Positions 1 through 64,000 of a stretch of DNA of 64,000 nucleotides are shown piece by piece. The translations under genes were made by a program, and so were the position numbers. This DNA comes from Octopus bimaculoides (lineage: Eukaryota). Each line of letters begins with the position of its first letter. Position 1 is the stretch's first letter. The stretch is from contig NC_068981.1 in the NCBI RefSeq assembly GCF_001194135.2, positions 68,129,239-68,193,238 on the forward strand, in the 5' to 3' direction. A model generated the notes under the pieces. It had not been told where the DNA came from. It was given only the letters and a program-made list of their open reading frames with translations, and did not search any database.

Positions 1-289
1 AGATTTTATTTCAATCTGCATCTGCATTTTCACGATCGTAACACTGGGTTTCATACAACTAGGCATGGAAACGTATAGATTACAAGGTTGACTGTACCAA
101 TAACCATGCAAACATGTTCGAAAATCAACTATTCTACTCATTATTGCATTGGCAAATTACAGTACACTGGCATAAAATATATAATACGTTTAATACAGTA
201 TTACAAGAGTATACTGAAGATAAATACACACAATTATATAGTTTTACAGCTGTTTTGAACCTTGACTATTTATTTCTTAGTATGACTAT

Positions 290-373
290 GTATCCCCTTG
301 GGGAAGTGTTTTCAGATATAGCTCCGTGCCAGTCAAAATTTTTGAATGGATTTGGTAGACGAAAACTGAAAGA

Positions 374-426
<53 letters not shown>

Positions 427-645
427 TTTATAGTGCGCGTGTTAGTGTGTGTCCGGCCCTCCACCGCTTTGCAACCATTGTTTGTCTATTTACATCCTCG
501 TAACATAGTGGGTCGTCAAGAAAAACGGTCAGAATAATTACCAGAGGTTAGAAAATAAGAACTGAGAGTGATTTGTTCGACTAAGACACGTTCAGACTGC
601 CTTAGCATGGTTGCATTCCAATGACTGCAACAAGCAAAAGGAAAC
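290..645 (+). mobile_element. Degraded octopus-type SINE (CORE-like central motif, internal (TA)n/(CA)n)
   Basis: Matches other copies in the window (25430, 33100, 55325): CCTTGGGGAAGTG...TGGATTTGGTAGACGAAAACTGAAAGAA, then microsatellite, then 3' part ending AATGACTGCAACAAGCAAAAG. Confidence 0.65.
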
Positions 646-1853
646 ATTAGTTCTCATGGCAATATTAACTGCTAACTTGTTGAAATTATGATACCAACGT
701 CGTGTACTTTAAGTACATATGGAATTCATATTACCTATTGCTTCAGCAAATACTTAACGTCTTCCATAAACAGTACATACCAAAGGAAGCTTCTAAAAAT
801 AAGCAAGAATATCTCTTAGATTGTATTAAATTTTTAATTCAACAGAACTTCATATTTTCCATTTCAACGGTATATTCTAATTTGTCACTGTGTCAGGTGG
901 TAGTGTTATATAATTGTATAACTATGCTGTCTTGATGATGAAACTTTGCAAAACATCTTCAAAATCATATGCATAATTTGGGATAAACTGCAAAACGATT
1001 TATACCTACACAATACAAAATTGTATATGAAGTTTAAAATAAATTGCATCACTGTTTGCCTAAATCTACAGGTCCTGATATTCCTATTTTGCAAAGCACA
1101 TAAATATTTCTCACCTGCGGTTTGAATGGCAAACGGAATGTTTAGTTTGACCTAAAAGAATGTTTGTGAAATTGCTACACATATTTTCATTCAAGTATTA
1201 CAAACGAAAAGGTTCTTTCTTTAGATGAATTCAAATGCGGAGGACACATCCATGCTTGTATCTATGTAGTTCTTACCCAGGTTGCTAGAACACTGATGAA
1301 GTTTTTGGAATTATTCATTCACCTCTACAGCTGTTTCATTTGCTCATAGGAGTTACAAAATCGTACATGTAAGAAAAACAGGTGAGATATTTCCTATTAG
1401 GAATTCTTCAGACAGAGAATCAAATAATATTTTGTCAACTTACGCTTTGAGAACATTTGATTCTAACCTTACATACATGTATATATACGAACATACATAG
1501 ACACACGCTAAAACACACACATATAGATACACGCACACATTCACACAAACACACACGCGCACAAGCATGCACACACACACATAAATATGCGTTCACGTAT
1601 CTCTGTTTATGTCTTTGCATTTCACTCACTTGGATATAGTATCGAAAGATTTAAATGAAAGCCAGGAAAACGATAAACTAATACAGCTGACACAAAAACA
1701 TATTTTTGTTCAGTTGTCCCCGTCTTGCAGAGAAACTACAATATCGCATACCATACAGTAATGCATGGAGTCATGACTTGCGATCGGAAACATATAACTA
1801 ACAACGATATAGTACATAATACGTGATATAAATTGTGGCATCGATCACGCATA

Positions 1854-1926
<73 letters not shown>

Positions 1927-3114
1927 GAATACGGTATATATGCGGGCGTTTGCTTGTCAGTATTTTAATTTCAATAGTGAATGTATAAATTGCATACTAT
2001 TTTTTTTTGTTCTATTTGTTAATATTATCTCTAAAACTCATTTTCACTAAAATTCTGCGCACATGTAGATAACTCTCTTAAAAAAAATTGTTAATTGGTC
2101 TTTTATATTGAATAGCTTCCTTGTTTTTTGTTATCGAAATTAATATATAAAAATATCAATCACACTTGGGTAATATCAGCATTTGCAACGATCAGTATGT
2201 AATCACTGAAAGAACTTTATAAACATATGTAAAGAACTAAGAATACTTATTTAAGTATAATCCTTTGTTCATTCTTATCGTACTAAATTTTAAGGGAACC
2301 ATCTGTTTCATATGACAAATATACGAAAGAAAATCATCGATTATTTCAACAATAATAACAATGATGAATAAACATAAACGTGAACAACACATACACTTGT
2401 TCCGTTAACTTCAAACGAAATATTTTAAAAGAGGATAATATAGAACCAAATATATATTTACACACAAAAAATATATACTCGAGAATGAATGAATGTAGGC
2501 GTATGTATGTGTGCGTTCGTATTAGTAGAGGGGTCGTTTGCATCTGCGGGCCTGTATTATTTCTGTGTGTATCCGTCTGCGTACACAATATGTAGATTAT
2601 ATAAATATATATGTGTGTATGTGCGTATATGTAAGTGTGTGTGTGCGAGTTTGTGTGTATGCATATATGTATATATGTATTATCTGGATATACTTAGACA
2701 TAATAGAAATATTCGCTCCTGTCTATAAAGAGACACATATGCATATTATATATCTAAATATATTGCAAGCAATTCCAATTTAGGTAAAACGCCAGCATTT
2801 TAATCAGTTCGACCTACGTGGTACTATATTGTACGGGTCTGAGAGTGATAAGAGTTACAGTTCACTATGATTCGATATTTAACACGCCACTTAAGCACCC
2901 CCCCCCCNNNNNNNNNNNNNNNNNNNNNNNNNNNNNNNNNNNNNNNNNNNNNNNNNNNNNNNNNNNNNNNNNNNNNNNNNNNNNNCGCGATCACATACCG
3001 GGATAGGTGCGTATATATATGTACACCCCCATGTATATATATATATATATATATATATACCTGTGTCATCTATCTATCTATCTATCTATCTGTCTATATA
3101 TATATATATATAAG

Positions 3115-4701
3115 CTACAGACATAATTATCAAAGTCCCCTCACCTGATAACCTGAAACTAAGACCAATAATAGCAGGTCCAGCATGTGAAACCCACCGT
3201 CTCAGCAGCTTCTTGGAAATTCTACTGAAACCCTTCCTAAAACACATCAAGAGCTTTATAAGGGATGACCTGGACATGCTAAACCACCTCCCAAAAACGG
3301 TCAATGAAAAAACACTACGAGTATCCTTCAACGTAGTCAACCTATATTCAAACATCCCCCACACTTTAGGAAGAGAAGCTATCACTTTCTGGTTAGACAT
3401 TTACACATATGAACTCCCCTCTCGCATTTAAAAAAGAACTTATAATAGAAGGACTTAGATTTATTCTAAAAAAAATATTATTTTATATTTAACAGCGAAT
3501 ACTTCCAACAAAAATCGGGAACTGCAATGGGAACACGGACTGCGCCTATTTTTGCGAACCTAGTAATGGGCTATCTCGAGATTAACCTATACCAGAGAAC
3601 ACTCGAGAAATATGGAAGCTCCTTTTCCACATACATACAAAACAGCTGGAAAAGATATCTCGATGACTGTTTCATCCTCTGGAATGAAAGTATAGAAAAG
3701 CTCAACGAATTCCAAACACTTCTAAACGGAATAAACGAAAGCCTCCAGTTTACGATGGAATACAACAACCAACAACTACCGTTCTTAGATATCCTCATAA
3801 AGAAAGTCGGAAACAAGATAGAGACAGACATCTATTATAAACCCACTGACTTGAAACAGTACCTACCATTTGATTCTTGCCACCCGAGACACACCAGGAC
3901 CAATATCCCATTTTGTTTATCCAAAAGAATATGTACTATAGTATCAGATTCAGGCACCCGTTACATACGACTCCAGGAATTGAAATCGACACTCATAAAT
4001 AGAAACTATCCACAGCCCTTAATCGAAAATACGATCAAAAGAGTACTTCAATTAAATACACAAGAGCTTAGACAACCAAGACCCAAGAAGGAAGAAAAAT
4101 TAAAAACCCTGCCTTACATCTCCACACACAGCCCACACAACAGTGAGGCCTTCAACAACATACTCCACAGCACAGCTCTACTCAAGAAAGACCAAAAAAT
4201 GAACCAAATCCTCAAAACACATACAATCGTCAAAAGTAAGAGGCAACCAAAATCAATGAAAAAGATTACTCAACAATAACCACTAAACCTACAGTAAAAC
4301 AATGCGGAAGACCCAGCTGTGGGATTTGTGTCAACGTAATAGAAGGATCAGAACATCGATTAGAACAAGGTCATAATTTCACAGTAAAAACTAAATTTAC
4401 ATGTGCATCGGATAACTTGATCTACCTAATTACATGCTCTGGATGCAGACGGCAATATATTGGACACACTAAAAACAGCATACGTCAGAGGATGGCGGTA
4501 CACAAATCCCAAATTAGGATCTCAGAAAACAGGAAAATACCTCTCAGCCAGCACATCGACGAATGTGCTTACAACAAATTTCCCAAATTCACAACGTTTC
4601 CTCTATACAAATTCAACGACAATGCTAGCCAAAATGAACGCATTAGCAAAGAAATATTTTTTATAAGAAAATACCGACCAAGTCTAAATTCTCTAAACTA
4701 G
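3115..4701 (+). mobile_element. Penelope-like retroelement (PLE), 5'-truncated, RT + GIY-YIG endonuclease, two frameshifts
   Basis: Three consecutive frames: LRPIIAGP...SFNVVNLYSNIPH (3115-3431); GTAMGTRTAPIFANLVMG...WKRYLDDCFILW...LPFLDI...DIYYKPTD...SCHPRH (3527-4279); Cys linker CGRPSCGIC then NLIYLITCSGCRRQYIGHT...RMAVHKS (GIY-YIG) to stop at 4701. Frameshifts near 3430-3480 and 4270. 3' flank falls in a gap. Confidence 0.95.
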
Positions 4702-6019
4702 CAACACTGAAACTTTCATATATATTTGAATATTTTTATACGAATATTTGCAAGTTATTCATAAGNNNNNNNNNNNNNNNNNNNNNNNNNNNNNNNNNNN
4801 NNNNNNNNNNNNNNNNNNNNNNNNNNNNNNNNNNNNNNNNNNNNNNNNNNNNNNNNNNNNNNNNNNNNNNNNNNNNNNNNNNNNNNNNNNNNNNNNNNNN
4901 NNNNNNNNNNNNNNNNNNNNNNNNNNNNNNNNNNNNNNNNNNNNNNNNNNNNNNNNNNNNNNNNNNNNNNNNNNNNNNNNNNNNNNNNNNNNNNNNNNNN
5001 NNNNNNNNNNNNNNNNNNNNNNNNNNNNNNNNNNNNNNNNNNNNNNNNNNNNNNNNNNNNNNNNNNNNNNNNNNNNNNNNNNNNNNNNNNNNNNNNNNNN
5101 NNNNNNNNNNNNNNNNNNNNNNNNNNNNNNNNNNNNNNNNNNNNNNNNNNNNNNNNNNNNNNNNNNNNNNNNNNNNNNNNNNNNNNNNNNNNNNNNNNNN
5201 NNNNNNNNNNNNNNNNNNNNNNNNNNNNNNNNNNNNNNNNNNNNNNNNNNNNNNNNNNNNNNNNNNNNNNNNNNNNNNNNNNNNNNNNNNNNNNNNNNNN
5301 NNNNNNNNNNNNNNNNNNNNNNNNNNNNNNNNNNNNNNNNNNNNNNNNNNNNNNNNNNNNNNNNNNNNNNNNNNNNNNNNNNNNNNNNNNNNNNNNNNNN
5401 NNNNNNNNNNNNNNNNNNNNNNNNNNNNNNNNNNNNNNNNNNNNNNNNNNNNNNNNNNNNNNNNNNNNNNNNNNNNNNNNNNNNNNNNNNNNNNNNNNNN
5501 NNNNNNNNNNNNNNNNNNNNTATATATATACATATATATACACACACAAACAGACACACACACATATATTTACATGCAGCTAAATATACGTCCGGTTATA
5601 GAGTGACGAATGATTTCGTATCCATAAAGAACTTAACTTTATAGATGACGCGTATGACTCTTATGGTGGTGGGCATGTAATATATCTTGTAACTAGATGT
5701 TGGAAACCGTTACTGTCAGTTAATTTGTAAATAAAGGAGTATATACGCTGTTTAAGCTTTAAACAGGCCATGTCGGAATGACAAGCCAGATGGACATAAA
5801 ATGTGCTAAAGGGAATCTCTGCCCTTAGGCTCTCTCCAGTCTACAACAACTTTTTAAGGTTCCGAAAAGACGTTACACACGTATATGCACAAATTTTCAG
5901 TTGCTGCGGTTAAAACACCTATAAAGAACATACAATTTAGTTTTCGAAGCTATATCAGCAAAAAAAAAATGCTACACATGAAATTTAATAAAAATGATAA
6001 TAATAATAATAATAATAAT

Positions 6020-6235
6020 AATTCTTTCTACTATAGGCACAAGGTCTGCAATGTGGAGGAGGGGACAAGTCGATTACATCAACCCCAGTGCGAAATTGGT
6101 ATTTAATCGACCTCGAAAGGATGAAACGCAAAGCCAACCTTGGCAGAATTTGAACTCAGAACGTTTCGACAGATCATTGACCGCGAAATATTTCTTCCAG
6201 CGAGCTAACGATTCTGCTAGCTGACCGCCTTAATA
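6020..6235 (-). mobile_element. tRNA-related SINE, family A
   Basis: Minus strand reads GGCGGTCAGCTAGCAGAATCGTTAGC...GTTCTGAGTTCAAATTCTGCC (B-box-like)...TTTCATCCTTTCGAGGTCGATTAAATACC, with (ATT)n tail. Many copies in the window. Confidence 0.8.
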
Positions 6236-6241
6236 ATAATT

Positions 6242-6400
6242 CTTCGTACTATAGGCACATGACCTGAAAGTTTGCGGAGGGACTAGACGATCACATTGAT
6301 ACCAGTGTGCAACTGGTACTTATTGCCTCGACCGCGAAAGGATGAAAGGCAAATTCGAACTCGGCGAAATTTGAATTTATAACGATGGTGCCAGATCGCC
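6242..6400 (-). mobile_element. SINE family A, second tandem copy (degraded head)
   Basis: Same tail (ACTATAGGCAC) and central GGTACTT...CGAAAGGATGAAAGGC...GGCGAAATTTGAA as the copy at 6020. Confidence 0.7.
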
Positions 6401-6717
6401 GCGTGAATAATTTTAATAGTATGACGTTTGTGGGTAACGAAGATAGTAGACGTGACACGAACAATAATTGGCGCCCTTGGAAGTATCGCTCAGCTAACAA
6501 TGTAGCTCAAAATTATTAGTAATAATGGAAAGTTAGAACAGCTACAAAAATCGTTGTTACTTGGAAGATCAAGTTTTGTTCGCAGGGTTCTTGAATAATT
6601 ATCAGTAAATAAGTTTCATCTTTGTCTGATGGCTGTGGACAGCTAAAACTTTCCATAATAACTAGCTAAATAAGCTGAGAAATTTAGAGATTTCATCAAA
6701 TGATAATGATGATAATA

Positions 6718-6755
<38 letters not shown>

Positions 6756-6759
<4 letters not shown>

Positions 6760-7950
6760 AAAAACAGAGCTCAATGCTAAAAACAAGATAATGGGTATCA
6801 ACACTTTAGCTGTCCCAGTTATAAGCTACAGCTACAACATCCTTAACTGGACACTAAACGAACTATGTAAAATAGACAGGAAAACAAGAAAAATAATGAC
6901 AGGATATAGGATGCACCNNNNNNNNNNNNNNNNNNNNNNNNNNNNNNNNNNNNNNNNNNNNNNNNNNNNNNNNNNNNNNNNNNNNNNNNNNNNNNNNNNN
7001 NNNNNNNNNNNNNNNNNNNNNNNNNNNNNNNNNNNNNNNNNNNNNNNNNNNNNNNNNNNNNNNNNNNNNNNNNNNNNNNNNNNNNNNNNNNNNNNNNNNN
7101 NNNNNNNNNNNNNNNNNNNNNNNNNNNNNNNNNNNNNNNNNNNNNNNNNNNNNNNNNNNNNNNNNNNNNNNNNNNNNNNNNNNNNNNNNNNNNNNNNNNN
7201 NNNNNNNNNNNNNNNNNNNNNNNNNNNNNNNNNNNNNNNNNNNNNNNNNNNNNNNNNNNNNNNNNNNNNNNNNNNNNNNNNNNNNNNNNNNNNNNNNNNN
7301 NNNNNNNNNNNNNNNNNNNNNNNNNNNNNNNNNNNNNNNNNNNNNNNNNNNNNNNNNNNNNNNNNNNNNNNNNNNNNNNNNNNNNNNNNNNNNNNNNNNN
7401 NNNNNNNNNNNNNNNNNNNNNNNNNNNNNNNNNNNNNNNNNNNNNNNNNNNNNNNNNNNNNNNNNNNNNNNNNNNNNNNNNNNNNNNNNNNNNNNNNNNN
7501 NNNNNNNNNNNNNNNNNNNNNNNNNNNNNNNNNNNNNNNNNNNNNNNNNNNNNNNNNNNNNNNNNNNNNNNNNNNNNNNNNNNNNNNNNNNNNNNNNNNN
7601 NNNNNNNNNNNNNNNNNNNNNNNNNNNNNNNNNNNNNNNNNNNNNNNNNNNNNNNNNNNNNNNNNNNNNNNNNNNNNNNNNNNNNNNNNNNNNNNNNNNN
7701 NNNNNNNNNNNNNNNNNNNNNNNNNNNNNNNNNNNNNNNNNNNNNNNNNNNNNNNNNNNNNNNNNNNNNNNNNNNNNNNNNNNNNNNNNNNNNNNNNNNN
7801 NNNNNNNNNNNNNNNNNNNNNNNNNNNNNNNNNNNNNNNNNNNNNNNNNNNNNNNNNNCTACATGAACTTCTAACTTGTTGTCTCTTGAGGTCTCTGGGT
7901 GAGACTTGGATCCAACTTGTACAAATGCAAAACAAAAGTCAAACATAAAA
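6756..7950 (+). mobile_element. R4/Dong-clade non-LTR retrotransposon, 5'-truncated, middle in N gap
   Basis: Starts right after (TAA)n. Encodes LKTELNAKNKIMGINTLAVPVISYSYNILNWT...IDRKTRKIMTGYRMH, paralogous to 8300-8465. After the gap, a 3' UTR similar to 53680-53748 ends in (TAA)n. Continuity across the gap is assumed. Confidence 0.75.
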
Positions 7951-7966
7951 TGATAATAATAATAAT

Positions 7967-9297
7967 GTTACGGCAAGAACAATCAGCCACCCTTTACATA
8001 TGTTTGACCTAAAACTATACGCTACAAATGATAAACAGCTGGAAACACTACTACACACAATACATGGATTTTTCAAAGAAATACATATGAAATTTGGATT
8101 AGAAAAATGTGGCAAAGCAACCCCGAAAAGAGGAAAACTTATTAAGAGTAGCAACATTACACTAGATAAAGCCAATGAAATAAGAGAATTAGACCAAAGC
8201 CAGACATACAAATATTTAGGAATCAATGAACTAGATAGGATACAACACACACAAATGAAAGAGAAAATAAAGAAAGAATACTATAGAGGAGTTAGTTCAA
8301 TACTGAAAAGAGAGTTCAGTGCTAAAAACAAGATAATAGGCATTAACACTTTAGCCGTCCCAGTTATAAGTTAAAGCTACAATATCCTTAACTGGACACT
8401 AAAATAACTAACGAAAATAGACAGGAAAACAAGAAAAATAATGATAGGATCTAGGATGCACCACCTAAAATCTGACATAGAAAGGCTATATATACAAAGT
8501 ACAGATGGTGGTAGAGGCCTTATGCAGCTGGAAAACTTTTATAAAATAACCACCATAGGACTGCAAAACTACCTACTTTAGAAGCATGGAAAACTAATAC
8601 AAATAGCAACAAAACACGAGCAAAACAAAAAAAACTGTTTTCAGTATATCAGGAAGTAGACAAATACACACAGGAAAGCATACTACCTAATAAAGAAGAA
8701 GAAGAAGAAGAAGAAGAAGAAGAAGAAGAAGAAGAAGAAGAAGAAGAAGAAGAAGAAGAAGAAGAAGAAGAAGAAGAAGAAACAACAAAGGCTATAAAAC
8801 AAATGAAATCCAAACTAAAACTAAAACAGCAACGGACCATGATAAAACGATAGCAAGAAAAAACACCTTCATGGCAAATACTGGGCTAAACTAAATGCAA
8901 AAGAAATAGACAGAGAAAAATCCCAGCAATGGTTGAGAAGCTCATGACTCAAATCAGAGACTGAAGGATTTTTAATTGCTGCACAAGACCAAAGCCAACA
9001 CAGTAGAAAATACCAAAAAAACATATAAGGAAAAGTAACATAAGTAACTGCAGAATATGTGGCGATGGACAAGAAAGAAAGAAAAAAAACATATTACCTC
9101 AGGCTGCTCAAGCCTGGCTTAGAAGGAATATATTCACAGACACGACAGAGCTGTGTGGCCTACATACACTGGAAGCTATGCCAACACTATGGAATAACAA
9201 GAGAAAATGATGGTATAGGCTCACGCCAGAAATGGTCACAGAAAACGAGCAAGCAACCATACTCTGGGATATACCAATACACACAGATAGAGAAAAT
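7967..9297 (+). mobile_element. R4/Dong-clade non-LTR retrotransposon fragment (RT C-terminus, thumb, CCHC knuckle, start of RLE)
   Basis: (MF)DLKLYA...MKFGLEKC...YKYLGI...INTLAVPVIS; HPKS-like DIERLY...GGRGL; ETEGFLIAAQDQ; CRICG/KKEYIHRH/YIHWKLCQHYG; TILWDIPIHTDREI. Several stops and frameshifts. Begins directly after (TAA)n. Confidence 0.9.
8695..8781 (+). repeat. (GAA)29 microsatellite, in frame inside the R4/Dong ORF
   Basis: Counted 29 GAA units between LPNK and TTKAIKQMK. Confidence 0.95.
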
Positions 9298-9404
9298 AGT
9301 GTTATTATGTACATTATTTTGTCTTGGTATAATAGATGGGCTCCAACAAATATCCTCCTCAATACCACAGAATTGCTTGTTAGTTGTTTGACCATAACCA
9401 GTTG

Positions 9405-9770
9405 AACGTGAACGATATTCGAAGTAGACCTTACAGTGGTTTCAGCATGATGGAACAATTCTAAAACCGCAAGAGAAACAATGCAGTTTTTCTGAGAGAA
9501 AATAATCTCCTACACGGTAATTTCAACTGGCCTTCCGTTTTCTATACCTGACTAGCCCAGATATTTTCTTGTGGGGATACCTGAAATAGAGTGTTGATGT
9601 CAGCAAACCGGAGACTTTAGGGCAACTGATGAGAATATCAATAAATAAAGGAGAACAGGTGGGTCTGAACCTCTTGAGGGTGTTATGGTGCACGTTTTGG
9701 AAAGAGCAAGGGCGTGCGAAGCCAAAAATTGGTGCCATCTAAGCGATGTCATTTTTGATATGTGATGTAG
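9405..9770 (+). mobile_element. Tc1/mariner-superfamily transposase C-terminal remnant
   Basis: WFQHDG...RETMQF...NWP-(SR)-PDLTSPDIFLWGYLK...KPETLGQL...VLERARACEA...HLSDVIF, read across frameshifts. Typical DDD/E domain end. Confidence 0.8.
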
Positions 9771-12484
9771 TGCTGTTGCAAACTCTGACTGCTGCATAAT
9801 TTCCATTATGTCCTTTATAATGCATCAACATTTCATGAATCTATTTGTAAAGTTAAGGATTTATTAAAATTTGAAACCCAACAGTGACTTTTGGGACACC
9901 CAATATGTATATATATATATATATGGATATATATATATATGTGTGTGTATATATNNNNNNNNNNNNNNNNNNNNNNNNNNNNNNNNNNNNNNNNNNNNNN
10001 NNNNNNNNNNNNNNNNNNNNNNNNNNNNNNNNNNNNNNNNNNNNNNNNNNNNNNNNNNNNNNNNNNNNNNNNNNNNNNNNNNNNNNNNNNNNNNNNNNNN
10101 NNNNNNNNNNNNNNNNNNNNNNNNNNNNNNNNNNNNNNNNNNNNNNNNNNNNNNNNNNNNNNNNNNNNNNNNNNNNNNNNNNNNNNNNNNNNNNNNNNNN
10201 NNNNNNNNNNNNNNNNNNNNNNNNNNNNNNNNNNNNNNNNNNNNNNNNNNNNNNNNNNNNNNNNNNNNNNNNNNNNNNNNNNNNNNNNNNNNNNNNNNNN
10301 NTATATATATATATATATATATGAGTGTTAGAAGACAGAATTAGAGAATCATGCGGCTGTCACAACAAGCTCATCCTACGGACTGCGCTATCTGTCCACG
10401 TATTTATGAATTAATAAATTAGTACAATGTAAGCTTTCATGTAACAAAAAAATAAAAGAAAAACATCGAGAACATTCGGTGGATGCAGATACTCCGTGAG
10501 ATGTATATAAAATCATAAAACTTGTAGGTATGAGAGGTGAATATAATTCTATTTAGTTACGTGACTCCAATGAACGTTTTGCAACATTCTTCATACATTA
10601 TTAACTTCAGTTCACAACAAACTATGTATACGTGTTTACATTAATATGTCTGCTCAGCATTACAGTATACATTTTTTTATCTACAAATTACTGCCCAGCA
10701 ATAGTGGTAGCTCATTTGACCACCATACCATCAAGCTTACATCAGCAATTCAACTGTAAACACAGAGACACAATTCATGTCTTATATGTACAATGTACAA
10801 AAGGTCGAAAAAAGGTCGAAAATATTACAAGGATTGTGTCGTTATAAAGGAAATCTCAGGAAAATGATATACTGTGGTTCTATTAAAGAAAGCATATTCT
10901 TCACATATGATACCAATTATGATAATGTGCTAATAATTGTGTGCATATAAAAAACACAAAATATCAGAAGATATTAAATGTGAGTATATCTATTAACTAC
11001 ATATAAGGATTACAGCTGGATTGTATGTGGTAACTACGCGGTCCAATGAATCCACATATTCCAATACAATTATACAAATATATATCTACTTATATCCACT
11101 CTCTCACACACACACACACATACAAACACACACACACACACACAAAAAAACAAACACACACGTATTATACACACACATACACAAACATGCACAAACACAT
11201 AGGTTTGAGCGCGCATGTGCATGCACAAGCTATAACATTCAAATTTATCAGTAGAAAAAATGTAAAGGTTAGCGGAGGGCGCTATAATTCGTCTGTCAAT
11301 TACAAATCAATGTAATACGTGGGTTCATGTGACTAAAAATCCATAGTTTAGCTTGTAGAGTTTAATTTCCTATTCTCTAACTAGTAACACAGTTTGTAGA
11401 GACCTTTTGTGTATTCTATTAGGGCTTGAGTTTCTGTTTATTAATGTTTTGTAGCGAAATAGCATACACAAATAACATCATGCAAAAACACCTGGTATGA
11501 TATTTTAAGCAAGGAGTGAAGATTGCTCACTGGTGATAACAACGTTATATATATAACCTTGTGAGAAATATAGATGTACATTTCCTTCATCCGAAACAAC
11601 TCTGTCTCAAAAATATACCAATAACTTGCTGAATGTGAAGCAATGGTAATTTTTATTTCGAACTTTCGATAAATATAGAATTAACTAAAGACACGCAAAA
11701 ATTGCATATATCCCACGTTGATACTAGATATCTAAATTTTTCATTCACAGCGGTAAACAAACGAAATGGATATTCTTAAACAAAAGAAAACGAAAGAAGC
11801 GATGTAAGTGGAATTGTGTAGCTGCTATAAGGTGAGGAACATGCAGGGAAAGTAGGAAGTCAGTAAATATATTTATAAACTAGCTATAGACACAAAGAAA
11901 AATACAAATAAGAGTCTAATCACTGGAGAAAAACAGGATAAATCTACCAAGGAACGTAAAAACATATATGAAAAAAACATTTGTCAAAAGGAGGGTAGAA
12001 AGCAATAACTATGCAAGTTTTCTGTAATCTCTCAGAATACTAGAAACAAAAGCCAATTCTCAGGCAGACCTCAATAATATTCTATAAACTGATGAGCATA
12101 TGCAACAACATTGATCTAGTTTTGTCTCAAAAGATCTGACCGTTACTGCTAAAACATCTCGGGTCAATTATGTATTAGACCATAGTAGATGTATTGGAGA
12201 AGGATAACATTAGCATCAACAGCTGTAGAATGACTGCCTGCGCCATTAACAAAACCACCATCGCCCCTCTCCTTCGACTACCAATAACAATAACAACAAT
12301 AATAAAATTTTAAAAACATGAAAAGTAGAGAAATTATTCTGATAATGTTCAACGATTTGACTTCGCCATCGCTAAATAATTGCAGTAATATGATCTGCAA
12401 GGTCACAGAAAAATACGAGACACCTTTCGAAATAAAAACAGAATGCACACTCTTGTAATTGGAAGAATATATTCAGAAAGTTGT

Positions 12485-12566
12485 TCTACTCTATTGAAGC
12501 AGCTACAGCTGGTGTCCAGGTTACATATGGAACTTGGACACCAGCAGTAGCTGCTTAAATATTAGA
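12485..12566. ncRNA. Candidate pri-miRNA-like hairpin (strand unresolved, minus slightly favoured)
   Basis: Arms 12497-12522 and 12531-12556: 24 Watson-Crick pairs, 1 G-U, 1 mismatch, 8-nt loop, plus an imperfect basal stem. No expression evidence. Confidence 0.45.
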
Positions 12567-13089
12567 TTTTGTTTGTTAATGAAACTAATGCGAAATTATT
12601 AGATCTTCAACTTCACTAAAAAAATATTACGGAAGTAGAGAATAAAAACAAAGACATAAGGTGAGGTAGATTTTGACGTTTCTTCACTGGCACGTCAGCA
12701 AATCTGTTTCGAAGCATCAGATACAGACTAGACCTTTACTTTTTTTGTTAACAAAAATATCGAAAGTTGACACAGGATTGCAGTTCGAAAACGATATTTA
12801 TTTCTGAGATTGACACGAGGACACTAAGTTTGAGAGATCAGACTTTAGCCTATCAAATCGACTCATTATAAGACTGATTTCAACTCAGGAATTAAAACGC
12901 TCGAACAAATGGTACAAAAATCGTATCTGATGCTTCTATGATTGTGCTCATTGAACTCCCTTAATTGCATACATACACAAACATATCCATACATGCTTTA
13001 CACTCCACACAAATACATGAACGCTTGCACACACATATTAACACACACGAAAAGGCACGTACAGACACACACACACGAAAACACACACG

Positions 13090-13131
<42 letters not shown>

Positions 13132-13612
13132 TATATACATGCATCAATAAATATATATACCTATTCTAAGATAGATATAGTGCAATAACAAATTAGGTAT
13201 TTCTGTGACTATCAATCCATTTTTTGGATCACATTATATTTCTATAGTGACGCGAGGCAGAAGTTTTCAAATTTATTCCTTCTTCAACAACCTCATTAGC
13301 GGGAAATAATTTCTTCTAAGGTTTAGCTGGGATGCGAGAAAAAATCGTTTTGGTAAAATATAAGAATTTTTTTCATTTCGAAAGAAAACAGCCAGTGTGT
13401 ATCACAGACTTGGGCTTTAGGGGATAAAGAAGATGATTTCATTTCAGAAATAGAATGAAGTATTTCATAAACAGAATAGATGAAATTTAAGTAACCTATT
13501 GACAAATATTACTGCCCTCTCCTTCAATTTTATGTACATGTGTTTACAATATGTACACAATATAAGTACATATGTATGTGTGTATATGTGTATGCGAGGG
13601 TATGTTTAAGAA

Positions 13613-13644
<32 letters not shown>

Positions 13645-16600
13645 NNNNNNNNNNNNNNNNNNNNNNNNNNNNNNNNNNNNNNNNNNNNNNNNNNNNNNNN
13701 NNNNNNNNNNNNNNNNNNNNNNNNNNNNNNNNNNNNNNNNNNNATCAAAAACCTATTAGAATATATAGAGAATATATACAGTTATTTTCACCTGTTTTTA
13801 AAACTAAATATTCACAGATGCTCATTTACTCAAGCTTATACATATACACAAATACTCTTTTTGCGAGTGGTTGAGTGAAGAATATTATAGGTGCATATAA
13901 GTTACAAATGTAATATGTTATATAGAAAATGTGGTTTTACATTAAACTTTTATGTGAAGTATTTCAACGTTTCTCACAAACGCCCAATATACTAAATTAC
14001 TCTTAATATTTCATTTCAACCGAGCCTTTCTAAATATGAAAAAATATTCATTTTAAAATTTTTTTGTGTCTGAGTGTATGTTTTAAAATCTTGTATATTA
14101 TGTGTATAAGTTACAACTTCCCAATAAAGTACATTAAATTCATTGTCAATACTGAAATATAACGAAGTCAATAAAGCTCTTGCTGCTTCCCAAATTCTAT
14201 ATTTCAATTAAAGACTGATAAATTGATGTTATCAGTTAAAATGTTATATATATATTGTCATGCATGTGAACTAATAATTCAAACTATGGATGTATGCAAC
14301 AATTTCATAAAAAAAAAAAAAATTTAATCAAAATTGTAAAACTCTGTGTCAAAATTATTGAGCAGTGTAAATTGTTTTATGGATAACCCTTTAACCTAAA
14401 AGATAATCTGGGCTGTGTCATGCTATAAATGCGAGGGAATTTTAGAAAATAGCTCCTTGGATTGTGTTATCCACCAAACTTGTCTTTCATTAATGAAATT
14501 TCGAGGAAAACTCTAATAATTTTATATTAAAGTTCCATGGATTCAAACCTACTAACACGAATTTCGCTTCATTTTTTTTTTAATCTAAAGAACAAATGAT
14601 AAGTATGTTATACAGTGTTGAAGATTTATTTTCTATCGAATTTGTTTCTTATGGAATATAACTATTGACATATTGCATTATCATAATAAAGCAACATAGA
14701 GAGCCTTTAATTCATGAAACCCTATATGTATCAAGATTATATTATAGTATATAATACTCTCCTAGTTCGATCGTAATCTAACGGCATTTCATCAAGATAG
14801 TGATTTCATTGTCTGATAGGTTATGTTTCATAACAATTCATTGTATATATTCTACTAAGTTCAGATATAAATTAGTACCCAATATCTTAAAAAAATAAAA
14901 TGAATTATTGGTTGAGTGCATAGAAAAGTCTAGTACCAAGAGTGATATTAATGCTTCTAAAAAGAGATTTTTCAACATAAGAGTGGAATAGTCATTCATA
15001 TAGATCAAAATAATAGGTCCTTGTAATTCAGTCAACGATAAGAGAATATTGGTAGATTTGCACATTAAATGTGCGTCTTCATATTATTTCAAGTGTTGTC
15101 GGTTAATAAGAATTTATATAGGCTAGAGGAACTGTATAAAAATAAGCTCTAGGATTTTGACCAGTTGCAATAATATATATATGTATAACTCTGTCCTTAC
15201 TATCTATCTGCCCTTACTATCCTTCCTATCATTATGTATGTTATTGTTATTATTTATATCTTGGTTTAAAGATCATTATCATGAAATTCATTTTTCTCAT
15301 TTTATTTTATCTTTGTAACGTGCTAAAATAGCGTTATAAATTCCGTTAAAAGTTTCCCAGAATCCATTTTGGTGAATAGATTTGGAGTTGTATCCTTACC
15401 ATATCAGTCCATTAAAATTATTATATTATACGTTCGATCGTACTATAAGAATGCCCTCGGATTTAAATAGATAACATATACTTTGAGCATTTTCATTTCG
15501 TTTCTCTGAAAATCCATACCATGCTCTATATATCGAAATGCCGGCTCATTATTCCTGCTATAGAGTAGCTCATGATTTCTCCTATATGATAAAATCGAAA
15601 CATTTTCTTTCGTCTACAATTGTTTATAGTTACGATACGTTGTATCACGAAACATATAATAAGAGACGAAACCATGAAACAATCTGTGAGAAACCCTTTT
15701 TGAAATTACTGAATATATATATTCTTAAATAAAGAATCTGAATCTGATGTTATTACTTAATGTATTGAATCATTTATATTTTAATTCTTTGCATTCATCC
15801 AACATTTTAATCTACAAATCCCATAATAATACCTGCACGCTTAACATTTCATTTCAATATTTTATTGCATTTTCACATATTTTTCAGATGTGACATATGT
15901 AACTTTTCTTCTACTGTTTGTTGTATGAGATAAAAAAAAAAAAGACGTTGGCTGTGGAAGTTTAAATGTCATCTATTATTTGTCAGCCTTCACTGATTCA
16001 ATAACCATTACGTTTGTTATAAAAACATATTTATTTAACTTCAGTTCCGCTTTGAAATAGGGTTTGATGGAATTATACTGAAGGTTTCTATATATCTCAG
16101 GTAGATGATATCAATATGTTTCTTTTCTAAATTCAAAGTACAACTTGCAAGATGTTTGGATAGAGACCGTAGATATATATTTATTTGTATGATATTCGAA
16201 GAAATTTAGTGTGTTATTGATTTTTAACCCCAATATATTATCTTAGAGTATTCGATCTCACGAAGCAATTTCCAAACCTAAACTCTTCCAATTATAACTT
16301 ATTAGTGTTTAAAAATACAAACACGCAATGAATAAAAATAGGAAGAATAAATGTATTATTATGCAATATTTACAATCGGTGGAGGGAGGGCACAAGACCA
16401 ATATAATTCTCATATTTGTAAGGAAATTAATTCTGCATAATCAACATAAATATATCTTCAATGCAGACCAGAAATAAATATATACGTTCAAATGTACGTA
16501 TGAATATGTGTGTATGTGCGTGTGTTGAGTACATTTCATAACTAAATATCTTTTGTGAAAACACTGATCTTTACGTAAAACTACTTAATGCCGACGTGAA

Positions 16601-16998
16601 GTTAAACCAGCTAAAGAGATTATTACCGTTTCGTTTTCTCTTTAGCTGACTTCAACTAACTTGTCTGTCAGTAAACGAATGTGAAGCTATTAATTATCAA
16701 TTCATGAGAGTGAGCCTGTATAGATATACGATTTTGAAAGCATCCTTTTAAACGGATACTTGTTTTGATTATTCATTATCATTATATTTTGTGATGTCTC
16801 TACGTGTGTAATACAGATTTACATTTCTGTCATAACTGTCCACAATAACTCGCTTTTAGTAATGTGTTATTATTCATGCTACTTTATATAACATCCGTTC
16901 TGAATGTATAACATGTAAGTCAATTGTTGTTCATCAATATTTCTGCATTTTCTGTTTTCCTTATACATACATACATATATACATACATACATATATAC

Positions 16999-17032
<34 letters not shown>

Positions 17033-20000
17033 NNNNNNNNNNNNNNNNNNNNNNNNNNNNNNNNNNNNNNNNNNNNNNNNNNNNNNNNNNNNNNNNNNNN
17101 NNNNNNNNNNNNNNNNNNNNNNNNNNNNNGTATATATATATATATATATATATACATACACGTCCACCATCTGTCCGAAGTGAGATAGGCCAATGACCAA
17201 CGTTCGATTGGTCAATTGAAATTTAAAAACAAAAGACCAGCTATTTAGATGGTTATACGGCGTACGATTAGTAAATAAATGATTGGGAAAATGGAGTATG
17301 TTGTAAGGGGCCCTCAAACGCTTAGGCCCGTATGTACTAGATTAGAAACATATTCGGACATTTAGGAAGTAAGACGGTTGGGGTGAAAATGGTCCAAAAG
17401 TATTTTTTTTAATAAGAAGGTGAAATTAGTAACAATGAGAGGAATTTATTTCGTAAGAAGATTAGGGAAATATTTATGGTTAGGGGGAGGTAATAACTAG
17501 GGTAAATGGCCTAAATTAAAGATTGCTGATCTGCCATGCAGTGCACCTAATCAGTTAGCTGACTAGCCCAATAGACAGCTAATTTCAGAGCTAAGTGTCT
17601 AAACATTCTATAAATCAGTCAGCCTAGTGGTCAATTAAATAAGTAAAGGTAAATATCCCTAATTAAATTAATGATTATAATTCATAATTACAAATTAAAA
17701 AAAAAATTGCAAGTTATTCTTACAGATGCAGGCTCTTACCACAATTTGCTCATGCTTTCATGCACACAAAATAAATCATCACAACATGAATATGGCTATG
17801 AATCAACGGTTTGTATTCTTACAGTTCCATTGTCATGCAATGTGAAGACATTTGGATACGATTGAAATGTACGTAATCATGTGTGAATTTTACACTAAGG
17901 TACATTCCCCCTTATCATCCAAAGCGAGAAAAGTATTAACAGGAATTAGGATTGTTACAATGTCATAAATATTGACGGCTCTTAAATATCATGTAAAGTT
18001 TTGTTGGTTTACACTGTTTTAATCAATCGTCCTTGAAAAGTTAAACCACATATACTAGTGAATAAGAATTAACAAGTCAAAAACATCCGAAATATGAAAA
18101 GTATTTTCATTGAATATTTTTCTATCTCCAACTGCAACTGTTAAAGTATCTTGAAAAAAGAAATATTAAACTACCTGTACGTATGTGGTTTTATGTGTAA
18201 GCGTGCATATGCATTCGTTAATAAAAAAAAAATGGATGTGCAAATTGTGTGTATGTAATTACTGAAGCGATGTCCCTATGTGGTTTCGACTAATTTTCAG
18301 ATCAGCGCTGATTATTCATGTGTAAGCATGATAATTTCGCTTTTCTTTTTCTGTTCTACACTTTTGCCCCATGCATTTGTTCGCTTGAAATTTAACTCTA
18401 TGCAAATTGCAGGGAATGTTTGCATAATAGAATATTTGACTGAAAAACAAACGGAAAATAATAAACAGATGTGTACGAGATCCCACTTCAGAAATATTTG
18501 ATAGGCTGTGAATTAATTATCTCAATTTTTTGATTTTATTTCTGTTTATCATACAATAATTACTGTTGGGAATTAGTATTTAATGGCCTTTGCATAATCT
18601 GTTTATTACACATCACCTCCAATTGATGGTGAACTGAAGCTTACATAACCTATGTTGCAAGTGATACTGAGCCTTAATTTATTTCTTGACATCTGCTTCG
18701 CTCGTGAAGGCACAAATAATACATAAGCAAATTTCCAAGCAAATTTCACATGACCTACCTAGTAGCTAGTAACCTAAATTGTATTTTATTAGATTATTAT
18801 AGAACTGAATTTTTTTGGTGTTTATACTTTTCCAGTATGTGTATAGAATCTAAGTTCCAACTGGCAACTGAATTACGATAAATAATATTTTGAAAACGTT
18901 TGAACCTGTTTCCCATTTTATTTTACTTTTATTATTCTGATCAATATATATTGTAAATATCAGAAAATCATTATCTTGGATATCTGATCATATCCCTTCT
19001 CTAAAGAAATCATAGCTTGGTTAAGGTAATATTTTGTTATTGATTGGGGATTATTTCCAGAGCAATTTATGTTTATTTTTCAGAAACATAATTCATCTAT
19101 ATTTGCAAGAAATAGAGTGAAATCTGGAACGGATACAGTTCCTAGTTTATGCGCTTTACGTTATTCTTTTTTCGGAAATCTCACAGGAAACCAGAAAGGC
19201 TACCACTGTCTACGTAATATTGCTACCGCAAGTAATTTCCTGAAGCTTCTGTACATTACTACGCGATTACATTTCTTAACACTACACTGTCATCATTGTA
19301 ACAGCTACATGCAGGTTGCTTGTTTTTTCGATATAAATTTATATGTTCCTAATATAACTATATGATTGTTAAACATTGCTATAGTAGTTATATTTGGACA
19401 TATATAAGCTTCATCTATATATCATTTTTCATAAACGGAAGAAGACTACATGCAGGAGTATAATATATATAAAGATACATTTCAACTATAATAAATTTTG
19501 TGGCATATGTCACAATAATTACTGCAGGTTTCAATTTTCTCATTATTTGTGGAACTGGGTAGTTGCGTTTGTATAAGATAAGACCAATACAGAGGCCAAT
19601 ACAGAGGCTAAAAACGGAACCACATACATATTTTAACAGGCAAATACTACTTAAATTTAATCATAAATTTTGATCGGGTGTTGAAAAATACAGTATGTCG
19701 CATGTTCGTTAAAACTCATACTTAAGAAAGAATCTTTAAAGGAAAAAAATGAAAGTATGAATTTGGTGTTTATAAATACTGCAATAACTTTCACAGCATT
19801 AAAAAAAAAAAACATATCAAAGATTGTTACACGCTACAAGTTCAGTATTCGTACATTTATTGATTCCAACGAGAATTCGAACCTTTCTTTTAAAGAATCT
19901 TACTTTTAATGAAATTTCTTTAAGACAATTGATAACGAATGACGTTCCACTAGAGTTTTGTAGTACCAAATACGATCTTATTTCCATACTCAAATATTAA

Positions 20001-20084
20001 TTCTTCTGCTTCATAGATGAAGGGCGGCTGAAACATTTGTAGGTTTTCTTAGACTCTCTCGGGGAATGTGACCAAATGAGGCCT

Positions 20085-20195
20085 ATTTTTCAACACCATT
20101 CCCCTTTCTCTACACATGCTTACTTCATCCCAGTGCTTGGATACAACTGGTAAAGAAGCTTTCATCCCGTCGGTCAAAAAAAAATCATGAAAATG
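20085..20195 (-). mobile_element. Mariner transposase C-terminal remnant
   Basis: Minus strand approximates FFD...ESFFTSCIQAL...KHV.RKG.GVEK, the usual mariner C-terminus. Short and decayed. Confidence 0.4.
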
Positions 20196-20757
20196 TATGA
20201 AAACATCTATGAATTTAACATTGGAAAAATGAGAAGATATAGTAATTTTGAGGTCTAAATAATCCTAAATTTATCGACTGTATGTACATCACAGTCGTAA
20301 TATATGCCCAAACCATCGTCATGGTCAACTATGTAAATCTGGCTCTTATGTTTATCTTTTAAATTTCCAAACCAAACTACGACAGTGCAGCTAATTGCGC
20401 AGTGTGGTAGTAGAGTCTGTAATTCTGGTATTAGTATTCATTGTATATTTTAATGTACTAGTAATCATACTATTTTTTTGATATTATTGTATATATACCT
20501 ATATTAGCTTCATTATATGTAGTAGAATTGGTGTCGCGCAAAATTGGATCAAATAAATCATTACTGACTTTATACATATACTTAGTCTCATTAGAGAATG
20601 CGAATTAGTGCTTAGAGCCTTTAAAATTATTGATGTCAAAGTTTGCTTACGCTTGAAAAGTGTTATAGTACATAATGGAATTTTATATCAGTTAATAAAT
20701 CAAGAAGGTCTGCTTGAAGATTAGCTAGATCTGTAAACACTCTCTCTGTAAACTCTC

Positions 20758-20797
<40 letters not shown>

Positions 20798-23700
20798 CCT
20801 ATGTATGCATGTATATATGTATATATATATTTAAGAAAAATGGAGACAAACGTTCAATGTTATTTAAATCATTTATGCTAATATAAATGATATGAATAAC
20901 ACTTTGATCTTTTGTTTCCATTTTCAATTATTCTTATGTACTCCAAAGCAAGAGAATTAACTCCCACGCAAGTGTGCTCGCTAATTCCTAGGGCGCTTAT
21001 GTGACATCTGGGTACCTTGTAATTGTTCATCTGGGTCTGGATCTTTCGTATAATTTGAACATTCATATATATATATATAAGCCTGAGTGATAGCATTTCG
21101 AATAATGATCAATTCTCTAAATATAAGTTTGGTACTATTGTATCCTTCTTGTTGCAGTCTTAATTAATACTAATTCATCAAATCGTCGGACTGAGTGTCA
21201 GCGAAATTCCAAGAGAAAGAAAAACGACTGTGAAGCAGAAATATACAACGGCAAATGTACAGAGTTATGCTCAAATGTAACTTGGAGTGTTAATTATATC
21301 CGCAGAAACATTTAAAGAAAACCGTATTGAATTGTAACTTGAGAGGCTAACATGCTATAAACCCATAAAGTACTATGAATTTGGACTTCCGAATCATCCT
21401 AAAATCTAAGACAAAAGAAAACTAACAAAGCAGTCGCTTTGTACCACAATCCTTTCTGTTGGCCAGTTTGTTTGCTTCGTTTGTAACTCGTTGTCTGGAT
21501 TAGAGTGCCATAAGAAACATAAAGAAGGGAACTTAGAGAAGAGGTGTTCTTACCCATCCCTACGTCGACCAGATAATCCATTAATATGAGTGTGTATGTG
21601 TGTTGAATAAGATAGGTGATGGAATGGAGAAATTTTGTCCCTCACAGTCAATGAATTCATTGACACATCACTTGGGCTCCCAAACATAAGCTGCCTTTCC
21701 GTACGTGCGTAAGTTTAAAACGATTCATATTCCAACCTACTGTATTTTGAAACTCATCCGTGAAAGCGATGTTTATGGCATGAAAGTAAGGTTTCTTTTT
21801 ATGAGATTTTAAAATTCTCAATTTAAATAATAAAAGAATATTTACGGTAACGAAAAGCATGAAGGAAACCTAAGCACATTAATTCTTTTCTCAGCAGAGC
21901 AACAAATGGCTGAGAAAGTTAAAATAGCAGTTACACATTTTTGCTGCAGATCATATCTATATTTATCCTGTTTAAAGGAAGTAAAAATAAATCAAAATTA
22001 TATGAAAAGAAAATATTAAAAAATATAGTATTTTCATAACAGAGTGCCGAGAATCTGTGTGAGTGAAAGAAAACTCACACAGAGAAATGTTTTCAACGAT
22101 GCTCGGGTATAAGAAATACATGACACATTCGATTAATACCTTTTATATTGCTTTCTTTCTTTTACACATTAAATTAAGAGAAGAATAACAGGCAAAAAAG
22201 GGAAAAAGTAGTAGAAAAATAAATAAACAAAACGTGTGAAGTAATGTTTTGTCATGAAATCTCAGGTGAGGCTTAATCAGTTTATTGCGAGAAATATTTT
22301 TGAATGATCATATATATTGCTTATAAAGGCATCAGATATTAATCAATAAACGATACAAGAATTAGATTGAGCAGGAGAGTGGAAAGATAATGTACAAAAT
22401 CATAAAGAAATTATCTTTAAAAACACTACAAAAAAACAACAAACACTATATAGTGTTTATTTTATAAAAAGTAAAGCATTTAGGGAACTGTTTCAAGAAA
22501 TGAAGACATACATAGAAATATTGAAAGCGAGAAATGAGAGATTTGAAGAGTATATATATATATANNNNNNNNNNNNNNNNNNNNNNNNNNNNNNNNNNNN
22601 NNNNNNNNNNNNNNNNNNNNNNNNNNNNNNNNNNNNNNNNNNNNNNNNNNNNNNNNNNNNNNNNNNNNNNNNNNNNNNNNNNNNNNNNNNNNNNNNNNNN
22701 NNNNNNNNNNNNNNNNNNNNNNNNNNNNNNNNNNNNNNNNNNNNNNNNNNNNNNNNNNNNNNNNNNNNNNNNNNNNNNNNNNNNNNNNNNNNNNNNNNNN
22801 NNNNNNNNNNNNNNNNNNNNNNNNNNNNNNNNNNNNNNNNNNNNNNNNNNNNNNNNNNNNNNNNNNNNNNNNNNNNNNNNNNNNNNNNNNNNNNNNNNNN
22901 GTGTGTGCATGTGTGAGTGCGTGTGAGTGTTTTTGCTAGTGGATAGGGACATTTCTAAGTGTTTGTGAAAGACGAATGAGAAAGGAATGCTCACAAACAT
23001 ATGTAGGTAAATAGGCACGAAGATAGGGAAATAGGAAAAATAATCAATGCGCAAATGAGATATACATTAAAATTTAAAAAAAAGAGTAAAATCTAAATTG
23101 AATATTCGCTATATTAATGGCTCAAAGGTGAACTATTTTTCATACAGTGAGTAGAATATGCTAAGCTATTCCTATCCTACAGAAAGAAATCAAATAAAAA
23201 GCAAAAGTATGCTCTTTCGGAATTAACATGTGTTTAAATAATGAACGTTTTACAATTGATATATACCTTTGGGATATGGATTCTCAACTGAGAATAGCTG
23301 CAGGATGGGGATATGATCTGAAACCTGCATCAAGGAATGACAGCCTACCTGAATGAATAGCTCAGTCAGTTTTTCCTCTCTTGAGCATGTTTTATTTGAC
23401 ATTTTTCCCCACTCCTCTCTATTTCATTCTCCCTTGATTCAGGCCATTCTTCTCGGAAGTGCTGAAAAGCATATTTTGTGATCTTGACATTTTTGTGAGC
23501 ATTAGGAATTCAGAATTCATATTTTTTATTATCAACACAGGGAATCTTAGAAAAATTTTGGTATACAATACAGTAGAAAAGTATTTGCTGCTTGATGAAG
23601 ATGTGTGACGGATCTATTAACAGATGCAAAATATATTGTTGATATTTCTGCTTCTGAAACCACAATGCTTTCCAAATATAACCAATCAGTATCTGAGCTG

Positions 23701-24149
23701 GTTCATTATTCCAACAGTGTATAGCAAGACAATACTCCTTCACTCTGCAATAAGAGGTAGCAGCCGTAAGTTTCAAGGATTTTTTATTTATTTAATACGA
23801 AAAAAACTGTTATATGATTCATTACTACAGCATTATCAATTACGGGTTGACTCATGCCCTCCGCAGGTTTTTCATACAGATAAAATCGATCAAATTCTGG
23901 TTATACCCAAACAGCTGGAAAGTGCCATCGTTGGTTTGGAAAATTGATCCATCACCCATTTAAGTCAGTGATTCTCTATGTTGTGTCTGTATGTGCGAGC
24001 TTATTTATTCTAAAATATTCCACAACTGAATTTTGCAAGCTATTGCCTAAAATAAACGATGCACGTGTTCTGTTAGTTGTCTTACGTGCCGTGAAATATT
24101 ACACATTTTGTGCATAGTCACCTTTTCTACTCTACGCACGAAACCCGAA

Positions 24150-24560
24150 CTATTTGGGAAGTGAGGATACGGGAAAGTCGATTAGATGGAAGCCAGTACG
24201 CAACCGGTGCTTAATTTCTCGACCTCGAAAAGATGAAATTCAAAATTGACCTTGGCGGAATTTGAAGTCAGAACGTAAGGACAAACGAAATACCGCTAAG
24301 CGTTTCGCCCGGCATGCTAACGTTTCTTATTTCTTTATTCCCACAAGGGGCTAAACATAGAGGCGACAAAGAAGGACAGGCAAAGGGATTAAGTCTATTA
24401 GGTCAACCACAGTGCCTTACTGGTACTTAATTTATCGACCCCGAAAGGATGAAATGCAAAGTCGACTTCGGCGGAATTTGAACTCAGATCGTAACGGCAG
24501 ACGAAATGTCGCGAAGCATTTCGCCCGGCGTGCACACGTTTTTGCCAGGTCGCCGCCTTA
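24150..24560 (-). mobile_element. Two SINE family A copies, the second abutting or inserted into the head of the first
   Basis: Repeated GAAAGATGAAA...GGCGGAATTTGAA...GACGAAAT...CATTTCGCCCGGC. Junction at about 24326 (CTAACGTTTC|TTATTTCTTTATTCCCACAAGG). Confidence 0.85.
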
Positions 24561-25429
24561 CTTCGTGTATAGCAATGTTATCATGGACATGGTTTTGAAT
24601 GTTCTTTTATGAAGGTAGTACATATTGTGGTGTTCGTTACATTTTCAAATACATCCCTTATGTATTTTGCTTACAACTGATTCACTAATGTTTATTTGCA
24701 TATTGGTTATCGCTGCCTTGTATTTCAGGTTTTTGCTTTCTAAAATAGTTTTTTGGTAACGAAGTGCGTTAGTTGAGTGTTGAATCAAACCTCCTTCGAG
24801 ACAAACATGAGATCTCTTGACGAAAATGTTTACTTCTTTTGAGTAAGGTATCTTTCGCCCGACGATTAACTAGCAGATTATCCCGCGTTTGGGTAATTGC
24901 TATTTCCGAGGTTGTGCTAGCTATGAAACTCATATAGCCTGGATTTTATCTACTTTAACCCACTAATATATATGAGATAATGGAGTTGAAAGATGATTAT
25001 TTATTAATGAAATGATACTTCATACTTCCTACAGCTGTTTAAATTGCGTCTATTTAATAAATTACAAATTTGTTGTTTAAATTTGCATTTTTAAGTAATA
25101 AACACTATATTACCACGAAAAAATATATTTAGAAAAAATTACTTTACTTAAAACAGAAAACAAAATAACTCGCCTTCATAGAGCAAAATAACATATAGTA
25201 ATAAATTATATAATATACTATTCATATAATATCTCCTAACATTTAGGAGATCTGTGACCTATTGATATAACAGAATAGAGTTATTGAAAATGTCTAGTAA
25301 TCATATCTATAAGCAATGATTGAAATTACTGTTAATTACACCAGTTTTTATACATAATATATTCGACTTTATTACCTGTAATTAAAAACTAATATTATAA
25401 CAATATCCTAAACAATGCCGAAGGTGCAA

Positions 25430-25527
25430 CGTCGTGGCACCTTGAGCAAGTGTCTTCTACTTTAGCCTCGGGCCGACCAAAGCCTTGTGAGTGGATTTGG
25501 TAGACGGAAACTGAAAGAAGCCCGTCC
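25430..25527 (+). mobile_element. CORE-like SINE central segment
   Basis: GTGGCACCTTGAGCAAGTGTCTTCTACTTTAGCCTCGGGCCGACCAAAGCCTTGTGAGTGGATTTGGTAGACGGAAACTGAAAGAAGCCCGTC followed by (TA)n. Confidence 0.8.
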
Positions 25528-25529
25528 TA

Positions 25530-25564
<35 letters not shown>

Positions 25565-26298
25565 NNNNNNNNNNAACAAAACAGTATTCTGCATTTATAC
25601 TAACTGAATATTAATAATTTTTACTTTATATTAACATATTTTTCACCTATTATCTTACGTTAATATTAATTTTAAGTCATTATTAGCGATATTCAATAAT
25701 TGGATAATAATATAGATGAACCTAAATCCCATATGTTGACAATACCTCGAAATTCTCTCTATAAACTACATTTATGATGTCGTAATGCTCTATACTTCTA
25801 TCTATCCAGAATGTAAGCAAATAATATATTCACCGTGGTGATTATATGTTAGAGGCTTATTATTTCATGTAGATGTATTTAATAGAAGGATTAATTTAAC
25901 AATGCTTAAATATAAATAAATACTAACGAAATAAAGGTTATAATGCGTATATGTGTATATGAACCTATGCCCCACGTACATTTATATCACCGAAATAAGC
26001 AAGAGAATATCAAGCAGTGATGCAGTGCAACAGTTTCAAGCGCCCCCATTCAATTGAACAATGCAATCATTACATCAACTTAAATGTAGTGCTATCTTCA
26101 ACTCCATAAATAAATTAATAGAATTTTAACTGGTAGGGCATATTAATATAATTTTTCTCAAATATTTTAACAGAGAAAGATGGAAGAAATTCATGTTGCC
26201 GCTATTGCAGCTAAGAATTGACTCTCTCGCTCTCTCTCTCTCTCTCTCTCACTCTCTCCATTTCTCTCTCTCTCTCTCGCTTTCTCTCTCCTTCTCTC

Positions 26299-26338
<40 letters not shown>

Positions 26339-29300
26339 NNNNNNNNNNNNNNNNNNNNNNNNNNNNNNNNNNNNNNNNNNNNNNNNNNNNNNNNNNNNNN
26401 NNNNNNNNNNNNNNNNNNNNNNNNNNNNNNNNNNNNNNNNNNNNNNNNNNNNNNNNNNNNNNNNNNNNNNNNNNNNNNNNNNNNNNNNNNNNNNNNNNNN
26501 NNNNNNNNNNNNNNNNNNNNNNNNNNNNNNNNNNNNNNNNNNNNNNNNNNNNNNNNNNNNNNNNNNNNNNNNNNNNNNNNNNNNNNNNNNNNNNNNNNNN
26601 NNNNNNNNNNNNNNNNNNNNNNNNNNNNNNNNNNNNNNNNNNNNNNNNNNNNNNNNNNNNNNNNNNNNNNNNNNNNNNNNNNNNNNNNNNNNNNNNNNNN
26701 NNNNNNNNNNNNNNNNNNNNNNNNNNNNNNNNNNNNNNNNNNNNNNNNNNNNNNNNNNNNNNNNNNNNNNNNNNNNNNNNNNNNNNNNNNNNNNNNNNNN
26801 NNNNNNNNNNNNNNNNNNNNNNNNNNNNNNNNNNNNNNNNNNNNNNNNNNNNNNNNNNNNNNNNNNNNNNNNNNNNNNNNNNNNNNNNNNNNNNNNNNNN
26901 NNNNNNNNNNNNNNNNNNNNNNNNNNNNNNNNNNNNNNNNNNNNNNNNNNNNNNNNNNNNNNNNNNNNNNNNNNNNNNNNNNNNNNNNNNNNNNNNNNNN
27001 NNNNNNNNNNNNNNNNNNNNNNNNNNNNNNNNNNNNNNNNNNNNNNNNNNNNNNNNNNNNNNNNNNNNNNNNNNNNNNNNNNNNNNNNNNNNNNNNNNNN
27101 NNNNNNNNNNNNNNNNNNNNNNNNNNNNNNNNNNNNNNNNNNNNNNNNNNNNNNNNNNNNNNNNNNNNNNNNNTATATATATATATATATATACCGAATG
27201 TGAGGGAGGGACGCGGAGACGGATAATAAACAGAGATAGATAAGTATATAGATAGATAAACAGACAGGTAGATTAATGTATATAAGAATAAAAGCGTGTA
27301 TGTAGAATGAAATATTTATTGCATTAAAGATAAGAAAATTATATATATGAGCTGTTTCTACGTGTCCGCATGTGTGTATGTTTAAACAGGTTGCCATCAA
27401 GAAGAAAAAGAAGACGAAGGAGAGAGAGTGAGAGAGAGAAATATATGAATTTGTATTAAAATGCAAAAATGATGCCATTTTCGCATGATCTCCACTCTTA
27501 CATTTAATAGTTCTTACTACGTAAATGACAAGTTCATATAATAAATTACAATTGTCCAACAATTGCAGCTGTAACAACATTCTCAAGCTTGTAATGTATA
27601 CGTTAATTTGCATGGTTGAATTTCAATTATAATTAGGTTATAGTGAAAGTTTCTCGGAGAGGCCTATCTGTCTATGAGATAAGTAAAACAACCACGTAAT
27701 TTACATGCGGTGTCAGAAGATCAGGTATGATGATTTAAGTACATATAGATCTATGAAACTGAGACAACTGCTGATTTCCAGATCATGTATATGTATATGT
27801 GCATATACATTTACATATATGCGTATACATATATATATATATATATATANNNNNNNNNNNNNNNNNNNNNNNNNNNNNNNNNNNNNNNNNNNNNNNNNNN
27901 NNNNNNNNNNNNNNNNNNNNNNNNNNNNNNNNNNNNNNNNNNNNNNNNNNNNNNNNNNNNNNNNNNNNNNNNNNNNNNNNNNNNNNNNNNNNNNNNNNNN
28001 NNNNNNNNNNNNNNNNNNNNNNNNNNNNNNNNNNNNNNNNNNNNNNNNNNNNNNNNNNNNNNNNNNNNNNNNNNNNNNNNNNNNNNNNNNNNNNNNNNNN
28101 NNNNNNNNNNNNNNNNNNNNNNNNNNNNNNNNNNNNNNNNNNNNNNNNNNNNNNNNNNNNNNNNNNNNNNNNNNNNNNNNNNNNNNNNNNNNNNNNNNNN
28201 NNNNNNNNNNNNNNNNNNNNNNNNNNNNNNNNNNNNNNNNNNNNNNNNNNNNNNNNNNNNNNNNNNNNNNNNNNNNNNNNNNNNNNNNNNNNNNNNNNNN
28301 NNNNNNNNNNNNNNNNNNNNNNNNNNNNNNNNNNNNNNNNNNNNNNNNNNNNNNNNNNNNNNNNNNNNNNNNNNNNNNNNNNNNNNNNNNNNNNNNNNNN
28401 NNNNNNNNNNNNNNNNNNNNNNNNNNNNNNNNNNNNNNNNNNNNNNNNNNNNNNNNNNNNNNNNNNNNNNNNNNNNNNNNNNNNNNNNNNNNNNNNNTAT
28501 ATATATATATATATATGTTAATGACACCAAAACAGATGCGTTGTGGAAAGCCCACTAAACTAGGCTATTCGAATGAAGAAAGCCTTCTAATAACGTCCCA
28601 TCGCGTTGAAAAAAGAAAAAAAAACGAAATGTATCACTGGCATTTGGAAATAATACACCAGAGATGATGTCATTGTGGAATACATAATTATGCTTCTTTG
28701 AGACTTGCCAGTTGCCAGTTTCCACTGGCACCGCATGCAAACAATATGTGCCCCCCCCCCGCTTCTATAGTTAAGCAGTGAATAAATAATCAATGACACC
28801 GCATTTAGCTGGCAGACTGAAAAAACGTTCATTATCTCCGACTGAAACAGTATTTCTTCAAAATAGCGGTGTGTGTATCATACCTAAAGCACATATGGGA
28901 GCCTGTTACAGGTGTAGGCTAACAATCTCTCATAGTCGTATAGAATCGAAGAGTAACTTCTTTTATTGATGTGTAATCACCGAGACATTTTCCAATATGC
29001 AGGGAATCAACGTCATTTTCATTGTCACCATAATCATCTTATCTGTTTTGAGGGATTGTGCATCAACGATCATATAATTCAAAGTGTTCATGTTATGTGG
29101 GAAACTTTTCCTCTTCTTCTTAACAAATAGAATAATAAGACAGAGATTCTTCGTTTGATATTAAAGAGTATTCTTGTATAATTTTGTCATATATGAAATT
29201 TCAATCTTGCGCTGATTTCTGAAATGCATTAAAAGAAACTGCGCTTTAAGTGTTATTTTAGATATATGGTATCTAAATGTATTTCAAATAGAAAACACGC

Positions 29301-30194
29301 ATCTGCATACTGCTGTATATGCATTACATTTGGACAATATACGTGATGGAAATAACATTTAATCGTGTCAAAAGAACCAAATAATGTAAACGATACTTAT
29401 ACAGTTACAAAAATAGGTAGCAGACACTTAATAAAATCTAAGCATTCAACTTTGAGTTTATATGCCCACAAACGGTATTCTCATTTCGATTGAACTTAAT
29501 GTATATTCAATTTTATATAAAGTTTCCAAGAAGCGGATTGTAAAGAAAGTTATAAAAACATTAAATATAAGATCAAAGCGACAATTATATCAAATATATG
29601 CAAGAAAGCTACAAATATACTAACCATACTTGATACTAATACAAACAATAATTCTAAGAATTTCAATATGTCACATCTGTTCGCTTTTATGTGGAGATGC
29701 TTAGAAGATATTTCTATCTGTGTTTCATTGTATGGAAATAGTTTTGTATAATTAATTTCACTGCATTGGAAATTTCTCCGAAGGTGGAAACAAGATGTTC
29801 TGACGCTTAGACTTATCTCAAACACACTGGAAATATAATTGAATTGTTACATGAAGCAGTAACCTAAACTATGTCCTTAGTTACAATGCTATATAAATAT
29901 AACATAATGATGAAAATATGAAAGTTGAATATAACAATGACAGGGATAAAATAACGACGATGTCAATGATGATGATGACGAACTGACTAAAATTCATCAT
30001 AATGGTGGTGATAGGCTTGGATGTAGTAGCGGTGAGATGTATATAATGGTAGCGCACAAGTGATGGTATTGGTCGATAGAGCTGTAGCTAAGCAAAACGA
30101 ATTTTAAAAGGCTTATACACACATACAAACCCACAAACACGCACCCCCCCACACACATGTCTATATCTATCTATCTATCTATCTATCTATCTAA

Positions 30195-30400
30195 TGTTTT
30201 CCCTGTTTCAGACTGCGGCCATGCGCGGGCAACGTTTTGTAGAATTTTATTAGAATGAATCGACCCAAGTATTCTTTTTAACGCCTGGAACTAATTCTAT
30301 CAACCCTTTCGCAGAAAAATTAAGTTACACGGACGTAAACACACTAACACCGGTTCTCGAGAGATGGTGGAATAAACACAAACACAAAGACACTCAGAAT
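30195..30400 (-). mobile_element. CORE-like SINE 3' half, degraded
   Basis: Reverse complement aligns by eye with 33110-33305 (TGTGTTT...GGTGTTAGTGTGTTTACGTCC...GATAGAAT...GGGTCGATT...CATGGCCGCAGTC). Confidence 0.6.
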
Positions 30401-30637
30401 TATACATACATACACATGTATATATTTATATATATGTNNNNNNNNNNNNNNNNNNNNNNNNNNNNNNNNNNNNNNNNNNNNNNNNNNNNNNNNNNNNNNN
30501 NNNNNNNNNNNNNNNNNNNNNNNNNNNNNNNNNNNNNNNNNNNNNNNNNNNNNNNNNNNNNNNNNNNNNNNNNNNNNNNNNNNNNNNNNNNNNNNNNNNN
30601 NNNNNNNNNNNNNNNNNNNNNNNNNNNNNNNNNNNNN

Positions 30638-30696
<59 letters not shown>

Positions 30697-30699
<3 letters not shown>

Positions 30700-30835
30700 C
30701 CCACCTTATTGAAGAGTGTATATTCTATTTAGTCGTGTTTGTTCGTTTGTTTGTCTGTGAACAAAATATCTCAACAACCGCTGGATGGATTCGGATGAAA
30801 CTTTCAGTGATGTTTCGTCTTGTGACCGGCACGAG
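30697..30835 (+). mobile_element. Possible Helentron-associated non-autonomous element (HINE/DINE-1-like) fragment
   Basis: TTATTACCCCC...GTTTGTTTGTCTGTGAACAAAATATCTC...GGATGGATTCGGATGAAACTTTCAG in a T-rich site resembles the recalled HINE layout. Not verified by search. Confidence 0.4.
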
Positions 30836-32418
30836 CTGTTTCCAATGTAGCACTTCGCCACTTGGTCGTGTCGCCACAACATGAGTGGTTTTGGGTAAGT
30901 CTAGGGCATTCGTTCGTGATATGGGCAATGGTCTCATGCACTCTATTGCAGATGCGGCACAGCGGAGACAATTGCACATTCTTCAGTTTGACCTTCTAAT
31001 TTGTGGACAGATTTTGGTCCTGCGCTGCTAGTGTAGTGCTCTCTGTCTCTTTTTTGGGTGTTCATTTCATTAGCTAATCCTACCTATTTTTCCAGCAACT
31101 TCCGGTATGGTTCCCTGGAATTGATTGTGTACTCTCTTCTTGCGTAATCCTTCTTCATCTACTTCTGCTCCTTCCTTTGTTTTCCCTTTTTTCCTTGCTC
31201 TCAATATTTTCTCGTTCCTAACTGTCACAAGCAAGGTTTCCTTACTTTCGGCTAAGTTTCTCATTAAGCTCTTGAGTTCGATACGCACGCAATCGCCTAC
31301 ACGTATCAGTCCCCTTCCTCCATTTGCTCTCTCAGTGTCAACACGATCAATGTCTAGAACAGTGTCTAGATAACGTGATGGTCTCCATGCATCATTAGGA
31401 GCGGTCTTAACTTCCTGTCCATCTAATTTAGCTCCTCGTCTGTCCACTTCAGGATTTCAGCGCCTTACCGAACTACTGTGACTGCGCGCGAATGTATTGC
31501 CGAAATGATGCTTTGAAACCAAGATTTTTCTCATTCACCGCAGATACTCTCCTCTTGTCTTCAATCGATGGTGTTTGATTCCATCTGCCTCAAGTATTCC
31601 TAGGTATTTATAACTAGATTGAGGTTGAATTGCCTTCATCATTTCACCACTTGGCAAACATATGCCTTCTGTCCTGGCAAGCTTTCCTCATCTTATTACC
31701 ATTGTAGCAAATTATAAACTCCGTCTTAATATCATTGGAAAAATCCGCACAGAGTGGACTAGGGTTCCAGTTTGCCTCAGTATTTCTGAATAGCTTGAGG
31801 TCGGCCATATAATTGCGAGTGGTCCAGTTTTCGCTTACCTCTTCCTAGATCATACTCCAAATTTATTTTCTGTAGTATTTCACTCAAGGGGATCATTCCC
31901 AACACGAATATCAATGGAGGCACACTGCCTCTCTGGAGGATTCCTCTCTTGATCTTCAGCTCTCTAAGTACTTGCTTCTCTGCTATCAATTCCATTCTCC
32001 AGTATTTCATGCTGTTCTGTATAAGGCTTCTCATATTCTCTGCTACTCCATACATTTCCCTTGTTCTTATATTCCAGGAGTGTGAAATTTGAAATTATAT
32101 CGTATGCTTTGAGATAGTCAAACCGCATCATCTTCATGTTTGAATGTATTCTTTTGCAGTTAATGATAATTAAATTATCAATTAATAGCTGATCCTTCGT
32201 TCCCTGCCTCCTTTTTCGGCACCCTTTCTGTTCAATGGGGAGCAGGCCACTTTTTACCTAGTATCTGTACAGTTCACCAGCCAAAGCACCTGACATTAGT
32301 TTCCACATTAGAGGAAGGCATGTTATTGGTCTAAAGTTGAACGCAACATTTCCCTTTTCAGGTTCCTTGGAACATAACAATGCCTTTCCCTACTGTCATC
32401 CAGCTGCGTACTGTGCTC
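30836..32418 (-). mobile_element. R4/Dong-clade non-LTR retrotransposon fragment (RT to CCHC knuckle), with internal deletions
   Basis: FRPITCLPLMWKLMSG; DQLL; DYLKAYD; LKIKRGILQ..S..PLIFVLGMIPL; YKYLGI; SPLCRICNRVHETIAHITNECP. 5' end abuts a short (TAA)n at 32419-32430. Confidence 0.9.
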
Positions 32419-32431
32419 ATTATTATTATTC

Positions 32432-32650
32432 GGTGAGAGAGAAGCACATGCCATCAAACTGACACTGGGCTAAAAATATACTAAACCCAATATGCCCATC
32501 ATGACAAGCCATCTGATAAGGGTACGCTGCACGTGCATCACAACTACATGAGCGCGATACGGTCATGTGACATCATGATAAACAGCGCGTGACCTTGCTG
32601 CGGGGCCCAGTTAGAATTTTTTTCGAGTTGAGTAGGCCATCCCGCTTAAA
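32432..32650 (+). repeat. Unclassified interspersed repeat starting at (TTA)n
   Basis: Shares GAGAGAG...ATGCCATCAAA.TGACACTGGG.TAAAA.ATA with 60403-60455. Both start immediately after (TTA)n. Confidence 0.6.
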
Positions 32651-32656
32651 CATCCC

Positions 32657-32688
<32 letters not shown>

Positions 32689-33050
32689 GTAGTAGTAGTA
32701 GTAGTAGTAACACTAATGGCGATAAATATGTGATTGCGTAATATATTTTAAAGCTATAAGCTTCGATTCTGAGACTTGAAATAACTATAGAAAAATCTCT
32801 TTTACTCTGTTACTCATAGCTGCTAGTATATACANNNNNNNNNNNNNNNNNNNNNNNNNNNNNNNNNNNNNNNNNNNNNNNNNNNNNNNNNNNNNNNNNN
32901 NNNNNNNNNNNNNNNNNNNNNNNNNNNNNNNNNNNNNNNNNNNNNNNNNNNNNNNNNNNNNNNNNNNNNNNNNNNNNNNNNNNNNNNNNNNNNNNNNNNN
33001 NNNNNNNNNNNNNNNNTATATATTTGTGTGTGTGTGTGTGTATGTTTGTA

Positions 33051-33083
<33 letters not shown>

Positions 33084-33099
33084 GTGTTTGTGTGTGTGT

Positions 33100-33305
33100 G
33101 TTTGTGTGTCTGTGTTTGTCCACCAAACATCGCTTGACAACCGATGGTGGTGTGTTTACGTCTCTGTCGCTTAGCGGTTCGACAAAAGAGACCGATAGAA
33201 TAAGTACTTCGCTTCCAAAGAATAGGACCTGGGGTCGATTTGCTCAACTAATGGCGGTACCCCACCATGGCCGCAATCAAATGACTGAAATAAGTAAAAG
33301 AGTAA
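33100..33305 (+). mobile_element. CORE-like SINE 3' half after (TG)n
   Basis: TGTGTTTGTCCACCAAACATCGCTTGACAACCGATGG...GACCGATAGAATAAGTAC...GGGGTCGATTTGCTC...AATGACTGAAATAAGTAAAAGAG. Confidence 0.8.
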
Positions 33306-33319
33306 TGCTTGATCTTATG

Positions 33320-35578
33320 CATCTACTAACAAACTGTCTGCCTCCCTCTTCAGCTTTCCTTTCTGCAGCCATAACCATGTCTCACTACTACTATTTCCTG
33401 AAACTGTCTTTTGTAATCTACCATTTAACGCCTTCCTCTACCAGTCAGATAATTTCTGTTCTTTTTTCTGATTTTAAAGTTTGTTTGGTATTCTTGCTTT
33501 GACTCTAGCAGTTTTAATAAAATCTTTTCACTATTAACTACATAGAAGTCTATATGTAATATAGCTAACTCCACGCAGTTTTTTACTTTTATTAACCCTT
33601 TTCCACCTTCTTGTCCAAGTAGCTATAACATTGTTACTCCTGCCCCGGGGTGGAGTCCTTCATTCATATTGAATTTCTTCCTATTTCTACTGTCTCGCTT
33701 TTCTAATACAGTTTTGCCCAATGTACAAATGCTACTGAGTATGTATATAATGATACTGCCGAAGTATTTACAGCCAGGAGTGGATTCTTTAGCTTTGACT
33801 TCATTAGCTTCCTAACCCTTCTGATGTACACTTTCTCAATTTTCGTTTTCATTTCAGCAGTTAGTACTCTGTCAGAGTCTAATACTACTAGTTACTTATA
33901 ACTCTCTCCACCTTTCAATGATTTAAGTGTCTGGCCATCTGGTAAATGGATGCCTTTGCTGTTGACTACCTGTCCCCTTCTCATGACTAATATTGCACAC
34001 TTGTTTATGCCAAATTCCATGCCAATATTTTGGCTGAAGTGTCCTCCATTCTGTATTAATGAATCTGTCACTTCTTCATTTTTACTAAAGAGCTTCAGAT
34101 CATTCATGTATTTTTTCCAGTAGAACCTCTGAACTGATACCCTGCCTTTGCCTTCCTTAATACTAAACTGAGGGTGGTCAAACATAAGACAAATATTAAA
34201 TGGGATAGCGAGTCCCTCTGGAAAATTCCGCTTTTGATATTAATTTTCCCTAAGAGTATGTCGCCTGAGTAGAGATCTACTTCCTATTTCTTCATGCTGA
34301 ACCTACTTAATTCCCTTATGTTTTCTGCTATACTGAATAAACCCAAACATTCACTTATCGATGAGTGTGGGAAAATGTCATATAATATGTCCAGGCTATC
34401 GTTAGAATTTTCTTTCAAGCTTTTATTTCATTTAGAACTATTTTGCCTATAAATAATAGCTCATGTATTCCTCTAGTCTTCTTCCTGCTTCCTTTCTGGT
34501 AGTAAATTTGGGCTGACAAGGTGTTCATAAATACTTTCTGAAAGCATTCCTGCTAACAGCTTCCACACTAATGCTAAGCAAGTGATTGGTCTATAGCGGC
34601 TAGCTGTATTACCTTTGCTCTTATCCATCGTAATGTGTATTGACCTCCCTCTAATCCTCCAATCTCGTATTATTCCTCCAAGGCAAGCCTAAATTTGTTC
34701 CCTCAGCCACCCATGTAAACTACCGAATTTCTTTACCCAGTACCCTTGAAGTAAATATGATATTGGGCCCCCCCCCCCAGTTCGGCATATTTCCTAATAT
34801 CTTGCGCATTAATACACCAGTTAATCTTAGATCTCGATGCTTCACACTCACTACTTCTTGCCTCACTTTCTTTAACCATACTACATCTTCATTTTGACTG
34901 ACCGGTTTGTCCCAAATATTACTCCAGAACATTCTAGATTCCTCTGCATTAGGTTTCTCATCTTCAGTACTTAGTTCTCCACTATTTATTTGCTTATAAA
35001 ATCGCTTCTGGTCTTTCTGAAATAATCTACTCTGTCGATACTGATCTATTGTTTTCTGTAGAGCTTGCCTGGTACAGCTATGATACGCCGTTTGAACCTT
35101 CTATTATTGGCCCAAATCCTTTCCTTTTAATTTAATATCTTTCCTCGAGGCAAGATTTGCATCTTGTGTTTCCTAACTTCTTTGTTTTCCAAACATCTAC
35201 TCAACTCAAAACTTGTCTTAAAATCTTCACTTTTTTTTGTAGTCTCCTTTTCCACATTTTCTCTTTTGTAACCTCTCCCTGTGAGATATCTAATCTTCCG
35301 GTAACTATTACTCCTCCTGCATAGATCAATAAGTTAGTCTTCAATATTTTTAGCATCTGTCCTACTGGTAACAGAATCTACTTTCCTATTTATTTCTTGT
35401 ACCTTCCTTCTGTTGGTGCATTTTTATGCTGGCAGTATATTTCTTACTTTTTTACACATTACTTCCTGCAACTCATATAAAATCTTCTGATCTTCCTCTT
35501 AAATCCCTTAAGTCGTTGGTGCCAGATGTCCTTCCTCATTGGTAGTTCCACTATGATTGTTTCCCTTAGGTTCGTCTT
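33320..35578 (-). mobile_element. R4/Dong-clade non-LTR retrotransposon, decayed, N-terminal region through RT and thumb
   Basis: FWSNIWDKP; NWGG-P; YRPITCLALVWKLLAG; (R)GIFQRDSL; MNDLKLF; IGMEFGINKC; EGLHP; GGKGL. Begins directly after (TAA)n at 35580-35643 on the minus strand. Confidence 0.9.
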
Positions 35579-35580
35579 TG

Positions 35581-35644
<64 letters not shown>

Positions 35645-35649
<5 letters not shown>

Positions 35650-36447
35650 TAGTTTTATTTTTATAACGTGCTTTCACTTCACTACCGAGCGCAGCTCTGT
35701 GCGCCTTGGGTATGTGCTGTTGTTTGCTGTGGTGCTCTTATGGTTACTGTATTGAAAGTGTTTTGCGTAGGATGTGTGCAGTGCCCAGTGGTGCAATTTT
35801 CTGTATGTTATATATATTTGTAAGTCCTGGTGTTTTTGTTATGTATTTGTCTGAATATTTTTGTATTATACCTAAGACACCTACTATACTNNNNNNNNNN
35901 NNNNNNNNNNNNNNNNNNNNNNNNNNNNNNNNNNNNNNNNNNNNNNNNNNNNNNNNNNNNNNNNNNNNNNNNNNNNNNNNNNNNNNNNNNNNNNNNNNNN
36001 NNNNNNNNNNNNNNNNNNNNNNNNNNNNNNNNNNNNNNNNNNNNNNNNNNNNNNNNNNNNNNNNNNNNNNNNNNNNNNNNNNNNNNNNNNNNNNNNNNNN
36101 NNNNNNNNNNNNNNNNNNNNNNNNNNNNNNNNNNNNNNNNNNNNNNNNNNATGATATTTGACAACTATATTTGCTCTATTTGACTTAATTTCTTTATCTG
36201 TGTGTATTGGCATATCCCAGAGTATGGTTGTTTTCTCGTTCTCTGTGACCTTTTCTGGCGTGTGTTTATACCATCTTTTTTCTTTTGTTATTCCATAGTG
36301 TTGGCATAGCTTCCATTGTATATAGGTCCCAGCTCTGCCGTGTCTGTGAATATATTCCTTCTTAGCCAGGACTGGGCAGCCAGATATAAAATGATTTATT
36401 GTTTCTTGTCCATATCCACATATTCTAGTTACTTGTTATGTTTCTTT

Positions 36448-36448
<1 letters not shown>
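35645..36448 (-). mobile_element. R4/Dong-clade element 3' end (CCHC, RLE, 3' UTR) embedded in (TAA)n
   Basis: CRICGYGQETINHFISGCPVLAKKEY...WKLCQHYG...TILWDMPIHTDKEIKSNRANIVV, gap, then IVGVLGII...IQKIAPLGTAHILRKTLSIQ*. UTR ends CTACTGAA(TAA)n. (TAA)n on both sides. Confidence 0.92.
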
Positions 36449-36503
<55 letters not shown>

Positions 36504-36661
36504 TGGCTGTATAACAATCTTAACGTATGTGTGTCATTGAAAAGACAGAAACCGCTGCTCGCCGACGGCGAATATTTCTTTATAATGTAATTCACAAACC
36601 CATATATGTATACATATTATATCTGATACCTGTTTGTGCTTATGTCTGTGTGTATGCGTGT

Positions 36662-36716
<55 letters not shown>

Positions 36717-39469
36717 TGTGTCTGTACACTTTCAAAATTTTCTTAATTAGAATTGCTACAATTGAAATAAACCTTATATTAGGATTGTACCAGGACATCG
36801 CAGACAAAATTCTGAGTACGTGGCTTTTGTTAGTGCTAATATTTTGCCTCAAAGTATGTAAAAATCTCAATATCCTGATTCCCTAATAAGAATTTCTGTT
36901 AAAGATTATTACAGCAGCAAATGTGTCATCAGAAAAAAATAGCATATTCTAATATCTCACTGTCTGTAGAACATGACATGTGAGTCTTTAACATATGTGA
37001 ACTTCTCCCCACTAAAATAAATAAAGAAAGAAATAGAAACTGGAGAGAATAGAATCACAAGTCAATATTAACATATGCCCTGACCTTGTCTTACATAATC
37101 CCCGCCTTTCTTCCTAAATTTGTATCTCAAACACCTAGAAGCTCAGAAAGCAATTGAATTTACTTTGTTCAAATACGTGTAGGAGATGATATGTATTTCA
37201 GTTACAAGTAAATAGTGGTTGCTCTTCATATTCAAATAAATTCAATAATGTATCGGCTGAAATTGAAAGGGCAACTTTAATGAACGGGATAGTGGGTGAT
37301 GTATAATGTCTTACGCATAAATTGATAGCAATCGCTTCAGTAGACAATCGAGTTTGCCAGTTTGCATTTCTGTACAGGAGAACACACGCATACGCATACC
37401 ATACATACACAAAGATGCGCGAAACACACATACACTATCGCATACACACACATGCATATAAACACACACACACACACATACACACATGCGCGTGAGCTGA
37501 CTTTATTTCGTTATTTTAGAGTTAACTAAGCGCTTCCTCTCATCTAGATGTGCGTGTCTGGATTTCTGCCATATCACTGAATCTTCACGAGTTTTGCAGA
37601 ATTTTCCCAACATTACTGTTTCCTATATGTACAGATAAGGATTTTAATAGCAATATAAGTAATACTGATGTTTCAGTAGGCCAGCTTGTATGACCAACAT
37701 CATTAACATTGAAATGGTTAAGTAGATCAAAGCATAGATTAGTGTTAGACAGTAAGGAAGTTTATGACTACGTTTTATGAGCTTATTTTATTAAATTATA
37801 GTATCGACACATGTGACGAATTTTTATCTAATCGTTTTATCGGAAAAGTTATCAAACAGTTTTATCAGAATATTCATAAAACTATTTTAAATAAATTACG
37901 CTCACATTTTCTTTAAATTATTCCAGCGAATATTACGACGTGGCATTAACAACCTAATTTATGAAATTAATTTAGACAATTAATTTAATTCTTTCATGAA
38001 TGTTGATGATCAACCTCCACAACACGGTAAAGCTGTCGAATTTTAGTGGGTGTTAATTTTAAATAGGAAACATCACTAAATCACCAAAGCTACAACCATG
38101 CCCAGGAGAAGCAGTTAGCTCCGTTTCTATGTAAGATCGAACTGGAGTCTCCGCTTATAATAACATAAATATCTTTATAGAAATATCTTCAAACATATAT
38201 GGGTCAGGAAAAATTCATATATTTCAGATTTATTAAAACTCTGACTGTGAATCTGAAGCCGACACGTCTCATAATTAAATTTACGTTCATTCTCTCACTA
38301 ACTTTAGAATATTATAAACTTTACAGACCAAACAAGATTATACACAGAAGTATGACCAGGGTGAAAATTTAAACATTTTAAAAATATGCTTTGTATATTT
38401 TACTATTAATACATCATAATGTACATAGAACATTCATCATAATGCACATAGAAGAGTCTTCACGAAAATCTGCCCAGTTATGCTTTTGGGAATATTAAAA
38501 AGAGGAACACATACTAGTCCACAGAAAACTTTTTTTTTAAATTTTCATATTGGTATAATCTGAAGTAAGAAAGGTAACGTTAAAATATTTTCTGAAGTTC
38601 GGGAAACAGGCTGAGAGTGTGGAAGGAATATATACAGAGATGAGTGGAACGCATATTGGAATCAATGATTACTTCAGTGAATATAACCAATGTTATATTA
38701 AATGCAGTCTACTACACAGGTTTCACGTAACTGGAAATATGTTTATTTTCAACAATTTTAATGCCGTTAGTCAATCATAGTGAGAATAAGACACCTCTAT
38801 CATCACTTCATTAAGAGACGATGCTAAGGTTTTGGAACATGTATGAACATCGACACAAATAAAGAATTGTGAAATTATTTAGTACAAAATATAAAACACA
38901 GTCATGATGAAGGGAATAAAATACACACGCATACAAAACACGTACTCTCCGCGCACTCACGTACCCCCCATCCACACACATATAGTATGCATTATTAGGT
39001 TTTACAGGTTTTCTAACAGGGTGTCTAACAGGCTGATAGATACCCCCATTTATGTGGTTCAACACCAAAATCATGTGATATTCGAATTCCAGCACACATA
39101 ACAGACAAATTTGTGTAAATAGATGTCGGAATGTATATATTACACAGTAGGATAGTCCATGTAATGTCAATATAAGGATAAAGTAAGGACAGGACATTGT
39201 AATTAAATTATTACTCACCTTTGTGTGAATAATAACTTACTCTTTTTACTATTAATATATCTATCATGTGAACATTGAACAAATGAACGCTTGATCCATG
39301 ATCCACTCGATGTTCGTGGGTACTAAGGATTGTAATGTAATCACCCAAGGAATACAGACTATGACTGTGAGAAACATGTGACATGTACAAACGCGCGTAA
39401 CGATACATCAATATATTTATAAATTCCATCCACACATTATTCTTCCCCCCCCTCTCTCTCTCTCTCCCT

Positions 39470-39790
39470 GGTGTCGTGGTATATCCATGCAGTTGACGAA
39501 TCATGGCTTGTTACCCTTCTATTTATTCACATCACCCAGGTTTTCCTCGCTTTGCTCGTTCATTCCTTTTTTCATCCAGTCGAACATTTTCATTCTCTGC
39601 CTACCCCTTGCTCTCCTTCCCACCAGCGCAGTCTCCACCATCAAATGCTCCATTCCGTCATCCTCTCTGAGAAAATGACCAACAAATCTACATTTTCTCT
39701 CTGTGATAGTATCCAGCAACTGTCTTTCATCTTCTTCATTTTCATCTTCTTCAACACTTTCACATTCGTCACTCTCTGTACCCACAGACT
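39470..39790 (-). mobile_element. RTE-clade LINE 3' end
   Basis: RQLLDTITERKCRFVGHFLREDDGMEHLMVETALVGRRARGRQRMKM is the typical RTE C-terminus (FxGH, GxRxRGRQR). Followed by a (GA)n tail. Confidence 0.75.
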
Positions 39791-39803
39791 TAGAAATTAT
39801 TAT

Positions 39804-39835
<32 letters not shown>

Positions 39836-40083
39836 NNNNNNNNNNNNNNNNNNNNNNNNNNNNNNNNNNNNNNNNNNNNNNNNNNNNNNNNNNNNNNNNN
39901 NNNNNNNNNNNNNNNNNNNNNNNNNNNNNNNNNNNNNNNNNNNNNNNNNNNNNNNNNNNGTGTGTGTATCTGTAAATAATATGTGACAATTATTCGGTAG
40001 CCATCATAAAACGAGTTTTGGATATCGGGGCGAAAACTCACGCCGCCATCTCTTCAGTTATCTCACCATTGAAAAATGCTATA

Positions 40084-40828
40084 CATGGGTTGGACAAAAT
40101 AATGGAGACACCTAGCATCGTTGCATCGTAATTTTTGAATATCTATAAAACCTTCAAAAGCTTGTTTATTTTTATGTTTTGGGATTTATTATTAGTGCTG
40201 CTTAATGTTTTGCTAAAATTGCTGTTTCTTTTCAGATATAATCAGAAAAAAGGTAATTCATTAAATTCATTAAAATAACAGATCTATCGGACTTTCAAAG
40301 AGCTCAAATTGCTGCTGCTTGTATGGCAGGCGCTAGAGTAACGAAAACAGCAGCCGAAATATTTGGTGAATCAAGAAGTGCTGTCTCGAAAGTAATGACA
40401 ACTTTGAGAAAGAGGGAAAAATCTCCTCCTCGAAACAAAATCCGGAAGAAAGCCAACACTTTAGGGACTGTCGGTCACTTACGCGAAAGGATCACAAAAG
40501 TACAGCTCCCAAAATTACTGCAGAGCTTAAGGACCATCTTGAGAACCCAGTTTTAACAAAAACAGTTCGCGGGGACCTGCATAATGCCGGATTTCATGGG
40601 AGAGTTGCAATCAGAAAACCACTAATTTCAAACACGAATGTTGCAGAGTGATTAGAATGGAGCAAAAACCTACAGAATTAGTCCCTAGATCAGTGGAATA
40701 CTGTTATTTACTGGGACGAGTCATCTTTTACCTTATTTCCGACCAACGGCCAAGTATTAAAATAAATATTAAAATAAATAAATTTGTTTGAAATTTTAAA
40801 ATGTATCCATTATTTTGTCCAATGTCTG
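40084..40828 (+). mobile_element. Tc1-family DNA transposon, internally deleted, both TIRs present
   Basis: Left TIR TA|CATGGGTTGGACAAAATAATGGA, right TIR TCCATTATTTTGTCCAATGTCTG|TA. Transposase remnant DLSDFQRAQI...MAGARVTKTAAEIFG.SRSAVSKVM...GFHGRVAIRKPLIS...QWNTVIYWDESSFTLFPTNG, truncated after the first catalytic Asp. Confidence 0.9.
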
Positions 40829-40949
<121 letters not shown>

Positions 40950-41639
40950 ATGTGTGTGTGTACACGCGTCCGTGTGTATCACGTCAGGCCAGGGATGGGG
41001 ACGATGATTTCCCTTTGCAAATACTGATCAGCCACAGTCAGTGTGTCATTAGCCAGCTGGAGATGTCCTCCTGGAACTATAAACAACAGTAACAGCGTCC
41101 CAATTGGGCCAGTCACATTTGGGTGGAAAATATACTTCATGTTGTGGTGCTGCTACTGTTTAATCTCGCTCAGCGATTTATGATTGCTTATATGTTGAAT
41201 TCTTCTATTTGAACTTATTTTTTCTCATATATATGTGTGCGTGTGTGCGTATGTGAGAAAATATAAGTTCAAATAGAACCATTCAAACTTTTTGAGGAGT
41301 ACAAAAAGAGAGAAAATGATTTACAATAAAAATCATCATATTCACCAAAATCAGTCACAGCCAGTAGTTAGAATATGAAAATAACCATTGAAAAAGTTCG
41401 TTATAGGTATGAAGTTACCATACACAAGTATAAAGAGAAAAGATTTTAAAATCAAAATTGGATTTAATACATACGAACGTTTCAAAAAACTATACAAATA
41501 TGTAAGAAAAAAAAAATTATATTTAAAGTTATGTATTGTCATTCTCATCACTGTGAAGAATTTATGGAAGAACATCAGATAAATTATTAATAAAAGTCAA
41601 TAAGGAAAAACAGATGGAGTAATAGGGAAAATTCAACCG

Positions 41640-42130
41640 GGTGGTATAAATGTATACCAGGTTATTGCATGACAGATATTCGTCGGTACAAAATAGAGGC
41701 AGGAAGATGCCTAGTTCATATACGTCAACGTTTTTAAATATCATATTATTCTCATAAAATAACTCTATACATTTTTCAATTGCAAAGTCTACATCAACGG
41801 AAGGATATAGTGATATCTCATCCATACTACCTACGATGTGGTCACTGAAGTCGCATGTGTTGCTGCATTCACGGATCCTGCTAAGAAGGTTTTCAGTATT
41901 ATGACATACAACTGTAGATAGCTCTGTTAAGGATCGTAGGAATTGTGATAGAAAACATATTTTGTGGTTTTTAGCATTGTTGGAACGATAAATGGGGCGG
42001 GTGGACGGCCCAAGTACATGATCTGTTTAGCTCTTATTATCTTCTCGAAGGCCATATAGGAGTGGGATTTCATTGTTGGTGTTTATGAAATAGTTCGCTG
42101 TACGTTTCTCTGACTGGAGAATGATACAAC
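41640..42130 (-). mobile_element. Second Penelope-type RT fragment, different lineage (Neptune-like by recalled motifs)
   Basis: IPLLYGLREDNK...GPSTRPI...FLSQFLR...CHNTENLLSRI...IVGSMDEISLYPSVDVDFAIEKC...VDVYELGIFL. The GSMDVxxLYPS motif is typical of PLE RTs. Confidence 0.7.
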
Positions 42131-42812
42131 ACATCCCCATGTGAGCATTAAGAACACTTTCGTTTTCATATATATATAAGTACCTCATTTGCAGTATATA
42201 TCTAAGTATCTCATTTGCAGTATCTCAAATCACATTACAATATATCAAATATACGATGAGTATTAGCTGTATTGGATATCCATATGAAGTTCACTGCATG
42301 ACATCTAGAAAGAAGTTTAAAAAAAGTAGTTGCGAGCTTATGAGTATATGCTTTTGCATGTGTTTGCATAAGTACGAAATTGCACCACTACAATATCGAA
42401 ATACTTAATGTTAAAGCATATCAGACAATTTACCGCAGAATGCTTTTCGGGAAGATACATTGTTTCACCATCGTCACAACGAGGTCATACTTAACATTGA
42501 AAGATAAAACGTTGTTCCACTATTTCTGAAATTTAAAATAATCCAATAAACTACCCAGTTTTTGTTCGAATAACCTCCCTAGCTTCTTTGTGATTAGAGC
42601 TAAGTGCAAATTTTGGTGAGGAAAGTACGATACAGTATTAATTTCTTTATGTAAATATATTACACGACAGTTAATTCCACGACGTGGTTTTGGAATGTCC
42701 CTTTATAAAATAAACAAATTTACATCATATAAATAATTTAGATAATTATGTGTGACTACATACATAGACCAATCAGTCCATCCATCAATCCATCTGTACA
42801 CACACACCACTA

Positions 42813-42865
<53 letters not shown>

Positions 42866-43737
42866 NNNNNNNNNNNNNNNNNNNNNNNNNNNNNNNNNNN
42901 NNNNNNNNNNNNNNNNNNNNNNNNNNNNNNNNNNNNNNNNNNNNNNNNNNNNNNNNNNNNNNNNNNNNNNNNNNNNNNNNNNNNNNNNNNNNNNNNNNNN
43001 NNNNNNNNNNNNNNNNNNNNNNNNNNNNNNNNNNNNNNNNNNNNNNNNNNNNNNNNNNNNNNNNNNNNNNNNNNNNNNNNNNNNNNNNNNNNNNNNNNNN
43101 NNNNNNNNNNNNNNNNNNNNNNNNNNNNNNNNNNNNNNNNNNNNNNNNNNNNNNNNNNNNNNNNNNNNNNNNNNNNNNNNNNNNNNNNNNNNNNNNNNNN
43201 NNNNNNNNNNNNNNNNNNNNNNNNNNNNNNNNNNNNNNNNNNNNNNNNNNNNNNNNNNNNNNNNNNNNNNNNNNNNNNNNNNNNNNNNNNNNNNNNNNNN
43301 NNNNNNNNNNNNNNNNNNNNNNNNNNNNNNNNNNNNNNNNNNNNNNNNNNNNNNNNNNNNNNNNNNNNNNNNNNNNNNATATATATATATATATATAGTG
43401 TTAGGTTATATTCTCTTAAGAACGTAGTAGAGTATAGTATAACCCATATTTTGATACACTGAGGAGTTACTATTACAATGCAAGCCAGAATAGAATGGAA
43501 AAATTCGCTCGAAGCCAAGAATATGTGTTTTCCGAGCACAGAAACAATATTTACATATCATCTGAGGTAACACAAGAATATCCCGTAACGGTGGGAAACG
43601 GTTACATAAACAAATACTTGCAAAACTGAAGAACCATGTTGCCTGGAAACAATTGTAGTGATTACAAATATATGGTCCTCTGTACTTGTTGTTGCATACA
43701 ACGTATTCCGTTAGATACATACATAATTACATACATA

Positions 43738-44035
43738 CATGGCTCAGTTGTTAGGGTGTTGCACTCACGTTTGCGAGATCGTAGGTTCGATTCCCGGACC
43801 GGGCGCTGCGTTGAGGTCGTAAGCAAAGCACTTTATTTCATATTGCCCTGCTATCATTTCGTCATGTGACATTTGCTACACCGTGCACCTCTATAAGTTG
43901 TGTCGAGTAGATAGTGGGAGTGAGCTTATGTATACACAAATTTTGATCACTAGAAACAAATCATCTGCGTGATTGTTCAGCAAGAAATTGTCAAACCCTT
44001 GTACGTCATCTAACAACAGGAGATTCCGTGCTTCA
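43738..44035 (+). mobile_element. tRNA-derived SINE (family C)
   Basis: A-box TGGCTCAGTTGTTAG, B-box GGTTCGATTCCC, then GCGTTGAGGTCGTAAGCAAAGCACTTT (CORE/V-like motif) and unique tail. Confidence 0.75.
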
Positions 44036-44198
44036 AGCACACACGCACACACACAGTCACACAGACGTGCACACACAATCACACACACACATAGTAGAAT
44101 AATAGAGAGAAAGTCCTTGGTACAAAATTATATATATTTGAAAGAATGAGTGGCATTTTTGAGGGGATAATTTTTATTTTGTTAATACTATTAAAATT

Positions 44199-44238
<40 letters not shown>

Positions 44239-45589
44239 GGAGAGAGAGATAGCTAGAGCTAAATAGATAGTTAAATATATCATGTATGTTCTTAGTGCAT
44301 GAGGCATATGTGTTCATGGATGGTGTAATGTAAGTATTGCCAACCGTTTTCCTCAAATGTAGCACATTTGCCTAAAATTATATTATAACCACTGTCACTT
44401 GAAATACATGAATCACGCCTTATAGCAGCTCAATTTCGTTCCAGCTAAGATTCAGTTTACAGTCAAGTAGCTTAGAAGAATAGGTTACATACTGGATTAC
44501 ACAGATCTGTGTATGTGTAAAATTAAGATGAATTGTACAAATATTCCCGAAACATAAATTTAATCTCAGAGTAAAAACGTATTTTGAAGATGTCAACCAA
44601 TGCTCAGAAGCTGATATTGAAGTATTCCCTGGCATGTGATTTAGTTTCTCTAGTCACACCGACGTCGGAAATATCAATTCTCATCTCTCGTTATGAAAAT
44701 TATGTAAGTTTCTGGATACTGATAAATGATAAGATACTATCTACAACTGAAGTAATGTTATCTATATTCTGATAGTCTGATGAACGACGTTCGTGAACGG
44801 AAGAAAATACTGAGCATTGCTTTGAATGGATAGCATATTATGTTAATATACAATATGCTTTAAAGTCGATATGAGTGACACTTAGGTTTACTAAAATTAC
44901 TGAATATGGATTTCATATGTTTTATGGCATAGATGTCAAAATATCGTAGCACATGACTTGACATTCAGTAAGTCTTATTAACAGATAAATCTGTTACTTG
45001 TTTACAGTTAGTTTTCTCAGCATTATTTTGTAAGGAATGAAGAATTTTGCATATGATTTCGCATATAAATCCGGTGCATCATAATAATAGCATGTGCATA
45101 ACCTCTCAGATGTAATATAGCTTCATTGTTGATAAGTACATTTATTCACAGTTGAAATAAAGGAGGCCCACGTTTCGTCCGCTGATGAAACATATATCAG
45201 GTGATTTTTCACACTTTTATACGAACAGGTTAGAGATTGCTGGCATTATATTTTAACTACCACACTCAGCATTATATGTGATCTCCTATGTGTACGTACT
45301 AAAAACCTATATTAATATTACTGTGTACATATATTATATACATATCTACATATATACATATTTTGAGTACACAAACATACACGCACACACATATACTATG
45401 TATGTATCTCTCCTCTCCTCTCTCTCTATCTCTCTCTCTCTCTCTCTGTATATATATATATATNNNNNNNNNNNNNNNNNNNNNNNNNNNNNNNNNNNNN
45501 NNNNNNNNNNNNNNNNNNNNNNNNNNNNNNNNNNNNNNNNNNNNNNNNNNNNNNNNNNNNNNNTATATATATGTATATATGTAATACAC

Positions 45590-46020
45590 CGTCACTAAAA
45601 AGTGACAAAATGTGTAGAGTCCCAGGATTGCGAGAAATAAGAGTCGGAGACTCTTTAACCACAGAAAGCACATGTTCTACTCGACTAACATGGGCAATAT
45701 CCTCCCCACTGCAAGCAAGGTGCATTAAGTTAGCAAGCTTATTTGTATAGAAATTAATACTCATCAGTAATACTTACTCAATAGCGGATGGTGAAGCTGA
45801 ACCTGTCAGTACTTATAGATTATACCATAGGAATCAGCGGCTGATTCCGCAAAATGGTGATGTGAAATTATAAAAAATACATAAGGTGGCTAGATGCAAT
45901 TTAAAACAAAAAAGAAAAAAAATTCATTGTCACTAAAAGCGACTAAGTGTGGAGGGACCACCGGCGTTGCTAGAAATAAGTGTCAGAATCTCCTAAGCCA
46001 TAGAAAGCACATGTTCTGTT
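45590..46020 (+). repeat. Two diverged direct copies of an about 90-bp unit
   Basis: GTCACTAAAA...TTGC.AGAAATAAG.GTC...A.AGAAAGCACATGTTCT at about 45591-45678 and 45928-46017. Confidence 0.65.
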
Positions 46021-47093
46021 TAACTGTCAGTTTTCCGAACGGCGACGACTAATGAGGTTGGACTACCACGTGGTGGTCTTTTGTTTCATGTGCTTCTCCC
46101 CGGTTCATGGATTTATGTGAGTTGAAACAATGGTACAACGTATTTCTAACATTATTCTCGGAATAAGAGAGAATTGGAAATATTATCTCCTGTAAAATAT
46201 ACGTACAAATATATGCTTACGTATTGACTGGTGTGTTCGTGTGTGTTTACTTAATTTTGAGGTTCTGAATATCCTATTGAAAATGCCTCTCTACGCACGT
46301 TCTGTTTGTATTTCTTGAATGCTTCTGATATAGTTTTATTTGATCTGATGTACAGAGGCCTTTGTTTCTGCGCTTTTATTGCCATTATATTATTTCAATG
46401 GAGTTATAATCATTATAATTCAGATATTGATTCTTTTTCACCGGGGTTTAAAGATTAAATATATATTTGAAAGTATTGTACACAATATTTTCCTTTTACT
46501 CTTTGAATAAACGCGCGTGTTATTACAAGAAATACAATCATAGCATAACCACTGAATACATGAACCTTATATTTTAAGGACTGGTGTGTATTAGAGAGAC
46601 TTTAGTAAAGTGTATCGACAGAGAAGGCAATTAATGAATAGCATATTACTGTGTTTTCTTACACGGTCTAAATTCTATATATATACATTGACGTAGCATT
46701 ATTTCGCATAGCTATGACTGTATAGATATGAGGATCTATATGTTTTACCTGGTCGAATTTGAAATAAAATCAGTTGAACAAATGGAAAGAAAATTGATGT
46801 AAAATTTCTTGTTAAATCTAGCGTAAGCAGCGTGAGCCATATACACATCACATTAGTCGTAATAATTGTAAGTAATAATGTAGAAGAAAGCTAAATATTT
46901 TGCTAGAAAATCTAATTCTATGTCTACAGTTGAAATAAAATCCAGTGAGTAATATGAGCAGGAGAATATCGAATATTCTCCCTGCTATAACGATATTTTC
47001 TCGTGCTGAATTCTATTATCATGATGTAATAAGAACAAGTGTAAGGGAGGAACATACATACATAGGTATATATAGGTATATATATGTATGTAT

Positions 47094-47177
<84 letters not shown>

Positions 47178-47358
47178 NNNNNNNNNNNNNNNNNNNNNNN
47201 NNNNNNNNNNNNNNNNNNNNNNNNNNNNNNNNNNNNNNNNNNNNNNNNNNNNNNNNNNNNNNNNNNNNNNNNNNNNNNNNNNNNNNNNNNNNNNNNNNNN
47301 NNNNNNNNNNNNNNNNNNNNNNNNNNNNNNNNNNNNNNNNNNNNNNNNNNNNNNNNNN

Positions 47359-47416
<58 letters not shown>

Positions 47417-49746
47417 TCGTGTTTGTTTGTACGTATATGTGCAAATGTGTGCGTCTGTGTTTGTATGTGTATATGCATACGTGAGTATGTGAATGTGCGT
47501 GTGTGTGTGTGTGTGCGTGTGTGTGAGTATGTGTGTGTGAGTTTGTATGAAAGAATTAAGTAAACATAACAAATATGGAAAACATCTGATGAAATACGCA
47601 CTTGAGCTTCAATAAAGAGCCAACATATATAAACTGTTTATAACAGTGATAAACATATTCCCTCAAACAACCCAGCTTTACCAAATGTGTTTTGCAAAAA
47701 TAGAACATACATTTGTCGATAGCTGTATGAAAATAGTCTGTACCATGTTAATAGTTTAGAAAGCTTCAACGAAATGTTCCCCAAATGATCCACATTGATA
47801 CTAACTTATACGTGCATGTTACTGAAAATACTGATAACATACAAACAGGAAACGCATTTTGCAAAGGCCAGGCCCCAAACAACATATTTAGTTCTATAGT
47901 TACAGAAAAATGTCTATTGTACATAGTGTATATATATTGAGAATAAAGATAGGAAAGTTTCATACATCTTAACATAGTCTTATGATACAACCAATTCGAA
48001 AGTTTGCCAATTTTGAATTATGAGAAGATAAATCATTCTCACAACTTTCATCTGTTATCAACGAAGGCACAATAGGGTATTTGTAGATTATAAAGGAGGC
48101 ATTAAAAAAAAAATCTACGCAACTACATACAGGACAGTAAGTGAACCTTCCTATTGTGAACATACGCTCGATATAAGCGGGTGCTTACTATCCGTGCCAC
48201 TTCGAACTCACATTGTGTAAAATATACCTAGACACGCATTATCGAACATCCTCTTCCTGTTTTCATGTAGCCGACAAGCATTTTGGAGAGATATAGTGAA
48301 TGTGGCGTGTTAAACAAAAAATAAAATCTTCTTGCGGTTTATGTGTACCAGGCCTGGTTCCGAGAACTCCAAGAAAATTCTATATGAAATGTAACAGAAT
48401 GCAGAGCATTAAAGTGTGCACCATGAACAGCTTCACGTGGTCAGAAACTGCTCTTTAAATCAACATGAAATTAAAGGAAAACTGATCATTGTTAACTGTA
48501 GCAACAAATCAAAGCTTTCCTAATCAAATGTAAAATTTCAGACATGATACAGGAAAGCTAACAAGTCAGTAGAAAGTATCTGAAAATTCAATCCATTCTA
48601 TGAAGTTCAATAAAGACAAACGGATTGGTAGAAACAAGCTTAACAGCGAGAAACGTAAACTACAAGATACAAATCTAAGAGCTGGAGTCCAACCCACTAG
48701 TCTGCACAATTCACATCAACAGAAGATATTCACATTGACGGCAAAGGAGTTATGGAGGGACGGTGAAATCTCTACGGAACTATAAGAAATAGCAGCTACA
48801 TCTCTACAAATCATAGGCTCTTAAGAAGTACAGCTTTTATGAACGAGTGGAGAGATACAGACACAGAGACGTATTTGAAGTCTAGCGTAACTTCCCTGAA
48901 GTTGATTATAATTTGATTTGTCATTTGCAGCTGTTGAACAATTGTGTATTCTGAAGAGCTTACTCAAAGTAACGAACTACAACACTTTAGCAGCTATTCC
49001 AGCTGCATTTAGCATACCCAGGCAGCATGGTGTCGATTTAAAGATTAAACTCGACTCCTTGGAAGTCGAGACCACACTGGCTAGTGAATATCGCTGTATT
49101 GAAGCTCCGCTGAATTGCTTGGTATTTGGTTCACATAGAACATCGTGATGGGTATGTACGAACAAGATTTTGACGATGTTCAACAGTAACAACATTGTGA
49201 ACGGTTTCGAAAGAATAGTCGGGAGACAATAAATCTTAAAATGCGACATTAGTGAGAACATTTCTAACGAGACTCTTGATAACATTAATAATAACTATGG
49301 CAATATGAACGACATTCACTTACTTTCCGAGTGAGAAACGAAAAGAAAACGGGAACGGTTCTGCTGCTGTTTTTGAACAGGCATTTTTTGATAGTAATAT
49401 AATCCTGACAGAGATGGAAAAATAGAATCAATAAGTTGGAAAAAATCTATGCCTAAAGAACTTCTTTCAAAATGGACAAGAAGGAATATGGAAAGCCTCT
49501 GTATAAGAGAAAGCGGAGAATCGTTCAGTTTACACTCAATGATAAAGAGAAAACGTGGAAAAGAAGCATTATTCGAAGTTCGGACCCTGGGCCTTCTCCA
49601 TCCATCAGAGTAAGGAATATTGAGGAATTCGTCCGGTATAAACAAACAAAGACATAGTCATATAACAAGACGGATCATTTTGATACAAATTTTACTATAG
49701 TCGCATGACACAATATATATGCCAGCAGAATACTCCGATCACATGA

Positions 49747-50038
49747 GGCACAATGGCCCAGTGGTTAGGGCAGTGGACTCGCGGTCGTAGGATAACGGTT
49801 TCAATTCCCATACCCAATTGTGAGTGATTATTGAGCGAATACACCTAAAGTTCCTTGAGGCTCCAGCAGGGGGTGGTGGTGAACCCTGCTGTACTCTTTC
49901 ACCACAACTTTCTCTCACTCTATCTTCCTGTTTCTGTTGTACCTGCATTTCAAAGGGCCAGCCTTGTCACACTCTGGTCGCGGTGAATCTCCCTCGAGAA
50001 CTACGTTAAGGGTACACATGTCTGTGGAGTGCTCAGCC
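49747..50038 (+). mobile_element. tRNA-derived SINE (family B)
   Basis: GGCACAATGGCCCAGTGGTTAGGGCAGTGGACTCGCGGTCG...CGGTTTCAATTCCC (A and B boxes, tRNA-like head), then non-tRNA body. Interrupted by family A copies. Confidence 0.8.
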
Positions 50039-50039
50039 C

Positions 50040-50366
50040 CAGTGCGTAACTGGTACTTATTTAATCGACCCCGAAATGATGAAAGGCTAAGTCGACATCG
50101 GTGGAATTTGAACTCAACGTAGCAGCAGACGAAATACCTATTTCTTTACTGCCCACAAGAGGCTACACACAGAGAGGACAAACAAGGACAGACAAACGGA
50201 TTAAGTCGATTATATCGACCCCAGTGCGTAACTGGTACTTAATTTATCGACCCCGAAAGGATGAAAGGTAAAGTCGACCTCGGCGGAATTTGAACTCAGA
50301 ACGCAGTGGCAGACGAAATACCGCTGAGCATTTCACCCGGCTTGCTAACACTTCTGTCAGCTCGCC
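50040..50366 (-). mobile_element. Two nested SINE family A copies
   Basis: Duplicated CCAGTGCGTAACTGGTACTT...GACCCCGAAA.GATGAAAGG..AAGTCGAC. Junction GAAATACC|TATTTCTTTACTGCCCACAAG at about 50138. Confidence 0.9.
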
Positions 50367-50425
<59 letters not shown>

Positions 50426-50831
50426 CAGAGAGAGTGTGCGTGTGCGTGTGTGTGTGCGTGCGTGTGTGTGTGAGTGTTTCTGTAGGAAAGATTTATATCG
50501 TATTAATTTTCTGAGAGGCTGCATCTAACAAAATTAATTAAATAGACGGGACGCCTTCTATGCTTTTTAATTAGCTTCTTAATTAAAAGTTAAAATAATC
50601 ACCACGAGATAGCAGTGATTATTCTAGCATTCATAGCAGTATCGTGTGTATATAAAGTGTCATCATGGAAGGTTTGCAACTTTCGAAATTTTCGATCAAG
50701 TTTTAGTATGTACTTTGAAAATGGTAAAGACGATCATAGTTTCGACAGATTTATTACTTACCATACTTCAGTATATTTGGTTTTGTATTTGTCATCGAAT
50801 GTCTTAAATTTTGAAAGTAAATACGTAAATA

Positions 50832-50956
50832 AGTAAGTAAGTAAGTAAGTAATTTAAAGTTATATTACAGATCGGAGAACAATTTTCTTGATTTAATATT
50901 TAAATAAAGAAAATTATTCTCCGATCTGCAATATAACTTTTACTTACTTACTTACT

Positions 50957-50960
<4 letters not shown>
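50832..50960. repeat. Near-perfect 129-bp palindrome with (TAAG)n/(CTTA)n outer arms
   Basis: Outer 20/20 bp (50832-50851 vs 50941-50960), core 32/34 bp (50856-50889 vs 50907-50940), inner 6 bp and 3-nt loop. Confidence 0.9.
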
Positions 50961-50996
<36 letters not shown>

Positions 50997-51028
50997 GCTG
51001 CTGCCGCTGCTGCCGCTGCTACTGCAGA

Positions 51029-51091
<63 letters not shown>

Positions 51092-51110
51092 CATAATAAT
51101 AATAATAATA

Positions 51111-53748
51111 CGCTCGACGAGATTAGGGGTCCCAAAATACCAGGAGCGATCGAGAAGTAGATACAGAGAATGCTGACGAAGCTGCACTTAATTGAGAATT
51201 ACTGGGTGGTGTATAATGCCTCAAGGTCTGAGTTTAAACAAGGACTAAATAAGGAAGACGAAGAAATGATCGAATTCATTACTAGGAATATAGATAGAAA
51301 TATGCTCAGGGAATGCAGCCATAAGTTGAGTAGATTCCTGGAAGAAATCAAAACAAGTAATATAACCGGAACGAAGAGAGAGATTAAAGCCTAAATCATC
51401 TGTTTAGGAAATAACGTAGGCTTCGAATCAAACCGTAAATGTGGGAATAAAGCAGAAAAACCCTTGGTGGAATAGAAGTATAATACAATCAATGAACGAA
51501 CTACGAAAGCATATCACCATCTTGGAAAGAAAGAAAAAAGTGAATTCAAGAGGGAGGAGAAATATCAGGAATGTAGATAAAGAATAAAAGAAAAACGGCC
51601 TAAATGTAGTTCTTGAAGAGCTAAAACAAAGAGTTCAGTCGAAAGTGACAAAGATCATGAGATATGACCAAATAATTGAACAATAAAATGTCAACAGATT
51701 GTTCCAACAAGACCAGAAGAAGGATTTATCAACAGCTGAATGGAAAAGTTAACAGCAGTGAGAGACCAGACGCTGAAGAAAGTAAAAGGTTTTGAAGTAA
51801 CATCTCGGATAATGGATGAAAGCATAACAAAGATGCTAAATGGTTGAAGGAATTAAGTTCGGAAAAATATGAACTGAAACAGCAATGTTAGAATAACGTC
51901 TGAAATGGTAATCGGACAGGCAATAAAGCTCCCAAACTGGAAATGCCCAGGACCGGATGGGGTACAAGAATATTGGCTGAAAAATTTCCCAGTACTACAC
52001 AGAAGAATAGCCACGCAATTAGATAAAATGATCAACAGCGGTATACAAATTCGAAAGAGGTGACCACAGATAATACAATTGTTTGCCAAAATGATGCCAA
52101 CAAGCGTAGTTCAGTAGATCATTAACGGCCTATCGCCTGTCTGTCCCTGATGTAGAAGCTGATGACAGGAATAATATCTGATTATGTATATAAGTTCCTG
52201 GAATTGAATAATAAACTGCCAGTGGAACAGAAAGGGCGCTGAAGGAAAAGCTGAGGGACAAAATACCAACTTCTGATACACAGGACAGTACTGAACAACT
52301 GCAAGAAAAGACGTGCTAATATGGGTATGGTGTAGATCGATTAAAGAATGTCTATAACCTGGTCCCCACTTTCAGAAAGTAGAGAGCTGGCACGTGTATC
52401 TGATAACAAGATTAGGGTATCAATGAAAAACTGGAATACAGAGTTAACTTCATGTGGAAAATTTTTGGAGAGCTTTAACATCAAGAGAGGCATATTTCAA
52501 GGAGATAGCCTGTCACCAATGCCGTTTGTCATTTGTATGATGTGTTTCACACAGATACTACGGAAAATGACATCATAGTACACCTTGAAAGTGGCGGAAA
52601 ATTAAATCACCGGAAAATTAAATCATCTGTTATAAATGGAAGATTTAAAGATCTTTGGAATGACCGAATGTGAAATAAATGTCTAATTTCAACAGTGCCG
52701 ATATTCAGTAAAGATATCGGAATGGAATATGGGAGTAAAAAGTTATGTATACTTGTAATACAAAGAGACAACGTAGTGTAGCCTGATGGTGTAGAGCTAC
52801 CCAACAGCGGGAACATCGAGGATATTGAAACTAATGGATATACGTATCCGGGAAATTTAGAATAAGATAAAATCAAGGAAAATGAAATGAAAGAAAGCTT
52901 TAAGCGAGAATATCTCAGAAGAACCAAGTAAATTATGGGAAGCAGACTCAATGGAAAACAAAATCAGGGCAATGAACACATGGGATGTTTATTTAATGTA
53001 ATACGGTGCAGGTGTTTTTAGGTAAACATAGAGGCAGTTTGAAGAAATGGACAGGAAAACTAGAAAAGTGATGATAAATAACAATGAACTACACCCACAA
53101 AAGCGATGCAGACAGATGGAAGTGCCTCCTAGCGGGTGTGGATGAAGTCTTATAGGATGCAGGATCTGTATTATCAACGAGGATTTTTCTGCTTTATTCC
53201 CACATTTACGGTTTGATTCGAAGCCTACGTTATTTCCTAAACAGATGTACTATCGCAATAGTACATCAAAAATAAGTGTGAACCTTTATAATAATAATCA
53301 TGACAATAATTGTGGATGTAGCCTACTGCCACAGAAAGAATCTTAGAAAAGATATGACAATCTAGGGAAAGAAATCTACTGAGAGCTATGTAGAAAGATA
53401 GGATTTGAAGAAACCGATAAATGGTATGATCATGAACCTAGTAATGTACTAGAAAGTACGAAATGTTGCGGGAATTCCAAAAATATTTAAATCTGTAAAG
53501 ATTTTCAAAAGTACTTTTAAATGTACACTCTAGCAAACAGCTTCTACTGTCATCTTAACATCACGCTATCATCTTGTAATCAAATTACTTTTAAAAGGAA
53601 CTTCTAATTTTATTATGTTTTGTAAGACATTTTGTGCACAACCAAAAATATGGTACACTAGTCATAACACCAACTCGAGCTTGTCTCTTCAGGTCGCTGG
53701 GTTAGACTTGAAGTCAACTGGTACAAATACAAAGAAAGAGCCAAAACT
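51111..53748 (+). mobile_element. R4/Dong-clade element, long decayed copy with internal deletion and 3' UTR
   Basis: Starts after (TAA)n. NRLFQQDQKRIY; PNWKCPGPDGVQ.YWLKNF; RPIACLSLM.KLMTGII; DQLL; NIKRGIFQGDSLSPMPF; HLL.MEDLKIF; YPGNL; ELHP. Resumes at about 53310 with CSLL..KE...WYDHEP. UTR 53680-53748 resembles 7879-7950. Confidence 0.88.
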
Positions 53749-53863
53749 ATAATAATAAAAAAATAATAATGACGATGACGATGATGATGATGATGATGAT
53801 GTTAACAACAAAAACATCCACAACAACAGCAATTACAATAACAATAATAATAATAATAATAAC

Positions 53864-53922
<59 letters not shown>

Positions 53923-53923
<1 letters not shown>

Positions 53924-54074
53924 TGCACTACTGGGTACTGCACACATTCTACGCAAAACACTTTCAATACAGTAAACATAAGAGCACCACAGCAAACCAC
54001 AGCACATACCCAAGGCACACAGTGCTGCGCTCGGTAGTGAAGTGAAAGCACGTTATAAAAATAAAACTACTGAA
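53923..54074 (+). mobile_element. 152-bp 5'-truncated Dong-like 3' end inside (TAA)n
   Basis: IALLGTAHILRKTLSIQ* plus UTR. I count 7 differences over 152 nt from the reverse complement of 35645-35798. Confidence 0.95.
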
Positions 54075-54075
54075 C

Positions 54076-54120
<45 letters not shown>

Positions 54121-54149
54121 CATTATAATAACAATAATAATATTAATAA

Positions 54150-54270
54150 TAATAGGCTAAATCGACACAGATGAACAGTCCAGTGAATTGAACAATATCA
54201 GATAAAAACTTTGTTCCAACAAGATCAGAAAATGGTTTATTAGCAGCTGAATGGAAAGGTTAACAATAGT
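54150..54270 (+). mobile_element. Short R4/Dong-clade fragment after (TAA)n
   Basis: Paralogous to 51645-51760 (GATGA.CA...ATTGAACAAT...TTGTTCCAACAAGA.CAGAA...CAGCTGAATGGAAA.GTTAACA). Confidence 0.75.
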
Positions 54271-55324
54271 GCGAGATCCCGCGCGCGAGCAATTGCTCGT
54301 ATAAGCGTGCGGGTGTACGCGCACAGAGGCATCTATGTGTAAACATGTTTAAGTATGTGAGGTATATTTGATGAACTTCTTAAACAAAATATAAAGTACT
54401 CAGTACATGGCATAAGCTCTTAGTTTCTAACTGGGACAAATCTTTTGCTGAAACATTTTATTACTATACTTGAAAACTAGCCTTTTCTTCTGTGTGGTGT
54501 AAATGGAAATGTATTGATGTTATGGGGCTTGCCTTTGGTGAATGACCAAGTGATTGCTATTTCATCATAAACACAAAACTCTGTTCTGGAATTCTGCTCG
54601 ACTGGACACGAGTGAGATATGCTAAAGGAGGAAATTTTCAATGCGCAATGGAGAATTTACGCATTCAGTAACTGTAAACTGAAAATTCGCTTAATTTTGA
54701 GTTTCTGCTGAAGTCATTTGCATTCTCTGCCCATATTAGTTGCATGAACCATACAATTTTCTATTTGTACATCGCATAAAATGTTATATAGACAAATAAT
54801 AATACATGCCGATATCTTCTTTCCATGGATTAGTTGATATTGCAAAATATATATACTATATTGTGGTAAAATAAAAACAGCGGCAATATATATTATTAAA
54901 AAAGAAAACAGTAAATGTAATTCTATTTTCCGGATGGCTAGTATCTGATTATTTGTCAGAGATGAGAGATTCCCACACAGTTAAGGCTACTCATACACAT
55001 GTAACGCAAATGTTACAATGATTTTGAGCAAATTTATCACTCTAAACATATATATATATATATATATATANNNNNNNNNNNNNNNNNNNNNNNNNNNNNN
55101 NNNNNNNNNNNNNNNNNNNNNNNNNNNNNNNNNNNNNNNNNNNNNNNNNNNNNNNNNNNNNNNNNNNNNNNNNNNNNNNNNNNNNNNNNNNNNNNNNNNN
55201 NNNNNNNNNNNNNNNNNNNNNNNNNNNNNNNNNNNNNNNNNNNNNNNNNNNNNNNNNNNNNNNNNNNNNNNNNNNNNNNNNNNNNNNNNNNGTGTGTGCG
55301 TGCGTATATGTTTTATATTTTTTC

Positions 55325-55735
55325 AGTTATTTCAGTCATTTGACTGCGACTCTGCTACCGCAACACTTCGGAGAGTTTTTAGTAGAACAAATTGGCCCTA
55401 GTACGTAGTATATTTGAAGTCTAGAAATTATTCTATCGGTCGCTTTTACGGACTCGTAAATTATAGACGGATACGCACCATCGCCAGCTGTGAAGGATTT
55501 GTGGGAGACAAACACAGACGTAAAGACACCCCCCCACACACACACACACACACTCACACAGAGATGTATACATATATACCAAGGCTTCTTTCGGCTGTTG
55601 TCTACCAAATCCACTCACAAGTATTTGGTCGGTCTGATGTTATGGTAGAAAACACCAGCCCGAGGTGCCACGCAGTTGGACGGATTCCTGAACCATGTGG
55701 TTGAGAAGGAAGCTTCTTTCCACACGCCCACTCCT
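55325..55735 (-). mobile_element. Near full-length CORE-like SINE
   Basis: Minus strand: AGGAGTGGCGTGTGG...CACATGGTTCAGGAATCC...GCGTGGCACCTCGGG...GTGAGTGGATTTGGTAGAC...microsatellite...GTCAAATGACTGAAATAA. Confidence 0.75.
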
Positions 55736-55747
55736 AGTCCTATATAT

Positions 55748-55876
55748 GAGAGTGGATTTGGTAGGCCACTTCGAGAGAAGCCTTCGTATATATGTATATA
55801 TCTATGTGTGTGTGTGTGTGTCTTTATGCCTGTGTTTGTCTCCCACAAATCCTTCACAACTGATGGTGGTATGTAT
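55748..55876 (+). mobile_element. Partial CORE-like SINE, inverted relative to the preceding copy
   Basis: GAGTGGATTTGGTAGG...GAAGCCTTCGTATATATG...TGTGTTTGTCTCCCACAAATCCTTCACA. Confidence 0.75.
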
Positions 55877-56214
55877 CTCGCGATGTTGGTACTTGTTATA
55901 GGCTGGTCGGGTTTCGGTCGCCCTCCAAACAATATATTGTATATAACGGGTACAAAGTCGCAAGAATAACCAGCTGGCGGAGATTCTGCCTGGGGTTAAC
56001 CAGCAGTAACATTCAACAGCCACTTTGATGTGTGTGTGTGTGTCTTCAATTGCTCAAACAGTATAGCCATCTACTTGACGGTCATGCTGATATAAAAGTT
56101 TCTCAGAGAATACAAAATCCTGGACATGTTTCACACTTACAACATGAGTCGGAGGCTATATACAGGTGAGCGAGGACATTAAAATTCCGTTCCCTGTGTG
56201 CTAATAGCACTGGT

Positions 56215-56990
56215 CTACCAGCATACGACACTGAATGAAATACATAAAGGATGCACTAGCCCAGGAGGGATTGTAATCTCAAAATCAAATCAGTGCATGA
56301 CCTGGGCATTGTCACGGGTAATGGTGTATCTTTCTAGGTGCATATTACTAGGTTCGAAGAGCATGCTGACGGCTGCGCAGATGGGTCCTTAGAACGTTCA
56401 AAACAAGAGAACATCAAACTATAATGTTTCTACGGAAGACATTTGTCCTCGGCCGTTTAGATTACTTCTTCCATCTACGGTCACTTAAAAGTGTCAAATT
56501 AACGGAAGATCTCGAAGCATTCCAGCGAATCTACACAAAACAGATCGTCTCAGTGTGACAGATCAGCTACCGAGAGAGGCTAAGAAAAGAAAGTCTCTAC
56601 TCTCTAGAATAATGGCAGAAAACATATGTAGTGATATACATCTGGAAAGTCCTGACAGGATGTGTAACAATCTTTGGTATTGAAAAATTACAAAAACACC
56701 AGAGCGGGTCACCACTGCATGGTGCTAAAAATCCCAGCTTTGCCATCAAGATACAGGAACAGACGCTGCAACAGCTTGGATTTCAAAGGTCAACAGCTTC
56801 CAACGTCCTCCCAAAAGGCTTCAGAGATGTCCATGTGATCGATGTAGACACCTTCAACGCTGAACTGGAACTTCACCTGTCGAAAGTTCCGGATAAACCA
56901 AGCTCGTAGAAGGCAGCACGAATGAGGGTAGTAATATCAAACTGCCCCTTTGACAAAACACCACATATGAGAGGAGGTCTCAGGTAGTGA
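56215..56990 (+). mobile_element. CR1/L2-group LINE 3' end (RT thumb and C-terminus), decayed
   Basis: VHDLGIV...RTFKTREH...RLDY...LEAFQRIYTKQI...SYRERLRK.SLYSLE...IYIWKVL...NVLPKGFRDVH.IDVDTFNAELELHLSKVPDKP. Confidence 0.8.
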
Positions 56991-57093
56991 AAATGTATGA
57001 AGGCTGACGCTGGTGCGCCAGCATTGCTCCATCTCTTTACGGCTAAAACGAATAGTAGAAAAATTAAAGAATCAATTACACACACACGCACAA

Positions 57094-57124
<31 letters not shown>

Positions 57125-58635
57125 CATAAAAACACACACGTACACACACACACACATAAATATATATGCGCACATATACACACATACATAAATATACATT
57201 CGAAACTATATACACAGCAAGATATGCGGTGTTCTATATCCGATGCTTTTTTTTATGAACACATGTCGTCTGCGTCAATACGTCTCTTTGCATGGAAACT
57301 TACTTTCATATACGTATGTTTATACCTAGACACTTATTGCAAGTATGTATAGATGTTCGTTTATGGGTTGTGTGTGTGTGTTTTTGAGTGCGTATTTATA
57401 TATGTGTGTGTGTATGTGTCTGTGAGTGTGTGTGCTTGTGCGTGCGCGTATATGCTTGTATATAAAAACACTCCTGTTCAGCGTGCCATCATTAAATCTC
57501 GCAACTTGAAGTTCCATTAAAAATTCATTGCACTTAAGTATTTACCGGAAAATGCTACTTTTCACCGGATATTAGTCCCGCCACCTGCATGATACATATT
57601 CACGTACATACATACATAAATACATATATACATACACATACATTTATATAGATAAATACATTTATCTTTCATCTCTGTATAAAACCCAGTCCTTCACCTT
57701 TTCTCCCACTCTCCCGCTCTATAACACTCTTTCTTTCTCGATATATACATGTGATTGTGTCTGTGTGAGTTTGTGTGCATGTCTGTTTATAAGTGTTGCT
57801 GTATTTTTGCAAATGTATGAGTCGAATGCATATATACCCACAGTGGAGATAGAATAAACGAGAACTAACCACTGTAAATGAATGTATTGAAATATCTCTG
57901 CAGATTCCTGTATTATGTTGGTTTAGTATATACGTGTGTATTTAATTCAAATTTTTATACATTTATATATTTTTGCCTTCCTTTGTGTTATCTTGTTGCT
58001 GCACAAAAAGAATAACGTCTATTTATTTTTTCTTGTCTGCAACACTAGCGTCAATATGGATATGTTAAGCACTAGCATGAGGAGAGGACATAGTAAATGA
58101 TAGCCAAAAATGTTTTTAGAGAATACATTATATACGTTCGAATATTTTTCTAGGAACTCACATTATCCAAGTTCACCGTTTACTATTGGTGAATCTAATT
58201 TTTGTCATTTACACAAACAGTCACGCAAAAGACACAGATGCATATAATTATATATAATGTGTGTATATATNNNNNNNNNNNNNNNNNNNNNNNNNNNNNN
58301 NNNNNNNNNNNNNNNNNNNNNNNNNNNNNNNNNNNNNNNNNNNNNNNNNNNNNNNNNNNNNNNNNNNNNNNNNNNNNNNNNNNNNNNNNNNNNNNNNNNN
58401 NNNNNNNNNNNNNNNNNNNNNNNNNNNNNNNNNNNNNNNNNNNNNNNNNNNNNNNNNNNNNNNNNNNNNNNNNNNNNNNNNNNNNNNNNNNNNNNNNNNN
58501 NNNNNNNNNNNNNNNNNNNNNNNNNNNNNNNNNNNNNNNNTATATATGTATATGCATGCATGTATGCATATATGAGTGCCTGTTCTATATTTACACATAT
58601 ACAATCAGGCACATATATTTGTTTTGTGAATTATT

Positions 58636-58687
<52 letters not shown>

Positions 58688-59302
58688 TTTGTGTGTGCAT
58701 ATGTATATAAATGTGTATGTATATATGTATCTATCTATTTATCTATCTAAATATGTATCTATCTATCTATCTATCTCTCTTCTATATATGTGTGTGTATG
58801 TTTTTATGAGTTTGCTTATGTGTATATGTAGACATATGTGCGTATGTATACATGTATAAACATACATCTCCACATATAGTGATAAGCTTACATACCCTTA
58901 TCACCATGATATGCATCAAAACTCTCTTCTCCTACCATCTCCCACATCATCATCATTATCATCATTTCCAGTTATATCATTCTCAACGTTATTGCTTTCT
59001 CGTTTCTTGTTGGAATAAATAAATGGTAATAAATAAAGATGGAAAGAGTTGTGATAGGGGGGAAAAAAAGCATTTATTTCATCTTAACGAAGCCATTAAC
59101 AAGTTAAAAACTGTTAATCACACAGGGGTTTCTAGTGTATTGGAAGGTAATATAAATGGTGAAGTTTGGCAAGTGAAAAACGATTTCAATTCTTTTTCCT
59201 TTATATATAATTTTTTCCGTCCTCTTTCTTCATCTATTGACAAAGAATTTAATATATCAACGATTCATTTAGAAATATCAAAAGCATAAACTGCAACTGC
59301 AC

Positions 59303-59334
<32 letters not shown>

Positions 59335-59344
59335 TATTATTATT

Positions 59345-60026
59345 TCTAATATATGCACAAGGCCTAACATTTGAGCGAGGAGCAAAGTCATTTTCATCGA
59401 CGCCGGCGTTTCACTGGTTCTGTATTTATCGGCCCATAGAGAATGAAAGGTAAATTCAACGTCGGCAGAATATGTATTCAGGACGTAGTGACAGACGAAA
59501 TATCGCTAAATACTTCGCCTGGCGTGCTAACGATTCTGCCAAATCGGTGCCTGAAAAATCCTTTCTGCTGGAAGGACAGAGCCTCAAATTTTGGCGGAAG
59601 GGTTAAGTCGATTGAAGTGACCTCAATACGTAACTGGTACTAATTTTATGGATCCCGAAAGGATGAATGGTAAGGTCGACATCGGCGAAATTCGAACTCG
59701 AAACCTAACGACAGACGAAATACCGCTAAGCATTTCGCCGGTCGTGCTAACGATTCTGCCAGCTCGCCGCCTTAATAATCTTACTAATAATAAATATCAT
59801 TATAATAATAATGGTTTCAAATTTTGCCACAAGGGCAGCTATTTTGAAGAAGGGGGTAATCGATTACTTCGATTCCAGTGTTTAACTGGTACTTAATTTA
59901 TTGACCCCGAAAGAATAAAAGGCAAAGTTCGCCTCGGCAGTATTTGAACTCTGAACGTAGCGGCAGAAGAAATACCGCTAAGCAATTCGTCCTGCATGCT
60001 ATCGATTCTGCAAGCTCACCGCCTTA
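59345..60026 (-). mobile_element. Three head-to-tail SINE family A copies
   Basis: Units about 59345-59550, 59555-59772 and 59810-60026. Each has GACGAAAT.CCGCTAAG...GCTAACGATTCTGCC. The last two end GCCGCCTT/ACCGCCTT-AATAAT. Confidence 0.9.
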
Positions 60027-60139
60027 ATAATCATTATAATTATAAATGGCATTGTAACCATATGTTGAAAGGAATTCTTTGGGGCTTGGATAGTTCAACT
60101 CTGGAAATGTAGGTGTTTTGTTCATCATTCATAAACAAC

Positions 60140-60274
60140 CCTGATTCACGGTTGTTGTTGTTGCTGTTGTTATTATTATTATTTAAAAAAAGTTTATTAT
60201 TATTATTATTATCATCATCATCATTATCATCATCATTATTATTATTATTAATATTATTACTATTATTATTATTA

Positions 60275-60323
<49 letters not shown>

Positions 60324-60360
60324 CGTTGTTGTTGTTGTTGTTACTGTTGTTGTTGTTGTT

Positions 60361-60392
<32 letters not shown>

Positions 60393-60402
60393 CATTATTA
60401 TT
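60140..60402. repeat. Compound (TTG)/(TTA)/(TCA) trinucleotide microsatellite
   Basis: Directly visible. Explains the poly-L/N/I/T ORFs in the track. Confidence 0.95.
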
Positions 60403-60505
60403 GAGGGAGAGAGCAGAGGATGCCATCAAATTGACACTGGGGTAAAATATACAAAAGAAAACAAAACAACAGTTCGCTAATGTTTTATAAATACAAAGAA
60501 TAGTT

Positions 60506-61370
60506 TTATTCATCAAGGTATGCACTCATATTGTCAATACACTTTTGCCATTTTAGCGGTAGTTTCTCCGGACCGGAACTGTAAAAGCTTGGCAATCTAG
60601 AGTCATTAAAATCTCGGAAGACTTGTTTTACAGCATCGTCAGAATTAATTTTTTTCCTATCAAAAAGTTATCCAAATTCTGAAAGAAGAGTTGTCAGTGG
60701 GAGAAAGATGAGGTGGGTCTGGTGGATGATGGAGAACTTCCAACTCCATATTCTGTAGTTTCGCCAATAGCATTTTTGGGATGAGTGGTGTAGCGTTGTC
60801 TTGTAAAATAATATGAGTGGATCTGTTATCTAATCTAGGCTGTTTTTTTTTTTGTAAGTTCCTGCATCATTCGGTCCTGGTCTGCAGTATACTTCGGCCG
60901 TGATTGATGAGCCAGGTTTAATGCGCCAGACCACCAAACCCACACCATGAGCTTCTTTTGATGAATATTGCTTTCCAGACTGTGTTCTTGTGGCCCATCT
61001 TTTTCCAGTCATTGTGCTGAACGTTTACGGTTGTTGTATTGGTTACATTTCTCTTTGCATGTTAAAATTCAATTCAGAAATGATTTATATTTTTGATGAG
61101 AAAGTAGCATAATACAGGCTTCCAAACGTTGATGTTTCTGATTTTCATTGAGTTCATGCGGAACCCACTTATCCAAATCTTTCACTATATCGATTTGAAT
61201 TAGGTGAGTCAATATTGTTTGCTTGCTAACGCCAAACAACAACAATAATATTCACGAGCACTTTGAGATGGACCTGACTCGATGGCAGCTTTCAGTTCCT
61301 CATTATCCACCTTTGTTTCTGGTCGACTACATTTATCTTTAAAATTTTATTCCACAAAATTAAGCACTAT
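60506..61370 (-). mobile_element. Mariner transposase pseudogene
   Basis: WVPHELNENQKHQRLEAC; NRKRSAQ; LVVWRIKPGSSITAEVYC; LQDNA.PL; HHPP.PPHLSPTD; FQNLDNFLIGKK; KWQKCIDNMSAYLDE*. Multiple frameshifts. Confidence 0.92.
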
Positions 61371-62194
61371 AAAGAGCAGGCGATCAACCTTACGATACGA
61401 AGGACAACGGAACAAGCTTTCGTCATTTAGGTTTTAAGACAGCTAGTTTATCCCTTGTGTATCATCTCTCGTCCATAATCGACACGCACACCTAATCCCG
61501 GATCATGTATATCCTGTTGATGTTGGAAATAGCAGCAATAGCTTCTACTCAAGCAAGCAGTTGAGCGTGACACAATGCTCACTGTCACTCGTTTTATTCA
61601 TTGTGACACCATAAAATCAGTGGCTTCAGTTTCCCTAATTTCTGACCTTTCATTACCTTTATTGGAGCCGACCAATTGTTTGGGACCTAGACCTTTGGTC
61701 TTTCAGCATAAAACAATGCTCTACGGCTATACGTTACATGAAATGTGCACTCACGTTTCTTAATCATGTCAGAAATCATATACTTTCCTACAGTTACATA
61801 TTTATTTCAAGTGAAACCCATTACAACTAAAAGAAACACACTTATTCAAATATGAAAAGTGCTTTTGTATTTCCAAAAGACAGTCAAGTCTTAAATCTTA
61901 AAAGTACTATAATAAAAATACAGAATTCAGCCGTCTTTAGTAATTTTATTGGCGTTAAACAGCGAACTGACATTTTGTAACACATTGAATAGAGATATTT
62001 AGTAGTCATAGATTTAATGCGTTTAAGTTTTTCAAGAGAGGTCAGTATGCAAGTAGATATTGAACCGTTTATTTAATAACATATATTCTGCGATACATAT
62101 GTAAACAAACACAGTATATTACTGTTATCTGTCGAATAGCATGGAAACCAGAGCTCATCTTTACAAAGCTTCAACTTTTAAAATTCATTGGTGA

Positions 62195-63030
62195 CATAAA
62201 GCGACGAGCTCACAGAATGATTAACGCAACGGAAATAATGCTTAACAGTATTTTGTACGTCTCTACGTTTTGAGTTTAAACGACTACGGGCTGACGTTGC
62301 TATTCATCCTTTCAGAATAGATAAAATAAGCACCAGTTGAACATTGGCGTCGACGCAGACGTAATTGCTAGTCCTGTACGAAAACTTGAAACCGATAATT
62401 ATAGGTCACGTTAAGGAAGCGAGTATACATCATCATTAAAGCCGGGCAAAATACTCAACGACAATTCATCTGTTTTACATTTAAATGCGCTGAGGGGGTG
62501 ACTTTGCCTTTCATTCATATGTGCATGTTTGTACCGATAGATATATAATTATTTGAAAGTTATGCCATATCATTCTAAGCACAAGCGATATTTTGTGTAT
62601 GTGTACTTAGTGACGTTTCATCCGGCTTTGTATGTTTTGACTTCAAATTCGCCAGTGGTTGAATCTACCTTTCATAATATCGGATTAGTAAAAAGTAGTA
62701 CCGGTTGAATCCTAGGATCAATGACATCGACTTTTCCCCTAGGATCAATGTCATCGACTTATCCCCTCTTCACAAACTGCTTCCTTTCTGTCAAAATTTT
62801 GAACCAGTATTTATCGGTGACGTTGATGCGGCGAGCTAGTAGCAACTTAGGCACACTAGGCAAAATGTTTAGCATAATTTTTTCCGCCTTTGGCTTTTGA
62901 GTTCAAATCCCAGCCTTGTAGACTCCCTTTCATCCTTCCTTGCAGGGATGATAAGTATCTCTAGAACACTGGCGTCGAAAACATTATCTATTGCTTTCCC
63001 TTATAATTGCAGGTCTTGTGCCAAAGTTTG
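62195..63030 (+). mobile_element. Three degraded SINE family A copies (sense)
   Basis: Units about 62195-62360, 62610-62810 and 62828-63030. Each has TTTTGAGTT.AAA/TTCAAATTC...TTTCAT(CC)TT and GCG.CGAGCT-type heads on two of them. Confidence 0.6.
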
Positions 63031-63299
63031 AAGTTGTCTTTATAGGTAATGGCACATGCAGTTGTAGTTTTCTCATGTGCTACAATATTTACAATATATT
63101 TCTTGTGTTTATAATAATATATGGTATATTATTTACCTAATTATATACCAGTCGACGAACACATACACATACATACACATATACATACATAGAGACAGAC
63201 ACACACGTAGGTATATATACATATATATGCATATATATATATGTATGCGTGTATATGTGTGTATATCTATCTATATATATATATATTTATATATGTGTA

Positions 63300-63357
<58 letters not shown>

Positions 63358-63742
63358 ATTACGATATTTTAACAGACATAATAGCGCCATATCATAAATA
63401 ATGTAATCGTATAATGTTATACAATACGTTGACATAAAAACTGAAAATTATTTTACTTCCTCTATGTAGGAATCTACATAGAGGATATATATCATTATAT
63501 AAACATCACAGCCTATATTCGATGAATATATGGAACATTATTAATTTTAGAATGACTGATACGTGAAGAAAATATCAAACAAACGATCTAGACATTCTAT
63601 TGAATATCAAGAAGAACAGAAAAAATACGTAGCATGAAGAAATAGTATAGAAGTATAAAAAGTTGGAGATAAAACAAAGTGTGAAACTTTGCCATGTAGT
63701 TTTCGATAACAAGATATTATCATAGATATAGTTTTCTTTTAC

Positions 63743-63811
63743 CTGACAATGCTGTCTATTATGTAGAAACCAGGACTTACCTGCAAAGAAAAAAATAGAA
63801 AGCAAACGAAA
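63743..63811 (-). other. Candidate recursive splice site (3'ss immediately followed by 5'ss) with possible 38-nt RS-exon
   Basis: Minus strand: TTTCGTTTGCTTTCTATTTTTTTCTTTGCAG|GTAAGT, junction 63781/63780. A second donor CAG|GTAAAA lies 38 nt downstream. Confidence 0.45.
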
Positions 63812-64000
63812 TTACCTTAAATGTATTACCTTATTGAATAACATAGAAATCGAATAACATCATTATAAACAAACATAAGAATAAAGAAACACTGAAGTAC
63901 ATGAAAATATACATATATGTATATATACATGCATTTAAAATACACAAATATTCATGTATAAGTTTGAATATGAATGTATTATATATATATATATATATAT

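Follow-up and report, generated by a model that had tools for sequence, protein, structure and literature searches.

The window analysed here, a stretch of 64,000 nt of Octopus bimaculoides DNA, carries on its minus strand, close to its far end, a compact series of splicing signals (Table 1), and the minus strand reads across them as GGTAAT TTCGTTTGCTTTCTATTTTTTTCTTTGCAG|GTAAGTCCTGGTTTCTACATAATAGACAGCATTGTCAG|GTAAAAG. A branch-point-like TAAT is followed by a long pyrimidine tract and a GCAG acceptor, the acceptor is fused directly to a GTAAGT donor, and a second donor, GTAAAA, follows a short way downstream. Motifs and spacing can be read directly from the DNA, and the earlier sequence-only reading, which had described an acceptor fused to GTAAGT with a further donor behind it, agrees with them in all its coordinates and counts (24 of 27 pyrimidines, AG at 63782-63781, 38 nt). 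Signal strength was assessed with an acceptor-plus-donor weight matrix made from metazoan consensus frequencies, and scores are accordingly approximate and not octopus-trained; by this measure the GCAG acceptor, at 16.0 bits, is the top minus-strand acceptor of the window, and the GTAAGT donor, with the 9-mer CAGGTAAGT, reaches 12.9 bits and ranks second among the minus-strand donors. The downstream GTAAAA donor scores 6.5 bits as against the 12.9 bits of GTAAGT; no other GT between +10 and +200 exceeds 2 bits, and the donor could delimit a putative cryptic RS-exon by way of exon definition. The minus strand is furthermore free of AG from the TAAT, with its adenosines at -33 and -32, to the acceptor, and the sequence and position of TAAT at about -32 suggest that it may serve as the branch point. 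Two UGC motifs, TTTGCTTTC and TTTGCAG, are likewise found in or beside the pyrimidine tract (63783-63803, minus strand).

Table 1. Features of the candidate site and of its surroundings in the window (positions count from the first letter of the window; offsets in nt are relative to the acceptor-donor junction).
Feature	Position	Strand	Details
Branch-point-like TAAT	63811..63814	-	candidate branch adenosines 63813 and 63812, at -33 and -32 from the junction
Polypyrimidine tract	63785..63811	-	24/27 pyrimidines; TT at -6/-5
Acceptor GCAG	63781..63784	-	AG at 63782-63781; junction between 63781 and 63780
Donor GTAAGT fused to acceptor	63775..63780	-	consensus match; putative regenerated 5' splice site
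Putative cryptic RS-exon, 38 nt	63743..63780	-	38 mod 3 = 2; stops in one of three frames
Weaker downstream donor CAG|GTAAAA	63737..63742	-	GT at 63742-63741, exactly 38 nt past the first GT
SINE- or tRNA-related-looking fragments	62580-62960	+	GAGTTCAAATCCCAGCC; 27-bp tandem duplication at 62711-62767
Dispersed SINE-like repeat family	5986-6384, 24171-24560, 50033-50366, 59304-60057		tandem or partial copies, 67-88% identity
Penelope-like retroelement	3114-4698	+	GIY-YIG above the Pfam threshold, RVT_1 match weak
Retroelement fragments	3.1-4.7, 7.9-9.4, 51-52.6 and 56.6 kb	+	
Retroelement fragments	~31-36.5 and 39.5-40 kb	-	
Inverted LINE-like 3' end pair	9025-9298 vs 36186-36454		84% identity
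Inverted LINE-like 3' end pair	35581-35798 vs 53921-54138		94.5% identity
Example N-gap stretches	4766-5520, 6918-7858, 26339-27173		

The surroundings of the site are rich in repeats. Octopods supply the best relatives of the Penelope-like element (Octopus vulgaris at 72% identity, Argonauta hians, and O. bimaculoides itself), followed by bivalves and gastropods (oysters, mussels and abalone), in support of an octopod origin of the window. The element is the one retroelement of the window that Pfam confirms, the other fragments having been identified by eye. The inverted LINE-like pairs show that related retroelement copies are present on both strands, and the orientation of such fragments, which was considered as a clue to the transcribed strand, is uninformative since they occur on both. 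An open frame of 161 codons on the minus strand (60040-60525) was likewise set aside, since it consists mostly of Asn and Asp codons and reflects the low complexity of AAT/ATT-type microsatellites rather than a gene. The window holds 19 N gaps with a total of 6197 bases, nearly all of which border TA or CA microsatellites, a pattern typical of a short-read draft assembly, and no N gap is found within 5 kb of the candidate site.

The site itself appears to lie outside the repeats. Apart from a microsatellite end, the region 63400-63900 has no other copy within the 64-kb window, its reading frames match no protein and no Pfam family, and none of the at least four SINE-like copies found elsewhere in the window is similar to it, so that as far as these comparisons reach the site does lie in unique, non-TE DNA, as had been claimed from the letters. 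These findings bear on the notion that the site is a cryptic splice site derived from a repeat, in which case the tract would lie antisense to an old retroposon on the plus strand, opposite its A-rich tail or body, comparable to the exonisation of antisense Alu elements. Such an origin would agree with the plus-strand sequence of the tract, AAAGAAAAAAATAGAAAGCAAACGAAA, which belongs to a segment (63540-63900) that is A-rich throughout on the plus strand, and with a window crowded with retroelements and SINE-like copies, some of them within 800 nt of the site. It is however very improbable, since the region resembles no other part of the window in spite of the SINE-like copies present there, since it has no protein or Pfam similarity, and since the A-richness extends over hundreds of bases and does not have the form of a terminal tail. 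The strongest plus-strand acceptor look-alike of the window, at 62946 and with 16.8 bits, does lie in a SINE-like fragment about 800 nt from the site, and repeats in this window can thus mimic strong acceptors.

Exons and a host gene were sought throughout the window. A set of 17 concatenated reading frames from both strands of 61.4-63.8 kb, which could have revealed an annotated exon or gene calls at the corresponding locus of related octopods, had no match in a database of 5.8 billion protein sequences, and a protein search with 79 GC-richer, stop-free segments of non-TE sequence taken from elsewhere in the window (4921 aa in all) was likewise without a match. In an index of 153 billion genes neither the 76-aa frame across the site nor a 250-aa retroelement frame has an exact entry, none of ten more reading frames from 61.3-63.9 kb is present in the protein collection consulted, and the 22-mer of the site has, as expected, no exact match in the JGI metagenome contigs. 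An Rfam scan of the whole window, carried out for intronic snoRNAs or miRNAs as clues to the host strand, gave nothing at threshold. No coding exon is thus detectable in the window by these searches, which short or untranslated exons would escape, and a window of this kind fits a giant intron as well as intergenic DNA and is no proof of an intron. The annotation of O. vulgaris counts 8.36 genes per Mb, and the median length is 20.3 kb for genes and 2.5 kb for introns (PMC10700109); from this gene density and these intron sizes an exon-free stretch of 64 kb would more likely be intergenic than a single intron. Giant introns do however certainly exist in octopus, since neuronal expression is over-represented among its long genes (PMC7222433). 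A small surplus of T relative to A in the non-TE sequence of the minus strand (skew 0.034) would offer weak support for a recursive splice site and is too small to weigh.

The strength and rarity of the motif can be stated more firmly. When all 285 AGGT sites on both strands of the window were scored with the consensus matrix, the candidate reached 28.9 bits (acceptor 16.0, donor 12.9), whereas the runner-up scored 19.5 bits and the best plus-strand AGGT 17.2 bits; the candidate is thus ahead by 9 bits, in agreement with the assertion of the sequence-only reading that no other site of such quality occurs on either strand. Among windows simulated with Markov models of order 1, 3 and 5 (300 windows each), the numbers holding a site of at least 28.9 bits were 0, 0 and 1, such that 899 of the 900 fell below the score of the candidate. 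The exact expectation under independent bases is 3.8e-4 sites per window, or about 18 on both strands of the octopus genome, the size of which we take to be 2.7 Gb here and in the estimates below.

Independent bases are however a poor guide to pyrimidine tracts in this DNA. With 8.5 bits, the final 16 nt of the tract are matched at just 0.44% of the window positions, but this share is 17 times the one expected for independent bases. On the minus strand, moreover, T makes up 44% of the 500-bp patch around the site, a composition that favours pyrimidine tracts. Once the real abundance of tracts is taken into account, the chance rate rises to about 0.005 per window, which for a 2.7-Gb genome corresponds to some 200 sites over the two strands. 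The probability that a random window position has a donor of 6.5 bits or more between +25 and +100 is 0.083, and if such a nearby donor is required as well, the joint expectation falls to about 4e-4 per window, which corresponds to some 20 sites in the genome. The motif is thus genuinely rare, yet a scan of several hundred windows could yield one by accident.

It is accordingly a real possibility, though one we put well short of an even chance, that the site is a functionless juxtaposition, produced where unique AT-rich DNA, intergenic or intronic, has a T-rich patch that by accident closes with CAG and runs on into GTAAGT. Besides the corrected rate and the T-rich patch, this notion agrees with the fact that each strand of the window has several strong look-alikes of acceptors and likewise of donors, with the lack of any exon, RNA family or protein match nearby, and with the gene density of octopus, from which exon-free 64-kb stretches should mostly be intergenic. 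It has on the other hand to account for the lead of the candidate over the runner-up, for the near failure of the simulations to reach its score, and for the full combination of tract, CAG|GTAAGT, TT, AG-free zone, TAAT and lone donor at +38, which is the combination expected at the joint rate of about 4e-4 per window.

The combination can also be compared with published recursive splice sites. In flies, 197 ratchet points have been described in introns of 11-133 kb, with a strongly conserved core, a TT at -5/-6 in 99.5% of them, and branch points between -36 and -21 with a peak at -30 (Duff et al., 10.1101/006163). Recursive sites are present in most fly introns longer than 40 kb. Their 3' splice sites surpass ordinary ones in strength, and strong 5' splice sites are over-represented in the segments downstream, in agreement with exon definition (Pai et al., PMC6110457). 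The cryptic RS-exons of flies are about 50 nt long and generally out of frame, and the donor that closes them gives way to the regenerated ratchet donor (Joseph et al., PMC8605326). The octopus candidate has a juxtaposed AG|GT with an unusually strong pyrimidine tract (28.9 bits in all), a TT at -6/-5, which is a fly-derived mark of assumed relevance to molluscs, a TAAT that falls within the branch-point range of flies, and a weaker downstream donor (6.5 against 12.9 bits) that closes a short, out-of-frame putative RS-exon of 38 nt. At the level of sequence the candidate carries all the marks of published ratchet points with cryptic RS-exons, the TAAT being a putative branch site.

The likeness to Drosophila ratchet points such as those of Ubx, kuz and Bx extends to the juxtaposed acceptor and donor, the pyrimidine tract, the TT, the GTAAGT, a putative branch site near -30 and a short out-of-frame cryptic exon with a weaker donor. 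The Drosophila sites are however defined by junction reads, lariats, saw-tooth coverage, deep conservation and annotated introns of 11-133 kb, whereas the candidate is defined by its motif, and it is moreover found in Mollusca, a phylum for which the literature searched contains no report of recursive splicing. With the sites in long neuronal genes of vertebrates (Sibley et al. 2015, as cited in PMC8605326) the candidate has the YnNCAG|GTAAGT core in common, and the definition of an RS-exon by a downstream 5' splice site, with subsequent competition between donors, is described there much as we propose it for octopus. Vertebrates and octopus also both have large, repeat-rich genomes with long neural genes (PMC7222433). 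In mammals, however, very few fully suppressed intronic sites are established, the number noted definitively being nine as quoted in PMC8605326, and with just nine such sites in large genomes the motif alone is a poor predictor there.

The site could alternatively be an ordinary exon of 38 nt that is at least sometimes included, either as an alternative or poison cassette or as an exon of a UTR or a non-coding RNA that happens to begin with GTAAGT. The acceptor (16.0 bits) and the donor at +38 (6.5 bits) together reach 22.5 bits, which is the highest among the acceptor-donor pairs listed for the window. The UGC motifs beside the AG furthermore resemble the UGC enhancers of neuronal microexons, a parallel that is speculative. 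Hundreds of annotated mammalian exons begin with a 5' splice-site sequence (PMC6224609). We nevertheless regard an ordinary exon as unlikely. A length that is not a multiple of three, together with stops in one frame, is incompatible with a normal coding cassette; a coding cassette or microexon would be expected to preserve the frame and to match a known protein in that frame, and the surrounding frames have no match among 5.8 billion proteins. The donor is also weak beside the GTAAGT at the exon's own 5' end, which favours skipping, and a terminal exon, which was considered as well, is not obvious since neither AATAAA nor ATTAAA occurs in the 600 nt downstream of the site.

Two classes of known exons are of particular relevance to this alternative. 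The annotated RS-exons repressed by the EJC (Blazquez et al., PMC6224609) have, like the candidate, a 5' splice-site sequence directly after the acceptor, but they are included, mostly constitutive and usually coding, whereas the 38 nt in octopus are frame-shifting, are closed by a weak donor and have no protein match. Poison or cryptic exons, among them those arising by exonisation of antisense retroposon tails, resemble the candidate in having a strong tract and AG in deep non-coding sequence, and their inclusion would disrupt the frame as would that of the 38 nt. They do not however normally have a perfect GTAAGT fused to the acceptor, whereas the candidate has one, and the candidate has no repeat similarity in the window.

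Taken together, we tentatively favour the interpretation that a long intron of a minus-strand gene contains here a ratchet point with a cryptic RS-exon of 38 nt, while placing its probability a little below even. It should be stressed that the site is a good in-silico candidate rather than a demonstrated recursive splice site. The 9-bit lead, the rarity of the motif, the presence of the published marks, the lack of another copy in the window and the lack of a coding exon all count in favour of recursive splicing, whereas the base rates, the T-rich patch, the look-alike acceptor, the chance rate of about 0.005 per window and the use of a generic consensus matrix count against it. The sequence-only reading, which had proposed a ratchet point in a giant intron, is thus borne out as regards anatomy, rarity and published sequence marks, but the giant intron is in poorer agreement with the O. 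vulgaris base rates, which favour intergenic DNA.

In the model we propose, in which transcription, its strand, the host intron and each splicing step are inferred, the acceptor side, made up of the TAAT at about -32, the pyrimidine tract of 27 nt and the CAG, would be recognised by U2AF and U2, while U1 would bind the weak GTAAAA donor 38 nt downstream and, with the acceptor, define a short exon. An upstream exon, situated beyond base 64000, would then be joined to 63780 with removal of the first intron segment, and the resulting junction would read upstream exon|GTAAGTCCTGG, with GTAAGT directly after the exon. The regenerated GTAAGT donor (12.9 bits) would be expected to beat the donor of the RS-exon (6.5 bits), and in a second splicing step the 38 nt would be removed along with the remaining intron, leaving nothing of the site in the mRNA. 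Should the regenerated donor fail, the 38 nt would be included and the frame shifted, with the effect of a poison exon.

Whether the site is real hinges mainly on the number of recursive sites in octopus. If, as in the fly, most very long introns of octopus contain one, there would be more true sites of this quality than the roughly 20-200 expected by chance, and the candidate would very probably be real, but if octopus is instead like the early picture of mammals, with nine sites, the reverse holds and chance sites would outnumber true ones. The tentative weight that we give to recursive splicing reflects both of these cases, as well as the low prior of a long intron on the sense strand and the roughly eight-fold support provided by the well-placed weak donor.

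Recursive splicing has to our knowledge been demonstrated in insects and vertebrates only. A literature search for recursive splicing in octopus returned no paper, and for cephalopods and molluscs it returned one and two incidental mentions, respectively, so that the suspicion voiced from sequence that the process is uncharacterised in cephalopods agrees with the literature found, in which no paper treats recursive splicing in a cephalopod or other mollusc. It is therefore conceivable, if at somewhat less than even chances, that the site is a working octopus recursive splice site and the first in a mollusc or indeed in any lophotrochozoan. Cephalopods evolved large brains independently. Their genome is also large, and their neuronally expressed genes include very long ones (PMC7222433); this combination makes them a natural third test of whether long introns need ratchet points. 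An octopus member of the class would be worthwhile and yet expected, since recursive splicing is regarded as common to metazoans (PMC8605326).

If the interpretation is true, the stepwise removal of giant introns by way of cryptic RS-exons would date to the bilaterian ancestor, and cephalopods would process their expanded long neural genes by recursive splicing; if validated, the site would extend the mechanism to Lophotrochozoa and open a way to study how faithfully cephalopod neural genes are spliced. One motif alone does not carry these implications, and the main value of the candidate is as a prompt for a genome-wide comparison of sense and antisense strands in long octopus introns.

Finally, a perfect hairpin palindrome for which we suggest no function is found at 63459-63484, some 260 nt past the putative RS-exon when read along the minus strand, with the sequence CCTCTATGTAG-GAAT-CTACATAGAGG, in which arms of 11 nt enclose a loop of 4 nt.
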